Below are positions 1-64,000 of a stretch of DNA of 64,000 nt, piece by piece. The notes below the pieces were generated by a model that was given only the letters and a program-made list of their open reading frames with translations, did no database searches and was not told the origin of the DNA. Made by a program: the position numbers and the translations under genes. Source of the stretch: Podarcis bocagei (lineage: Eukaryota); assembly GCA_964188305.1 (NCBI GenBank), contig OZ076885.1; one strand, given 5' to 3'. Positions within the stretch are counted from its first letter, which is position 1, and every line of letters begins with the position of its first letter.

Positions 1-178
1 AATCTTTATAGCTGTACTCCATTTAATTTTAAAAGCCACATTATTCTAAAATTCATAAATTTTACAATATTTTTTAAGGTAGTTCTTAAATTTCTTCCAA
101 TCTTCTTCCGCCGTCTCTTTTCCCCGGTCTCGGATTCTGCCAGTCATTTCTGCTAGTCCCATATAGTCTATAATTTCA
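1..178 (-). mobile_element. LINE-1-like ORF2 C-terminal fragment
   Basis: Minus-strand translation IIDYMGLAEMTGRIRDRGKETAEEDWKKFKNYLKKYCKIYEF* resembles the end of squamate L1 ORF2 (from memory). Confidence 0.55.
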
Positions 179-282
179 AGGCGTTTCAGTTCTGTTTTGC
201 TTCTTTCTTTCCTTTGTGGTTGTCCTAAGAACTGGAATATAACCCTCATTAAACAGACTGAACACTTCTTTTGTTGTTGTAG

Positions 283-513
283 GAATTTCACATTTCCTCC
301 TTTGAAGAAAGACTTATCAAAGAAATTGAATACAGAATTATTAAAACCACCTTGGAGGAACTCCTTGAAGAAGACGGAGAAGAAATGGTGGTTGATGTTT
401 CTGAATCCGAAACAGTGGAAGCAGAATTTGAAATGAGGCTGAAGAATTACCGAATCCTTGAGGGAAGTGGTGTGACCTTTCATTGCAAGATGACTGGATA
501 TCCTTTGCCCAAG
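283..513 (+). CDS. TTN: titin exon ~23 (EFHISSFEERLIKEIEY...GYPLPK), first half of a Z-disc Ig
   Basis: tgtag| acceptor, aag|gtatgt donor, 231 nt, phase 0-0. Confidence 0.95.
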
Positions 514-731
514 GTATGTATTGTCGTATGTGTGGAGGAAAACCTTAAACACGTAGCAGAGTTCCCAAAAATAGACCAGAGGCAATTGTACTTCATTCAC
601 CAGAGCTTTTACTTGCTACTGAAGGCAAATAAGCATAATGGTCACAAATCCAGTACATTCAGGATTAGCACAGTCCATAAAAATCCAGTTGCAACAGTTA
701 CAAAGCTTATAAATGTATAACAAGACTAAAC

Positions 732-957
732 TTTGGCATGCCCAAAGTCCGTTTTGGGGGCCTAATTTGGCCCGCTGGCCGGTTTAATCTGGCCCCTGTG
801 GCAGTTTATTCCCTGGGGTAAATTTTTTAAAAAAGCTTTACACCTTCAATCCTAATCCTCTGGTCCTCTGGTCCTAATCCTTGGCCCTCTGGTCAGCCCT
901 CACGGCTCTTCACTTCATCAAATCTGGCCCTCTTTGAAAAAAGTTTGGACACCACTG
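732..957. mobile_element. non-autonomous hAT-like DNA transposon remnant
   Basis: Ends ggcatgcccaaag / gtttggacaccactg, repeated ggccc subterminal motifs, ctaaac on both flanks. Confidence 0.5.
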
Positions 958-1699
958 CCCTAAACATACTATGTTCAGAACACCACACCAGAAGGAAGAG
1001 AGATAGAAAGAGAAAGTAAAACCCAGGCTCCTTCTGGCCTATATTTATAGTCAGCATGACCTTAATTGGAAGAGATAAGAGAACCAGTTCAAGCTAGCTG
1101 CACTCGGCTTCTCCGAAGATATAACCCAAGCAATCACAAGGTTTCTTTCACACAGAAAAGCTTCCAGAAACCTCCAGAACCCTCTTGAATTAATCAGAAT
1201 AGGAAAGATCTCTATACATCAGATCAATACTTTCTGCACTAAGAAATGCAAACTGACGTGTGTGTGTGTACTTTACAACAGAACAAACTGTGCTATTTGT
1301 ACGCCTCCCACCACCACCAGTTAAATCATGTTTGTATAGGGGACATTTCTTAATTCATCTGACTGCAACAGGAAAAACCAATTTGTAAAAGTAACACCTT
1401 TCATAGTTTACAAAAGTAACACGTCTGAAGTTTTGCACACAGCTAGATGAAAACAGATATCATCTGAGGAAGCTTTGCTTTAGTGTTTTCGTTCTTTAAG
1501 TTTTACGTGCCTTTTCATGTATTGTAAAGAAAGGAAAAGGGAAGAGAGAACACATATCCACACATTTTCATGTTACCAAACCAACTATAAGAGTTGAAAA
1601 TCAACTGAGTATGTCATGGGAAATTTTAGGACATTTATAGGGAACCTCATTCTTGCCACCTACATAGTTTTGCAAGTTTGATTTTTTTTACAAATTCAG

Positions 1700-1944
1700 A
1701 TTGCATGGTACAAGGATGGCAAGCGTATCAAGCATGGAGACCACTACCACATGGAGGTTCTACAAGATGGCAGAGCCAGCCTCCGCTTACCTGTTGTCTT
1801 ACCAGAAGATGAAGGAATTTATACTGTCTTTGCCAGTAACTTAAAAGGAAATGCCATATGCTCTGCAAAATTATACGTTGAGCCTGTTGGACCAAGTGGG
1901 TCTCCAGGTTATATCCCATCGCCTGAAATGATTAGAAGATATCG
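1700..1944 (+). CDS. TTN: titin exon ~24 ([13 protein letters not shown]...MIRRY)
   Basis: ttcag| and cg|gtaaga, 245 nt, phase 0-2. Confidence 0.95.
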
Positions 1945-1950
1945 GTAAGA

Positions 1951-2452
1951 ATTTATTTTATTTTATTTATTTATTTAGTAAATTTATATACACCCTTCCT
2001 CATAAGGTCTCAGGGCGGGTCGCAGAATAGAATACAAGATAAAAACACAAGTAAATGATTAGAACGAAACAGCAAAACAAGAACCACTTCCTTCCCACAA
2101 ACACATTTAAAAGGCTGTAGAATATTTATCAGCCAAAGGCCTGGTTGAAGAGGAATGTTTTCACCTGGCGCCTAAAAATATACAATGAAGGCGCCAGGCG
2201 AACCTCCCTGGGATGAGCATTTCATAAACAGTGAGCCACTACAGAGAAAGTCTGTTCTTGTGTGGCCATCCTCTGGACCGCATGTGGAAGAGGCACATGA
2301 AAAAGGGACTCAGATGATGAACGCAGAGTATGGCACAGTTTATATGGGGAGGTATATACCTTGAGGTATTGCAGGCCTGAGCTATTTAAGGCTTTATAGG
2401 TCATAACCAGCAGTTTGAATTGGGCCTGGAAACTAATTGGCAGCCACTGCAG
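1951..2452 (-). mobile_element. LINE-2 3' fragment
   Basis: (TTTA)n tail; minus-strand peptide TYKALNSSGLQYLK..LRSSSESLFHVP..FSVVA typical of the L2 ORF2 end; similar to the copy at 11795-12461. Confidence 0.75.
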
Positions 2453-2844
2453 AATAAGTCACACCACTAAGAGAGTCTAGGGAGAGGAGTGGCCCACTAC
2501 ATTATACCCAAAACACAGGTGGTGGCCCTGTGACCCTACATATGTTGTTGGACTACAGCTCCCCTCACCATTGGTCATGCTGGCTGGGGCTGATGGGAAA
2601 TTGAGTCCAGTAACAACTGGAACGCTACAAGTTCACTAACACTGGCCTAGGATGACTATGGCCACATACAAGTAGTACTTTGTATGTCCCACAACACAGC
2701 ACTCTCTAATTAATTGACATAAGCGCCCCTTAAGCCATCTGTATGGCTGTAATGGAATTACTCAAAGGAGGGTCCCTGTAGGTTGCTACATTTCAGATAT
2801 CATTGGTAGCATGTGTTTAATAGGATGGTTTATTATCTTTGCAG

Positions 2845-3068
2845 GTCTCTCTCTCCTCGCTCCCCAAGCCGCTCTCCTGCCCGCAGTTCCCCTTCACGCT
2901 CACCTGCACGGAGACTGGAGGAGACGGACGAAGCACAGCTGGAGAGGTTGTACAAGCCAGTGTTCGTCTTGAAGCCAACCTCATTTAAATGTGCAGAAGG
3001 GCAGACGGCGAGATTTGACCTCAAAGTTGTGGGCAGACCCATGCCAGAAACATACTGGTTCCACAATG
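2845..3068 (+). CDS. TTN: titin exon ~25, Ser-Pro repeat (SLSPRSPSRSPARSSPSRSPA) plus Ig N-terminal half
   Basis: tgcag| and g|gtatga, 224 nt, phase 2-1. Confidence 0.95.
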
Positions 3069-3173
3069 GTATGACACTCACCACTCGTCGTGCAGCTCTT
3101 TGCAAAATCAAAGATTCACATTGAAGGAAAACAACACTCCGGTCTAAAATAATACGTATATTTATTTCCATAG

Positions 3174-3338
3174 GTCAACAAGTCCTTAACGATTACACAC
3201 ATAAAATTGTGATTAAGGAAGATGGCACACAGTCGCTGATTATTGTTCCAGCTACACCTGATGATTCCGGTGAATGGGTTGTAATTGCCCAAAACAGAGC
3301 AGGCAAAACATCCATCACAATGACCCTGACAGTGGAAG
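3174..3338 (+). CDS. TTN: titin exon ~26 (GQQVLNDYTHKIVIKEDG...TLTVE)
   Basis: catag| and g|gtattt, 165 nt, phase 1-1. Confidence 0.95.
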
Positions 3339-3428
3339 GTATTTGCTCTACCTCTTTTGGACATTGATTACAGTAGTCTACCTCCTCAGTATCTTCATCT
3401 GATAACCTGTCATCTTCTTCTTTTTTAG

Positions 3429-3597
3429 CTAAGGAACACTTAGTGAGACCACTGTTTGTAGAGAAGCTGAAGAACATGAGTGTTAAGGAGGGAAATAAAC
3501 TGGAAATGAATGTGCGGGCCAGGGGTAACCCTAATCCTGACATTGTGTGGCTGAAGAACAGTGACATCATCGTACCCCACAAATATCCAAACATAAA
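3429..3597 (+). CDS. TTN: titin exon ~27 (AKEHLVRPLFVEKLKN...HKYPNI)
   Basis: tttag| and aa|gtgagt, 169 nt, phase 1-2. Confidence 0.95.
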
Positions 3598-3854
3598 GTG
3601 AGTCTTTATTGATTTTGTTCGGTAAATCTATAACTAGTTTGTTTCATCTGTAATGGGGTGAAAGAAATCATTTATTTGTATACATACACATGTACAAACA
3701 ATGCCATATTCAATGGCTACACCGCAATTGAAATATAACTCAATAAATGAGTAAGGAAATTAAGGAGAGTTATTTGTAAGATAAAACGAGCTCCCCCAGT
3801 GGCATTTCCAACCAATGCTCATACACCAGTTCAAGAACTTCCACAGCACTACTA

Positions 3855-4110
3855 GAGAGCCAGTGTGGTGTAGTGGTTAAGAGCAGTGGACTCGTAACCT
3901 GGTGAACCGGGTTCGCATCTCCGCTCCTCCACATGCAGCTGCTGGGTGACCTTGGACCAGTCACACTTCTCTGAAGTCTCTCAGCCTCACTCACCTCACA
4001 GAGTGTTTGTTGTGGGGGAGGAAGGGAAAGGAGAATGTTAGCTGCTTTGAGACTCCTTCGGGTAGTGATAAAGCGGGATATCAAATCCAAACTCCTCCTC
4101 TTCTTCTCTT
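3855..4110 (+). mobile_element. tRNA-derived SINE (Squam3-like)
   Basis: A box tggtgtagtgg, B box ggttcgcatct, CORE-like gggtgaccttgg..cagtcac, (CTT)n tail, ctacta on both flanks. Confidence 0.78.
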
Positions 4111-4281
4111 CTACTAAATAAGATATTGTGGGTGGGTGAGCTGGATTTTATGTAGATTTCAGTGAAATTCTCCAGAAGCGTCTGTGAATTTGCTAACCAT
4201 TAAAACAAAAAACAATTGCATTGAAGTGACCGAAAAGCTCTACGAAGAGCAAATGTTTACTTTTGACACTCTGTGTTTCAG

Positions 4282-5972
4282 AATTGAAGGAACAAAAGGA
4301 GAAGCTGCCCTGAAAATCGAGCGCACTGTGAGACATGATGCTGCATGGTATACTGCGACGGCCATCAACAAAGCTGGACGTGACACTACACGGTGTAAAG
4401 TGAATGTTGAAGTTGAGCTCACTGAACCCGAACCAGAGAGGAGATTAATCATTCCCAAGGGGACTTACAAAGCAAAAGAGATTGCAGCACCAGAACTAGA
4501 ACCTCTCCACTTGCGTTATGGTCAAGAGCAGTGGGAGGAAGGTGACCTTTACGACAAAGAAAAACAACAGAAGCCGTTTTTCAAGAAGAAGCTCACTTCC
4601 TTAAGGCTGAAGCGCTTTGGGCCAGCCCATTTTGAGTGCAGACTCACGCCGATTGGTGACCCAACCATGGTGGTGGAGTGGCTGCACGATGGCAAGCCCT
4701 TGGAGGCAGCCAACAGGCTTAGAATGATTAATGAATTTGGATATTGCAGCCTTGACTATGACGTATCCTATCCCAGAGACAGTGGAGTGATCACCTGCAG
4801 AGCTACAAACAAATATGGCACTGATCACACATCGGCGACACTCATTGTTAAGGACGAGAAGAGCCTTGTTGAAGAATCCCAACTGCCAGAAGGCAGGATG
4901 GGGCTGCAACGCATTGAAGAACTCGAGAGAATGGCCCATGAGGGCGCTCTTCATGGAGTTACAGAAGATCAGAAAGTCAAACAGAAGCCAGAAATAGTCT
5001 TGTTTCCTGAACCAGCAAGAGTTATTGAGGGTGAAATAGCACGGTTCCGCTGCCGGGTGACTGGTTATCCGCAGCCCAAAGTCAACTGGTACCTCAATGG
5101 CCAACTCATTCGCAAAAGCAAGAGGTTTAGACTCCGTTACGATGGGATCTATTACTTGGATATTGTGGACTGCAAATCCTACGATACAGGTGAAGTAAAA
5201 GTAGCTGCTGAAAACCCCGAAGGTGCAACGGAACACAAGGTGAAACTTGAGATTCAGCAGCGGGAAGATTTCAGATCCGTGCTTCGCCGAGCACCTGAGC
5301 CTAAGCATGAAGCTCCAGCAACGGAGCCTGGCAAACTTTTGTTTGAAGTTCAAAAGGTCGACAAGCCCGTTGAGAAAACTACCAAGGAGGTGGTGACGCT
5401 GAAGAAGGCCGAAAAAGTGAGCCACGAAAAAGTGTCTGAAGAATCTGAAGAACTCCGCAGTAAATTCAAGCGCAGAACTGAGGAGGGCTATTTTGAAGCA
5501 ATCACCGCTGTGGAGCTCAAATCTCGCAAGAAGGACGAGTCCTATGAAGAGCTGCTTAAAAAGACAAAGGATGAACTTCTTCACTGGACCAAAGAGTTAA
5601 CCGAGGAAGAGAAGAAAGCCCTGTTGGAAGAAGGCAAAGTCACTATTCCAACCATCAGGCCAGAGAAGGTTCAACTCAGTCCCAGCATGGAGGCTCCCAA
5701 AATACTTGAACGCATCCAAAGCCAGACAGTTGGCCAAGGAAGTGATGCTCATTTCCGCGTCCGTGTGGTAGGCAAACCAGACCCAGAGTGCCAGTGGTTC
5801 AAAAACGGTGTGCAGATTGAGAGGTCAGATCGCATCTATTGGTTCTGGCCGGAAGATAATGTTTGTGAGCTGGTCATCCGAGACGTAACAGCAGAGGACT
5901 CTGCCAGCATCATGGTGAAAGCCATTAACATAGCTGGTGAAACCTCAAGTCATGCTTTCTTGTTAGTACAAG
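4282..5972 (+). CDS. TTN: titin exon ~28: last Z-disc Igs (Z8-Z9), Z/I junction sequence and Ig I1
   Basis: ttcag| and g|gtaata, 1691 nt, phase 2-1; lies within ORF 4184..6049. Confidence 0.97.
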
Positions 5973-6093
5973 GTAATATCCCTTTTCAAAAGGGGGCCTC
6001 TTGCCCCCTTTCCAAAATGTTGTCTTCTTTTTACGCTCAAATCATATAATATTCATTCTCATCTTTTGGCCTCTCTTTTTATTTTCTTTGCAG

Positions 6094-6375
6094 CCAAGCA
6101 GCATATCACATTCACACAGACTTTACAAGATGTCACTGCTAAGGAGAAAGATTCGATGGCGACCTTTGAGTGTGAAACCTCCGAGCCTTTTGTTAAAGTG
6201 CAGTGGTACAAGAATGGTCTGGAGATTTCTTACGGAGACAAATACAGAACGCACTCTGACAGGAAGGCTCACTTCCTTTCAGTGCTAATGATTGATAAGT
6301 CCGATGAAGACGATTACAGCTGTGCCCTGGTGGAAGACGAGTCTGTAAAGACAACAGCCAAACTAATTGTTGAAG
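6094..6375 (+). CDS. TTN: titin exon ~29, Ig I2
   Basis: tgcag| and g|gtgagg, 282 nt, phase 1-1. Confidence 0.95.
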
Positions 6376-6396
6376 GTGAGGGCAAAGGTTACTCTA

Positions 6397-6738
6397 AAAG
6401 TAAAGGGACCCCTGACCATTAGGTCCAGTCGTGATCGACTCTGGGGTTGCTCATCTTGCTTTATTGGCCGAGGGAGCCGGCATACAGCTTCCGGGTCATG
6501 TGGCCAGCATGACTAAGCTGCTTCTGGCGTACCAGAGCAGCGCACGGAAATGCCGTTTACCTTTCCACCAGAGTGGTACCTATTTATCTACTTGCACTTT
6601 GATGCGCTTTCAAACTGGTAGGTTTGGAGCAGGGACGGAGGAACGGGAGCTCACCCCGTCACGGGAATTCAAACCGCCGATCTTCTGATCGGCAAGTCCT
6701 AGGCTCTGTGGTTTAACCCACAGTGCCACCCGTGTCCC
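6397..6738 (-). mobile_element. Sauria SINE, full length
   Basis: Reverse-complement match to the copy at 62136; TSD aaaggttactcta at 6384-6396 and 6744-6756. Confidence 0.9.
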
Positions 6739-7372
6739 TTGCAAAAGGTTACTCTAGTACAACGTAATTTCTATCTCAGTCACTCTTTATTACTATAGAA
6801 ATATGGGTGGTGCTGTGTAATGAGTGGCTCTTAGTGCAGGCTTCTCAGACCATAGATTTCCCCAGTGGCCAGATCGAACAACTGGTCTGATCAGCTGCAC
6901 ATTCTGCGCAACTAATGAGCACTGAGCCCAAGTTCCTGATTCTTTAAGTCTTGGAAGGTTTGCAGCGACAAAGTGAACCCAAATCAAAATGAGTGCTTGG
7001 GCAATCATGTAACCATTCTGATGCCCAACCCTAGTCACTTTTAAAATAGCCAGCCTTGCACTATTCAATTGGCCTATGGTTAAAAACAAACAGCCCTGTT
7101 TTCAGGCTAGCTGGGGCTGATGGGAGTTTGGAGTTGTCTGTGGGAGGGGCTGCAGATTCTCTGTCTTTGTATTTAAATCATTGGTGCATGGGCATAGCCC
7201 TAGATTAGCATAGAATGTACAAACATAAGAAGAGCTTGCTGGATCAGTCCACATTTTGAAAAGATGGAAGTATTTTGAACTGGGCATTCTTTTTAATTCT
7301 GTTGCTAAGAAACATTATGGAAAGTTCGTAAGTAATAAAATCACTTACTGAGATGTTTGCATCTGAATGCAG

Positions 7373-7639
7373 GTGCTGTTATTGAGTTTATTAAAGAACT
7401 AGAAGACATTGAAGTCCCAGAAACCTTCTCGGGGGAACTGGAATGCGAGCTTTCGCCTGAAGATGTCGAAGGAAAATGGTATCATAATGAGGTGGAGCTC
7501 AAACCCAGTAATAAGTATCTGATAACCTCACGCCGAGGTCGCCAAATCCTCACAGTTAAAGATGTTGCTAAAGAAGATCAAGGAGAATACAGCTTTGTGG
7601 CAGATGGGAAAAAGACCTCCTGTAAACTGAAGATGAAGC
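7373..7639 (+). CDS. TTN: titin exon ~30, Ig I3
   Basis: tgcag| and c|gtaagt, 267 nt. Confidence 0.95.
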
Positions 7640-8724
7640 GTAAGTTGTTCTGCCTTCTAAATACTTGAGAGCAGGAGTGGGAAACCCATTTTCTTCCCCA
7701 GGCCCAAAGACCATATCCTATCATGAGTAGCCTTCCATCATGCTAGTGGTGGGTGGAGCTGGAAGCAGAGGCCAGAAGTGCAGATGGGTGGAACCACAAG
7801 TCTAGCTCTTGTCTTTGTGTAGTTGGTAACATTCCCATTCAACAATGCAGTATTCCAATGGTGTGGTGTGCGTGTGCGTGCATGCGTGCGTGCAGACACA
7901 CATTATTATTACTATTGTTATTATTATTTCATTTCTATACTACTTTATATTTTTAAGAAAAAAAACTCAAAGAGGTTTGCATCCTACATTAAAACATCAA
8001 ATAAATCAATCCAGAACAAAACATGACAGAAGAAAGTCAGCTATAAAGTATACATTCAAAGCAGCTTACTTAACAGGAAAGTAAAATATTATCTTGAAGA
8101 CTGCAAAATAAAACATTACAAAGAAGGTCAACTATAGAATGCATATTTAACGCAGCAAATTTAACAAAAAAATCTTAGAACATTTTGAAAGAAAATATTA
8201 CTAAAGGAAGTCAAATAGCAAATGCACATTTAAAACAGCACAATTAGCAAGAAAATAAAACATTATCCTAACCATGGAACTGCTGCTGTTGCTGCCAGTC
8301 TTGTCAATGATGGTTCATGGCAGGCAGTGTCTGTGGAAGTTCAGGCTCAGTGGGACTCACCTGGGTCTGCACTAAGACAACCAAGATGGTCTCTGGCAGC
8401 TTCAGCAGCTTCGGCTTTTGTAGCTGGAGTCAGTCCGGGCTCTGCCCACCCTGGTCACATGGGGAAAGGTCTGTAAAGCAGGGAGCAGGTCCCCCAGGAC
8501 TGACAACCAGGGTGTCCTTGCACTGCTCTCTGTCCAAGCAATCAAGAGACATCTTCAGAGTTCAAGGACACATTCCTTCCAGTCAAAGGCAACTGAGGAG
8601 CACCCAGAGCAGGGCTACTGACAGGTGCAGCCTGGCTAGGGGAGAAAGGTTCCCCATCCCTATTTTATTGAAGCTCCTGATCATTGTTTAATAACTTCTT
8701 GCTTCTCTTTCGCATTCCATACAG

Positions 8725-8997
8725 CACGGCCTGTCGCTGTCCTTCAAGGTCTTACTGACCAGAAAGTCTGCGAGGGCGACATTGTGCAACTTGAAGTGAA
8801 ACTCTCCCAAGAAAACGTTGAAGGTGTCTGGATGAAGGATGGTGTCGAGATTCAACCAAGCGACCGTGTCCACATTGTAGTAGATAAGCAGTCACATATG
8901 TTGCTGGTGGAAGATGTCACAAAGGAAGACAGCGGAGCATACTCCTTCAACATCCCCAGCCTGCTCCTCTCAACCACTGGCCGTGTCACAGTCTATA
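8725..8997 (+). CDS. TTN: titin exon ~31, Ig I4
   Basis: tacag| and a|gtaagt, 273 nt. Confidence 0.95.
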
Positions 8998-9247
8998 GTA
9001 AGTGCCTGTGTTTTGGAAGTCGTATAACAAAATGCAAGTCATAATTGTCTTGCGAAATTTGCTGCGCTAAGTGTGGGGAGGGCAGCCATCCTACGTAGCT
9101 TTAACAAAAGGATGACAAATGAGCCGCATGTTATGACAACTATGTGGAACCTGCATGTACAGAATGGAACCTATATGTATAGAGGAACCTATAGATATAC
9201 TGCTGTATATCTCTGCCATCATCACAATAACTGGGGATAGCTATATG

Positions 9248-9528
9248 GGAACATAGGGCACTGCCTTATACTGAATCAGACCATGGTCCATCTAGTTCAG
9301 TCCAGGGTTTCCCAAACTTGGATCTCCAGCTGTTTTGGGACTACAGTTCCCATCATCCCTGACCACTGGTCCTGCTAGCTAGGGATGCTGGGATTTGTAG
9401 TCCCCAAACAGCTTTCGAAAACCCTGGTCTACACTGATTGGCAGTGGCTCTCCGGGGTTTTAGAGAGGGTTCTCTCTCAGCACTACCAAGAATTGCTAGT
9501 GATTGAATCTGGGACCTTCTGCATGCCA
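9248..9528 (-). mobile_element. old tRNA-derived SINE (Squam2-like) with a nested palindromic MITE at 9303-9426
   Basis: ctgccttatactgaatcagacc..gtctacactgattggcagtggctctcc..gattgaatctgggaccttctgcatgc interrupted by cagggtttccc...gaaaaccctg inverted ends. Confidence 0.55.
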
Positions 9529-9703
9529 TCTGTAAAGCTATCTGAGACATTTGGACACCTGATGCTTCAGATAATTACACTGGGAGGAGGATCTTGGTTC
9601 CATCCATTTTTGTACATTTCTCACATTCTTATATACTTAAGCTAAAAGCACCAGAATCCATGTATTGATCTTTCAATATAAATCTCTTATCTGCAATTTG
9701 CAG

Positions 9704-9967
9704 GTGTGGAAATTATTATACCACTAAAAGATGTCCATGCTATTGAGGGTACAAGAGCCATCCTTGAAAGCAAAATTTCAGTCCCTGACGTGTCTTCGTC
9801 CAAGTGGTACCTAAACGATGAGCAAATAAAACCTGATGACCGTGTCCAAGCTGTCTCCAAAGGCACAAAGCAGAGGCTCGTGTTTACCAGGACACATGCG
9901 TCAGATGAAGGACACTGTAAACTGGCAGTAGGCAAGGTTGAAACCAGCTGCAATCTCACAATTGAAG
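9704..9967 (+). CDS. TTN: titin exon ~32, Ig I5
   Basis: tgcag| and g|gtaagt, 264 nt. Confidence 0.95.
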
Positions 9968-10070
9968 GTAAGTATTCTTCAGATAGGCAGGCTTTATTAA
10001 AATACATATTCTGATCGTGCAACAAGTAACAACTTGATTCTACTGTCGCCTTTTGTTTTTTAAACAACAG

Positions 10071-10331
10071 AAATTCAGATTATTAAAGGTCTTCACGATA
10101 TCACCTGCACCGAAACTCAGAATGTAACCTTTGAAGTTGAGCTGTCCCACGCAGGGATTGATGTTGTGTGGCATTTTAAGGACCAAGAGCTCAAAGCTGG
10201 GCCCAAGTATAAGATCGAAGCACATGGCACAATCTATAAACTGACAGTGGTAAACATGATGAAAGACGATGAAGGAGAGTATACATTTTATGCTGGAGAA
10301 AAGAAGACATCTGGGACACTGGTTGTAGCAG
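10071..10331 (+). CDS. TTN: titin exon ~33, Ig I6 (EIQIIKGLHDITCTETQNVTFEVELSH...)
   Basis: aacag| and g|gttagt, 261 nt; read manually, absent from the ORF track. Confidence 0.94.
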
Positions 10332-10644
10332 GTTAGTTATTTATAAAGCACTTGACTTTTTCTTGAAGGTCAAATGCTCTGCTGTTTATATTTGTTAGTT
10401 CAGTTCATAATTAAGTCCATGAGACCTGCCAAACAAACAAACAAACCATGGTGAATGATAGTTGGAAGAAAGTGGACATTCCTAAGAAGAGGAATTCCTT
10501 TCCAACTCCTAGTCTGGGAGTAGTTGCATTATAATCCATTTTGTCTCCTTGGAAACATGGGGAAGGAGAGCATCATCAGGTCAACATGGTCTATGGATCC
10601 AATAGAGATCAATACAGCAATGATGGTGATGATGACAGTTTAAT

Positions 10645-10870
10645 TAATTAAGTATACCTCCACTCATGTGACTGGGTTGCCCCAGTCACTGGGGGGGGGG
10701 GGCTTTCAACAAAATATAAAGGGATAATACAAAACACGCAGCCTTAAAAGCTTCCCGAAACAGGGCTGCCTTCAGATGTCTACCAAAGTTCATAGAATTT
10801 TTTAACTCTTTGACATCTGAAGGGTGGACATTCCACCAGGTGGGTGCAACTACTGAGAAGGTCCTCTGTT
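10645..10870 (-). mobile_element. LINE-2 3' fragment (second family)
   Basis: Minus-strand peptide TFSVVAPTWWNVHPSDVKE..FGRHLKAALFREAF. Confidence 0.65.
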
Positions 10871-11149
10871 TTTCAGTTTTTCTCTGGGACCACCACTTAA
10901 TGTGGCCTGTAGGAATGTCACTTACAGGAACATACAAATGTGCAATGCTTCAGAGTGCTGTGGAGCGCATCACCCTCCCAAGGTTATCTACGTGACCCTC
11001 ACCCTGGTTATGGTAGCAGCAGTTGCCTGTCTGCATAGATAGCAGCAGCTACTGCACCAGGAACACCATCAACATAGACTATTAGTGTAGTCAGTAGGCA
11101 TCTAATCAGAGGGACAACAAATACAAGCTTGTCCTTTATTTCCCCACAG

Positions 11150-11410
11150 GTGGTGCCATTTCAAAGCCCCTCACTGATCTAACTGTGGCCGAATCCCAGA
11201 AAGCTGTTTTTGAATGTGAAGTAACCAATCCAGACTCTGAGGGCCAGTGGCTGAAGGATGGGAAACCACTTTCAATGACTGATCGCTGCAAAAGTGAATC
11301 CGATGGTTTGAAGAGGAGACTTAATATCCCAATCAGCAAAGTAGATGATGTTGGCGAATATACCTATCAAGTGGCCTCTTCGAAAACATCCGCTAAGCTG
11401 AAAGTTGAAA
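11150..11410 (+). CDS. TTN: titin exon ~34, Ig I7
   Basis: cacag| and a|gtgagt, 261 nt. Confidence 0.95.
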
Positions 11411-11794
11411 GTGAGTAATCAATGGGGAAAGTTTGTCTCAATTCCACACTGGACAAATTGGAAAAAATCTCCCAAAATGGATATTCCTGTTAATAATTTT
11501 GTAAAATATATTTAGGGGGGGAAATGGACTGTAAGAACTCTATGGAATCTGCTTGTCTGAACTTAACAGTATATTTCAGCTATGCAATTGGTAGCTATAC
11601 TCTTACATTTTTATTACACAATACCTAAGAGTTGTGTAAACGGGGAACTCCAGTTATGCGATGAGCCAGTACTCCAGCACAATATAGCTTCAATCCTGAG
11701 AGGTTCAGCAGAAAGGGGGTGCGGGGCCTTCCTCTCACCAGCACCCACCTTAACACCCTTTTTAGAGGGGGTTCTCAGGATAGGACTATCCTGA

Positions 11795-12461
11795 CTGGGG
11801 AGAGTGCCTTCCATCAGCTTCAGCTGGTGGCCCAGCCGTGCCCCTATCTGGACAGGGATAGCCTAATGTCTGCTGTCTATGCTCTGGTAACCTCTAGGTT
11901 AGATTACTGCAACGTGTTATTTGTGGGGCTGCCTCTGAAGATGGTTCAGAAACTTCATCTGGTGCAGAATTCAGCAGCCAGGTTTGAGCATATTACACCG
12001 ATCCTGAACTGCCTGCACTGGCTGCCAGTTAGTTTCTGGACCCAAATTAAAGTCCTGGTTTTCATCTATAAAGCCTTAAATGGATCAGGACTGCAATACC
12101 TCAAAGACTGCCTCTCTCCATATGAACCAAGCCAGACTCTGTGGTCATCATCTGAGGCCCTTCTTCATGTGCCTCCTCTGTGATAGGTCCAGAGGATGGC
12201 AACACAAGAACAGGCCTTTTGGGGGGTGGCTCCCCACTTGTGGAATGCTCTCCCCAGGGAGGCCCACCTGGTGCCTTTGTTACATATTTGTAGGCACCAG
12301 GCAAAAACATTCCTCTTCTCCCAGGCCTATGGGTAATTAAACAATCTATGACCTTTTAAACTGGAGGTTTGTTACTATGGTGTTTTTGTTTTTTATATAT
12401 TGTAAACCCCTTGTGATCCTTGGGTGAAGGGCGGTATAGAAATTTAATACATAATAATAAT
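11795..12461 (+). mobile_element. LINE-2 3' fragment
   Basis: Peptide ALVTSRLDYCN..GLPLK..LVQNSAAR..HITPIL..LHWLPV..YKALNG typical of the L2 RT C-terminal region; aat-repeat tail. Confidence 0.87.
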
Positions 12462-12507
12462 ATCTACCTGTATAACGTCAACAATTTGATTTGCTCTTTT
12501 CAAACAG

Positions 12508-12771
12508 CCGTCAAAATCAAGAAGACGTTGAAGAACCTGACTGTAACAGAAACACAAGATGCAGTTTTTTCAGTGGAACTTACTCATCCTGATGTGAAAG
12601 GAGCTCAGTGGATCAAGAATGGCGTTGAGCTGCATTCTGGTGACAAATATGAGATCAAGGTGGAAGGGACAACCCACACACTGAAAGTCAAGAAATGCGC
12701 TGTAACTGATGAGTCCGTCTACAGCTTTAAACTGGGAAGGATAGGAGCCAATGCACGACTCCATGTTGAAA
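12508..12771 (+). CDS. TTN: titin exon ~35, Ig I8
   Basis: aacag| and a|gtaagt, 264 nt. Confidence 0.95.
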
Positions 12772-13004
12772 GTAAGTCAGCCTCTACACGATAAATAGGC
12801 TGGGAAGAATTAAAGCAAGTTGAATGATGGTATGATAAAGACACATCATTCCCCACACTGTCAACACTCATTTGCTCTGTCCTATTATCATTTCTAGTAA
12901 AAGGTTTTGGGATGTATTTTTAAGCACTACAAACATTTTTTCAAAAAATGGGGGAGGGGGATGGTGAGCAGAGATGATGGCAGGAAGGATGCATGCATTT
13001 TTAA

Positions 13005-13645
13005 AATAATAATAATCTGGCTGGGCCTCCCCAGCCATGCTAGGTGACTCCCAACAGAATTTTAAAAACACGATAAAACATCAAACACTAAAACTTCCCT
13101 AAACAGGGCGGCCTTCAGGTAGTTGTTTATTTCCTTGACATCTGATGGGAGGGCATCTGGGCTGTTTTAAGCATATGTGACACTGGGGTGCAAAGATCCA
13201 CCCCCCGGGTTGCCCAGTCCCAGGTGTGCAGGAGGGTGGAGCTGGCCATCTGCCTCAGCGTCTTGCTGGCTTGGTCACCCCCAAACTCGCAGCACCCAAG
13301 AGCTCGCTGCGGTGCTCTGACCGATGGGCAAGCTCTTTCCTGGACTCAACTCTCAGGCCCTGGACTCTCAGCCTGGCGCCCCTGAGAGCCCAGGTGCACC
13401 ACACCCCTAATGCCTATGGGTAAGACAGCCCTGGAGGGCGTTCCACAGGGTGGGTGCCACTACCGAGAAGGCCCTTTGCCTGGTTCCCTGTAACCTCACT
13501 TCTTGCAGGGAGGGAGACACCAGAAGGCCCTTGGAGCTGGACCTCAGTGTCTGGGCTGAATGATGGGGGTGGAGAGGCCGTTTAGGGCTTTAAAGGTCAG
13601 CGCCAACATTTTGAATTGTGCTCGGAAACATACTGGGAGCCCAAA
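13005..13645 (-). mobile_element. LINE-2 3' fragment interrupted by a hAT MITE
   Basis: Same family as 10645-10870; sequence resumes after 13433 (ttccacagggtgggtgccactaccgagaaggcc). Confidence 0.7.
13157..13433. mobile_element. hAT-type MITE nested in L2
   Basis: Imperfect 19-bp TIRs (ctgggctgttttaagcata / tatgggtaagacagccctg), 8-bp TSD gagggcat / gagggcgt. Confidence 0.78.
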
Positions 13646-13649
13646 ACAT

Positions 13650-13881
13650 TTATTTATTACAATTATATACCACCTTTATCTTCCAAGGATCTCAAGCTAG
13701 TTGGTGTAAATGGTTCTCCTTCTCCACGTTTCAACCTCACAACAACCCTGTGGGATTGGTTAGGCTAAGAGATGGTGACTGGCCCAAGGTCACCCAGTGA
13801 GCTTCAGGGCTGAGTGAGGATTCAAACCCTGCTCTCTCAATTCCTAGTCCAACCCTCTTAATTATTATACCACACTGGCTT
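13650..13881 (-). mobile_element. older CORE/MIR-like tRNA SINE (Squam3A-like)
   Basis: cacaacaaccctgt..gactggcccaaggtcacccag..ggattcaaacc..ataccacactggct; (TTTA) tail. Confidence 0.7.
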
Positions 13882-14037
13882 TCATTATGGGCAGTGCTGC
13901 CTCTTTTATTCCATGCTACATTCAACTCGGGGAAACAAAAACTTCTTGCAGTTTCCAGTCCTGAAGCCAATTGTCTTACAGTGGTTTTAACTGAAGCCAA
14001 GCGAGTAACTAAATTGTTGGTTACTTCTTCCCAAAAG

Positions 14038-14298
14038 CTGTCAAGATAATCAAGAAGCCCAAGGATGTGACTGCTCTGGAGAATGCCGTTGTTTCATTTG
14101 AAGTGAGTGTGTCCCATGACACCGTCCCAGTCAAATGGTTCCACAAGAACGTCGAGCTGAAGCCCAGCGACAAATACCGACTGAGCTCCCAGAGGAAAGT
14201 CCACAAGCTGACGTTGCAAAATATATCTCCCGCTGATGCTGGAGAATACACAGCAGTAGTAGGACAACTTGAGTGCAAAGCAAAACTCTTTGTAGAAA
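14038..14298 (+). CDS. TTN: titin exon ~36, Ig I9
   Basis: caaaag| (AAG acceptor) and a|gtaagt, 261 nt. Confidence 0.93.
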
Positions 14299-14421
14299 GT
14301 AAGTTAAAACAAATCTATCATTAGAATCAAGCTCCATTATCAAATATCAGACTGAAAGTACCTCACGATATGTTATAAAAGACGATCTAATTGTGTGTTT
14401 TGTCAATATTATTTTCTACAG

Positions 14422-14682
14422 CTGTGCACATAACAAAGACCATGAAAAATATTGAGGTTGCCGAGACCAAAACTGCCTCTTTTGAGTGCGAGGTGTCTCA
14501 TTTCAATGTGCCCGCTGTGTGGCTGAAAAATGGAGTAGAAATTGAAATGAGCGAGAAGTTCAAAATAGTGGTTCAGGGAAAGCTTCATCAACTCAACATC
14601 ATGAACACCAGCAGTGAGGATTCTGCCGAATACACCTTTGTCTGCGGAAATGACAAAGTCAGCGCAACCCTGACAGTGAAGC
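14422..14682 (+). CDS. TTN: titin exon ~37, Ig I10
   Basis: tacag| and c|gtaagt, 261 nt. Confidence 0.95.
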
Positions 14683-15267
14683 GTAAGTTTAAAATGGACA
14701 TGAGCACAGAATGCTTGCCTGAAGTAAAGTTAACATTGCACAGCCTCTTATTCTCAGTCTTTGTAAATTTAGGGGGTTAAAAGTTTAGCCGGCCTACTTT
14801 CATGGGATATGGCACTGAATCTATGTGGTGCCAATGTATCCATTGACTTAATTACATCATGGTGATGTCAGATGATTGACAGGCAGGAAGTCCCTTTCCA
14901 CATGTCTAAGTGGCCAACAGGAGGCGGGGGGGGGGGGCTCAGAATCCAGACCACCAGCTGGATCCTGTCCACAACCCCTGACTTAGCCCCTCAATTTCCA
15001 AACTTTTTTGTTCTAGAAAATTGCAATATGTTTTCTCTTCTTTGCTAAGTTCATTGATTTGTGTTTCAAAAACATGCATATGACATCAATCCGAGGCCGG
15101 GGTTTTTTAGATTTTGCTGGTTTTAATATATATGTTATATTTTATTTTATTATTTTTGTTGTGGGAAGTGACTTTGAGTTTACTTTTTGTAAGAAAAGCA
15201 ACTGATAAGTTTAATGATGATGATGACAATGATGAAACATTTTCCCTTTTATTTCCTTTAAAACCAG

Positions 15268-15528
15268 CTATCTTGATAACATCCATGCTGAAGGACATCA
15301 ACGCAGAAGAGAAAGATACAATAACCTTCGAAGTGACTGTTAATTATGAAGGCATTACGTACAAATGGTTGAAGAACGGCGTGGAAATAAAATCGACGGA
15401 CCGGTGCCAGATTAGAACTAAGAAACTTACACATTCACTTTCGATAAGAAATGTGCATTTTGGAGATGCTGCGGAATACAGTTTTGTTGCTGGGAAAGCT
15501 GTTTCATCTGCAACTTTATATGTGGAAG
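15268..15528 (+). CDS. TTN: titin exon ~38, Ig I11
   Basis: accag| and g|gtatta, 261 nt. Confidence 0.95.
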
Positions 15529-16363
15529 GTATTAAGTTTTCTTCCATCTGTTTTAGCTCTTTAGCACTAAATTGAAGCAAACATCAATCCAGAGGAGTGT
15601 GCATGAGCCGTTACAGTAACAGATCCACTACTGAACTGGTTTGGATAATCCTGAACCGACATGTGACCTAGCCTTTTTGGAATGCATGTAGCTCCTTCAC
15701 TCCTTCCTTTGCATGAGCTGCAGTTATACCAGGAAGCCTCTAATTAAGCAGAGTTTCTTTTTTTGAAATGATATTAAAGAAACTTCATGTCATAGTTTAA
15801 TACCCTGGTTTGTTCCAAAGGTGGTAGTCATAGCTTCCCAGTTTGGAGAAACCAGAAAACTGTGGTTAATTGAAGACTTACTGGCTTATTTTCTCGCACC
15901 AGAAATAGGAGTGAAGGAGCTATAGGCACATGCTAAAGACTCGTTCATATCTCAGCTTATTAATAAATGAACGTTTTGCCTATGCTCGCCAAGCTATGAC
16001 TGTCCAAATGTGGATGAAATTGGTAATGTCAGCCAAAAGATACGACAGGCTGAACTGGTTAAGTGACTTAAGAAATGCTTAAAGAAACCCATTTTCTTTA
16101 ATCTTACTGCTATGTCTTAATTGTTTTATTTTGTTGAAATTACTCTACCTGCTTCTTATTTTGTTTCTTGTTATTTTAATTTCAATACAAAATGTTTTGC
16201 TGTGCTTTGTAAATGTGCGTATAACAAACAGGGAATTGTTGTCAGCTAATTATTGTTGCGCTCTGATGTGTAAAGGAGGAGTATAAATTAAGCAATTATT
16301 AATCATCTGGGACTATAAAGTGGCTCATAATGACAATATCTCTCATGGTTTGTTTTTTCCTAG

Positions 16364-16505
16364 CTCGCCACATTGAGTTTAGAAAGCACATCAAAGACAT
16401 AAAAGTTGTGGAGAAGAAAAAAGCTGTTTTTGAATGTGAGATCTCAGAACCTGACATTTCTGTTCAGTGGATGAAAGATGGACAGGAGCTACAGCTTGAA
16501 GACAG
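16364..16505 (+). CDS. TTN: titin exon ~39, Ig I12 N-terminal half (ARHIEFRKHIKDIKVVEKK...)
   Basis: cctag| and ag|gtaatt, 142 nt, phase 1-2. Confidence 0.94.
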
Positions 16506-16834
16506 GTAATTTGTGTTGTTGTTGTTTAAAAAAAATGAATATAAAGAAAAGTTGAAGTTTGACCTGAGAGCTGCTGCAGCTGCTGCTTGTGACAAGCATG
16601 CAGGACATGGATGGTGAATTGAAATGTTACTTGGCAACACTGGCTAGTTATTGTACTAGTCATCAACTCTGCCATATGACAAATTTCAGACACAACAGAA
16701 CTTACTGAGCTAGAGGGAAGGCTTTGAGGGAAGAGCATGACCTTCTGAATCAAACAAAGATACCATATACATATAGTTATTGATATGTTAAGAGACCACA
16801 CTTTCTAAGTTTCATTTGCTTGCATTATTTTTAG

Positions 16835-17000
16835 AATGAAAGTTCAGAGAGAACGGTTCGTTCATCGCCTCCTGATTACTACCACAAAGATGTCTGATTC
16901 CGGGAAGTACACGGTAGTGGCAGGAGGAAATATGTCCAGCGCTAATTTGGTAGTGGAAGGGCGTGATGTTCGCATCAGGAGCCTTCAAAAAACCGTCCAG
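16835..17000 (+). CDS. TTN: titin exon ~40, I12 C-terminal half and start of I13
   Basis: tttag| and cag|gtatag, 166 nt, phase 2-0. Confidence 0.94.
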
Positions 17001-17308
17001 GTATAGTACTTCCTCCTGTTTTGATGATCAATACAGCCAACCTGCCCCTGATCACTGAAATGTCAGTTTCTCAAATAGATTTTCCAAACTCGGTGCCAAA
17101 AATCTGTGGAGAAACTTCGGTTCCACCAAACAATAATGTTCGGGTGTTATATATATATATATATATAACCATACTAATGTGTAGAAGCATTTTGTTCAAA
17201 GATCTCAGTTAGAAAAAATACTGAATTCCCCATTGTGAAAATGTAAGCAAAATCAGATGCCAAAGAAGGTACACAGCCATGTGGAGAAGCATTGCTCTCA
17301 TGGACTGA

Positions 17309-17551
17309 ATAAAAAAATTCCTTCCAGTAGCACCTTAAAGACCAACTAAGTTAGTTCTTGGTATGAGCTTTCGTGTGCATGCACACTTCTTCAGATACTT
17401 CTTCAGATTCTTCTTCTTGGTATCTGAAGAAGTGTGCATGCACACGAAAGCTCATACCAAGAACTAACTTAGTTGGTCTTTAAGGTGCTACTGGAAGGAA
17501 TTTTTTTATTTTGACTATGGCAGACCAACACGGCTACCTATCTGTAACTGG
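17309..17551. mobile_element. Penelope-like element terminal-repeat remnant in inverted arrangement
   Basis: Perfect 91-bp inverted repeat (17308-17398 / 17420-17510), 13-bp flanking duplication tctcatggactga, embedded hammerhead core. Confidence 0.8.
17414..17463 (+). ncRNA. minimal type-I hammerhead ribozyme motif
   Basis: Stem I ttcttggtat/ataccaagaa; CUGAAGA; palindromic stem II gtgtgcatgcacac; GAAA-gc-UC. Confidence 0.72.
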
Positions 17552-18267
17552 TCTCATGGACTGAGCGCTTCATAAATTGAACAATGATCTTTCTCTTCAG
17601 CAGTTGGAACAAAACTCTGTGCACAAGGCCCTCCTTCACATATTCATGTCCCCTTAGATATTTTTTAACACACCCCAAAATACAAAATATAAAACTACAT
17701 TTCCCCTCCTCGCTTAATTTAAATCAGTTAATGTCAACGCATACAAGAAACCTTATAGTTCCCTTTAAGAATTCTTCAACCCCCGGCAAAATTATGAGAA
17801 CCCTCTTATTTCCCCAAGTGCACACTGCGTTGATCTGATATTATTCCTTCATTGGTGTCTAGAGAAGTGAAGACTGTAGTATAGGGACAACTGATCATTT
17901 TGTTGGCAGATCTCACCCAGATCTGGAGCTGCTTATGCATTGTGATGTGCTTCCCCACTTATTTTGAAAAGTTATTCATCTTGTAAACTATGAGAAAAAA
18001 GATTAGCTGCAAAAATAGTCTGTTAAGGTTCAAGGGCTTCTGCTTGGTGATTTCAAGGGGCTTAGGAATGTTGAGTGCCAATTGAAAAATTGGTAAAAAG
18101 GAAGGAAGGAACAAACAAACAAATAAATGAACAAACAAACAAAAAGGGGTGTGTGTGGAATTGACCTACTTGAGCTCCCAAGGACTTGCAGTAGCTTGGG
18201 AATAGCATGGCAGGGCAGCACCCCACAAGGTCAAAAAATCCCCCTGAACAAGGCTGCAAGACTGCTA

Positions 18268-18613
18268 AAAAAGGACCCCCGACCATTAGGTCCAGTTGTG
18301 ACCGACTCTGGGGTTGCGGCACTCATCTCGCTTTATTGGCCAAGGGAGCCGGCGTACAGCTTCTGGGTCATGGGGCCAGCATGACTAAACTGCTTCTGGT
18401 GAACTAGAGCAGCGCACGGAAATGCCGTTTACCTTCCTGCCGGAGCGGTACCTATTTATCTACTTGCACTTTGACGTGCTTTCAAACTGCTAGGTTGGCA
18501 GGAGCAGGGACAGAGCAAGGGGAGCTCACCCCATCATGGGGATTCGAACCGCCAACCTTCTGATCAGCAAGTCCTAGGCTCTGTGGTTTAACCCACAGTG
18601 CCACCCGCGTCCC
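18268..18613 (-). mobile_element. Sauria SINE, full length
   Basis: Highly similar to 6397-6738; TSD tgcaagactg(c/t)ta at 18255-18267 and 18614-18626. Confidence 0.9.
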
Positions 18614-18895
18614 TGCAAGACTGTTACTAGAGTCCTAAACAAGGGTACAATTATTAGGGTTGGGGGGTATAACACAACCCATTGTTGTGGGTCCCTGTTT
18701 TTGTACATACAAATGGGAAATGATAGGCGAAATATGTAACTACATCTATACAGTCCTTTTTTATTAAAAAAAAACCCACTGGTGTTTGTTTTGTTTGCAC
18801 ACTTTTGTTTGCATAACAGATTTATTTTGTATTGTTTGATGAATAGAATAGACTAACAGAAATGTGGGAAGTAATAAGTGTCTGTTTATTGGCAG

Positions 18896-19127
18896 GTCAT
18901 TGAGAAACAGCGAGCCGTGGTGGAGTTTGAGGTCAATGAAGACGACGTTGAGGCTCGCTGGTATAAGGATGGAATTGAGATCAACTTCCACATTGAGGAG
19001 AGATATCACTATGTGGTGGAAAGAAAAGTCCACCGGATGACAATCACTGAAACTCGATATACCGATGCTGGAGAATACACCATCTTAGCTGGAAGAAACA
19101 GGAGTTCCATCACTCTCCATGTGAACG
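18896..19127 (+). CDS. TTN: titin exon ~41, Ig I13
   Basis: ggcag| and g|gtgtgt, 232 nt, phase 0-1. Confidence 0.94.
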
Positions 19128-19408
19128 GTGTGTATACAGATTTATCTTGCTTTTTATTGGAATACTGATTCATATAAGAAGCTACATTAGCAGTCTCCAC
19201 AAACACACTTGCCAATGCTGAAGTTCAGCATGACATTGCAGTCAATGAATGACAAGCAAAAGAAATGGACTGACTTTCAAGGCCAGCCAAGATTTGTGTT
19301 CTGCATTATATCACTTTCTCTTTTTGTGCACTTATTTTCTTTTGAACTATTTCAAGCTGCACTTTTCAGCAACAGTAAGCAAGTAATTAAGGTTCAGTCC
19401 TGTGTTTC

Positions 19409-19536
19409 CAAATGCAGGGAACCTCTGGCCCTCCATATGCTGTTGGACTCTCATCAGCAGAACCAATATGGCCAATTAGGGATGATAGCCCTTCTAGTCT
19501 AGCCACATCTGGAGGGCCACAGATTTCCCACCCCTG
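19409..19536. mobile_element. short palindromic hAT-like MITE (family also at ~2515-2645, ~22640-22765, ~44575-44820)
   Basis: gggaacctctggccctccatatg ... catctggagggccacagatttcccacccctg inverted ends. Confidence 0.6.
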
Positions 19537-19827
19537 CTATACACAATTTTAGGGCAGTAAATCCAATTGGACTCTGAGCAGACATCCATAGGCTTGCACT
19601 GCTCATGATTAGCTATTTGTTAAGCTGTATCCTTCTGCATGTACTTGGTCGTCTTGATCAGACAAGTTTATTTTTCTTAGAGGTGTCTACACTTCAGCCC
19701 TAATCTGAGATATAAAAATGATTATTTTCTAGTATTCACCATTAGTTTATAGCCCCCCCCCCATTTATCATTGGAGCAACCCCATGATTAAGGCTAAACT
19801 GCAAGTTAGGCCTGAATAGGAACTCTC

Positions 19828-19979
19828 TCTTTTTTTAAAAAAAAGATATTTATTAGAGGTTTAATAGTTACAGAAAAAAAGAAGAAAGAAAAAAGAAACA
19901 ATAAAAAGTTAAACAAAACAAAACAATACCTTACAATACATCAAAAATAAAAAAGAAAACAAAAAACTATACAGCAAAA
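19828..19979 (-). mobile_element. heavily 5'-truncated retroposed insertion (L1-like 3' end)
   Basis: 16-bp perfect TSD ctgaataggaactctc (19812-19827, 19980-19995); minus-strand AATAAA and A-rich tail. Confidence 0.7.
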
Positions 19980-20404
19980 CTGAATAGGAACTCTCAGGGG
20001 AGAAAAGTGTGATGAAGTCTTTCAAGGATCATATTATATCATGGTTGTGGTGGGACATCATGGGTTTGAATGTTCCAACCACTGAAAACCATTGTGTCAG
20101 GGAAAGCTTTCTAGCCCAGTCGTTGTCCTGATGTGTAAGTTTTCTAGAGCCAAGAAGTTGCGGTTGTTGTTTTAATATGGCAGAGGTTTCAAACATGCTA
20201 TCTCCCATCACAACGCATGTGGCTAATTTGTGCATGTGCAAATCAACACTTTGCCTGGGTCCTCTCTCCGCCAGATCTAGTTATCTTGCACTATGTGTCA
20301 CATAAATGCTGAAAAACCTGCATGCAATCACAGGAAGGAAGGAATGGAATCTATCTTGCTGGAAATTAGTTGCATGATTATGTATATATTTTTAAAAATT
20401 ATAG

Positions 20405-20689
20405 CTCCAGAGCCACCCCAGATTGAGAAGGAGCTTCAGCCAGCCACCGTGGAGTCTGGAAAGCCAGCCCGCTTCTGTGCGGTTGTGTCAGGAAAGCCGC
20501 AGCCCAAGATCTCGTGGTACAAAGATGAGCAGCCTCTTTCTTCAGGCTTTAAGGTCAAATTTCTTCATGATGCCCAAGAATACACCCTGTTGCTGATCGA
20601 GACTTTCCCAGAAGATGCTGCTGTTTACACAATTGAAGCGAAGAACGACTATGGAGTCGCCACTTCTTCTGCATCCCTTTCCGTGGAAG
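20405..20689 (+). CDS. TTN: titin exon ~42, Ig I14 (GC donor)
   Basis: tatag| and aag|gcaagc, 285 nt; SLSVE joins VPEVVSP of the next exon only through the GC donor. Confidence 0.92.
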
Positions 20690-20798
20690 GCAAGCTCTCC
20701 CAGCAATCTCAAGCATTTTTGAAACTGGCATTGTCAATATTTTGCACTGTGTGCTCTTCCATGGAGGCTAATAATCACTCTTTGATCTTTTTCCTTAG

Positions 20799-20924
20799 TC
20801 CCAGAAGTTGTTTCTCCTGATGTAGAAGTGCCAATTTACCCACCTACTATTATCGCACCACTCCGCGATGCTATTACTTCTGAGGGACAGTCTGCTTGCT
20901 TTCAGTGCAGAGTTACAGGGACAG
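20799..20924 (+). CDS. TTN: titin exon ~43 ([25 protein letters not shown]...VTGT)
   Basis: cttag| and cag|gttagt, 126 nt. Confidence 0.94.
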
Positions 20925-23900
20925 GTTAGTTTAACAAAGTCATAAAACACTTTTGTACTCCTTGTTCGACCTAGTGCACTTAGTAGGTTAAAAAAACAGC
21001 AACAAGCAAACAAACTAGTTACTGAAACCAGGCTTCCCCATAGCCATGTAGATTCAGTTGTGTGCATACAATAACCTAACTTGTCTTATACTGACCGAGA
21101 GGTTCCATAACCAGGGACTCCATTTTGCAGTGCTAAATATTAAAAAGGTAGGCACAGTTGTAATCATCCTTCCACTTTTAATTCAAAGTGGCATTTTGCC
21201 ACACTCTCCTAGGTTTCAAATGAGCCTGAAAAATGAACAAAGCCTTGGATGTCAGCTGCTGACACAACTTTGCCATGGAAAGAATGGATCTTCACTGAGC
21301 ATCAATTCTCACTTTACTTTTTGCACTTGGGTACATGTACTTGAGTAGAAATTCACGTGCGTTTAAGTATGTAGGTTGAATTAGGAAGAAGATAATTAGG
21401 AATGTGTCCTTTAATTGTTTTAAAACCCCCCAAAAGGGATTCTCAGTAAAGGATCATGTGCTTTTCCTAGCAGACACATGCAATTATTATTTTTTAAAGG
21501 AGAGACATACACTTCATATGTCTCTCATTTTTCTGGGAATATATATATAACGAGAAAGGTGTTACATGACTAGGAAGGTTGCTTGAAAAAAAATGTGGAA
21601 GAGAGATTAGAACCTATCCAAAATACTACTTGCAATCCATTCTGACCTCTCAACTTCATAATACTTCAGTGTCAGATGTGAATTTTGCACTTAGTTACAC
21701 ATACCTGAGTACAAAAAGTAAAGTGAGAATCAGCCCATGTTTCAGACATTTTATGGCTAAAAGTATTTATGTTACTCCTGCCCTGTCCACCATATTTCAT
21801 GGAATCCAAGGATCAGCTAAACCAGCTCTGAAACCGAACCATTGATAACCAGTACCCCCAGTAAACCAGATATCTAACTGCAGACTGATCTCATCATATA
21901 TGCAAAAGACTTGGGCAAATTAAAATCATGTATGCTCCAATATCTTGCTGGTGTGGGATCCCTAATATGTACACAGAGCTCCTTATAAAAGAGCTTCTAT
22001 AGGAACAAAGAGCTATGTACTCTTTGTTGAAAAGAATGGAGGGGCCAGTTCATCTGAGAGTACATAGACCTCTTGATCCACAGTCCTGGGTCACCAGCAG
22101 TTCTGATCAGTTTGACTGTTTGCATATGGTTACAGATATATGGAGAGAGAGAGAAAAAAAATTTGAGCAGTCTAGATATCTGGGTAAATGCCCCCCTACC
22201 CCCCAAAACACTGAGCTTTATATAATTTTAAGAGAAGTGCCACGTCATAATTTTAAAGCCATCAGTATTGCCACAATAGTTCAACTTGCATATAAAAACA
22301 TTCATTATAGTTCTTTTAATTCCCCCAGTGAATTTACTGAAACTCACACAATACTTCCTTCTTGCATATTTTAAAATTTGGATTAGATAGATTTTTTAAG
22401 CATAAGTATAGATTTTAATAAGGTGCACATAAAAATCCACATGGACAATTCGCTTTTAAATTAGATAAATACAGACATGTACTCGAAATGAGATATTATC
22501 CCTAGGAAAACAATTCGTGAATGTACGATCCATTTGCACGATGGGTGTAGCGGTGATGAACTGAGGATCCCGAAAAGGGCTCAAAAAGTTCTCTTCCCCC
22601 CACCTGCCCTGCTCCAGCCTGCACAGAGAGCACAAAATGACAGGGATGGGATACCTGTGACCTTTTGGACTCCAACTCCCATCAGCCCCAGCCAACACGG
22701 CCAGTGGTCAGGGATGGTGAGAAATGGAACCCAACAACATCTGGAGAGTCACCGTTTCCCCATTCTTGCTTTGAGAGTTACACATACACCAAGCAGAAAC
22801 GAGTTGCACTGTGCAGAGGGCAGATAGAGGGAAGGTAGTCTGGGGATGAAGAAGGCATTCACAGACCACTCATTTCCCCCAGACATAACAACTTATGCTG
22901 CCTCTCCATGTGCCCATGTTGATATGTAGTTGGGATATACGGGTAAAGAGAGGAACTTCCAGGCATCGGTTGGCGCTACGCTCATGGTGCATATGGATCA
23001 TGTCCCTAACTACAAAAAGAAAATTCTGATAGGACTTTTAAAAACATGTCATCATAAAAAGCATGTAGGAGTTTACACTGAAAATATTGGCAAATTTTGA
23101 GCTGTGCAAAAGCATGTCAGAATGATTTATGTATATATACATATATATACTCATATGGGTATATATATCATTTTGATGTGCATGTTGAAAGCTACAGCAT
23201 TTCTATATGTATATATTTGTGGAACCAGAGCATGGGGAATTGTTCTTGGGAACGCCCGCTCTCTTTGTATTGTTCATGAATGTTTCTGCATATTACTCAG
23301 TACAGCATGAAATTATCCTTAGAATAGTTCTTTGTCATGGCCCAGATCAAACCTGCTCATGTGCTCCTCCACTGCCCCCAAATATCCAAAGCTGCCAGTT
23401 TCCAGAATAGAATGCTTCATTTTTCATGCTCACTGAAATTCTGGATGAAATGGAAGGAGAAGAAAATTTTGAGGTTCGCTAGGTGTACACGGAGGATAGA
23501 ACTACACGTGATGCTCAACACGGGACTGCCACCAACAGTGACCTGTGTCTTCCCCTGCCTTCCCCTGAAATACTTTAATCAGACTTCCTATGCCATTTGC
23601 CTGGCTCTACATCATTGGCTGTTGCTTGCAGGAGTAAGGGAACACCAGGTGGGGAGAAGTGGATTTCCCCAAATCAGTGAGAATATTGCTCAAAACTGGC
23701 ATCAATCCTGGTAACCACTTCTCCACCAGCGGTTGGAGGCGGCAGGGTGGGTGGCACAGGGGGCAGCGGGAAACGACATGGATTGGTCTAACAGTGCATT
23801 CTTAGGCTTCACTTTTCAGAAATCAGTCCTGTTGAATTCAATAGGACTTGTTTCCAGAAAACTGTGTATTACAGCCTAAACATTACAGTGGAGGGGGAAG

Positions 23901-24043
23901 AACTCAGTGCAGTGTTGCCATATCAAGTATCTCTTTAGTTCTGATCTCCCAACTTGTTCATCAGTTTGCTCCCCAAGAGTGAAACTAGAAACCTTACATG
24001 TATATGTCTCTCTTTTTTATTTTGCTTATTTTCACTTGAGCAG

Positions 24044-24232
24044 ACCTCAAAGTAGCTTGGTATAGCAAAGACAAAGAGATCAAGCCATCCCGCTTCTTTA
24101 GGATGACTCAGTTTGAAGACACTTTCCAGCTTGAGATTGCAGAAGCATACCCAGAGGATGAAGGAATTTACACCTTTGTCGCAGGCAATTCTGTTGGCCA
24201 GGTGTCAAGTACGGCTGCACTGAAGCTGGAAG
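24044..24232 (+). CDS. TTN: titin exon ~44, Ig I15 C-terminal part (DLKVAWYSKDKEIKPSRFFRM...)
   Basis: gagcag| and g|gtacag, 189 nt. Confidence 0.94.
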
Positions 24233-25637
24233 GTACAGTGTACTGTCTAAATAGACACTGTGTAAATTTGCATGTGTTTTAACATTAATATATATTTATA
24301 TATATCTTTAAAACTACATGTAATTGTCTGTCATGTCAGTGTCTTTTAACTCAAGTAACCAACCCCATTGTCTGATGTCAATAGTGCCCATCTGGTCTCC
24401 GCAGTATAAATTCTTCAGAATGTCATTTCACGTTGTTCCAGTGCTCCATAGTTTTCATCTTTCCATTCTGTTTCCAATGAGTATCCAGCACGCACCAAAA
24501 ATAAACGAATAAATAAACCCCCTCTGACATAAACAGATTCCCAGAATTTATTTGTCATGCCAAATCACATTTCTGTTGAAAGGCAGTGAAGGCATGTATC
24601 TAAAGAACTGTGCGATATAACTCAATACAGACAATGGGGGTTTAGGTTTAGGTTTGTCAAACAGGAGCACTCCCAGTCCCATGTTGTGTGGCAAACCAAT
24701 TACGAGACTGAGGTCAGAAGGATGCCTATTGGCTGCCAATGCGAAAAAGCAGCGCCCCAGAGTCTCTTCCTCCTCCTCCTTTGTATCTTGCAATACAAAA
24801 ATGTGTGACGTGCTGATTGTTATTTTTCCCCATTTACAAGTGGGAAGCTCATCACAAAATGAGGCCAGATCACATGGTTTCTACATTAATACATGCAAAA
24901 AGGGAACAAAGAGAAGATGTAGAGCTGGGATGGCTGCAGCCACCATGCATGCGCCATAATATCTAGTTCTAGTTTTGCGAGGCATGGGGGTGCTTAAAAA
25001 GGAAATTGTGATGTGGCGTGTGGATGATGAGCGAATCTGTTTATTTTCTGTCCATGTCACTTTCACACATGACTCCGTCCCATTTCCACATTAATTAAAC
25101 GACATTAAATAATTAGGCATCGCTAATGCTGGCAAAATTGCATTTATGTATAAAAAAGAAAAGCACCTTACACTGAAATTAGAAATGAATGCCCCGTTGA
25201 AAAGAAATGTCTAACCTCATTACCATTCCAATACCTGCCGAAACACAAGGGGGAAGCCCAGAACCTGCAATACAATATTGATTTTGTTGCTGTTTTTCAG
25301 GGTAATAGATCTAGAATGATTTGAAATGCCTGTAGCAGGCATTAAAATCATTGGGATTTCATTGACTTGCATCATGCCAATTCAAACGTGAATATTTGTC
25401 AGAGGAAACAAATATTCAGATATGTGACACAGAGAACATTTAAACTCAGCTGGTTTTCAAATGTTTTGCTTTCCACTCTGCTTGTACCCAGAGCCTAAAC
25501 ATTGTCACTTAGGGAAAGGAAGAATGTCATGCTGTAAGAATGTGTTTTTAAATGAAGGGAGAGGGCATACAGAGCAGCTAGAGAAAATTGACTGGTGTAC
25601 AGGGTAAGAAATTAAAAGTTGACATGCTTCTTTTCAG

Positions 25638-26009
25638 GCTTTAAGGTTGAAGAAGTTACCTCACATTCCCAAAGGCATGTTTCTTCATCTTTCTCCATTA
25701 AGAAGGACCCCGTTGCCCAAAGGCCCAACTTTATCCAGCCCATCTCAAGCTGCAGCGTTTGCAGCGGGGAAACAGTCAGATTCCAAGCCAGGGTTTCCGC
25801 CATGCCGAAACCAGAAATCCTCTGGTTTCATAATCAACAGCTAATGTTGCCAACCAAAGGCGTAGTTTTCCATTTTGATGAGTCGACAGGCACAGCCACA
25901 TTGATAATAGTAGATGCTTTCTCAGAAAATGCCGGGCAGTACTCTTGCAAAGCAAGAAATAGTGCTGGAGATGCAACTTGCATGGCTACACTTACAGTGA
26001 CTGCTGAAG
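25638..26009 (+). CDS. TTN: titin Novex-1 exon (exon 45), one Ig
   Basis: ttcag| and g|gtaaag, 372 nt, phase 1-1; GETVRFQARVSAMPKPEILWFHNQQL...VVFHFDESTG matches Novex-1. Confidence 0.93.
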
Positions 26010-26678
26010 GTAAAGCCCCGCTTTTGTTCCTAGGGAATTCTGTTTGTTGCATAAACCACACTTTTTTCTACACTGTGACTAATGACCTTCTCTTCTTCCT
26101 CGTTTCACACTTTTTAATTTTATTTTTAGAACTAGCAGTGCCGTCACTAATGTCAATAGTCCTAGTGGTAACCAAATAAACCACTCTCGTTTCCTGTACT
26201 TTCAAAGTGTCGTGTCATTTAGAACTTGCATCCTGGTCTATTGCTCAGATAATACACCTGGTTTTTGGTAGACTAAACACATGCACACACTTCAAGGCAG
26301 TGAGTTGTTGGCAGTTGGTAGCATTCTCTGACGTTTGCTCTACTCGGTTTTTAAAGGGAAAGAAGGGATATTGTCAGGGTATCAAAAAAAATACCTTCAA
26401 ATTGCCATGGACAACTGCAGTGGAAAGAAGAGTCAAATAATTACCACATATTACCAGCATGAGCATATTTCATTTCTTCCCATCCATCATTGTGGCTGTT
26501 CTTTTCTGTAAAATATTTGCTGCCTCCTGAGGGCACCTTTAATGAATGCAGCTGGCATGCAAGGCTTTCAAACGAAGACATTTCATTCTTATCATCTATG
26601 GCATAGCGTTTTGCTTTTAACGTGGCCCACTGCAGTGCATTAGATATTAATCATATGTTTTGTTACTTGATTACACAG

Positions 26679-27257
26679 TGCAAGCCTTAGATAGGCTAAG
26701 TTCTGGGAAAGATGTAAAAGAGTCTATCCAGGCAAAATCAGAAGTGCATATTGCTTCCCCCTTTGCAAAGAAGGAAACTCAAGTGTATGTAAAAGAAATT
26801 AAGTCCAAGCAGGAGGCATCACGGGAAATGGTTGTGCAGGCCTTTGAACACCTTTCTGGAACTTCTACTGTGAAAGCTGAGATTGGGAAGGAAGGAGAAA
26901 GCTTCAGTGCCACTGCCATTACTCAGAAGTCAGAAAGCACCACGATATCTGCAACCTCCATTCAAGTGCTGAGAGAGGCGCCCCCAAAGATTCTTCTGAA
27001 ACTTCATGATCTCACTGTGAGATGCGGTGACACCGCTCAGTTTATGTGCGCTTTGGAAAGTGAAAACTTCTCGGACGTTTTGTGGTCCCACGAGGGAGAA
27101 ACGTTACAGGAATCTGAACGAATAAGGCTGTCACGAAATGGAAGCGTTCTCTTCCTCACTATAAGCAATGTCCAACTTTTAGATCAAGGATTGTACAGCT
27201 GTACTGTTCGTAACGACTATGGAGAAGTAACAACAACTGCTATACTAACCGTAGAAG
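26679..27257 (+). CDS. TTN: titin Novex-2 exon (exon 46), unique linker plus one Ig
   Basis: cacag| and g|gtggtt, 579 nt; begins VQALDRLSSGKDV and contains CGDTAQF and NVQLLDQGLYSC as in Novex-2. Confidence 0.93.
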
Positions 27258-28432
27258 GTGGTTATCTGATTTTTAACATTATGTGACGTTCTCTCATTTC
27301 ATCCTCATCATCACTGCCTATAGCTCCTGTGCTAGTATTTAATTTAGAATTACAGTTTTGAGTTCCATTTCCCCCCAACCCTCTACATTTCGGGCTCTAT
27401 TCATAAAGTAACCACATGCACAGGTACTCTGTGCAATTTGCTTGTAAAGTAGGAACCATACCTTCCCCTGCCATGTTACATCTCCAAAAGCAAGGACTAG
27501 TCAATTTGCAGTGAAATACTGAAGCAATTTGGAAGTTTCCTATAGGATCAAAGAGAAGTACAAGAAATTGTTTACAATTATTTCTCCTATTAATTTTTGT
27601 GAAAGTTTTTTTTAAAAAAAACAAAAACAAAAAACAGCTACCGTAGTCTAACTTAATGTAGGCTATTCTAGTTTACAAAGGATTTTATGCAGATATTGAC
27701 TGCCATTAACAGAGCCATTCTCTGAATGCCCTTTTCCACCCATACCAGCTTTCTTTTAAAATTGGAATTTTGCACCTTTTTCCATTCTTTTATTGACCAC
27801 AACAATTTGTTACGGTTAAGGCAAAGAAACTTTCACGTGTCATGTGCCTTGCTTTTCCAACCAACACCAGATGATGAAGGTGCCACAAATGTTTTTACCT
27901 ATAGTCCTCTCTTGTGTTTAAGCAATGAAGACTAAGAATTGACTTTTGGTTTTCTTCTCATGGCATGGAAATAGCTGCACGATTAGCACACAGAAGAGTA
28001 GGAACAACAACCTGAACCCCAAACAGTGCCATATATCCTGCTTTTACAAACTGGTGGATTTCCTGACTTTTCTACACATCATTGAAAAGCATTGCAGCTG
28101 CAGCTGCCTTCTAGGCTATGCAGAAGAAGCCTTGACTAAAACTGAAGATGTCCTTGTAAAAATTACTGTGGGCCAATCCTATTTCCTCTGATGTCAGTGA
28201 CGCAAATCCTGTGGATCTAATTGCACCTTCTATTTAACCTGGCATGAATAGAGCCCTTAAATGTGGAACAGGATAGTATAAAAGACTGGAAATTCAATTG
28301 TTTTTTGCACTAACACGCTGAACATTCTTTTTACCATACTAATGGCTTTTATATACATATATATTGCTGAGTATAGATTTTTTTTTTTTGCTGCAAAACA
28401 TCTAATCTTATCCTAACTTTATTCTTGCCTAG

Positions 28433-28954
28433 CTAAAGAAGCACAAGCCAGAACAGTAACAAAAATTACCCTTGAATCAGATACTAAAAGCATTAAAACA
28501 AGCAAAGAGTCTCAGATTAAAACAGTCTATGAATATAAACAAGAGTCTTCCACGGAAACGACGAGCGTGGCAATATCTACAGCCCAAAAAGCACAAGAAG
28601 CTGAGAAACCGAGGATCAGAGACTACTACCCTGATGTTGTGCCGTGCGAAGACATCGCCGAAACTGGTGCCACAGTACCAGTCTTCCTTGAAACTCTGCC
28701 CCCAGAAAGCTTTGTCAAAGAAGGGGATCATGTCTCGCTGTTCTGTGTAATCAAGGGCTTCCCTACACCTTGTGTCATCTGGCTGTATAACCAGCTAATA
28801 GTTGAGGATTCCGCATTGTGCTCTTTAAGGCACGATGGCCCACTGTGCAGTTTAAACTTACTGAAAGTTAAGGAGAATCAGAGGGGTATATACAAGTGCA
28901 GAATAGTTAATTCTGCGGGACAAGCCGAGTGCAGCACACATCTGAGAGTGACAG
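28433..28954 (+). CDS. TTN: additional Novex-like titin cassette exon (T/S/K/E-rich linker plus one I-set Ig)
   Basis: cctaac branch point, pyrimidine tract, tag| acceptor; cag|gttggc donor; 522 nt, phase 1-1, no stop; Ig signature PVFL..EGDHVSLFCVIKGFPTPCVIWLYN..GIYKCRIVNSAGQAECSTHLRV. Confidence 0.85.
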
Positions 28955-29357
28955 GTTGGCAACTGCATGTTCCTTCCATATACTCCTCTTGCGTACCGTC
29001 GTTGAAACCTGTTCAATCCACAGTCCGTGATATAATGAAGCGGCTGTGGATTGTTGAATATTTTCCTCATGGTGTTAAAGGCATGTTAAAGGCATGTTGA
29101 ATTAGAAAAAGAAAGAGAGGGAGAGGGTGGGGAGAGGGAAAGGCTCCTTTAAAATGCTGTGGGGGGAAATCCCCAATACTTTAGCATCCTCCCACTATTT
29201 GTTTTCAACTTATCAGGTACTTCCTGGCATGTATGTGTATGTATGTATGTATGTTTGTGTGGTTTTTTTCTCCCCCTATCAATGCATCATTTTTATATTC
29301 TTCTCTTGCAACATTCAACTCGCTTTCCATTAAATCACACTTTTATTTTTATTACAG

Positions 29358-29414
29358 CTCTGGAAAGAGTTCTGCAGGAGAAGATAGAACAACAGATTGA
29401 AATGGAAGTGAAAG
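29358..29414 (+). CDS. TTN: titin exon 47 (ALERVLQEKIEQQIEMEVK)
   Basis: tacag| and g|gtacag, 57 nt; resembles human APESILHERIEQEIEMEMK. Confidence 0.92.
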
Positions 29415-30121
29415 GTACAGTCGCACACAAACGTTTATATGGAAAGGAAGGTTTAGCATAAAAAAAAAACCAGTAACCCCTTTGAAAAGCTGATGCGTAT
29501 GACCAAGAAAGCAAAACATATTCTGAAGCATATCTGAATATGCTGCATGTTTTGTTTTAATATGCTCAGGATAACCTGCATTATTACAAAAAGGATACAA
29601 GTTTTAAAGTCCATTTAAAACTTTTCATTTTCACAGATTTGCCCGTCTTTACTTTCACGTCGTGCTATGCAGCTGGTTGCAAAAGCTTTTCTTTCGTATA
29701 CCTTCTTGTAATGCATGGGACAATTTTAGACTGAATTGCTTCAGATGGTTTCAGAACACATTAGTCCTCTAACATGAATGAGTTGGTCAAAAACCATGGG
29801 CTGGCATCTGTTTAAGATGCAACACTTTGCAAGTTGGGAAAGGGGCCTGTTTCCATTGTCGCCCTCCCATTTCATGAACATGATATTAATTCTCCTTTAT
29901 GGAAATTCTTACACTGGCTTGCAGATAGCATAGTTGGGCCATGTTGCTTGCTTTCTTTCCTTTTTTCTTTTTTTGCATAACATTGTGAAGTTAGCAGCTG
30001 TATTAGTTCGAATAAACGCCTTCTCATTTTGTTTTAGCAAATTACTTACAGTTGACTTTTTTTTCATATCTTTGAAAAAATATCTTTTCTATTGTTTGAC
30101 CATTTTAACCCACAATCAAAG

Positions 30122-30160
30122 GGATCAGAAAGGGCGTTTATTCTACTGTCTGCAAGTCAG
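30122..30160 (+). CDS. candidate 39-nt in-frame micro-exon (GIRKGVYSTVCKS)
   Basis: caaag| acceptor after T-rich tract and tttaac, strong cag|gtaaga donor, symmetric phase 1, open frame; no homology support available to me. Confidence 0.4.
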
Positions 30161-30549
30161 GTAAGATTCCCCTCCCCTTCTTTGCAAAGAAGAAATGCAA
30201 AAAAAAAATTACAAAAAAAATAAAAAAGCTTTCCAGGCAGTAAAACATGCACCCACAGGAACATGTCATTTTGAGATTCATTTTGCTTGTTGATGAAGAA
30301 ATTTCCGCAGTTGGAAGAAAGAACCGACAGCGAACGATTTTCGTGTCAGAATCTTTAAAACAGAGCAAGGCGTTGCGTTTATTCGAACAAATATGGTGAG
30401 TGAATTTTTTTTTAATGGATTTGTGATGAATCTGTTGCATGCTCATTATTTAATTTCATTTATAGCTATTTCATTTCTTTTCATTTCTTTTCCCAACTGT
30501 GTGATGGAAAGGACGGAGTACGCTGTAATGTAATGGTATTCTTTTGCAG

Positions 30550-33500
30550 AACTGTTCTTCGGTGAAGAGCCAGAATATGCAGAAAACCCGGCTGGCAAAC
30601 AGGCTGCTTCTGATGATTCCGTAGATCTTCCGCAACATGGATCTCTCCCGGATCTGAAGGGCACAAGTGGAATGTCATTTATGCATTCCTGGCCTGAGAA
30701 ACAGAAACCTTCTTTCACACAAAAGTTAAAGTATCGGTCTGTTATGGCTGGAGAGCCAGTTGTTTTCCAGTGCAAATTGAGTGCCCTTCCTTTGCCCCAA
30801 ATAACATGGTACCATAACAACAGGCAAATCCCCCAAAGTCTGCGAAGGCGAATAAAGAGTGAGAGCTGCATGGATATGCACAGCTCCAGTCTAGAGGTAA
30901 AAGAAGTTCAGGAAAGGGACTCAGGGAGTTACAGGGTTTTTGCTATTAACAGTGAGGGTTCAGCTGAGTCCACTGCTTCATTGTTGGTAGCACATGGTGA
31001 CAAACAAAATGCCAAATACCTAGAGTTTTTGAGACAGTCAGAGAGTACTTGTGAACGCATAGAGCATCTGGTGCAGAAAAGGAGAGGCGATAGGCTCAAA
31101 GTTGATCTGCGGTGTATTGGTTCTCCATTTGATAAGAAGCAGGAAACCGAGAAAGCGCTGAGAGCTTTTTCTCCTACCAAAGGGATGGTGAGGACCATAA
31201 GCTTTGAAAGCCTCTCGTCCTTAAGAAAAGGATTTGTATACGATAAGGATTGGGTAAGAAACAGGCGTGCAGGTAGGGGGTGTAGTGAGGGAGAGGCTTT
31301 GCTTGACGAGGAAACAAAAGTAAAGTTGCAGCGACTTCGCGAGGCAAAAAAAGCCATGCTGGAAAAGAAAAAAGTGCTTCTATCACAGGGATCGACAGAG
31401 GAACACCTTCCCTCTGCGAAAATTGTAGGAATTGGAAATAAAAGAGGCCCGTTGGCTCGTTCAATCTGTGCAGCATCTCATGTAGAGACAAAGGGACTTG
31501 CTTTCCAAACTATAGAGCAGATTAATGAAAAGGCCATGTTACCGACAGCGTCAGGCACTAAAGAAGTTACTGTAGGAAGTTCTAACAGGGAGCTTGAGAA
31601 AACATCAGAAAAATTTCAGGTTAGAATGGAACGGATCCTGGGCCTTCCTGGACCTCCTCAGATTCTCCAGGATTTTCCTGATAAAAGCAATAGGGGAGGA
31701 ATGTTCCGGAGACAGGAGGTAGTAGCCTCTAAAGGGAACGTGAAGCCACAAGTTCCAGAAAAAGATCCAAAGGCAATTGGGAACACAAGATGGATGAACT
31801 ATACTTATACCCATGGAAAATCAGAAGAAGCAAGAATGGATACTCAAGACTTCAAGGCGACACAAACCATTAAGAAAAACCCCTCTCCCCTGGTATATGT
31901 ACTTTTGACTGATGATGTCAGTGAGAGAGAGAAAGATGATGTCAGTGTGAGAGAGAAAGATGATGTCAATGAGAGAGGGAAACCTGATATGATGATGTCT
32001 GATACAATCACATTGAACATTAATGAACCTGCGCCTGTTTTTGAGATCAGGGAAATGAGCAAAACTGTAGAAATGGCAATGTCAGTAAACAAATGCTCCC
32101 TTGAAACTGAAGAGTCTGCGTTGGCTGAGGTCACTGAAACAGAAACAGAGATAGCAGAACCACCTGACAAATTGGTGAGGCCTCTTCCAAAATATCTGGA
32201 GCCATGCCCCCCTTCCTTTGTTCATGAAATTGAATCGCAAGAAGTAAGCGAAGGAGAGAGCTGTATTTTTAATTGTGATTTCCAAGGCCATCCACAGGTC
32301 ACAGTCACTTGGTATAACAATGACAAGCCGCTGTCACGTAACCAAGAATGTAACATCAGAACCACAGAAAATAGTTCTACCCTGACATTCTCCACCATTG
32401 TCCGTGATCAGGAAGGCTCCATTACTTGTGTGATATTTAACCAGCACGGGACTGCTACAAGTTCAGGAACGCTAAAAGTGAAAGTAAAGGAAAAGCCTGA
32501 ATTTGAACCATTCAGTATATGTAAAGTTGAGCTTTCACCAGACTATGCGGAAGAGGAAGAGGAACTCAGTTTGGCATTTGAGTATTCAAAAAAAGATGAA
32601 CCTGATTTAAGTATGGATGGCAGAGCCACTCTCCTGCCTCCACAGATCAACCTGCCCAGACCTTGCATTTCTGATCCAGATCTGCTTTCACTTCCTGTGG
32701 AAATAAAAATAACCGCTCCAACCCCAACTCCAGAGCAAGATGAAGAATTTAAAGAATTAACTCAGTTTGTTGAGTTTGTGCCTGAAGAACCCCCTGAAGA
32801 ACAAACTTCTGCAGGACTAAAGCATAAGTTTAAATTTTCATTTGATGTGGCTCATGAACCCCCCAAAATCTTAAAAGAAATTCAACAACACGTTAGATGT
32901 AGAGAAGGGGATTCGGTGGTACTTGAATGCTTAATATCTGCAGAACCACTGCCAATTGTAACATGGCTGCAGAATGATGGGATTTTAATCCCCACTGAAA
33001 AGTTTTACTTTGAGGAGGGAGATGGCGTTTATAGGTTGCACATTTGCAAGGTTTCCATATCTGATGCTGGCACGTACAAATGTGTTGCCGAAAACAAAGC
33101 TGGTATAGTCGAAACTGTTTGTTATCTTTCAGTTGATCCCACCGTGGAAATGTTTTCTGATGAAACTGAGCTCAAAGCTGTCCAAAGCCAAGTCAGAGGG
33201 ACTCAGGACCAGATTGCAAAAGAACATTTGGGGAGTTATTTTGAATCCTCAGTAGGACTTACGGAAAGTAGTTTTAGCAATAAGGCGTATTCTGTAAGCC
33301 AGCAGTTCCACAGTGTTAGTAAACTGGATTTCAGAGGGGAAGAAACAGGTAGACCAGCCCAGGAAATGGAATCCCAGCTGCCAAATTATCTAAATGATGT
33401 AATGAAGTCTCTACTTGCTGATGAAAGTGAACACCCACATTTCCAGATCTGGGAGCAAAAAGAAGTATATAAAGAGATGGAGTCAAATGCAAAAGAAGAA

Positions 33501-36500
33501 CAAAAGGTAGCCAGTATTTCAGAAATTTTAGCAGACACTCCACTTGTTGAGGAATTTAGAGATACAGCTGCTGAACAAGCCAAAGTAGAAAGCACATATA
33601 AACATGCAGCTATGGCAATATCATCAAGCTGTCAATTTGAAATGGTTGTAGAGAGTCATACGGAAAGAGAGAAGTCAGTTACAGAAGAAGACATTTCTGT
33701 AAGTCATGATGTAAAAGATGAAGGGGAAACTGTAAGAGATATATTTGAGAAGATGCAGAAGATTTCTAAAGATCAGGAATTCACACTAGCATACCTGGAA
33801 CCAGAATCGGAGAGTCTTCAGTGTGGACCAACTCAAGGTATATCACACGAGGAAATACCTTCAAGTGAGATAATCACAGACATACCATTTAAGGAAGTTA
33901 AAGAACAAATCTGCACTTTTGAGCAGGAGTTAAGTGCAAAAGAATCTATGGATCATAGGTTTTCCACACTGCTGCAAGAAGACAGTGATATCCATGAGAA
34001 GGATCAATGTTTTACTGATATATTAAGCAAGAATTCTCAGGATCAGTCAGCCATAGAAGAGAGAAGTATGTTACATCTGCAAAATATAAACAATGAACTC
34101 CAAAGTGCACCTAAGGAAGAACAACTTGACGATGAGGTTGTAAACAAAGAAAATCTGCAGGAGGCAGTAGCCAATGAACAGCAAGAACTGTTCAGAGTAG
34201 AAAAAGAGCAAGCATTCAGAAGTTCTATCTCTGACAAAGAGAAAGACACTTTGATCCATGAGGAAAAGTTCACTAGCTTTGGTGAGGGGAAAGAGAAGGA
34301 AATCCATTGTGGTGAAGAATTGGTAGGAAAAGCAGATGTAAGTGTGCCTGAATTTGTATTTGATTTAAAACAAATGCTTACTATTGAAGACAACGTAGAT
34401 AAGAATGCTCAAGAACAAACTGAAACTCGGGAACTCATAGGCCCAAGCTCAATTGCTGGCAAACTTGATATCTCACTTGATGGAATGCCGGTTCATGCAG
34501 ATACAGAAACTGCTGATGAACAACAAAACAGACTTAAGTCAGAGGAAGTGTATGCCAAAGAAAAATGTTTGGTTTCTGAAATAATACAAGCTAATACAAA
34601 CAAAATCACAGAATCAGCACAAATGGCCATATCAGTTCTAGAACAAAGATTGGATTCTAGTCAAGGTATTTCTAAAGAGGGTGAACTTGTAAAGGAAGCA
34701 AATTATGCCCAAGAAGATGCATTATGCCTAGAGAAGGAAGAATTTGGTTTACATCCAGCTTCCTTAGGCACAGAAACTGTTGTTGAGGAACGAGAGGAAA
34801 TCGTTATCAAAGAACTTTCAGATTTTGAAAGAACAGACCTAGGCAAGATAATAGAAAGTGCAGAAGTTGACACATCAGCTGAGAGTTATAGCCAGGATAT
34901 CAACAAAGAGAAGGAACTGGGAGAAGGAATATTTGATTTAAAACAACTTTCTCTGCATGTAGAAAATGATAGTCAAAACCAGGATGATGTCCTTGTGAAA
35001 GCTCTGCATTCTGGTTCTGAAGAAATGAAACTAGATGTCAACAAAACCCCAGAAATTGTACAATCTCCCACTTTGTTTCTAGAGCAAAAAAGAGCTTCTC
35101 AACAAGAGCTTTCCCAAGACACTGAACCAGTAAAGACAGAATATAGTTTCAAGGAAGCTATCTTATCCTTTGAAGAAGAATTTTCCTCCAAACAATCTAA
35201 CTTAGAAATTGTTGTTCAAGAGGAAGTTCACATTGAGGAAAAACAGACTCATGAAAAGGATCAAGATTCTGTTTTTACTGTTCCAGACATAGAAATTATT
35301 GGGAGGAAATACGTTAAAACTGAATATTCAGTTGCTGAAAGCCTGGAAACTGACGTTGCTGAACATGCACACAAAAAATCGGATTTAGAGGTTTCCAAAA
35401 TAAATGAAACTATAAAGGAAGAAAGTGGTGCACTGCAACAATCATTACCCCCTAAAAATGGCATTTTTGACTTAAAGCAAGCTTACTCAGATATAGAAAA
35501 AAATAGCCACCTACCAGAGACAGAAGAAAGATACTTAAAAAACCTCTATTCCGCTTCTGGAGTTCAGGCTGATACACAGAGTACCATGGAAAATGCACGT
35601 CAAATAATGCATTCTTGCCAAAAAGATTCCTTCTCTTTGAAAACCATGATGGAAGAAGAAAATGTTCAGGAACGTGCATCCCCAGAAAACAAAGACATTG
35701 ATTTAAAATTAGCTTTTCTGAATCTAGAAAATGTTGATCAACAGCAAGAAGAGAAGTTGCCACAGGGGCAAATACCTCTCAAATTCCTGTATTCTGCTTC
35801 AGAGGAAATGGAAGCCTTTCAAGGGCAGCAGCTGAAATCCACTGAAAGCAATGTCCTCTACAAGAGCAGCGACCACAAAGAATGCACCCTGTCCCCAGGG
35901 AAAGAACTACAAACGCAAGAGCAAATGTTTGATCTGAAAGCACACGCTGCATCTTTATCACAAGGCTTTTCATTGAAGGAGGCTGAAACATTACCAGAGA
36001 AAGAAGTGGGTTCCTTTAATCTGAGGTCGGCTTTTGAGACGATGGGTACAGAGACAGAGAGTTTCATAAAACAGCTACAGAAGGCAAGCGTACCAGAGGA
36101 AGGAGTTTCTCTAAGTGAGGAACTTCGTCAGAGCTATAAGGCGCGGCTGGAGGGAGATAATTCCCTAGAGCAAAAATTACAAGCGGAAGCAGAGGTGACA
36201 GTGACACAAATACTGAAGAAGGCCTTAGAAACGATTAGCCTTTCTACTGAACAGGAGCCTGCTACAAAACGGCATTGCGATCAGGAGGGGGAAATTTCTG
36301 AGGAGAAAGTGCTTAGGATGCCAGATGAAGCCTTTCTGTGGGGGCAGCCAGAACCCATTCCTCTCAGTCAGTATTTTCAAAACCAAGTGAAAGAAACTGG
36401 TGTCCTCGAAGCTGATAGTTTCATATCTGATTTGAAAAAAGCTGCACATGGAAAGAAGCCTCAAAGCGTTCATGAAACAGGGGGAGAAAAGGCACGTGTT

Positions 36501-38930
36501 ACTGAGCAAACCATTATCAAAGCGAGGAGCTCTTCCACTGAGGGGGCTACTGATATCGAGAAGCCTTTTGATAGCCAAATAATGCCTGACAAACAACCAT
36601 CATCACACAGCTCAGCCGAGGAACCCTCGTTGGCCCAGTTCCTTCTTTCTTTAAAAGATGAATCACTTATAAGCCAGGGAGGTGTGACAGGAGAATGTGA
36701 AACTACTGAATTCATGAATCCTCCTCTAGGAAATCTAACTGAAGGGGCTACCAAAGAAACTACTCTTCACGCTCAAGAACTTCCTACTCCTCCTCATGAA
36801 GGAGCAGATTTCTCTCTTACAAAGTATTTGCTTGCTGCCAGAGAACAGGAGATCCCAGTTGTCAGAGAGAGCTCATCCAGGACTCTGACCAGGGAGGGAT
36901 CTATCACATCCTTGGAAGTTGAAGATGTTACATTTAGCACCGTTTATGATTATTACAAACAACAGCAAGAACTGACCCGCCCTTTTTCTCCCGAGTCAGA
37001 AATGTCTATTGATATTGACAGCATGAGCGGAGACGAAATGGTAGAGGCTGAGGGATTCTACACACCACCGTCGTCAGTGGATAATTTTGAATCTCCCATG
37101 TCTTTTGAGTCTTATCACACACCAATTGGCAGCCCGGAACGATATTCTACACCTTCAGAGGAACGATACTCTACACCATCAGAGGAGCGATATTCTACAC
37201 CGTCAGAGGAACGATATTCTACACCATCAGAGGAGCGATATTCTACACCATCTGCAGAGTCAAACAGAACTTCAGTGAGGTCTCCTGCAAATCTAGTAAG
37301 GGGGAGTACCCCACCAGAACGTTATCAGACACCCCGTGGCTCTCGTTTGCAACACAGGAGCTCTTCTCTTGAAGAGCTACGTGCTGAAATGTTTGGTACA
37401 CCTTGTGAAGCATTGGAACCAAAGGGAAACGAAATTCCCCCTGCATTTATTAAGCCATTGACTAAAAGAAAAATCTATGAGAATACCACATTGCGTTTTA
37501 TTGCCGAGGTCATAGGGATTCCCATACCTGATGTGAAATGGTATAGAAATAAGTCATTGCTTGAGCAAGATGAAAGGGTCAAAATACAAAAAGAAGGTGA
37601 TGTTTGTATCTTAGAAATCCGCAACATTCAAAAAACAGACGGAGGGGAATATATGTGCCATGCAATAAATATCATAGGCGAATCCAAGAATATCGCACAA
37701 GTACAAGTGTTACCCCATGATGGAAGAGCTTTGGCTCTTCCTCCTCCAGTAACTCATCAACATGTCATAGAGTTTGATATAGAACAAGGGTCAGCATCAC
37801 GAACACCTTCGCCTCAGGAAATTCTCCTGGAAGTGGAGCTGGATGAAACTGAGATTAAGGAATGTGAGAAGCAAGTGAAAATAGCCACTATTCCTGAACT
37901 CACTTCTGATAATCAAAGTATGATTGTGTCTCTTGATGTGCTCCCTTTATCTCTGGTGGAACACACAACGGCTTCTTTTGGGAAAGAGAACGAAGATGTT
38001 ACAATTGACTTTGAAGTCACCGAGATGCCTCCACGCTTTACCACCCCTGTCTTTGACATAGAGGTTCCAGAAAAATCTGAGGCATTGTTTCATTGTACAG
38101 TCTCGGGCTGTCCTACCCCAGTAGTGCAGTGGTTTAAGGCAAATCAGTGCATTTCTTCAGACGCTTTGAAGTACGCTGTTAGAAGTGAGAATGGAAGTCA
38201 TAGTCTTAAAATTCAGAATGTACAGCATTCTGATAGTGGCATGTATTTGTGTAAGGCTGTTAATGCTGTTGGAGAAGCTATATGCAGGTGCTTGTTAGCT
38301 GTAACCGAGGGCCAAGGGGCTCTTGCAGTGACCAATGATGGAAGTCAGACAGATTTAAGTTTGGATAGCACTAGTGGTAGGCCTCAAAAGATTGATTTGC
38401 TTGTTGATAACACTATCCAAAATGGCAACCAGACAGAAATAGAGCTGGAGTTTGAGTTTGAAGGTGACACTGATGATTCTCAGAAAGCTGTTAAATTGGT
38501 AGCTGTTACAGAACAGGAGCAGGAAGAGGAAGGAGAAGCATGTGTAAATATTAACTTTGATGTATTTGCTGAACCATCCAAAGAAGAGCAGATTGAATTT
38601 AAAGGTGAGAGCACAGACAGCTGCAGCTTTGAATTTCAAGTTACAGAAGCACCTCCAAAGTTTATGAAACATATTTCCGATTGTGCTTCTTTCAAGGGTA
38701 CCTCTGCAAGTTTCCAGTGTTTAGTAGTTGGTTCTCCAAAACCGGCAATAAGCTGGTTTAAAAATGGGGTGTTGATTCACGAAGAGAGATACTGTGTGGA
38801 GGAAAGTCAGGAAGGTTGTCACAGTCTGACTATAAGAAGCTTAGTCCAAACTGATGAAGGCGAGTATAAGTGTGTAGCAACAAACAAAGCAGGGACTGCC
38901 TACAGCAGTGCTTCGTTAACAATCTGCTAA
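30550..38930 (+). CDS. TTN: titin Novex-3 alternative terminal exon (exon 48), ~2793 codons, six Ig domains, ends at TAA
   Basis: tttgcag| phase-1 acceptor in frame with ORF 30672..38930; starts ELF, contains KPSFTQKL, ERYSTP repeats, TPSPQEI, ends ASLTIC*. Confidence 0.96.
31911..31982 (+). repeat. 24-nt coding tandem repeat x3 (DDVSEREK/DDVSVREK/DDVNERGK)
   Basis: gatgatgtcagtgagagagagaaa unit, three near-identical copies. Confidence 0.9.
37137..37256 (+). repeat. 24-nt coding tandem repeat x5 (ERYSTPSE) in Novex-3
   Basis: gaacgatattctacaccatcagag unit with mostly synonymous differences. Confidence 0.95.
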
Positions 38931-39731
38931 ACGTCCTGCTTTCAAAATGTATTTATTCTTAAAGAGACAGCACATTTGCACCGCATTTAGAGATCCATCC
39001 TGGTAGACTATGTAGCAGTAATTTTGATGCTTCTTGTTATTTGAAGCAACCTTATGAGTGGGATTCACTGGCCCCTCCCCAAGACTCTCCCTACCGGGAA
39101 CTACTGTGGAGATGAAGTGATGCTTAGCTCTTATTATACGCTAAGCTTCACTCAAAGCAAGTTCCATTGATCCCGACACCGTATGCATCCTTGTAATGAT
39201 ATCATTGTAATTGTCACCCACATGTGTACACCATCTTTGTCTGATACATGTAAATATGATTGTTTTATTTAAAAGGTGCATTCACATTTTTGTTAAGAGG
39301 GTCTTGAAATATTTGATACCCCCTTTTTTCTTATAACTGACTTTTTTGGAATTGTACTTTATATGCACACTGAATTTTAAATGCAGTACCAGAAGAGAAA
39401 TGAGGATTTCCCTCTCGCAATGTTGTATCAGAAAATAACATTCTCTCTTGAACAGATCCTGAAATCTTATGTTCTTTCTCTCCCACTGAAGTGACTGAGA
39501 CTTATATTGATCTCATTCCAATTCAAATGATGAGTATTAACATGACACCAGTTGAAATACCCTGATTCAAAGAGAATCAGAGACCAAATTGGCCCGTTTG
39601 GGTTTTCTGTCACAGTGGAGATTGCAGAAAAAACTTTCAGATTTATTTTTCTTTTACCAAGTTAAAACTACCTGTTAGCTAGAGAAAAAGCAATGTAAAA
39701 CAGGCAAATATGCTAATGTGAAGCTATCATA

Positions 39732-39737
39732 AATAAA
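39732..39737 (+). terminator. candidate proximal poly(A) signal for the Novex-3 3' UTR
   Basis: First AATAAA I found after the stop at 38930; tgta lies ~35 nt upstream. Confidence 0.4.
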
Positions 39738-39899
39738 ATATATTGAAATTAAACTTCTTAGAGATGGTTACACTTTAGGTGGTCAATTAATCTCTAGCAA
39801 TGGATGAAATGAAACAGAACCCTGAAATCCATCTCAAACCAAGGCCTTGATATCCCAAAAAAAATTTTTAATACAATTCTTTATTGAGGGATATTCATG

Positions 39900-40035
39900 T
39901 TATTCTGTTGCAGCAAAATAGTAGTCCTGCGAACCTTCAAAGGCTAGCAAATTTATTATGTCACATTCACAAAAAAAAATACCATAATAAATTTGATAGT
40001 CTTTCAAGTATCATAAAACTCTTTGCTGGTTTTAA
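39900..40035. mobile_element. decayed Penelope-like inverted remnant
   Basis: aaggctagcaaatttattatg ... cataataaatttgatagtcttt imperfect inverted repeat; architecture like 17309-17551. Confidence 0.45.
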
Positions 40036-40320
40036 ACTTCTGTCATCATAGACTAGAAGAAGTATGAATTAAAAACCATGTTTTTCAGTATATGAACGGA
40101 CATGAATATTGTCCACTGTACAAATTTCATTCAGTAAAATGTTTTGTGCTGTGGTTGCATGCAAGCTTAGCTGGGACCAAATCCCATTGGAAACAATGGG
40201 ATTTTACTCCTGAGTAAACATGCCTAGGTTTGGGACTCTAAGGCTGCAGTTCCAGACCCTATATGCCTGAGAGTAAACCTAAATCAACGCAATGGGGCTT
40301 AACTCCATGTTGATCTGTAT

Positions 40321-40510
40321 CATGGGAGCCAACTCCTAGGGGCTGAGCTCCTTTTGCCCTCCCATATTTTATTTGAGGGGGTTGGTGGCTCTCCAAAGCT
40401 GATGGGCATTGCCATTCAAATGGTGTGTGTGTGTGCCATGTCTTGTGATCAATTATGTGGGGTGAGGCTTACATACCCCCCTCAATATTTTATTCAAGAT
40501 GGCACCCCTG
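40321..40510. mobile_element. hAT-type MITE
   Basis: TIR catgggagccaact / agatggcacccctg; 8-bp TSD atctgtat / atccgtat. Confidence 0.72.
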
Positions 40511-40538
40511 ATCCGTATAGGACTTCACTCCCTGTGTA

Positions 40539-40768
40539 CAGTGGTGCCTCGCAAGACGAAATTAATTCGTTCCGCAAGTTTTGCCGTCTAGCGAATTTTT
40601 CGTCTTGCGAAGCACGGTTTTAACGGTTTAACAAAGTCGCAAGACGTTTTCGTCTTGCGAAGCAAGCCCATAGGGAAATTCGTCTTGCGAGGCAAATCGC
40701 AAACGGAAAAACCTTTCGTCTAGCGAGTTTTTTGTCTTGCGAGGCATTCGTCTTGCGAGGTACCACTG
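40539..40768. mobile_element. Tc1/mariner (Tigger/pogo-like) MITE
   Basis: 22-bp TIR cagtggtgcctcgcaagacgaa / ttcgtcttgcgaggtaccactg, TA on both flanks, internal repeats of ttcgtcttgcga. Confidence 0.87.
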
Positions 40769-42335
40769 TATATGAAAAAAAGAAAAAGAAAATACATAGG
40801 TAATCTAGTCACTATTGTGATCAGCACCAAAAGCACATTCTCTAACTCAGACATATTGATAAACGAAAATAGCCTTTTAACACTAGAAAAGAATACACCA
40901 CTCTGAGACAGCTACCTTTAAATATGAAACTGTACTTTTGAGAGTTCCTGCTTTATATTATTTTCAACACTGATATTTAAAAGAAGCATGATAATTTATA
41001 CTTAAATAAATTGGTGCATTTATATACTCAGTTGTGCACATGCATGCTCTTATTTCTATATTTATGTGCTCAGTCTTTCATCAAAAATCTGTGGCTTTAG
41101 GCACCACATAATCCCAAAGCTGATGCTATATTACTAGGAATTGCTGAAGTTCCCAAATATGTTAGAATTACTCTTCAAAATATAGAGCAGGTCATGTAAA
41201 GAAAAGAGTAAATATGCCCGCCCCCATACCATCAACTTTTATCTGTGGTTCTCATCACAGAATCTTACATAGGGCAAAGACAGAAGCTTTGCTTCGAAAT
41301 GCAGAGCTACTTGCCCGAGACATGCATAACATGTTTTGTCAAATAGCTTGGGTGATCTGTGGAAAGCAGCCTGTATGGCTCCTTTATCACAGGATCCTCA
41401 GAACGGAAATCTCGCCGCCACTGATTTCAAAATTACAAGTTTGATTCGGTTTCCAGCCAAGCCATTTTCAGTCTCAGTTGACTAGAAATTTCAAACAGTT
41501 TAGACACCTGGTAACATACTAGGCATTTATATGTAAAACCTAAGGAAAAAAGTAAAAGGGGGGGGGAGGGTGTTTCCTTTTGGAAACACTAAACTGACAC
41601 AATGGATATCACAGGGTATTTCAGCACTCTCAACGTGCTGACAGTAGGCATTAAAATAATTTGCATGGCAGTTAAAATGTTTCAATAGTGTAAGAGTATA
41701 AGAGAAATGAAATTTCTGATCCAACATTGAGCTGGGTAGAAATTGCTCATAGCATTGTGTCCATTGTCATTCCCGATATAGTTGACTAGCAGTTTTGGAG
41801 CAAATGAAGTGCAGCTATCCCAGCATATTAGGGAAAATGCATTGAATGTATTATATGGTCTGATGCTATCAGAAAGCCCACGGTGTTTCACTCTGAATAA
41901 GTTCAGCCACCATATCTGACCTCTCACACTCACTTCCAGCTGGTAGTATTTTTGCATCCACTTTATCTGTGACCTGATCCTGTAAATCCAAACCATTGGT
42001 TACAGTCAAAATCATGGCCAAGTAGTTGTGATGAAAGCAAAGACTGGCAGCTACACCTGTAGCATTGCATGCAACTAAGCCCTACTCAGAGTTGACCCAT
42101 TTAAATTAATGGATGTAATTTAGTCATACCCATTAATTTCAGTTGGCTCTAAGTAGGACTAATGTTGGCTACAATTCCCATCTTCCAAAGCTAGCATTTA
42201 AGCTATACACTTTTCCAGTGTCAACTCAGATGTCTTTTTTCATAGTTACAGGGTATTCTTAAAAAAAAGGAACGAAAGAGCTTTATTTGTTCATATTTGA
42301 TGTTACATTTTAAATGTCAATGTATATATTGTTTT

Positions 42336-42341
42336 AATAAA
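42336..42341 (+). terminator. candidate distal poly(A) signal for the Novex-3 3' UTR
   Basis: tgtatatattgtttt-AATAAA-agttcaaaataca followed by GU/U-rich gactttggtttcgtattctt. Confidence 0.5.
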
Positions 42342-42668
42342 AGTTCAAAATACAGTACTCGACTTTGGTTTCGTATTCTTCATTGGGCATACATTGATGA
42401 ATTAATTATTGACCTTTAAACAATGGTGGTATGTATGTGAAGGTCATAACCTTTATGCCCATCCTTCTAGACATATGAAACTAGAAACACATAATTTTTT
42501 CTAGAGTTGAACAGAGGGTGGGATGTTGGGAAAGTTCTCTTTGTAACTGTCAAACAAAGAACAGTTAACTTACTCTGGCATTTAAATTTAAAAACATGTA
42601 CCAGTCATTTGCACACATGCTCAATTAATCATTAGTAGACAGCTGCAGTGTTCTAACAGAGTACTTTA

Positions 42669-42735
42669 AATGTTTGTAGGGGAAATGTAATGTTTGTAGG
42701 GGAAATGTAATGTTTGTAGGGGAAATGTAATGTTT
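42669..42735. repeat. 20-nt minisatellite x~3.3
   Basis: tgtttgtaggggaaatgtaa perfect copies. Confidence 0.95.
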
Positions 42736-43714
42736 AGAGCCCCAAAGGTATAAAGGCCTCCCTAGAACCTTGAAGGTACACAAGACTCCCATGGTTCTCT
42801 GTGACAGAGACAAAGAAAATTCTGTGCTGCCAGGGATTCTCCCCCCCCCCATAGATTTTAGGTAGAGCTATATCGCTTGTTTGTTTGTTTGCTTGATTGA
42901 TTTAAATTTGTATACCGCCCTATGCCTGCAGGTCTCAGGGCAGTTACAACATAATATCACAATAATATAAAAACACAAAATACATAATAAAAAAAGAAAC
43001 AGAAAATATCTTTATTGTACCACTTGATCTGGAGGTAATAGCTGTATAATCCTCCTCATATCATAGTTTAACCATTTGTGGATCTTAATTGCCATTTTAG
43101 AAAAAGGGAGGAATTTGTAGTATTTAGTGCGGCAAAACTGAGTGGTTTTGTAAAAGTCCCGAAAACATGTCCGCCTCCATACCATCAACTTTATCTGTGG
43201 TTATCATTGCAGAATCTTACATAGGGCAAAGACGAAAGCTTTGCTTCGAAACACTGAGCTGCTTTGTTTTGTAGTTTTGTAGAATTTGTAGTATTAAATG
43301 TGGCAAAAGTGAGGGCATGGATTAGGAAGTCAATATCTAACTGATCCATGCCCCCATTGGAGGACTTACAGAAGCTCATGCACATAAGAAAGGATGGCAA
43401 CCAATTGGTGGGGAAAGCCAAATTGTTTCCTGACTGCTTGTCTGCCTGGCACAGTGTATGTGGACCATTTGTGGTCTTCTGATCAAGAGCTGAGAGTCAC
43501 ATGGCCTCTGAGTATTAAGAAGATGAATGTTTTCCTTCCAGAGGAAGGCTATACTGCCTAGGATACCTTATATGATCAAATACCTCTGGGTAGAGAAAGA
43601 AACACTGGCACTATCAATACTGAACCATATGGTTGGCATAAAATAGTTGTCTGTGTCTTTGACTTGGAACTAATTTTTGCTGGCTGAGCTCTAGAACATT
43701 CTGCCTTAGGGCTA

Positions 43715-43804
43715 ATATTGTATTTTAATATTCTGTTGGAAGCCGCCCAGAATGGCTGGGGAAACCCAGCCAGATGGGCGGGGTATAAATAAATTATTAT
43801 TATT
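43715..43804 (+). mobile_element. LINE-2 extreme 3' end
   Basis: ggaagccgcccagaatggctggggaaacccagccagatgggcggggtataaataa(att)n stem-loop and tail. Confidence 0.62.
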
Positions 43805-44962
43805 TCCAACACCATAATTCTATGTTTCTACTGAATGGCATGAAGTGGAGTGCATTAGTTGTGCTTGACTGTTTAATTCAGTTGAAATGAATGGGATTTA
43901 TGGTTCATTGATTTCAATGGGACTTAAGCATCCCCCCCCCCCGGATTGGTGCTGTATAATCAGTAGCACCATTTCAGTGAATACCTTTTATTTCACTTAC
44001 CATCCTACACCTCAGACCACATTCCTTTTTCAGATATAAAACAGCCCCATAAAGCAAATCCAATAAGAATAATTGCTGAATCTACCTCCAGGTGTTAAGT
44101 GTACTTTAAGTCACACAAAAAATACGTAGAAGATTATATACCAGTGTAAAAAATTATTACAAGTTTAAATATTTATTATTGTGTGATATGTTACTGAATC
44201 CCTATCCCAATTAATATTCTCTTTATGACTTTATGACTTGGAGTGAGATTTCCTTTTCCATTAATAGAAGGGTTCCTTTCTTCTGCAGAAGTTTCTCTGT
44301 TCCAACAGAGGATCCCGCTGACAGAAAATGTGAGAGATAATTTTTGTGGATTCCTCCTTCCCCTTGCATTCTCATGCCACAGGAGGGTTCCCCAAATTTG
44401 CCAGAGCAAATTTTCAGGGGGATGCAGGGTGAAGCAGCAAAATTTTCCTTTTCTTCCTTCTGTCAGCAGGAACACCCCATAATGAGCATTCAGCTCATGG
44501 ATCTGCAGTACCTTTTTTTTTTTTTAAGGGAGTATTTAAATCATCAAACATTTTATTGCAGACTCTTGTATCTCCTAGATCAACTTTCCTCAGCCTGGTA
44601 TCCTCCATACATCTGAGGCTCTCAGCTCCCATCATCCCTGACCGACAGCCATACTGGTTGGAGCAGATGGAAATTGTAGTCCAAAACATCTGTAGAATAG
44701 CAGGAGAGGGAAGACTGCCCTTGATGGGGAACTTGTGGCCCTCCAGACTTTGCTAGATTTCAATTCCCATCAGTCCCAGCCACAATGGCTAATGTTCTAG
44801 AATGATGGGAGCTGTGATTTTGCTTTTTTAGTAAAAGTGAACATCTGAGTCTGTCTATACATATTAAACACCAACCCATATATCTGAGATGTATTATGCC
44901 TTCAGTTTATATGCAGATATTCCCCAATATTCATGCACTAATTAAATGGGAAATTGTCAATA

Positions 44963-45210
44963 CAGTGGTACCTTGGTACTCGAATGGCTTGGTTCCCAAA
45001 AAAATGAACTCCAGAACGCCGCAAACCCGAAAGGTGTTCTAGGTTGTGAATGTTTTTTGAACGCCTAATGTCCAACGTGACAGACAAGTGGCTTCCGATT
45101 GGCTCTTCTGATTGCAAGAGCCAATCAGAAGCCGTGCCTTGGAAATCGAACGTTTCGGAAGTTGAACATCCTTCTGGAACAGATTACGTTCAGCATCTGA
45201 GGTACCACTG
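44963..45210. mobile_element. Tc1/mariner (Tigger-like) MITE, older
   Basis: ta|cagtggtacct ... gaggtaccactg|tg. Confidence 0.7.
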
Positions 45211-45405
45211 TGTAAACTAAATCCTAAAATAATGTCCACCCTTTGATTCAAGGTATATTTTAAAATATATGAATGTTTTAATCATCTTGCAGCATTACAA
45301 AGTGTTGTCCTAACATGATAATTGATTGATAGTATCTGGTAGGTACAAGATGAATTTTTCAAGAAAGCATTTTAGTAAAATGTAAATAATTTTTTCCCCA
45401 TACAG

Positions 45406-48400
45406 AGATTTCTAGCTCTATTATTGTGTCTTCTGAGGAAGAAAGAACTGAGAGTTACACCAGCGGCCTACAATTATCTGATAGAGATAAAACACTTGAA
45501 CTCATGCCTGAAGATCCAGTTTATTCTAGCAGTTTAGAGGTGAAAAGGGAGAAGAGCAATGTCCCAACCTTCCTCAAGCATGTGTCAAATGTTGAAATAA
45601 GTTTAGGAGATTTAGCTAGACTTTCTGTTGTAGTTACTGGGGATCCAAAACCACAGATACAATGGTATTTCAATAGTGTTAAGCTGACATCATCTGCTGA
45701 CTATAAGTTTGTGTTTGATGATGAAAACTATAGCCTCATTATTCTCTCCACAAAATTTGACCATGAAGGGGAATATACTTGCATTGCTAGTAATATCCAT
45801 GGAGAGACGGCCTGCTCTGCTTATCTGAAGGTCAACCCTAAGGGAGATGAAAGGGAACTGGAGGCAGAATTCACTGCAGAGAAGACAGGAAGTCCTCAAC
45901 CTCCATATTTTGTTAGGAAGCTAGACCCTGTTCAGTGTGCACAAGGTGCTCCTGCTGTGTTTGAGTACAAAGTGGCTGGGTACCCACCTCCAGAGATTCA
46001 GTGGTTTAGGGGAAGCAACCAGATTTTCTCCTGTGCACAATACACTATCATTCATAATCGAGATGGTTCTGGGTCACTAATGGTGAATAACTGCCAGGGG
46101 CCCGATGGTGGCTTATACATCTGTAAGGGAATCAACCTCATAGGTGAAGCCTCTAGCAGTGCAGAACTTCTTGTTCTCTTAGACGTGCCTGGGGAGGCTC
46201 CATATAAGGAACAGAAGAGTAAACAGAAAACACGCACCAAGTCATATAAAGAAACTGTAAGTGACGAGGCTACCATCTCACGGATATATGCCGTTAAACT
46301 GCCTGGTGATGATAGGCATGATGGGCAGCATGTGATGTATACAATTGGAACTGAAGATAGGCATTCACTACATAGTGAAGAGGTAGATGTTTTGCAGGTG
46401 GCTTCCTACTCAACAGCTACTGTACAGCAGGAAGCCCTTCTGACCCAACAAGTAGCCTTGCTTGAGTCTCACAAAGTTGGAGAAATTGCAGATCCATCTT
46501 CTCAGGCCAGTGAAAGGGTGGCTTCTTCAGCTTTTACCACAGGTGAGGTGAAGGAGCATCCCGGTTTCCTAGAGCAACACTCTGAACCAATTCAAAGCCC
46601 ACCAATAGTCGAATTGCCAGGTTCCTGGAGCCACCAAGTTTCTGACATCTGTTTACCTGTTGTGGAGGAAATAAACCAAGAAGACAAAGAAAAGGGGCTG
46701 CAAACCAAGCTTCCAGAAATGGTCAGGCCAACGTCAGCTATAGAGCAAACATCTCAGTTTGCCTCCATTATATCTGAGGAGAAATATGTGGTAAGCCCAG
46801 GTGAGTCTGCTGTATTCTCAGTCCCAGGAGCTGAGGAAGTTATTGAAACCAGTGAGCCTAAACATGCAGTGTGTGTTCCTAGAATTGAGGGCATCCAAGA
46901 ATTGTCCAAGGAAAGTTCTTTGGCAGACCACACACACAAGTGGGAGAATGTCGCACCAGCTAAAGAACGAGGCAGCTTTTTTCAGTCTGTTGTAGCAGCA
47001 GAACAATGCAAGATAAGTGAAGCTCATGCTGAGGCAATTGATTATGCTGATTCACCTGCAGAAGTTCGTCCAACCCAAGAATCATCCAATGTATTGCATG
47101 TGGCTACGATTGCCTCTGAACAGATGTTCCCCAAAGAGTCCGCCTTTGATGCAACCATTGCAGATCAGCAGAAGGGCTCACTGGAACAGGACAGGCTTGT
47201 CCAAACAGCTCTGGTTGCTGAAGAAAAGCAGCAGCTCTTTGATGAACACACTGAGGACCTTCCCAGGTTAGACTGCACAGTGGTAGCGGAAATACAAAGA
47301 GAGGGTGAAAAGCCACTGCATTTGCCTGTTGTACATGGACAAGGCTCACTTGCTAGGGAAGAGCATTTTAGTTCTGAAGTCCCCCTGGAAGATGAGGCAC
47401 TGTCTAGGAAAAGCCCATGTTTGCTACACTGCTTAGTAACAGAAGAACAAGTCTCCACGTCTTGTGAAGATGCTAAGCAGTTTCCTCCTCTGGCAGAGGC
47501 AGTTAACATTCAGGTCACCCAGGAGCCCATTTCTGTGTTGCATCTCCAAACGAGCCAAACTGAGCAAGTGTTGCCTAAGGAAGGCATCTTGGCTGTACAA
47601 GAACCCGAATCCCAAAATGCTTTGCAGAAAGCTGAAATAATGCTCAAACGTGCTGTGGCGTCTGAGGAAAAAAACAAGATAGCTGCCGAGGCCCTAGAGG
47701 CCTTTCAGAGTGGCATTGCTGGAGAATGCCCTGTGGCTATAGCAGAGCCTCAGCTTCGTAAGTGTCTGACCACTGTGGCTGAGGAGATGCTTCTGCCCAA
47801 AGAGGAAATCCTCCCCGAAGCAGGAAAAGAGCAGAAAGCTACCCTGAGGAAGGAAGACTTTCAAACAGTGATGCAGGTATCTGATGTGACTGAAGAGAGG
47901 GTTTTGGATGTCGGACATGCTGAGCCATTTGAGGCTGTTCAGGCCATGAGTTGTGAGGTGATGTCTGAGCCCAGGTTGCCTTCAGAATCCACCTGCGTTG
48001 AGGAGCAAGGTGTTCCGATAGAGAGCATCGATCTCTTGGAAGCCACAGAGCAAGAATTTGCAGCCCGCATCCAAGAAGGTCAGTCAGTCAGGCTCCCAAT
48101 GTCATTGGAGGAAAAACAGCCATTAAAGGAAGAGCACTTGGACAAGATCACAAGGCCAGATGCTGAGAACGTAAAGGCCCAGAAGCAACTGGGGCTGCTT
48201 ATGGATGTGCCTGAAACATGGGAAAACAAAGTGCTTCGGAAAGAACAAGAACTTGCAGCTGAGACTCCAGTATGTTGTAGCTTAGATATAAAGGCTCAGA
48301 TCAGAAGGGCCCTGAAAGTAGCTCTGACAAATGAACAGCACTTATTTCCATTCGATGCTTTCGATGATATTGAGAGCGTTCAATTAAAAACTGTAACAGT

Positions 48401-49269
48401 GATCAAAGAACCTAAACATGCAACATGCACTTGCCTTATAATCTTGGAAAGTTCCAATACTGCAGAAATAACTCTCTCTCTAGATGGAATATATTCTCAG
48501 ACAGCTGATTTCAAAAGCGAATTGCAAGCTGCTGTTCATTCCATTATTTATGATGAGAAACATGTTCTGACAGCAGAGGAACCCAGTGCCATACCAGAAC
48601 CTAAACACCACAAGTTGCTTGCTTCTTGTTCACCTTCCAAACTAATGCAGTCTGCTACTGTAACTGAGACACCTGTTCAGCAACAATCTGTCAGTAATAT
48701 TATTGGCTCACCTGAGCTACATCATGCTTACCTGAGTACTGAATCAGAAATACAGGAGGAGCAACTTGTGTCTATTCAAGAAGTCCAAACTATTGCTCTC
48801 AGTGAGCACATTAAAGATGTAGGTACAACCACACTCACCCTTGATATTCCTGTAGCAGCAGCCCCAGTTGAGAGGTTAATAGATGCTCTAAAAGTGAAAG
48901 AGAGAAAGGAAGAACTTTTTGAGGAAAATGAAGGGGAGGCACATGTAGTTAAGGCTAGCAAACGAGAAGACAGTCTGGTGAGCAGGGATTGTCCCATCAT
49001 GCGCCAAAGTTTTATAGACACTGTTGTTGAAGAAGGTGACAGTGTAAGTCTTACTTCCATTATAGAAAATGTTAAAGTGGTGAACTGGTATTTTGGGGAT
49101 AAGCTGGTATCTTCAGGAAATGAGTTCAAGTGCTTGCAAGACCATGACACATACACACTAGTAATCAACCAAGCATTCAAGGAAGTGCATCAAGGAGAAT
49201 ACACCTGTGAGGCTCTGAATGAAGGTGGAAAAACAACAGCAGCCGCGAAACTCACAGTTGTAAAAAGAG
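45406..49269 (+). CDS. TTN: titin N2B exon (exon 49): Ig I24, I25, N2B unique sequence, I26; 1288 codons
   Basis: tacag| and g|gttgga, 3864 nt, phase 1-1; SADYKFVFD, CAQGAPAVFEY, FKCLQDHDTYTLVI..HQGEYTCEALN..AKLTVVKR match N2B. Confidence 0.96.
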
Positions 49270-50168
49270 GTTGGAATATGGGGATAAAATATTGCTTTCC
49301 TATTTTCACTCATTTGCTAACTGAATAGAACACACATATACATATTTGTATCTCTAGTATCATTTTGGATACAGATATAAGAAGTATATAAACTTCAGCT
49401 GTGCATCACCAAACTAATCACAGATCCTTCACTTTTTGTTTCCTCTTTAGAACTTTTATTTCTTTAAATATATTTCTTATTCACACCTTTTATTTGCATT
49501 TTTCACTTTTTGCTACTGAAACAAAATTAACTTTTGTTTCATGAATGATGATTGTTAAATAAAACTATTTGTAATTTCAGATTTTTAAAAAAGAGTGCAT
49601 GTCTTAGGAGCACTTTCATCCCCATATCCGCAGAGCAACTTGGTTCACTTTTCCTTTTCATTGCTACAATAAAGATGCAATCCTAAACACGCTTACTAGG
49701 GAGGAAGCCCCACTGAGCACAATGAGACTTGCTTCTGAGTAGACGTGCCAAGAGATTGCACAGCACGTTGTAGAAGTCATTGCACCATTCTAGCATAATG
49801 TCACACCTTTCATGTTGAAAATGTTCTGGTACAACCTGGTATAATTTTATATATCGTGTTGTTTGCATGCCTTTAATAGTAAGTAGCACATCAGAGTATC
49901 TTCAGAGTTCCATTATGCACTGCAATGTATGTAGCCCTCTGGTAGACTGAGCACTGCTTTTGGTTTGCTTTCACCTCTGACAACCATTTTTCTTTACAGC
50001 CACTTTCCTTGGATAGCTCATGAAACCACACATCTCATTTCTGTTGGTCACTTTATTAACAGTGTTTTGGAATGTACACTTATAAGCACCATACATGCTA
50101 TTAGTATTACCATATCCACATGAACGTGGATGGTTGTAACCACATTATTCTTTCACTTTTAACTTCAG

Positions 50169-50447
50169 TTGGACCCATACTGAGGAGAAGGCTGGAGTCC
50201 CAAGAAGTCGCTGTGAACCACCTTGCCAAGTTCACCTGCGAGATCGAGATGGCGCCAGACGTACGGTTTCAATGGTACAGAGCCGGTCGGGAAATCTATG
50301 ATGGCGACAAGTATACCATACACACCACTAATTATACATCCACTCTTCAAATCCCGAGACCGCAAGTAGTTGACTGTGGCGAATACAGCTGCAAAGCTTC
50401 CAATAAGTATGGCAGCGTAAGCAGCAAAGCAACCTTAACGGTAACTG
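50169..50447 (+). CDS. TTN: titin exon 50, Ig I27
   Basis: ttcag| and g|gtaagt, 279 nt; HLAKFTCEI..QVVDCGEYSCKASN. Confidence 0.95.
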
Positions 50448-51300
50448 GTAAGTGCGAGTCATGAACCCTGTGCTGCTTCCTTGTTAGGTAACTGAATGCG
50501 TTCACCATTAGTATGTGGTAAAATGCATCTAGGGCCAATAACAGACTAAGGATTTCCATTTCTGTGCATATAGATATAGAAGAAAATACCAGGTATTTGG
50601 CCCCCAGGTTCAACGTACATATCCAGGAGCAAAAAATATATTTCCATCGGAAGCTGAGTCAAAGAACAGAACTTAGGATATGGTCAAATTACCCATTTGT
50701 AATTATTGTATATTATTTTGGAACTCTTTTAAGCATGGAGGAAAACACGAATAATAAAGGGAATACTCTAGTTCATTTCAGATGTGCACCATTTGGTACA
50801 AGCACACACACTACAGGCACCTCTCTCTAGTGATGGAAGAAATGCAGTTGGCGAAGGAGATTGTAGGCAATAACTTCCACACTTAAAGCATTTCGCACTG
50901 GGGTCGGGAGGAGAGAAGAATGCAGCAAGGGCATGGATTGTGCCCAGAGGCATTTGAAATGTTTTTTGATTCCGTCATATTCACCTATAATTCTCTCTTA
51001 AATGTCTTAAGCTTCTCAAAAAGACTATAGTACTAACTGAGTCGTCTGATCATGATTTTGCTGGGATGCAGTTCATTTTATTTACTCTTTGAGACCCATG
51101 CTTACAGAAGTAGTGGGTGATGGGAGCCATCTTGAAGTGAATAAAGGATACATAATGACATCACTCGTTTAAAAAGTTCTCCCTAGGCCTTTTTATTACT
51201 ATAATAATTGCCTATACCTTTCATCTTACTGGAATCTGTATTGCTGGTTAATTCATGGCATGCACTTCAAATCCTCACATGTAAACCTAATTTCATGACT

Positions 51301-51426
51301 AAATAACTCTTGCTAGATGGCTTTTAAAACTGCTCTTTTAGATAACAAATAACTCTTGATAGATTGCTTTTAGAACTGCTCTTTTAGATAACAAATAACT
51401 CTGGCTAGATGGCTTTTAAAACTGCT
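51301..51426. repeat. 46-nt minisatellite x~2.7
   Basis: aaataactcttgctagatggcttttaaaactgctcttttagataac unit. Confidence 0.92.
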
Positions 51427-51611
51427 AGATCATCCTAATGATTTCCTGGATATATTGAGTCTTGAGAATCTTTACTGCACATTATTTCTAGGCAATTTAA
51501 TGCGTGTATATGGAGACAGCGTTTCTGTCTCCTTTCTTTGGTGCTGGGGTGTGGGGGAAAGGTTGCTGTATTGGCCAAGTCCATGTCAACTTTCCCCCCT
51601 TTCTTTTGCAG

Positions 51612-52175
51612 AAGCGTTTCCTCCAACCTTTCTAACCAGACCCGAATCTATTACTACTTTTGTGGGTAAGAGTGTCAGGTTCCTCTGCACAGTGGCAGGC
51701 ACCCCTGTAATCGACACAGTGTGGCAGAAGGATGGTGCCGCCATTTCTTCCACAGAACATTGCAAGATTTCAGCTTCTGAGAATAAGCACAGTTTAGAGA
51801 TTCCACGCCTCACAGTAAATGACAGGGGGGTATATACCTGCAAAGCCTCAAACAAATTTGGAGCAGACATCTGCCAGGCAGAAATAGCTGTCATCGATAA
51901 ACCACGATTCGTCAAGGAACTGCAGTCTGTTCAGTCTGCAGTCAATAAGAAGATACATCTTGAATGCCAAGTGGATGAAGACAGGAAAGTCACAGTATCC
52001 TGGAGCAAGGATGGAACCCGAATACCTCCAGGCAAAGATTACAAGATTTGCTTTGAAGACAAGATAGCATCACTTGATATCCCTCTGTCTAAACTTAAAG
52101 ATTCAGGAACATATGCATGCACTGCTGCAAATGAGGCTGGAAGTAGCTCTTCTTCGGCCACTGTAACAATCAGAG
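51612..52175 (+). CDS. TTN: titin exon ~51, two Ig domains
   Basis: tgcag| and g|gtaagg, 564 nt. Confidence 0.95.
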
Positions 52176-52855
52176 GTAAGGAAATTGTCGGCCTGCTAAA
52201 CTTGGTGCCATTTATGTCCTCTTATTTATAGTAGTTGTGCTTCAAAGAGGAGCTGCCAGAGTTGTGCCGCGGGTTTAAGTGGGCCCCGGCCACACCCCCA
52301 CAGTGCCCTGATTGGCCGCCTGGCAAATGGCGTGGCCGGGTCACCCTCAACATGACGCAGGACGCTATCCTGCACCACGCTGAGGCAGGGGTGGGGCCTG
52401 GTGGCCTGAGCGTAAACCCGGTCCCACACGGAACTGATTTGTTAGTTCCAAATAATGAAGAAATGAGAGGTAACATTGAGAAGGAAAAAGCTAATCATAG
52501 CACATTTCTCCAAGTGTGGTGTGGTGTTTCTTTGTAAAAAGAAAAGCTACAATCTTTTTCACTCGTCTTTGTGTCTTTACTAAAGCTTATTGTCTGATTT
52601 CCTTAAATGTGAAACTTTATTCCAGTGTTGACTAAAACTGTCGTTTATTTATTTTTCCGTCCTAGGTGATTCTTTAGAGAAGTTCTGGTTTACCATGATA
52701 AAAGGCAGAACTAAGAACATTGGTGGGAATTGGAGTTTTGTCCTGGATAGATATCTGCATGCTTCTCAAAAGCTTATCTTTGTAATCGTCCTATCAAATC
52801 GATCTTCTTAAGGTGTTATATTTCAGGCTTCTTTCTTTCTGAACTTTTCTTCTAG

Positions 52856-53137
52856 AGCCACCATCGTTCCTGAAGAAAGTGGACCCCTCTTACTTGTTGA
52901 CTCCTGGAGAGTCAGCACACCTTCAGTGCAAAATCAAAGGGTCTCCTGAGATCCAGGTGACATGGTACAAAAATAACAAAGAAATTAGAGAGAGCGACAC
53001 ACAGAGGATGTCTTTTGCCAATAACGTGGCTGTGCTAGATATTACCAATGTGAAAGTTGATGACAGTGGAAGTTACTCGTGCGAAGCAGCTAATGATGCT
53101 GGCAGTGACAGCTGTAGTACTGAGATTGTTGTCAAAG
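52856..53137 (+). CDS. TTN: titin exon ~52, middle tandem Ig
   Basis: ctag| and g|gtttgt, 282 nt. Confidence 0.94.
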
Positions 53138-53241
53138 GTTTGTTCTTAAACCCAGGGGTGCTTTCTTTTCAAGGTGCTCTGTTCTGTTGCAAGTGTACTA
53201 TCGCTCACTAATTCTTTATTCATGCTTTGATGATTTTATAG

Positions 53242-53520
53242 AGCCTCCTACTTTCATCAAAACTCTTGAGCCGGGCGACATAGTGAGAGGAATGAATGCC
53301 ACTCTTCACTGTGAGGTTTCTGGTACTGGACCATTTGAAATCAGTTGGTTTAAAGACAGGAAACAAATTCGCAGTAGTAAAAAATACAGGTTGACTTCCC
53401 AAAAGTCTCTTATCTCTCTGGAGATTTCTTCATTTAATAGTGCAGATGTTGGTGAATATGAATGTTCCATAGCGAATGAAGTTGGAAAATGTGTTTGCAG
53501 TGCAACATATATACTGAAAG
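53242..53520 (+). CDS. TTN: titin exon ~53, middle tandem Ig
   Basis: atag| and g|gttagt, 279 nt. Confidence 0.94.
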
Positions 53521-54512
53521 GTTAGTGAGCAAGTGAACAAACAAAACCTATTTTTAACATGTACAAAAGGAGAAAATAACTCTTTCGTGGAAACCAATTT
53601 TTCTTTTTTAGCTGTCTCCTTTCCTTCTCTTTCTGTTTCTTGTTGCATCTTGGAATCTTTTCTTATATTCTTGAACGCAGGAATAAAGGCAGAGAACAGA
53701 TTTCATTGAGCTTAATTCCCAAGCAAGAGGCTGTTTTACACATGTTTAGGTGTGGGGGAGAAAGTCAATTCAGTTCTCTTTTAAAGGTGACCTTACCTTT
53801 CAAAAGAATATGCGGACCAGAACACCACCATCCTTTAAAATTCACACTTCTCTGAATTTTGCAATGCAGTGTTCCAGCTGGGAAATGAAAAATAGTTTTG
53901 GGAAATAGTGAATATTGGACAAAACAGCATTAAAAATGTGTGTGGTAGAAGAAATTCACACTAAAATGCTGATAAACTTTCACGAGGACTTTTAAAAACT
54001 GCAATCTGATGTGGAAATGTGAGGACTCAATTTAAGACTTTTAAAAAAGAGGAACTGATAGGTTTCCCATCCCTACACATGATATGTAAAGAATTTATTG
54101 CTTCTGTCAGCTTGTGATACAAATGTAAAACCTACCCAAGTCAGAATTCTAATTTGCAATGCTAATGCATCTTTTCATCTCCCATCCCCCACATTATCAG
54201 TACTCAAAGTTCCACCAAGTAATGAAAGAGGAGCCCAAAGGCAATGTAAAAAAAATGCTCTTAGCATTCCCACACACTTACTTAAGAGTAAGCCTTGCTG
54301 AACTCAATGTGACTTACCACTGAGTAGGCACGCCTATGATTGGTCTGTTAGCCTTTCCTTTGATAAGTATAATGTCATGCAAATCAGAGGGATTCCAACA
54401 TAAAGCATAGCCAAAAGGCAAAATCTCTACTCCAGACATCCTTCTGAGAAGCAAGCTTTGGTACACAGTAAAATAATTCCTCTTTTACTCTTCCTAGTCC
54501 TCTCATTTACAC

Positions 54513-54757
54513 CAGTAGTGGGGAACCTGTGGTCCTTCAAGTGTTGCTGAACTACAATTCCCATCAGCCCCAGTCAGCATGACCAATTTGTAGTTCATCA
54601 ACATCTGGAGGACCAAAGGTTTTCCACTCCTGGTTTACATCAATGATGGGGAAACTGTAGCCTTCCAGATGTTGTTGGACCCCATAATTCCTGACCATTG
54701 GCTAATGGGGTGGGAGTTGGAGTACCATATCTAGAGTGCCACAGGTTCCTCACATCT
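54513..54757. mobile_element. two adjacent short hAT-like MITEs
   Basis: First copy 54513-54632 with near-TSD atttacac / gtttacat; a second related copy follows immediately. Confidence 0.6.
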
Positions 54758-55005
54758 ACTTCACCTGGATTAATTTCCCTGCTGTCAAATGGAAGACATT
54801 TACTTATTGCTCAACAAATAATGGTTTCTCCCTCTCCAGATTGAAATGGTAATTTTTCCCCTAACATTCAGAGGTAGTAATCCATAAAAGACGTTGCCAT
54901 TGTATCCAGAAGGCAATTTATTTTCTTTAAAAAGCCTTAAATGCAGCACCATATGATGCAATGATAGATAAGGGTTTTTCTTCCTTTCTTTCTTTTTCAA
55001 ATTAG

Positions 55006-55284
55006 AACCTCCCTCTTTCATTAAGAAAATCGAAGATGTTACTGCACTCGCTGGGGATGAAGTTTTCTTACAGGCAGCTGTGAGAGGCTCAGCTCCTATT
55101 TCTGTCACTTGGATGAAGGGGAAAGATATTATTAAAGAAGATAACAAAGTCAAAGTGACCTTTGAAAATGGCATTGCAACTTTGCAAATCACAGATGTCC
55201 AGATTAGGTCTGGTGGTAAATATACATGTCTGGCTGAGAATGATGCAGGAAGCCAAACATGTTTTGGAGAATTAGCAGTTAAAG
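55006..55284 (+). CDS. TTN: titin exon ~54, middle tandem Ig
   Basis: ttag| and g|gtcagt, 279 nt. Confidence 0.94.
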
Positions 55285-55379
55285 GTCAGTGTAGGAGCAC
55301 TTTAAGATCACACAATTCTTATACACAGGCATATTGTTCGCATTAGGTCTATAATGACCACTGTTTAATTCTGTTATAG

Positions 55380-55658
55380 AGCCTGCTACCATTGTTGAGA
55401 GAGCTGAATTCATTCAGGTGACGGCAGGGGACCCAGCAACTCTGGAATACACTGTTGCAGGCACTCCAGAGCTCAAAACGAAATGGTTCAAAGACGGAAA
55501 GCCTCTGGCTTCTAACAAAAAGTATAGAATCAGTTTTAAGAACAATGTTGCTCAGTTGAAATTCTACACCGCTGAATTGCACGATACTGGCGAAATCACC
55601 TTTGAAGTTTCAAACGATGTTGGACGCAGTTCGTGCACCACCTCATTTACTGTGTTAG
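55380..55658 (+). CDS. TTN: titin exon ~55, middle tandem Ig
   Basis: atag| and g|gttggt, 279 nt. Confidence 0.94.
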
Positions 55659-55790
55659 GTTGGTAATCCAGTAGCGCTACTGCGATTTAGATGGTAGAAC
55701 AATTAGAAGGTGGGAGGTGGGAGGGGACACTCCTAAAACACTCTTTTTGATATATATTGGTTTTCTTTTCTTTGCTGTGCCTTGGAACAG

Positions 55791-56078
55791 ATCGCACCCT
55801 TCCTCCGTTCTTTACCAAACCTCTGCGGAACGTCGATAGCGCGGTTGGTGGCTCCTGCCACTTTGACTGCAAAGTATCAGGTTCTCTTCCAATAAAAGTG
55901 TCTTGGTTTAAGCATGACAAAGAGATCACTGCCAGTGCCAAGTATGCAATACGCTACGAAGAAGGTTCAGCGTCTTTGGACATCAAACACCTGGATACCA
56001 ATGACGCAGGAGTGTATTCCTGCAGAGCTACTAACTCTGCAGGGGGCAAGGAAAGCCATGGAACTTTAACGATAAAAG
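55791..56078 (+). CDS. TTN: titin exon ~56, middle tandem Ig
   Basis: acag| and g|gtttga, 288 nt. Confidence 0.94.
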
Positions 56079-56211
56079 GTTTGACATCTTCTTTTGCATT
56101 CTCTTCTCAGTATCTCTTTTAACCGTTCTTTCCCCACCCCCTTTTTAACTCCTCACTACATTAAGTTGCACTACTGATTCTTTCCAACTCTTTCTTTCAA
56201 ACAATGTGTAG

Positions 56212-56490
56212 AGCCACCTAGCTTCGTGACAGAGCCAGAGTCTCAAGAAATATCTCCCGGGTCAACAGTGCGTTTGAAGAGTACATTTAAGGGAACAGCG
56301 CCACTCTCTGTGCAATGGTTTAAGGGTGATGCTGAGCTAACAACTGGCGGAGCTTGTTACATCATGACAGAAGCTTTGTCGAGTTACTTGGAGCTTTACG
56401 CTGTGAAACCTGCTGATTCAGGCGCCTATTCTTGCAAAGTCAGCAACGCGGCTGGTTCAGCCTCATGCAGTGCAAATTTGTTTGTCCAAG
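56212..56490 (+). CDS. TTN: titin exon ~57, middle tandem Ig
   Basis: gtag| and g|gtttgc, 279 nt. Confidence 0.94.
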
Positions 56491-56605
56491 GTTTGCACAA
56501 CTCTTTCTCTTATGATGATATGCTTGGGTGACGATTTGAGGTGCCTCTTATTTTTCCCTAACCTCTTTCTACAACTCTTCTTAATAACATTCTTTAATTC
56601 CACAG

Positions 56606-56887
56606 AACCTGCTACTTTCGTGGAAAGACTTGAGCCGTCGCAGTTGATTAAGAAAGGAGAATACGCCCAATTAGAATGTAAAGTTACAGGCACGCCTGAA
56701 ATTAAAATCTCTTGGTTCAAGGATGACAGGGAAATTAAAGACAGTGCCAAACACAAGATGACTTTGGTGGGCTCCACAGCAGTCCTCAGACTCCTGGATG
56801 TCACTCTTGAAGACTGTGGTGAATATACATGTGAGGCAAAAAATAATGCTGGGAAAGATACCTGCAGTAGTGTCGTGGTTGTAAAAG
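56606..56887 (+). CDS. TTN: titin exon ~58, middle tandem Ig
   Basis: acag| and g|gtgtgt, 282 nt. Confidence 0.94.
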
Positions 56888-56997
56888 GTGTGTGCAAGTA
56901 CCCCTCCACTCAATTTTCTCAGCAAGTCTTTCAAGCCTTTTAAAGGTCCCAGAACCAATTAACAACCCTCACTCTTTCTTTCTGTCTTGTGCTATAG

Positions 56998-57276
56998 AGT
57001 CCCCTTACTTTGTCAAGGAATTTGAACCAAGGGAAGTGTTAAAAGACTCAGATGTGATACTGGAATGTGAGGTCTTAGGTACCCCTCCATTTGAGGTCTA
57101 TTGGTTAAAGGACAACAAACCTGTGAGGAGCAGTAGAAAGCACAGAATAAGCATTGAGAATTCCTTGATTAGCCTCCAGGTTTTCAAGTTTGACTCTTCA
57201 GATGCAGGAGAATACCAGTGCAGGGTAACAAACGATGTAGGAAGCTGTGTCTGTAGCTCTGAGTTGGCTCTGAAAG
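56998..57276 (+). CDS. TTN: titin exon ~59, middle tandem Ig
   Basis: atag| and g|gtcagt, 279 nt. Confidence 0.94.
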
Positions 57277-57361
57277 GTCAGTACCGCCTGGAAAATATAA
57301 TAATTTAATTCTGATGTTTAGTTGAGGCTAATACTCACCAAGGCATCTATTCTTTCAATAG

Positions 57362-57640
57362 AACCCCCACAATTTGTGAAGAGGATTGAGAACATTAGCT
57401 CACTTAGAGGAGGCACAATAGTATTTCAAGCAACTATTAAAGGTTCCATGCCTATAACAGTCTCTTGGCTGAAAGATAATGATGACATTGTTGAAGACGA
57501 TAACACCAAAATGACCTTTGTGAACAATGTGGCCACTCTTATGATCAGGGCCATAGAAGTGAAGCACGATGGGAAATATTTTTGCCAGGCTAAAAATGAT
57601 GCTGGAATCCAAAGATGTTCTGCTTTACTAACAGTAAAAG
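57362..57640 (+). CDS. TTN: titin exon ~60, middle tandem Ig
   Basis: atag| and g|gtttgt, 279 nt. Confidence 0.94.
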
Positions 57641-57744
57641 GTTTGTAGAGCTTCCTCCCGCCTCCTTAATTTATAGCATCGTGTTTTGCTAACGTCTACA
57701 CTTCAAGTCACCCAGACTCATATTTGCTCCTGTATTTATCACAG

Positions 57745-58023
57745 AGGCAGCCACCATCACTGATAAAGCTGTTTCCATTGATGTCACGGAAGGCGACCCA
57801 GCCACACTGCAGTGTAGATTTTCAGGAACAAAAGATATTACTGCCAAGTGGTTCAGAGATGGAAAGGAGTTGACATTGGGACACAAATATAAAATCAGTG
57901 TTACCGATACAGTCTCTATGCTAAAGATTGTTTCTACCGAAAAGAAAGATAGCGGCGAATACACATTTGAGGTTTCAAATGATGTCGGAAGCAGCAGCTG
58001 TAAAGCTAGCATTAATGTCTTAG
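57745..58023 (+). CDS. TTN: titin exon ~61, middle tandem Ig
   Basis: acag| and g|gttcgt, 279 nt. Confidence 0.93.
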
Positions 58024-58169
58024 GTTCGTATTGTGTATCCCTCTTCTCTTGGAGGTGGGTCGGTTGGTGGGTGCTGGCCACAACTGCAATTCTTATTTTC
58101 TTTTTATGCCAAAGGCCAGCAAAGTGGCATCCTAATCTAATATCTATCTTTTTGGTTTGTCTTGGGTAG

Positions 58170-58457
58170 ATCTGATCATACCGCCTAAATTCACCAAAAA
58201 GCTAAAGAAAATGGATAGCATTAAGGGCTCTTTTGTTCACCTTGAGTGTATAGTGTCTGGTTCACACCCAATAAGTATCCAGTGGTACAAGGATGGCCAA
58301 GAGATAACTGCTAGTGAAAAGCACAAGTATTCTTTCCATGATAACATGGCATTCTTGGAGATCAACCAGCTTGAAGGTGCAGATAGTGGATCTTATACCT
58401 GCGAGGCAACAAATAAAGCTGGAAGCAACCAATGCAGTGCTCATTTAACCGTCAAAG
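58170..58457 (+). CDS. TTN: titin exon ~62, middle tandem Ig
   Basis: gtag| and g|gtttgg, 288 nt. Confidence 0.94.
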
Positions 58458-58589
58458 GTTTGGACATCTTGTACTTTTTCTCCTAGGCGGCAGGCTTATT
58501 TGCCACGTTGCTTTGATTCTGGTTTTTGTTTATCGTTCCAAAATGAATGACCACCTTCTTTTCCTGGTCTTTCTTCCCACTCTTTGTAG

Positions 58590-58868
58590 AACCCCCATGC
58601 TTTGTTGAAAAGCCACAGTCACAAGATGTGGTACCAGCTGCCAGAGTCCAACTCAAAGCTCTTGTGAGCGGCACGCCTCCCATACAAATAAAGTGGTTCA
58701 AAGATAGCAAAGAACTCCTTTCGGGAGCTTCTCGCTCAGTTTACAAAGATGACACTTCAAGCGTGCTGGAACTCTTTTCAGCCAAGACGTCTGATTCAGG
58801 GAACTATATCTGCCAATTAAGCAATGACGTCGGGACAACAACCTGCAAGACAACTCTTTTTGTGAAAG
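58590..58868 (+). CDS. TTN: titin exon ~63, middle tandem Ig
   Basis: gtag| and g|gtctgc, 279 nt. Confidence 0.94.
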
Positions 58869-58909
58869 GTCTGCACTTTTACATCCTGTGTTATCAGCTG
58901 CGATTTGTG

Positions 58910-58994
58910 CAGCTCAATCCTATGCATGTCTACTTGAGTGTAAGTCCCACTGTGTTAGATGGGGATTACAGTAAGTATGTGCATAGGATTGCAA
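58910..58994. repeat. short palindromic dispersed repeat (related copies at ~49676-49760, ~54270-54345, ~40160-40310, ~42080-42180)
   Basis: caatcctatgcat ... gtgcataggattg inverted ends with internal agtaagtcccactg..gggattac. Confidence 0.6.
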
Positions 58995-59075
58995 TCTACC
59001 TTAGTTTTTTAGTTGGTTTGTGTTTTTTAAAGCCAATTACTATTTTCTAAATAATTATTTTAAATTTTATTTTAG

Positions 59076-59357
59076 AGCCCCCTAGGTTTCTTCAGAAGCC
59101 TAGCCCTGTAGTAGCTTTGAGAAAAGGACAGTCTACCACTTTTGAATGCCAGGTAGCGGGTACACCGGAAATCCGTGTCCTTTGGTACCTTGATGGGAAC
59201 GAAGTGCTGGACCATGCTAAATATGGAGTCTCGTTAGTAGACAACATGGCGACTTTTAAAGTTTCCAATGCTAAAGTGGAGGATAGCGGGACTTACATCT
59301 GCGAGGCCCGCAATGACGCAGGTAGTGAGAGTTGCAGCATTGAACTGAGAGTGAAAG
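59076..59357 (+). CDS. TTN: titin exon ~64, middle tandem Ig
   Basis: ttag| and g|gttagt, 282 nt. Confidence 0.94.
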
Positions 59358-59454
59358 GTTAGTTGCTAAGAATTCCTTTTCCAGTTCCTTCAGCCATGCA
59401 GTTGGGTTCCTCCCCTTATTTCTGAGGTTGCTTTGTTTTCTTCTACTACTTTAG

Positions 59455-59733
59455 AACCTCCCACATTTGTGAGGGAGCTAAAACCTGTGGAAGTAGTAAG
59501 AACCTACGATGCTGTGTTAGAATGTGAAGTCACAGGGACTCCTCCGTTTGAAGTGACCTGGCTGAAGAACAACAACGAGATCCGAAGTAGCAAGAAATAC
59601 ACCATGACTGATCAGCAATCTGTTTTTGCCCTTCATATCATGAACTGTGATGTTCAGGATGCTGGCGAATACCAGTGCATTATTTCAAATGAAGGGGGCA
59701 GCTGTTCCTGTAGCACAAAAGTCAGTCTGAAAG
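59455..59733 (+). CDS. TTN: titin exon ~65, middle tandem Ig
   Basis: ttag| and g|gtcagt, 279 nt. Confidence 0.94.
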
Positions 59734-59860
59734 GTCAGTTCAGTAATCATAGTAGGGAAAAAGCCTAAGAAACATTCCGTTTGTTCTCTCACCTCCTTTA
59801 GTAAATTTTAAACCTTGCCCAGGTTTCATTCCGGCTTTTTTATATTTTTAATAAACACAG

Positions 59861-60139
59861 AACCCCCATCCTTCATCAAGAAGTTAGAAAACGTCCACGC
59901 TGTTTTGAAGAGCTCTGCTGTATTTCAATGCACTGTGGCTGGTTCTCAGCCTTTAACAGTGTCTTGGATAAAAGACGAAAGAATAATTGAAAACGATGAC
60001 AGCTTCCACATTACATTTGAAAACAATGTGGCGAGACTGAAGATCAGGCATGTTGACCTCGGTCACAGTGGGAGATACACCTGTCAGGCAAAGAATGAGT
60101 CAGGAGTTGAGAAGTGTTTTGCTTTACTTTTAGTGCAAG
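59861..60139 (+). CDS. TTN: titin exon ~66, middle tandem Ig
   Basis: acag| and g|gtttgt, 279 nt. Confidence 0.94.
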
Positions 60140-60244
60140 GTTTGTGAGTTTTGATTCCTATTTTGATTCCTCAGTAAGCACCAGTCTTCTGCCGGTTACT
60201 CATCGGAAGACTTCAATATATTTGTGTTTTTATTCTTACTCCAG

Positions 60245-60523
60245 AACCTGCTCAGATCATAGAAAAAGCTAAATCAATTAAAGTTACGGAGAAAGACCCA
60301 GTCACTCTAGAATGCACTGTGGCTGGAACACCAGAACTTCAAGTAAAATGGTCCAAAGATGGCAAACAACTCATGCCCAGCAGATATTACACCATGAGCT
60401 TTGACAATAATGTGGCTAGGTTCAGGATTGAGTCCATTATGAAGGAGGACAGCGGCACATACACCTTTAAGGTTGAAAATGAGTTTGGAAGCAGCACCTG
60501 TGAGGCTACTTTGTCTGTACTAG
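60245..60523 (+). CDS. TTN: titin exon ~67, middle tandem Ig
   Basis: ccag| and g|gtttgt, 279 nt. Confidence 0.94.
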
Positions 60524-60660
60524 GTTTGTATTTTGTTTGGTCAAAATGGAGCATGTTCTTTTTCAATCAACATTTTAATTGCCTGTGTATTTTTCATGAA
60601 GAAGAATGACTAAAGCAAGGAATCTGATGCTACTTACCTTCTTCCCTCCTTTCTGGGCAG

Positions 60661-60948
60661 ATCAAGCAATCCCTCCTTCGTTTACCAAAAAATTGCCAAA
60701 AATGGATAAAATTCTGGGATCATCTATTCATATGGAGTGCAAAGTCTCTGGCTCACTCCCAATTACTGCAAAATGGTTTAAAGATGGAAAAGAGATACCC
60801 GAGAGTGCAAAATACAGGCATCTGTGCCATGAGAACACTGTATCGCTCGAGGTTAATTACCTAGAGTTGACAGATTCTGGAAATTATACTTGCAGCGTAA
60901 CAAATGTTGCAGGAAGTGACTCATGTAGCGCCATCTTAACTGTGAAAG
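60661..60948 (+). CDS. TTN: titin exon ~68, middle tandem Ig
   Basis: gcag| and g|gtttgg, 288 nt. Confidence 0.94.
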
Positions 60949-61188
60949 GTTTGGATTTCTATCTTCTCTCTATACACTGTATTAAAATATAAATCTTCTT
61001 CAACTTCACATCATTATCTTAATATCTTTGAATGTAGATCCCATTTAATGTTATCTATATAGAACCTTTCTTTTCTTATTAACTTTGACACATGTTTTAT
61101 TTCTCTTTATTGGTTTGCTGTGGCTTGCCAGGCCATATTTCTTGCGCCGGAACCTAATTAGTTTTCTTTTGTTTCTTAAAACCTTTAG

Positions 61189-61467
61189 AGCCACCAAGCT
61201 TCTTGGTAAAACCAGAAAGTCAATCAGCTATACCTGATTCAACAGTGGAATTTAAGGCATCTTTAAAGGGAACACCGCCTTTTAAAATAAAGTGGTTTAA
61301 AGAAGATTTAGAACTTGTGTCTGGACCTAACTGTTTATTTGGGATTGAAGGGTCAACTGGTTTCTTAAATCTTTATTCTGTGGATGTATCAAAAAGTGGA
61401 AACTATACTTGCCAAGTTTCCAACGATGTTGGCAGCGATTCTTGTACAACCACACTGAGCATGACAG
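61189..61467 (+). CDS. TTN: titin exon ~69, middle tandem Ig
   Basis: ttag| and g|gtgtgc, 279 nt. Confidence 0.94.
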
Positions 61468-61677
61468 GTGTGCTAATGTGTTCTGTGTTGCTCTTTTCTT
61501 AATTGTCTTCTGCAGTCTTTTGTGTAAATGTTTCTGGGCTACTTTTCTTCCTGCATTGCTAAAACTAGAAGTTAAGCGCCCTTTTAGATTTCTCTCCCCT
61601 CTTATTCTATATACCTTTCAACACAGTCCCTCTTTTCTTCCGATTTACCTTGCTTTCATTTTTCTTCCGTTTCCCAG

Positions 61678-61959
61678 AACCTCCAAAGTTCATTAAGAAG
61701 CTAGACCCGTCTAAAGTGATTAAACAGGGCGACTCCACACGACTTGAATGTAAAATCAGTGGCTCTCCGGAAATCAAAGTGGTATGGTACAGAAATGACA
61801 CTGAAGTCCATGCCAGCGAAAAATTCCAGATGTCATTCACAGATTCTGTGGCAGTCATTGAAATGAGGCATCTTGGTGCAGACGATAGTGGAGATTACAT
61901 ATGTGAAGCACAGAACCCTGCTGGCAGGGCAAGCTGCAGTACTAAACTCCTAGTCAAAG
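61678..61959 (+). CDS. TTN: titin exon ~70, middle tandem Ig
   Basis: ccag| and g|gttagc, 282 nt. Confidence 0.94.
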
Positions 61960-62135
61960 GTTAGCAAACATGCCTTGGCGGACTTCCTTCTCTTTGACTA
62001 ACTATCCCTAAAAAGATTGAGATTAGCTCATTCTGATTCTTGTATGGTTAAGCTAACTGTTAGATTGCTATAGCTGCCCATTGTGGACAGGGTCCTATTT
62101 CTCATCTAATTAACCTCCAGGTTAATTTTAAACAA

Positions 62136-62488
62136 GGGACGCGGGTGGCGTTGTGGGTAAAACCACAGAGCCTAGGACTTGCCAATCGCATGGTCGGCAG
62201 TTCGAATCCCCGCGGCGGGGTGCACTCCCACTGCTCGGTCCCAGCGCTTGCCAACCTAGCAGTTCGAAAGCACCCCCGGGTGCAAGTAGATAAATAGGGA
62301 CCGCTTACTAGCGGAAAGGTAAACGGCGTTTCTGTGTGCGGCTTTGGCTCGCCAGATGCAGCTTGTCACGCTGGCCATGTGACCCGGAAGTGTCTGTGGA
62401 TAGCGCTGCCCCTGGCCTCTAGAGTGAGATGAGCGCACAACCCTAGAGTCTGGCAAGACTGGCCCGTACGGGCAGGGGTACCTTTACC
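62136..62488 (+). mobile_element. Sauria SINE, full length, different subfamily
   Basis: gggacgcgggtggcg head, B box gttcgaatcc, acctttacc tail, TSD taattttaaacaa (62123-62135, 62489-62501). Confidence 0.92.
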
Positions 62489-63496
62489 TAATTTTAAACA
62501 AGTATTCTCTAACCTGTGGCTTTCACTCTTTCCCTCAAGAATGTTCAAAGGGATGTGGTGTATTTACTATTATTTATTTAGGTTATTTAATTATTGCAAT
62601 ATTTGTATGCCACTATTAAACCAAAAAACCAAAGTGGTCTACAACAACCACATAGTAAAAACTACATTTTTTAAAAAAACAACAACAACCCAGAGATCAT
62701 CAATTAGCTATTACAGAAAGATGTTTTCTTAATTACCTGCATAAACTTGGTGGCAATTATAACCCACTCTTCATTAACGTCAATGAGTGGGGTACTTAAA
62801 TCAAGGCTGCAACCATAAGTCATTCAAATTTGCACCACAACACTGAGAGGGTGACAAAACATCCCCTCCAGTCAACTAATCAACTGCTTGAGTAGATGTC
62901 AGGGTTGGCGTCCACTGAATCTGCAAGAGGCGGCAGTGACCATCACCCCTCTCTGCCTGTTACAGAAAGGATAAGTAATTAGTCAGTAGGACTACATTCC
63001 ATGTGAAAGGAGGAGAAAATGGGTGTTAAATGCATTCCTGCACTCACCCTTTTGGCTCAGCATTCTAGGATGGTCATTGCTTTTATTACTGAAATGGCCA
63101 ATTACCCTATTCTGGGTGGGCAACAGTTGTGGCCTCTTGTGGGCTGGCTGCTAGCCATTCCCAAGTGCTGGGACTCGCGTGCACATTGAAGATCATCCGG
63201 CCCACCGCATTGCAGGGTGGGATTGCCCGCCAAATACACTAAACTGCCCAATCATGGGCATCTTAGTGGGTGGAGCTTTGCTGGAGGACTGGGACATGCA
63301 TGCTTCCATTCCAGGCAGTTGGCTACCCTTAAAAACCAGCTGTGAAAAGAAAAGGTGCTTTTTCTGCTGCATGCATGCCTTGGCACTGGAACAGATACAT
63401 ATATGGCAATTCTCACATTATATTCATATTAAACTAGCAACATATATATTGAGGTAACTTTCTTTAAATGATGCCTGATTCTTTCTCTCATCCTAG

Positions 63497-63775
63497 AACC
63501 ACCCATCTTTAGCAGGAAGCCGTCTCCAGTAGATACACTCAAGGGTACTGAGGTTAGCCTTGAATGTGAGATTTCTGGGACGCCACCTTTTGATATTACG
63601 TGGTATAAGGATAAGAGGCAAATCCGTAGCAGTAAAAAGTACAAAGTCGCATCCAAAAACTACCATGCAAGTGTTCACATTCTGAATATCGAAGTATCTG
63701 ACATTGGTGAATACCAGTGCAAAGCTCAGAACGATGTCGGAAGCGACACTTGCGTTTGTATGGTAAAACTTAAAG
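63497..63775 (+). CDS. TTN: titin exon ~71, middle tandem Ig (EPPIFSRKPSPVDTLKGTEVSLECEISGTPPF...)
   Basis: ctag| and g|gtaggt, 279 nt; read manually. Confidence 0.94.
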
Positions 63776-63879
63776 GTAGGTATTATTTGAGGAAATACGG
63801 TGTGCAATCATCATTGTCTTTATAGAAATGCACAATTCTTGTTGGAACTCTTGATGCCCATTGGCTCTTTCCTCTTCAG

Positions 63880-64000
63880 AACCACCAAAATTCGTGACCA
63901 AAATTAACAACCTCACTGTTGTGGTGGGTGAACCAGTAGAGTTGCAGGCCACCTTGGAAGGCTCTCAGCCGATTTCGGTGACGTGGCTCAAGGACAAAGA
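63880..64000 (+). CDS. TTN: titin exon ~72, truncated by the window end (EPPKFVTKINNLTVVVGEPVELQATLEGSQPISVTWLKDK)
   Basis: ttcag| acceptor, open Ig frame to the end of the window. Confidence 0.92.

Follow-up and report, generated by a model that had tools for sequence, protein, structure and literature searches.

A candidate fourth Novex-type Ig exon of titin between Novex-2 and exon 47, conserved from shark to lizard

Introduction

Maps of titin isoforms have been built on the mammalian gene, in which three Novex exons are recognised. Novex-1 is a symmetric alternative exon whose Ig domain is preceded by a short N-terminal extension only, and its use has been documented by RT-PCR in many species. 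Novex-2 is a phase 1-1 exon in which a unique linker of roughly 100 residues is followed by one I-set Ig. Novex-3, which belongs to the same cluster and is specific to certain isoforms, is a terminal exon of 8.4 kb that carries a stop codon and 3′ UTR of its own and truncates titin.

The Novex region of chicken, lizard, and frog was studied by Chen 2018 (PMC5852582), where exon 48′ was described as an overlooked conserved element between exons 47 and 48. It is 85 or 100 nt long, shifts the reading frame, and is conserved with human. Intron 46 was treated in that work as a single intron, the exon tables of human, mouse, chicken, lizard, and frog list no further exon within it, and RT-PCR on chicken heart across exons 44–48, 45–49, and 46–49 gave no product containing such an exon (Chen 2018, PMC5852582). 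Nothing is placed between exons 46 and 47 in the published exon tables for human, pig, rat, and mouse either (Chen 2018, PMC5852582), and the elephant-shark connectin paper reports only Novex-I to III. Another system of comparison is provided by the titin Ig domains I67 and I69 (PDB 2rik, 3b43), in which a triad of Cys residues in strands B, F, and G allows disulfide isomerisation; this triad is enriched in alternatively spliced I-band domains (Giganti 2018, PMC5766482).

In this study, a 64,000-nt stretch of the genome of the lizard Podarcis bocagei (contig OZ076885.1, assembly GCA_964188305.1; hereafter the window) was analysed. The original prediction, made from the sequence alone, had proposed an extra Novex-type exon between Novex-2 and exon 47. 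Similar to exon 48′, this exon would be an overlooked conserved element of the Novex region; however, it is 522 nt long, in frame, and situated between exons 46 and 47. Literature searches on a fourth Novex exon, on Novex exons of chicken titin, and on RBFOX together with Novex revealed no description of it, while Granzier 2007 on the chicken titin gene may mention the exon. Apparently, it has not been described in the literature as a titin exon.

Genomic position and exon structure

The neighbouring exons could all be located separately on the forward strand of the window, as had been stated in the original prediction. Exon 44 (24044–24232, 189 nt) is followed by Novex-1, the human exon 45 (25638–26009, 372 nt), by Novex-2, the human exon 46, with its linker and Ig (26679–27257, 579 nt), by the new exon, by exon 47 (29358–29414, 57 nt, phase 1-1), and by the Novex-3 terminal exon, the human exon 48 (30550–38930, approximately 8.4 kb). 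Bird-like and squamate-like loci showed the same order. For exons 44, 45, and 47, the sizes agree with those in the lizard column of Table 1 of Chen 2018 (PMC5852582), and the size of exon 44, a possible upstream splice partner of the new exon, is the same in all species of that table. Exon 47, the in-frame downstream partner, is conserved 370–430 nt downstream of the new exon, with an intron of 403 nt in the window. In two of the other loci examined, L002 and L016, exon 47 is 57 nt long, versus 48 nt given for frog (Chen 2018, PMC5852582).

The new exon occupies positions 28433–28954 of the forward strand and was found to be an intact open frame of 522 nt in phase 1-1, as predicted, with 173 complete codons and no stop. 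It is symmetric and in frame with exon 44, Novex-1, Novex-2, and the 57-nt exon 47. The predicted upstream signals (28412–28432) were also present in the sequence, consisting of a branch-point-like CCTAAC at 28412–28417, a pyrimidine tract, and a TAG acceptor. At the 3′ end, the exon reads ...ACAG|GTTGGC, and this donor (CAG|GUUGGC) is weak rather than textbook, with U at +3 and C at +6.

Linker and Ig domain encoded by the exon

The first half of the exon (28433–28672) encodes a T/S/K/E-rich linker of approximately 80 residues, which ends in a conserved YYPDVVPCE motif, and the second half (28673–28954) encodes an I-set Ig with Cys residues in strands B, F, and G (C104, C155, and C166) and further Cys. 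The Pfam I-set model (PF07679) matched residues 87–172 with an E value of 3.9e-16 and a score of 59.3 bits against a cutoff of 23.7. These assignments, together with the seven Cys counted in the translation, bear out the linker of about 80 residues and the Cys-rich Ig that had been proposed. In an AlphaFold2 model computed from a 15-sequence alignment, residues 1–73 were disordered (pLDDT <50), and residues ~80–173 formed an eight-strand Ig sandwich. Within the linker, conservation from shark or gar to lizard extends to the N-terminal KEAQAK..TKITLESDTKS and to the YYPDVVPC motif; YYPDVVPCE, which shark and lizard share, may serve as a docking site.

The closest solved chains for the new Ig were titin I65–I70 and I67–I69, and the triad domains I67 and I69 were its best matches in both sequence and fold. 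C104, C155, and C166 fall within the predicted strands 100–107, 151–158, and 163–172, so the modelled Cys of strands B, F, and G would lie at places equivalent to those of the I67/I69 triad; these three Cys are kept in nearly all orthologues. However, the identity to I67 and I69 is only about 30%, and, unlike those domains, the new exon carries the extra conserved C113 and C137 in the Ig and C70 in the linker.

Among the Novex exons, Novex-2 is the closest in organization, as it shares the gene region, the 1-1 phase, and the succession of a unique linker and one I-set Ig with the new exon, to which it is adjacent and with which it is co-spliced in bird, gar, and shark gene models. Nevertheless, the Ig domains of the two exons are only 23% identical, no similarity was found between their linkers, and Novex-2 has neither the Cys of strands B, F, and G nor the downstream GCAUG cluster that are present in the new exon. 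Novex-1 is also a symmetric Ig exon of this cluster and is alternatively used, but its Ig is only 28% identical to the new one. The exon is thus distinct from both Novex-1 and Novex-2 while having the linker-plus-Ig layout of the latter, in agreement with the original prediction. A recent duplication of either exon was considered as its origin and rejected in view of these identities.

Orthologues, age, and selection

Orthologues were sought by a HMMER scan of 1.84 billion representative proteins and by two word-indexed searches, and all matches were locally re-scored. The HMMER scan mostly returned multi-Ig proteins, while a handful of short proteins matched the linker as well as the Ig. Local re-scoring separated orthologues, with 50–97% identity and at least 140 bits, from any other Ig, which reached at most 45% identity and 69 bits. 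The orthologues included those of fishes (the sevengill shark Heptranchias perlo, XP_067843003; spotted gar, XP_015214368; and reedfish, A0A8C4SB43), turtles (Gopherus and Pelusios), at least seven birds (Balearica, Spheniscus, Rissa, Pluvialis, Heliangelus, Chlamydotis, and Melopsittacus), and several squamates. A maximum-likelihood tree constructed from the exon peptides followed the species tree, with shark, gar, and reedfish placed opposite the tetrapods. Since orthologues occur in shark, gar, and reedfish, the exon is not a gain of sauropsids, which had been offered as one of two histories in the original prediction. The distribution of orthologues places its origin no later than the common ancestor of jawed vertebrates. 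A loss in mammals, the other proposed history, is suggested only by the exon tables for human, pig, rat, and mouse mentioned above.

At the nucleotide level, ten genomic loci were compared, namely the window and nine loci from Logan assemblies. In every one, the exon was 519, 522, or 525 nt long and free of stops, and both the AG acceptor and the GT donor were retained. The stops or frameshifts in orthologous lizard sequence that would have spoken against the exon were therefore not seen in any of the ten loci, squamate-like ones included. The last 15 nt before the exon (ttattcttRcctag) were the same throughout, positions 28413–28432 showed a mean identity of 0.94, and the 24 nt from the donor onward were nearly the same. 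The upstream CTAAC was found in eight of the loci (the window and seven squamate-, bird-, and archelosaur-like loci), being replaced in the most distant ones, L002 and L016. Such retention of frame, length, and both splice sites in ten genomic loci is far beyond chance, and 28433–28954 almost certainly represents a real protein-coding exon of titin, judging from its sequence and that of its orthologues.

The dN/dS values ranged from 0.17 to 0.36 across all 45 locus pairs; this calculation, which had been suggested as a check on the exon, revealed purifying selection. By this measure of substitution, the exon is translated and functional, with selection acting on the protein. The alternative that it is an unexpressed relic open reading frame without function is hardly credible. 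No run on record as RNA was found among those that hold it, as a relic would have it, but the open frame, the lengths in multiples of three, the dN/dS values, and the splice signals that are the same from shark to lizard make a chance persistence impossible, and the comparative data effectively refute this alternative.

Between lizard and bird, the protein encoded by the new exon is 71% identical, compared to 78% for Novex-1 and 57–59% for Novex-2, and the corresponding dS values are approximately 0.5, 0.43–0.54, and approximately 1.1. The new exon is therefore much better conserved than Novex-2 and evolves at a rate similar to that of Novex-1, with which it shares a similarly lowered dS (about 0.45–0.55 in lizard–bird comparisons, against ~1.1 for Novex-2). 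This low synonymous divergence suggests an additional constraint at the RNA level on both Novex-1 and the new exon.

Two side observations concern the more distant sequences. The loci L002 (Logan SRR32377442) and L016 (SRR17272384) form a long-branched clade inside the tetrapod group, and in both the linker Cys of YYPDVVPCE is changed to Tyr. In the Heptranchias perlo protein XP_067843003, residues ~135–235 form an additional Ig between the Novex-2 linker and the Novex-2 Ig that is absent from birds and lizards; this sequence may represent a further Novex-type Ig in cartilaginous fish.

The Logan contigs of about 10 kb were also considered as possible transcripts. This was rejected because no poly(A) tail was seen at their 3′ ends, L002 continues well past likely signals, and similar contigs extend upstream through Novex-1 and Novex-2 with the introns included; the contigs were thus treated as genomic. 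Those carrying the new exon are colinear with the genome, introns included, and among the sequencing runs that hold the exon, none is on record as RNA. Several small assemblies, from four related species, contain parts of the exon; this is suggestive, but it does not amount to evidence of splicing. When the crane model, restricted to the exon, was used as the query, the candidates of 256–815 aa were genome-annotation models only, and no spliced partial ORFs of this size carrying the exon were found among the Logan assemblies.

Representation in public gene models

The original prediction had cautioned that the exon might already be part of bird or reptile gene models. It is indeed present in models of birds, turtles, gar, and shark, where it is misnamed as part of a stand-alone gene or garbled. 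In RefSeq and GenBank, Novex-2 and the new exon appear together as separate genes named MLCK-like, MyBP-H-like, myopalladin-like, twitchin-like, or VSIG10-like (XP_075611892, XP_054066394, XP_071603330, XP_010125343, XP_015214368, XP_067843003, KAM6259273, and KAM6398072). In the bird, gar, and shark models, Novex-2 is joined to precisely the acceptor of the new exon. In the reedfish model, the new Ig is followed by the exon-47 peptide, the join being made from a donor 20 codons beyond the one that corresponds to 28954. The donor corresponding to 28954 itself is used by no database model, and all NCBI models run past it to a stop. In the Ensembl models of Gopherus, Pelusios, and Melopsittacus, half of the new Ig is fused to a Novex-3 Ig through non-canonical joins. 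The misnamed and fused public models are probably annotation artefacts, and the mislabelled RefSeq and Ensembl genes can now be corrected.

Taken at face value, the stand-alone models would describe a small gene nested in titin, in which an internal promoter drives a free two-Ig protein made of Novex-2 and the new exon. Telokin arises inside MYLK in a comparable manner, and the RefSeq pipelines independently call a stand-alone protein of 322–541 aa in birds, gar, and shark. However, translation in these models begins simply at the first ATG inside Novex-1 or inside the linker of Novex-2, at sites that vary from one species to another. The new exon has the acceptor, phase, and flanking signals of an exon internal to titin, and RNA support for the Chlamydotis model, which lies on a 152-kb scaffold, was probably slight or absent. 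A nested gene of this kind, proposed by analogy, is accordingly very improbable.

Donor site and downstream intron

The most conserved part of the locus lies outside the coding region. Identity over the ten loci peaked at 0.99 in 28953–28972, that is, the donor and the next 20 nt, where the sequence reads CAG|GUUGGCAACUGCAUGUUCCUUCCA. In the window, the weak 5′ splice site GTTGGC is followed by UGCAUG (28964–28969) and a UUCCUUCC run, all within 28955–28980. A second conserved island at 29053–29112, with an identity of 0.75–0.84, carries the tandem GGCATGT..AAAGGCATGT (GGCAUGU..AAAGGCAUGU in the RNA), with GCATG at 29081 and 29092. All ten loci carried UGCAUG at +10, and nine also had the GCAUG copies near +130 and +140, both of which are lost in L016. 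The forward strand of the 403-nt intron contains four GCATG, while approximately 0.55 would be expected from the window-wide rate.

The conservation past the donor has a direct bearing on the manner in which the exon is used. One reading is that the donor usually remains unused and that 23–48 read-through codons complete an alternative terminal exon, with the transcript ending close by. The product would be a short "Novex-4" titin that ends after the new Ig, comparable to the Novex-3 form but shorter. All eight NCBI models read through the donor to a nearby stop, the donor is weak, and the first eight to nine read-through codons (WQLHVPS.Y) do not change between fish and birds. In addition, truncated Novex-2 forms with "intron 46 retention" were reported from chicken and frog heart (Chen 2018, PMC5852582), and these might include the exon. 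On the other hand, the read-through residues GWQLHV, which follow the Ig in the shark, gar, reedfish, and bird models alike, are explained by the bases of the donor region. Beyond about 27 nt past the donor, the loci differ by 4- and 19-nt indels, and the stop lies at variable positions 23–48 codons downstream, so the tail is not kept as coding sequence. A search of the 370–430-nt intron for AATAAA and ATTAAA found neither hexamer in the three bird-like loci (L005, L013, and L014), nor in L003, L004, and L015. A coding C-terminal tail GWQLHVPS.Y was therefore rejected, as its frame is not kept, its stop positions vary, and a poly(A) signal is missing in several loci. The invariant bases after the donor are better read as a 5′ splice site with UGCAUG than as a coding tail, and a cassette would agree with the 1-1 phase and with the in-frame exon 47 conserved some 400 nt further downstream. 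Compared to the 8.4 kb of Novex-3, the new exon is also a symmetric exon of only 522 nt with no conserved poly(A) signal after it. A terminal exon is thus unlikely, although it was kept as the main rival because no model or read shows the 28954 donor in use.

More broadly, the exon could mark the end of a short titin product of non-mammalian jawed vertebrates that had so far escaped notice, either a truncated "Novex-4" or a free Novex-2-plus-Ig protein from an internal start, as the stand-alone NCBI models would have it, and this too is rather doubtful. If it were true, the ultra-conserved donor and UGCAUG region would act as a switch between onward splicing and termination.

It may also be asked whether the exon is simply a constitutive part of non-mammalian titin that has been overlooked by gene models and papers alike. 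Its strong conservation and its integrity in every locus would agree with this, but neither of the RT-PCR products 44-47-48 and 45-47-49 from chicken heart contains it (Chen 2018, PMC5852582), and regulated exons are marked by features seen here, namely a weak donor, flanking introns of high conservation, and a lowered dS. Constitutive use is therefore improbable.

The weak donor, the 1-1 symmetry, the lowered synonymous divergence, and the conserved flanking introns together form the usual signature of a regulated cassette exon. A regulated cassette is probably the best overall explanation of the new exon, as far as can be judged from these sequence features. The (U)GCAUG motif is the recognition element of RBFOX proteins, which favour the inclusion of an alternative exon when their sites lie immediately downstream of it. 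In the present locus, conserved (U)GCAUG elements lie within about 300 nt downstream, as is found for RBFOX-enhanced cassette exons. Control of the new exon by RBFOX is a plausible proposal on these motifs, with the balance about even.

Under regulated cassette use, a fourth Novex-type exon would slot between exon 44, Novex-1, or Novex-2 on the upstream side and exon 47 on the downstream side, leaving the frame unchanged. Its inclusion would extend the proximal I-band, immediately ahead of the N2B element, by about 80 disordered residues and one I-band-type Ig, and would thereby be expected to alter the titin spring. This inclusion would be regulated, and most likely enhanced in muscle by RBFOX bound downstream. 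The location in the TTN exon 44–47/N2B segment, the coding strand, the symmetric phase, the I-set Ig, and the purifying selection are those of a Novex-type exon, and on these structural features the new exon is assigned to that type.

An exon that has stayed open and under selection since the ancestor of shark and lizard, is better conserved than Novex-2, and has its own candidate splicing-control elements would imply a titin isoform of the proximal I-band of which comparative muscle biology has so far taken no account. If mammals lost the exon, this would bear on the change of the cardiac and skeletal titin spring in the mammalian lineage.

Conservation outside the exons was also seen further downstream, where a block of approximately 460 nt in the intron between exon 47 and Novex-3 (29968–30424) aligned at 70% with the most distant locus, L002 (1858–2265), as well as the coding exons did. 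The region of the conserved exon 48′ described in Chen 2018 probably lies within this block.

What the first reader, a model, noticed from the sequence alone, without database searches (positions are those of the whole stretch)
46764..48570. Hidden ~74-residue tandem periodicity in the N2B 'unique' sequence
Seen: from SIISEEKY (46764) to SIIYDEKH (48540) is 592 aa, which divides into 8 units of 74,74,74,74,76,72,75,73 aa. Each unit starts with xxxxEE[KQR] or a close variant; most have EP near residues 30-33, and several have LH[LV] at ~37-39 and [LF]xKE at ~48-51 (e.g. CLVTEEQ..VTQEPISVLHL..VLPKEGIL versus SVVAAEQ..PTQESSNVLHV..MFPKESAF). A partial ninth unit follows and a decayed unit probably precedes. 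Established: N2B-us is treated as a disordered cardiac spring and phospho-hub. Inference: it is a degenerate repeat array whose copy number sets spring contour length.
Basis: partly seen in the sequence, partly recalled or inferred. Interest (0 to 1): 0.75.

Follow-up and report, generated by a model that had tools for sequence, protein, structure and literature searches.

The report
Ancient 74-residue repeats in titin N2B
The "unique, non-modular" spring segment of heart titin (N2B-us) in this lizard-like reptile is a very old tandem array of about ten 74-residue units, kept in the same register from sharks to squamates, and birds and a mammal have each lost the first four units.

Summary
In the titin N2B exon (window 45406-49269, +) lag-74 self-similarity has z about 9 in the single sequence and 16.4 in a 19-species profile, with harmonics at 148 and 222. 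Shuffled controls peak near 4.

Units 1-5 and 7 pass leave-one-out HMM tests. Units 0, 6 and 9 are marginal. Unit 8 has no consensus signal and is the core of the folded alpha/beta domain already described in human N2B-us.

All ten units (aa 373-1112, nt 46542-48761) match position by position those of a shark, a skate, teleosts and a frog. The array therefore predates jawed-vertebrate diversification, and copy number is frozen rather than variable.

Birds and a beaver keep only units 4-9, which roughly halves the spring. The beaver's own sequence shows no significant periodicity. That may explain why the mammal-centred papers I searched call the segment non-modular.

Among 1.84 billion protein representatives the unit occurs only in N2B exons. 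Pfam has no model for it, and I found no paper describing it.

Unit function is inferred: modular spring length plus evenly spaced docking motifs, possibly for FHL proteins.

The parts
45406..49269 (+). Titin N2B exon (Ig-Ig-unique sequence-Ig), 3864 nt, phase 1-1
   Evidence: Open frame 45426-49328. Acceptor cag| and donor G|gt read. A 4174-nt contig of run X1 (close relative, 57 differences) covers 45404-49269 without gaps and continues on both sides into non-intron letters, which marks it as spliced mRNA. Pfam finds I-set Ig domains at both ends.
46182..48983 (+). N2B unique sequence (N2B-us), exon aa 253-1186, 934 aa
   Evidence: It lies between the second and third Ig domains. Pfam has no hit inside it.
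46182..46541 (+). Non-repeat leader of N2B-us (aa 253-372)
   Evidence: No lag-74 signal here. It is absent in birds and mostly absent in the beaver.
46542..46763 (+). Unit 0 (aa 373-446), decayed
   Evidence: In-register hhalign hit at aa 376-431, score 20.2, E 0.0026. Local lag-74 score is high in the single sequence. Orthologous to shark unit 0, score 82. The single-sequence HMM gives no signal, 0.4 bits.
46764..46985 (+). Unit 1 (aa 447-520)
   Evidence: Leave-one-out 15.8 bits against a null maximum of 10.4.
46986..47207 (+). Unit 2 (aa 521-594)
   Evidence: Leave-one-out 26.5 bits. hhalign to other units gives E 1e-5 to 2.5e-6.
47208..47429 (+). Unit 3 (aa 595-668)
   Evidence: Leave-one-out 27.8 bits. 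Ortholog scores are 154 with the shark and 156 with the teleost.
47430..47651 (+). Unit 4 (aa 669-742), closest to the consensus
   Evidence: Leave-one-out 48.1 bits. It is the first unit retained in birds and in the beaver.
47652..47873 (+). Unit 5 (aa 743-816)
   Evidence: Leave-one-out 21.0 bits.
47874..48095 (+). Unit 6 (aa 817-890), diverged from the consensus but highly conserved between species
   Evidence: Leave-one-out 5.3 bits, marginal. Ortholog scores of 119-171 are among the highest of any unit in each species compared. It keeps the 74-aa register in the shark, teleost, bird and frog; the beaver's copy is 69 aa.
48096..48317 (+). Unit 7 (aa 891-964)
   Evidence: The unit profile hits aa 892-955 with score 37.5, E 2e-6, against a null maximum of 16.3. 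Leave-one-out 13.8 bits.
48318..48539 (+). Unit 8 (aa 965-1038), the beta-strand core of the folded domain
   Evidence: No consensus signal, 0.7 bits. It is in register, and its EPKHATC lies exactly 7x74 residues after the EPKHAVC of unit 1. AF2 places strands at aa 982-993, 998-1007 and 1012-1020.
48288..48575 (+). Predicted folded helix / three strands / helix domain (aa about 955-1050)
   Evidence: AF2 with a 20-sequence alignment gives pLDDT 67-75 here and below 50 elsewhere. The layout matches the 115-aa domain at residues 354-468 of human N2B-us (PMC11530556). No convincing PDB fold match, best Z 4.7.
48540..48761 (+). Unit 9 (aa 1039-1112), decayed
   Evidence: In-register hhalign hit at aa 1039-1095, score 19.0, E 0.011, against a null maximum of 16.3. 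Leave-one-out 6.9 bits.
48762..48983 (+). C-terminal tail of N2B-us (aa 1113-1186), no repeat signal
48993..49259 (+). Third Ig domain (I26-type)
   Evidence: Pfam Ig_2 / I-set at aa 1190-1278.

Best explanation
N2B-us is not a unique sequence. It is a tandem array of about ten 74-residue units (exon aa 373-1112) made by duplications that predate the split of cartilaginous and bony vertebrates. The units have since diverged to 9-24% identity. Selection has kept the exact 74-residue spacing and a few anchor positions: EE at 5-6, E13, L18, E32, L39, LPKE at 48-51, P59, A64 and D/E69. Most units are disordered, with a recurrent helix across each unit boundary. Unit 8 and its two boundary helices form the small folded alpha/beta domain. 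Inferred working: the array is a modular entropic spring whose length changes in unit-sized steps, and which presents evenly spaced short docking motifs to partners of N2B-us such as the multi-LIM proteins FHL1 and FHL2. Copy number is fixed in sharks, a skate, teleosts and squamates; in the frog units 1-2 are shortened. Birds and a mammal have each lost units 0-3, which roughly halves the spring.
For: Shown here. (1) Periodicity: z about 9 in the single sequence and 16.4 in the profile. (2) Profile-profile score 72.3 against a shuffle maximum of 24.7. (3) Leave-one-out HMM scores. (4) Tandem in-register hits in species left out of HMM training: a skate-like sequence, the shark Mustelus, the frog Leptodactylus and others. 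(5) Unit-by-unit orthology in a 74-aa register between the reptile and shark, frog, bird and beaver. (6) Similarity is at protein level only: nucleotide identity is 29-47% and highest at codon position 2, and TRF finds no repeat. (8) AF2 predicts a folded domain at aa 955-1050 and helices at unit boundaries (aa 518-533, 569-608, 728-748, 799-815), with the rest below pLDDT 50. (9) The exon appears whole in a spliced transcript contig. From the literature: N2B-us is an extensible spring (PMC2150553). Human N2B-us has a 115-aa folded domain and 24 AF2-predicted FHL2 sites, 14 of them in residues 79-308 (PMC11530556). With beaver numbering as a proxy, residues 79-308 fall on units 4-6 (inference). 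The N2B element has 1302 aa in a turtle and 876 aa in the rat, and that length difference is linked to compliance (PMC11033294).
Against: Units 0 and 8 have no single-sequence similarity to the consensus, and units 6 and 9 are marginal; calling them units rests on register and on profile hits just above the null. No experiment or calculation here ties the conserved unit positions to FHL or any other ligand; the published site list exists only as a figure. The AF2 models used shallow alignments (19-20 sequences) and have modest confidence. The mammal is represented by one beaver sequence plus published lengths. The claim that bird and mammal losses are independent rests on parsimony, with a published turtle length as the only bracket.
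Confidence: 0.8

Rival explanations
1. The periodicity is convergent. A periodic partner or structural constraint imposes motifs every 74 residues on sequence that never duplicated.
For: Only about a dozen of the 74 columns are well conserved. Exact spacing is preserved for hundreds of millions of years in otherwise fast-evolving sequence, which points to a spacing constraint.
Against: Similarity between units runs over 60-70 aligned columns, not only the anchor motifs. Held-out units score up to 48 bits. Cross-species paralogous matches are seen, for example reptile unit 2 with shark unit 3 at score 71. A spacing constraint and descent by duplication are also compatible with each other.
Confidence: 0.1
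2. The ancestral unit was a small folded alpha/beta domain like unit 8. N2B-us is then an array of decayed or conditionally folding mini-domains rather than an originally disordered repeat.
For: The folded domain spans exactly one unit plus the two boundary helices. Boundary helices recur in the other units. Unit 8 keeps E32-P33 in register with unit 1.
Against: AF2 predicts no strands in units 1-5. Unit 8 has no significant match to the unit consensus. The fold has no PDB relative that could anchor an origin.
Confidence: 0.2
3. The signal is chance or a composition artefact of a Glu-rich low-complexity region.
Against: Residue and column shuffles that keep composition never approach the observed values. 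The same lag is the top or a near-top peak in most of the roughly 30 independent orthologs tested.
Confidence: 0.01
4. The signal is a recent DNA tandem duplication or an assembly artefact in this genome.
For: None beyond the tandem layout.
Against: TRF finds no repeat with the 222-nt period. Units share 29-47% nucleotide identity. A transcript contig from a related species has the same structure. The orthologs share the array.
Confidence: 0.01

Closest known systems
Titin N2B unique sequence (N2B-us / N2Bus3) of mammals, including its 115-aa folded domain (Sun et al. 2024, PMC11530556)
   Same: It is the orthologous element: same exon layout (Ig-Ig-us-Ig), the same helix / three strands / helix domain near the C-terminal third, and the same place in titin. 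Beaver units 4-9 match the reptile's units position by position.
   Different: The papers read here describe it as a 572-residue unique or 'nonmodular' sequence (PMC2150553, PMC3114084, PMC8553726). Here it is 934 aa with ten periodic units. The mammal keeps only units 4-9, and its own sequence shows no significant lag-74 signal (z 2.3).
Titin PEVK segment (about 28-residue PPAK repeats and poly-E motifs)
   Same: It is a disordered titin spring element built from degenerate tandem repeats, and its length sets compliance.
   Different: The period here is 74, not about 28; no peak at 26-29 appears among the top lags. The motifs differ (EE, KEP, LPKE). PEVK length varies by exon number and splicing, whereas this array is one exon with frozen copy number.
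Nebulin / nebulette simple repeats (about 35 aa) and super-repeats
   Same: It is a muscle-filament protein with a short degenerate repeat nested in a longer period. Here the 37 and 74 harmonics play that part.
   Different: I did not compare sequences with nebulin. Published work reports that N2B-us does not bind actin (cited in PMC8553726). The 37-aa sub-period is confined to the flanks and is not significant in the unit consensus.
Reported length difference of the N2B element between turtle (1302 aa) and rat (876 aa) (Honda et al. 2018, as cited in PMC11033294)
   Same: The same long-versus-short contrast between an ectotherm and a mammal, linked to ventricular compliance.
   Different: As cited, that work compares lengths only. 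Here the difference is resolved as loss of the leader plus units 0-3 of a repeat array, and it is seen in birds as well.

Membership tests
Titin N2B element (cardiac I-band exon: Ig-Ig-unique sequence-Ig) | A single large exon encoding two I-set Ig domains, a long non-Ig insertion and a third Ig domain | tested here: met
   Three I-set stretches flank a 934-aa Pfam-empty insertion. Splice sites are at 45406 and 49269.
Titin N2B element (cardiac I-band exon: Ig-Ig-unique sequence-Ig) | Orthology to proteins annotated as titin | tested here: met
   Collinear full-length matches to 'titin-like' records of Mustelus, Rhinoraja, Leptodactylus, Castor, Cariama and Motacilla, and to a Phrynosoma protein.
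Titin N2B element (cardiac I-band exon: Ig-Ig-unique sequence-Ig) | A folded alpha/beta domain of about 115 aa inside N2B-us | tested here: met
   AF2 predicts helix / three strands / helix at aa 955-1050 with pLDDT 67-75. This is a prediction only.
Titin N2B element (cardiac I-band exon: Ig-Ig-unique sequence-Ig) | Expression in heart, and binding of FHL1/2, alphaB-crystallin and kinases | not testable with these tools
   A spliced transcript contig holds the exon, but its tissue is unknown. Three bulk RNA runs had no reads on the exon.
Protein tandem repeat | Self-similarity at a constant period beyond composition-matched controls | tested here: met
Protein tandem repeat | Three or more contiguous copies, each recognised by a profile built without it | tested here: met
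   Units 1-5 and 7 pass leave-one-out. Units 6 and 9 are marginal; units 0 and 8 are not recognised.
Protein tandem repeat | The same repeat is recovered in orthologs not used to build the profile | tested here: met
   P0037, P0038, P0055 (shark), P0071 (frog), P0070 and P0088 (beaver).
PEVK-type repeats | A period of about 26-28 residues with PPAK or poly-E motifs | tested here: not met
   The top lags are 74, 148, 37 and 111, with none at 26-29. The consensus has no PPAK motif.
Any curated Pfam repeat or domain | A match of the unit region to a Pfam-A model | tested here: not met
   There are 0 families for aa 447-816 at E up to 1.

The most novel reading that the evidence does not exclude
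The two endothermic lineages, birds and mammals, independently deleted the same N-terminal block (leader plus units 0-3) of a ten-unit array that every ectotherm sampled retains (with some units shortened in the frog). This stiffened the cardiac titin spring in unit-sized steps. The retained units 4-7 would be the FHL-docking modules, and the array would descend from a chain of small folded domains of which unit 8 is the last survivor.
Probability: 0.25. Interest if true: 0.8.

Novelty: new variant of a known kind. Interest (0 to 1): 0.66.

Why it matters
N2B-us is one of the three springs that set diastolic stiffness. It is a signalling hub (FHL1/2, ERK2, PKA/PKG, PP5, small heat-shock proteins) and a site of cardiomyopathy variants, yet it is treated as featureless unique sequence.

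A unit register supplies several things that are missing:
- A coordinate system for comparing binding sites, phosphosites, cysteines and patient variants across species.
- An explanation for why the folded domain sits where it does.
- A concrete account of the published long (turtle, fish) versus short (rat, human) N2B element as loss of defined units.
- Natural constructs (single units, or unit deletions and additions) for force spectroscopy and binding studies.

It is also a striking case of exact length conservation (740 residues, 74-residue register) in a largely disordered region over the whole history of jawed vertebrates.

Tried and rejected
- hhalign in self-comparison mode returned nothing, so I compared cut segments instead.
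- A 37-residue half-unit was tested. hhalign of half-profiles gave no hit, and circular autocorrelation of the unit consensus was not significant (z 2.5 against a 95th percentile of 3.15). The strong lag-37 peak in the full profile (z 7.2) comes from the flanks, aa 327-512 and 845-1067, not from the core. I therefore keep 74 as the unit and leave 37 open.
- A structure search with the folded domain gave only noise-level matches, best Z 4.7 to PX domains.
- The first cluster look-up gave no names.
- The profile word search added only two sequences.
- Three bulk RNA-seq runs of a related species had no reads on the exon, so they say nothing about expression or internal splicing.
- The supplement of PMC11530556 holds the FHL2 site map only as images, so I could not test whether the sites are periodic.
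- One non-titin hit of the big search, P0078 (6790 aa), matches only profile positions 4-21 seventeen times. It has no BLAST similarity to N2B exons and no unit at domain E 0.01, so I reject it as low-complexity.
- No human sequence was fetched or used; human facts are residue numbers taken from papers.
Full report
WHAT IS THERE. The finding lies inside one long exon of titin on the + strand. The open frame runs 45426-49328. The acceptor (cag|) and donor (G|gt) put the exon at 45406-49269, in phase 1-1. A 4174-nt contig of run X1, from a close relative with 57 differences, covers 45404-49269 without a gap. It continues on both sides into letters that are not the flanking introns, so it is spliced mRNA carrying the whole exon with no internal splicing. 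Pfam finds I-set Ig domains at both ends and nothing in the 934 residues between them, exon aa 253-1186. The best relatives are squamate sequences at 64-65% identity, one of them from Phrynosoma. This is the N2B element, and aa 253-1186 is N2B-us.

CHECK OF THE OBSERVATION.
- BLOSUM62 autocorrelation of the single sequence gives z=8.9-9.0 at lag 74 and z=5.0-6.8 at lag 148. Smaller peaks sit at 37 and 111. The 95th percentile of the maximum z over 200 lags in 500 shuffles is 3.6-3.7.
- Lag 74 (or 73) is the top or a near-top peak in most of the 16 orthologous exon ORFs found first, including teleosts at 28-33% identity.
- In a weighted 19-species profile, lag 74 reaches z=16.4, lag 148 z=8.2, lags 221-223 z=7.2 and lag 37 z=7.2. 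The null 99th percentile is 3.9.
- Profile-profile comparison of units 1-3 with units 4-6 scores 72.3 (E 1.9e-10). One hundred column shuffles gave mean 13.7, sd 2.7 and maximum 24.7.

Composition and chance are therefore excluded.

HOW MANY UNITS.
- Leave-one-unit-out HMMs score units 1-5 at 15.8, 26.5, 27.8, 48.1 and 21.0 bits, and unit 7 at 13.8. The null maximum is about 10.
- Units 6 and 9 score 5.3 and 6.9, which is marginal.
- Units 0 and 8 score about 0.
- With the multi-species unit profile, in-register hits appear for unit 7 (score 37.5, E 2e-6), unit 0 (20.2) and unit 9 (19.0). The null maximum is 16.3, computed on the downstream flank only.

Six units are therefore solid, three are weakly supported, and unit 8 is a unit only by position. 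The array spans aa 373-1112, nt 46542-48761.

The best-conserved columns are E5, E6, E13, L18, E32 (98%), L39, L48-P49-K50-E51 (E 98%), P59, A64 and D/E69.

AGE AND EVOLUTION.
- The DNA shows no tandem repeat with the 222-nt period. Units share 29-47% nucleotide and 9-24% amino-acid identity, and the lag-222 excess is highest at codon position 2.
- Each reptile unit is the best match of the unit at the same position in a teleost.
- The same holds in the shark Mustelus asterias: diagonal scores of 35-167 for all ten units, with unit 4 the one exception, where the diagonal (44) is not the highest in its row. It also holds in a skate-like sequence, again with weak diagonals at the decayed units.
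- It holds in the frog Leptodactylus for units 0 and 3-8.
- Unit boundaries sit 73-74 residues apart from unit 2 or 3 to unit 8 in the shark, skate, teleosts and frog.

The array was therefore complete before cartilaginous and bony vertebrates split, and no unit has been gained since. Changes are losses in unit-sized or half-unit-sized pieces:
- Teleosts lack a 38-residue half of unit 0.
- One unnamed relative (P0037) lacks 63 of the 74 residues of unit 3.
- Birds (named hits Cariama, Phalacrocorax, Apaloderma, Motacilla, Junco) go from the second Ig domain almost directly into unit 4. Their N2B-us is about 506-511 aa.
- The beaver (P0088) keeps units 4-9, with diagonal scores 55, 96, 119, 90, 125 and 22. 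Its N2B-us is about 558 aa.

Published figures agree: 572 residues in human (PMC2150553), and an N2B element of 876 aa in rat against 1302 aa in a turtle (PMC11033294). Squamates keep the full array, and the published turtle length is close to this exon's, which suggests turtles do too. On that basis I infer that the bird and mammal losses are independent. This inference needs denser sampling.

The beaver's own sequence has no significant lag-74 peak (z 2.3). That may explain why work centred on mammals did not see the repeat.

STRUCTURE.
- AF2 on aa 817-1186 (20-sequence alignment) predicts a helix / three strands / helix domain at aa 955-1050 with pLDDT 67-75, and disorder elsewhere.
- This matches the 115-aa domain shown experimentally at residues 354-468 of human N2B-us (PMC11530556).
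- In unit terms it is the helix across the 7/8 boundary, the body of unit 8, and the helix across the 8/9 boundary.
- AF2 on units 1-5 gives mostly pLDDT below 50. Helices recur across unit boundaries at aa 518-533, 569-608, 728-748 and 799-815.
- A structure search with the domain gave only noise-level matches.

IS THE UNIT KNOWN OR FOUND ELSEWHERE.
- Pfam has no model for the region.
- A profile of 83 units searched against 1.84 billion representatives gave 29 hits at E up to 0.001. Of these, 28 align collinearly with N2B exons or are fragments of them. The last, P0078, is a low-complexity match to positions 4-21 only.
- Full-text searches and four titin papers that I searched for repeat terms around N2B-us gave no description of a repeat there; one calls it 'nonmodular'.
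- Subscription-only papers were not searchable, for example Witt et al. 1998 and Honda et al. 2018, so prior description cannot be fully excluded.

HOW IT LIKELY WORKS. What is shown is an ancient array with frozen register, mostly disordered, with one folded unit and lineage-specific unit losses. What is inferred follows.
- At 0.38 nm per residue (PMC2150553), the reptile N2B-us has a contour length of about 355 nm, against about 194 nm in birds and about 215 nm in mammals. Losing units 0-3 plus the leader would therefore stiffen the spring.
- The conserved, evenly spaced anchor motifs look like repeated short docking sites.
- The published FHL2-binding fragment (human residues 79-308, holding 14 of the 24 predicted LIM sites) falls on units 4-6 when beaver numbering is used as a proxy.

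I could not test whether those sites follow the unit register.

VERDICT. It is a new repeat family inside a well-studied protein, of moderate to high interest to titin and disordered-protein specialists.

Noticed in passing
window 48030-48089 (exon aa 869-888, inside unit 6): This is the most conserved stretch of the whole N2B-us: LEAxEQxFAxRIQEGQSVR, with F, A, I, E, G, Q, S and V invariant from shark-like fish to squamates and birds. AF2 predicts a helix here. Its function is unknown to me, and it could be a specific binding site.
   Followed up: partly
window 46542-48539 (units 0-8): Cysteines recur at fixed unit positions. Position 37/38 carries a Cys in units 0, 1, 5 and 8 of this reptile, and positions 12 and 38 are Cys in 17% and 11% of all units across species. 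This may bear on the published disulfide stiffening of N2B-us.
   Followed up: no
window 46404-46961 and 47958-48626 (exon aa 327-512 and 845-1067): A 37-residue half-period is strong in the two flanks of the array but absent in core units 2-5. Teleosts lack a 38-residue half of unit 0. The 74-aa unit may be a doublet of an older unit of about 37 aa, but this is not established.
   Followed up: partly
window 45119-45152 (intron upstream of the N2B exon): About 30 reads in each of three RNA-seq runs of a related species match only this 34-nt stretch, with unrelated letters on both sides. It is probably a short piece shared with an abundant transcript or repeat from elsewhere.
   Followed up: no
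P0037 (unnamed relative, about 50% identical), residues 635-646: Nearly exact deletion of unit 3, with 11 of 74 residues left. It is a natural single-unit deletion variant.
   Followed up: partly
window 47208-47651, lag 444 nt: Similarity two units apart (lag 148 aa, 444 nt; units 2 and 4 share 47% nucleotide identity) is as strong as or stronger than between neighbours. This hints that part of the array grew by duplication of two-unit blocks.
   Followed up: no
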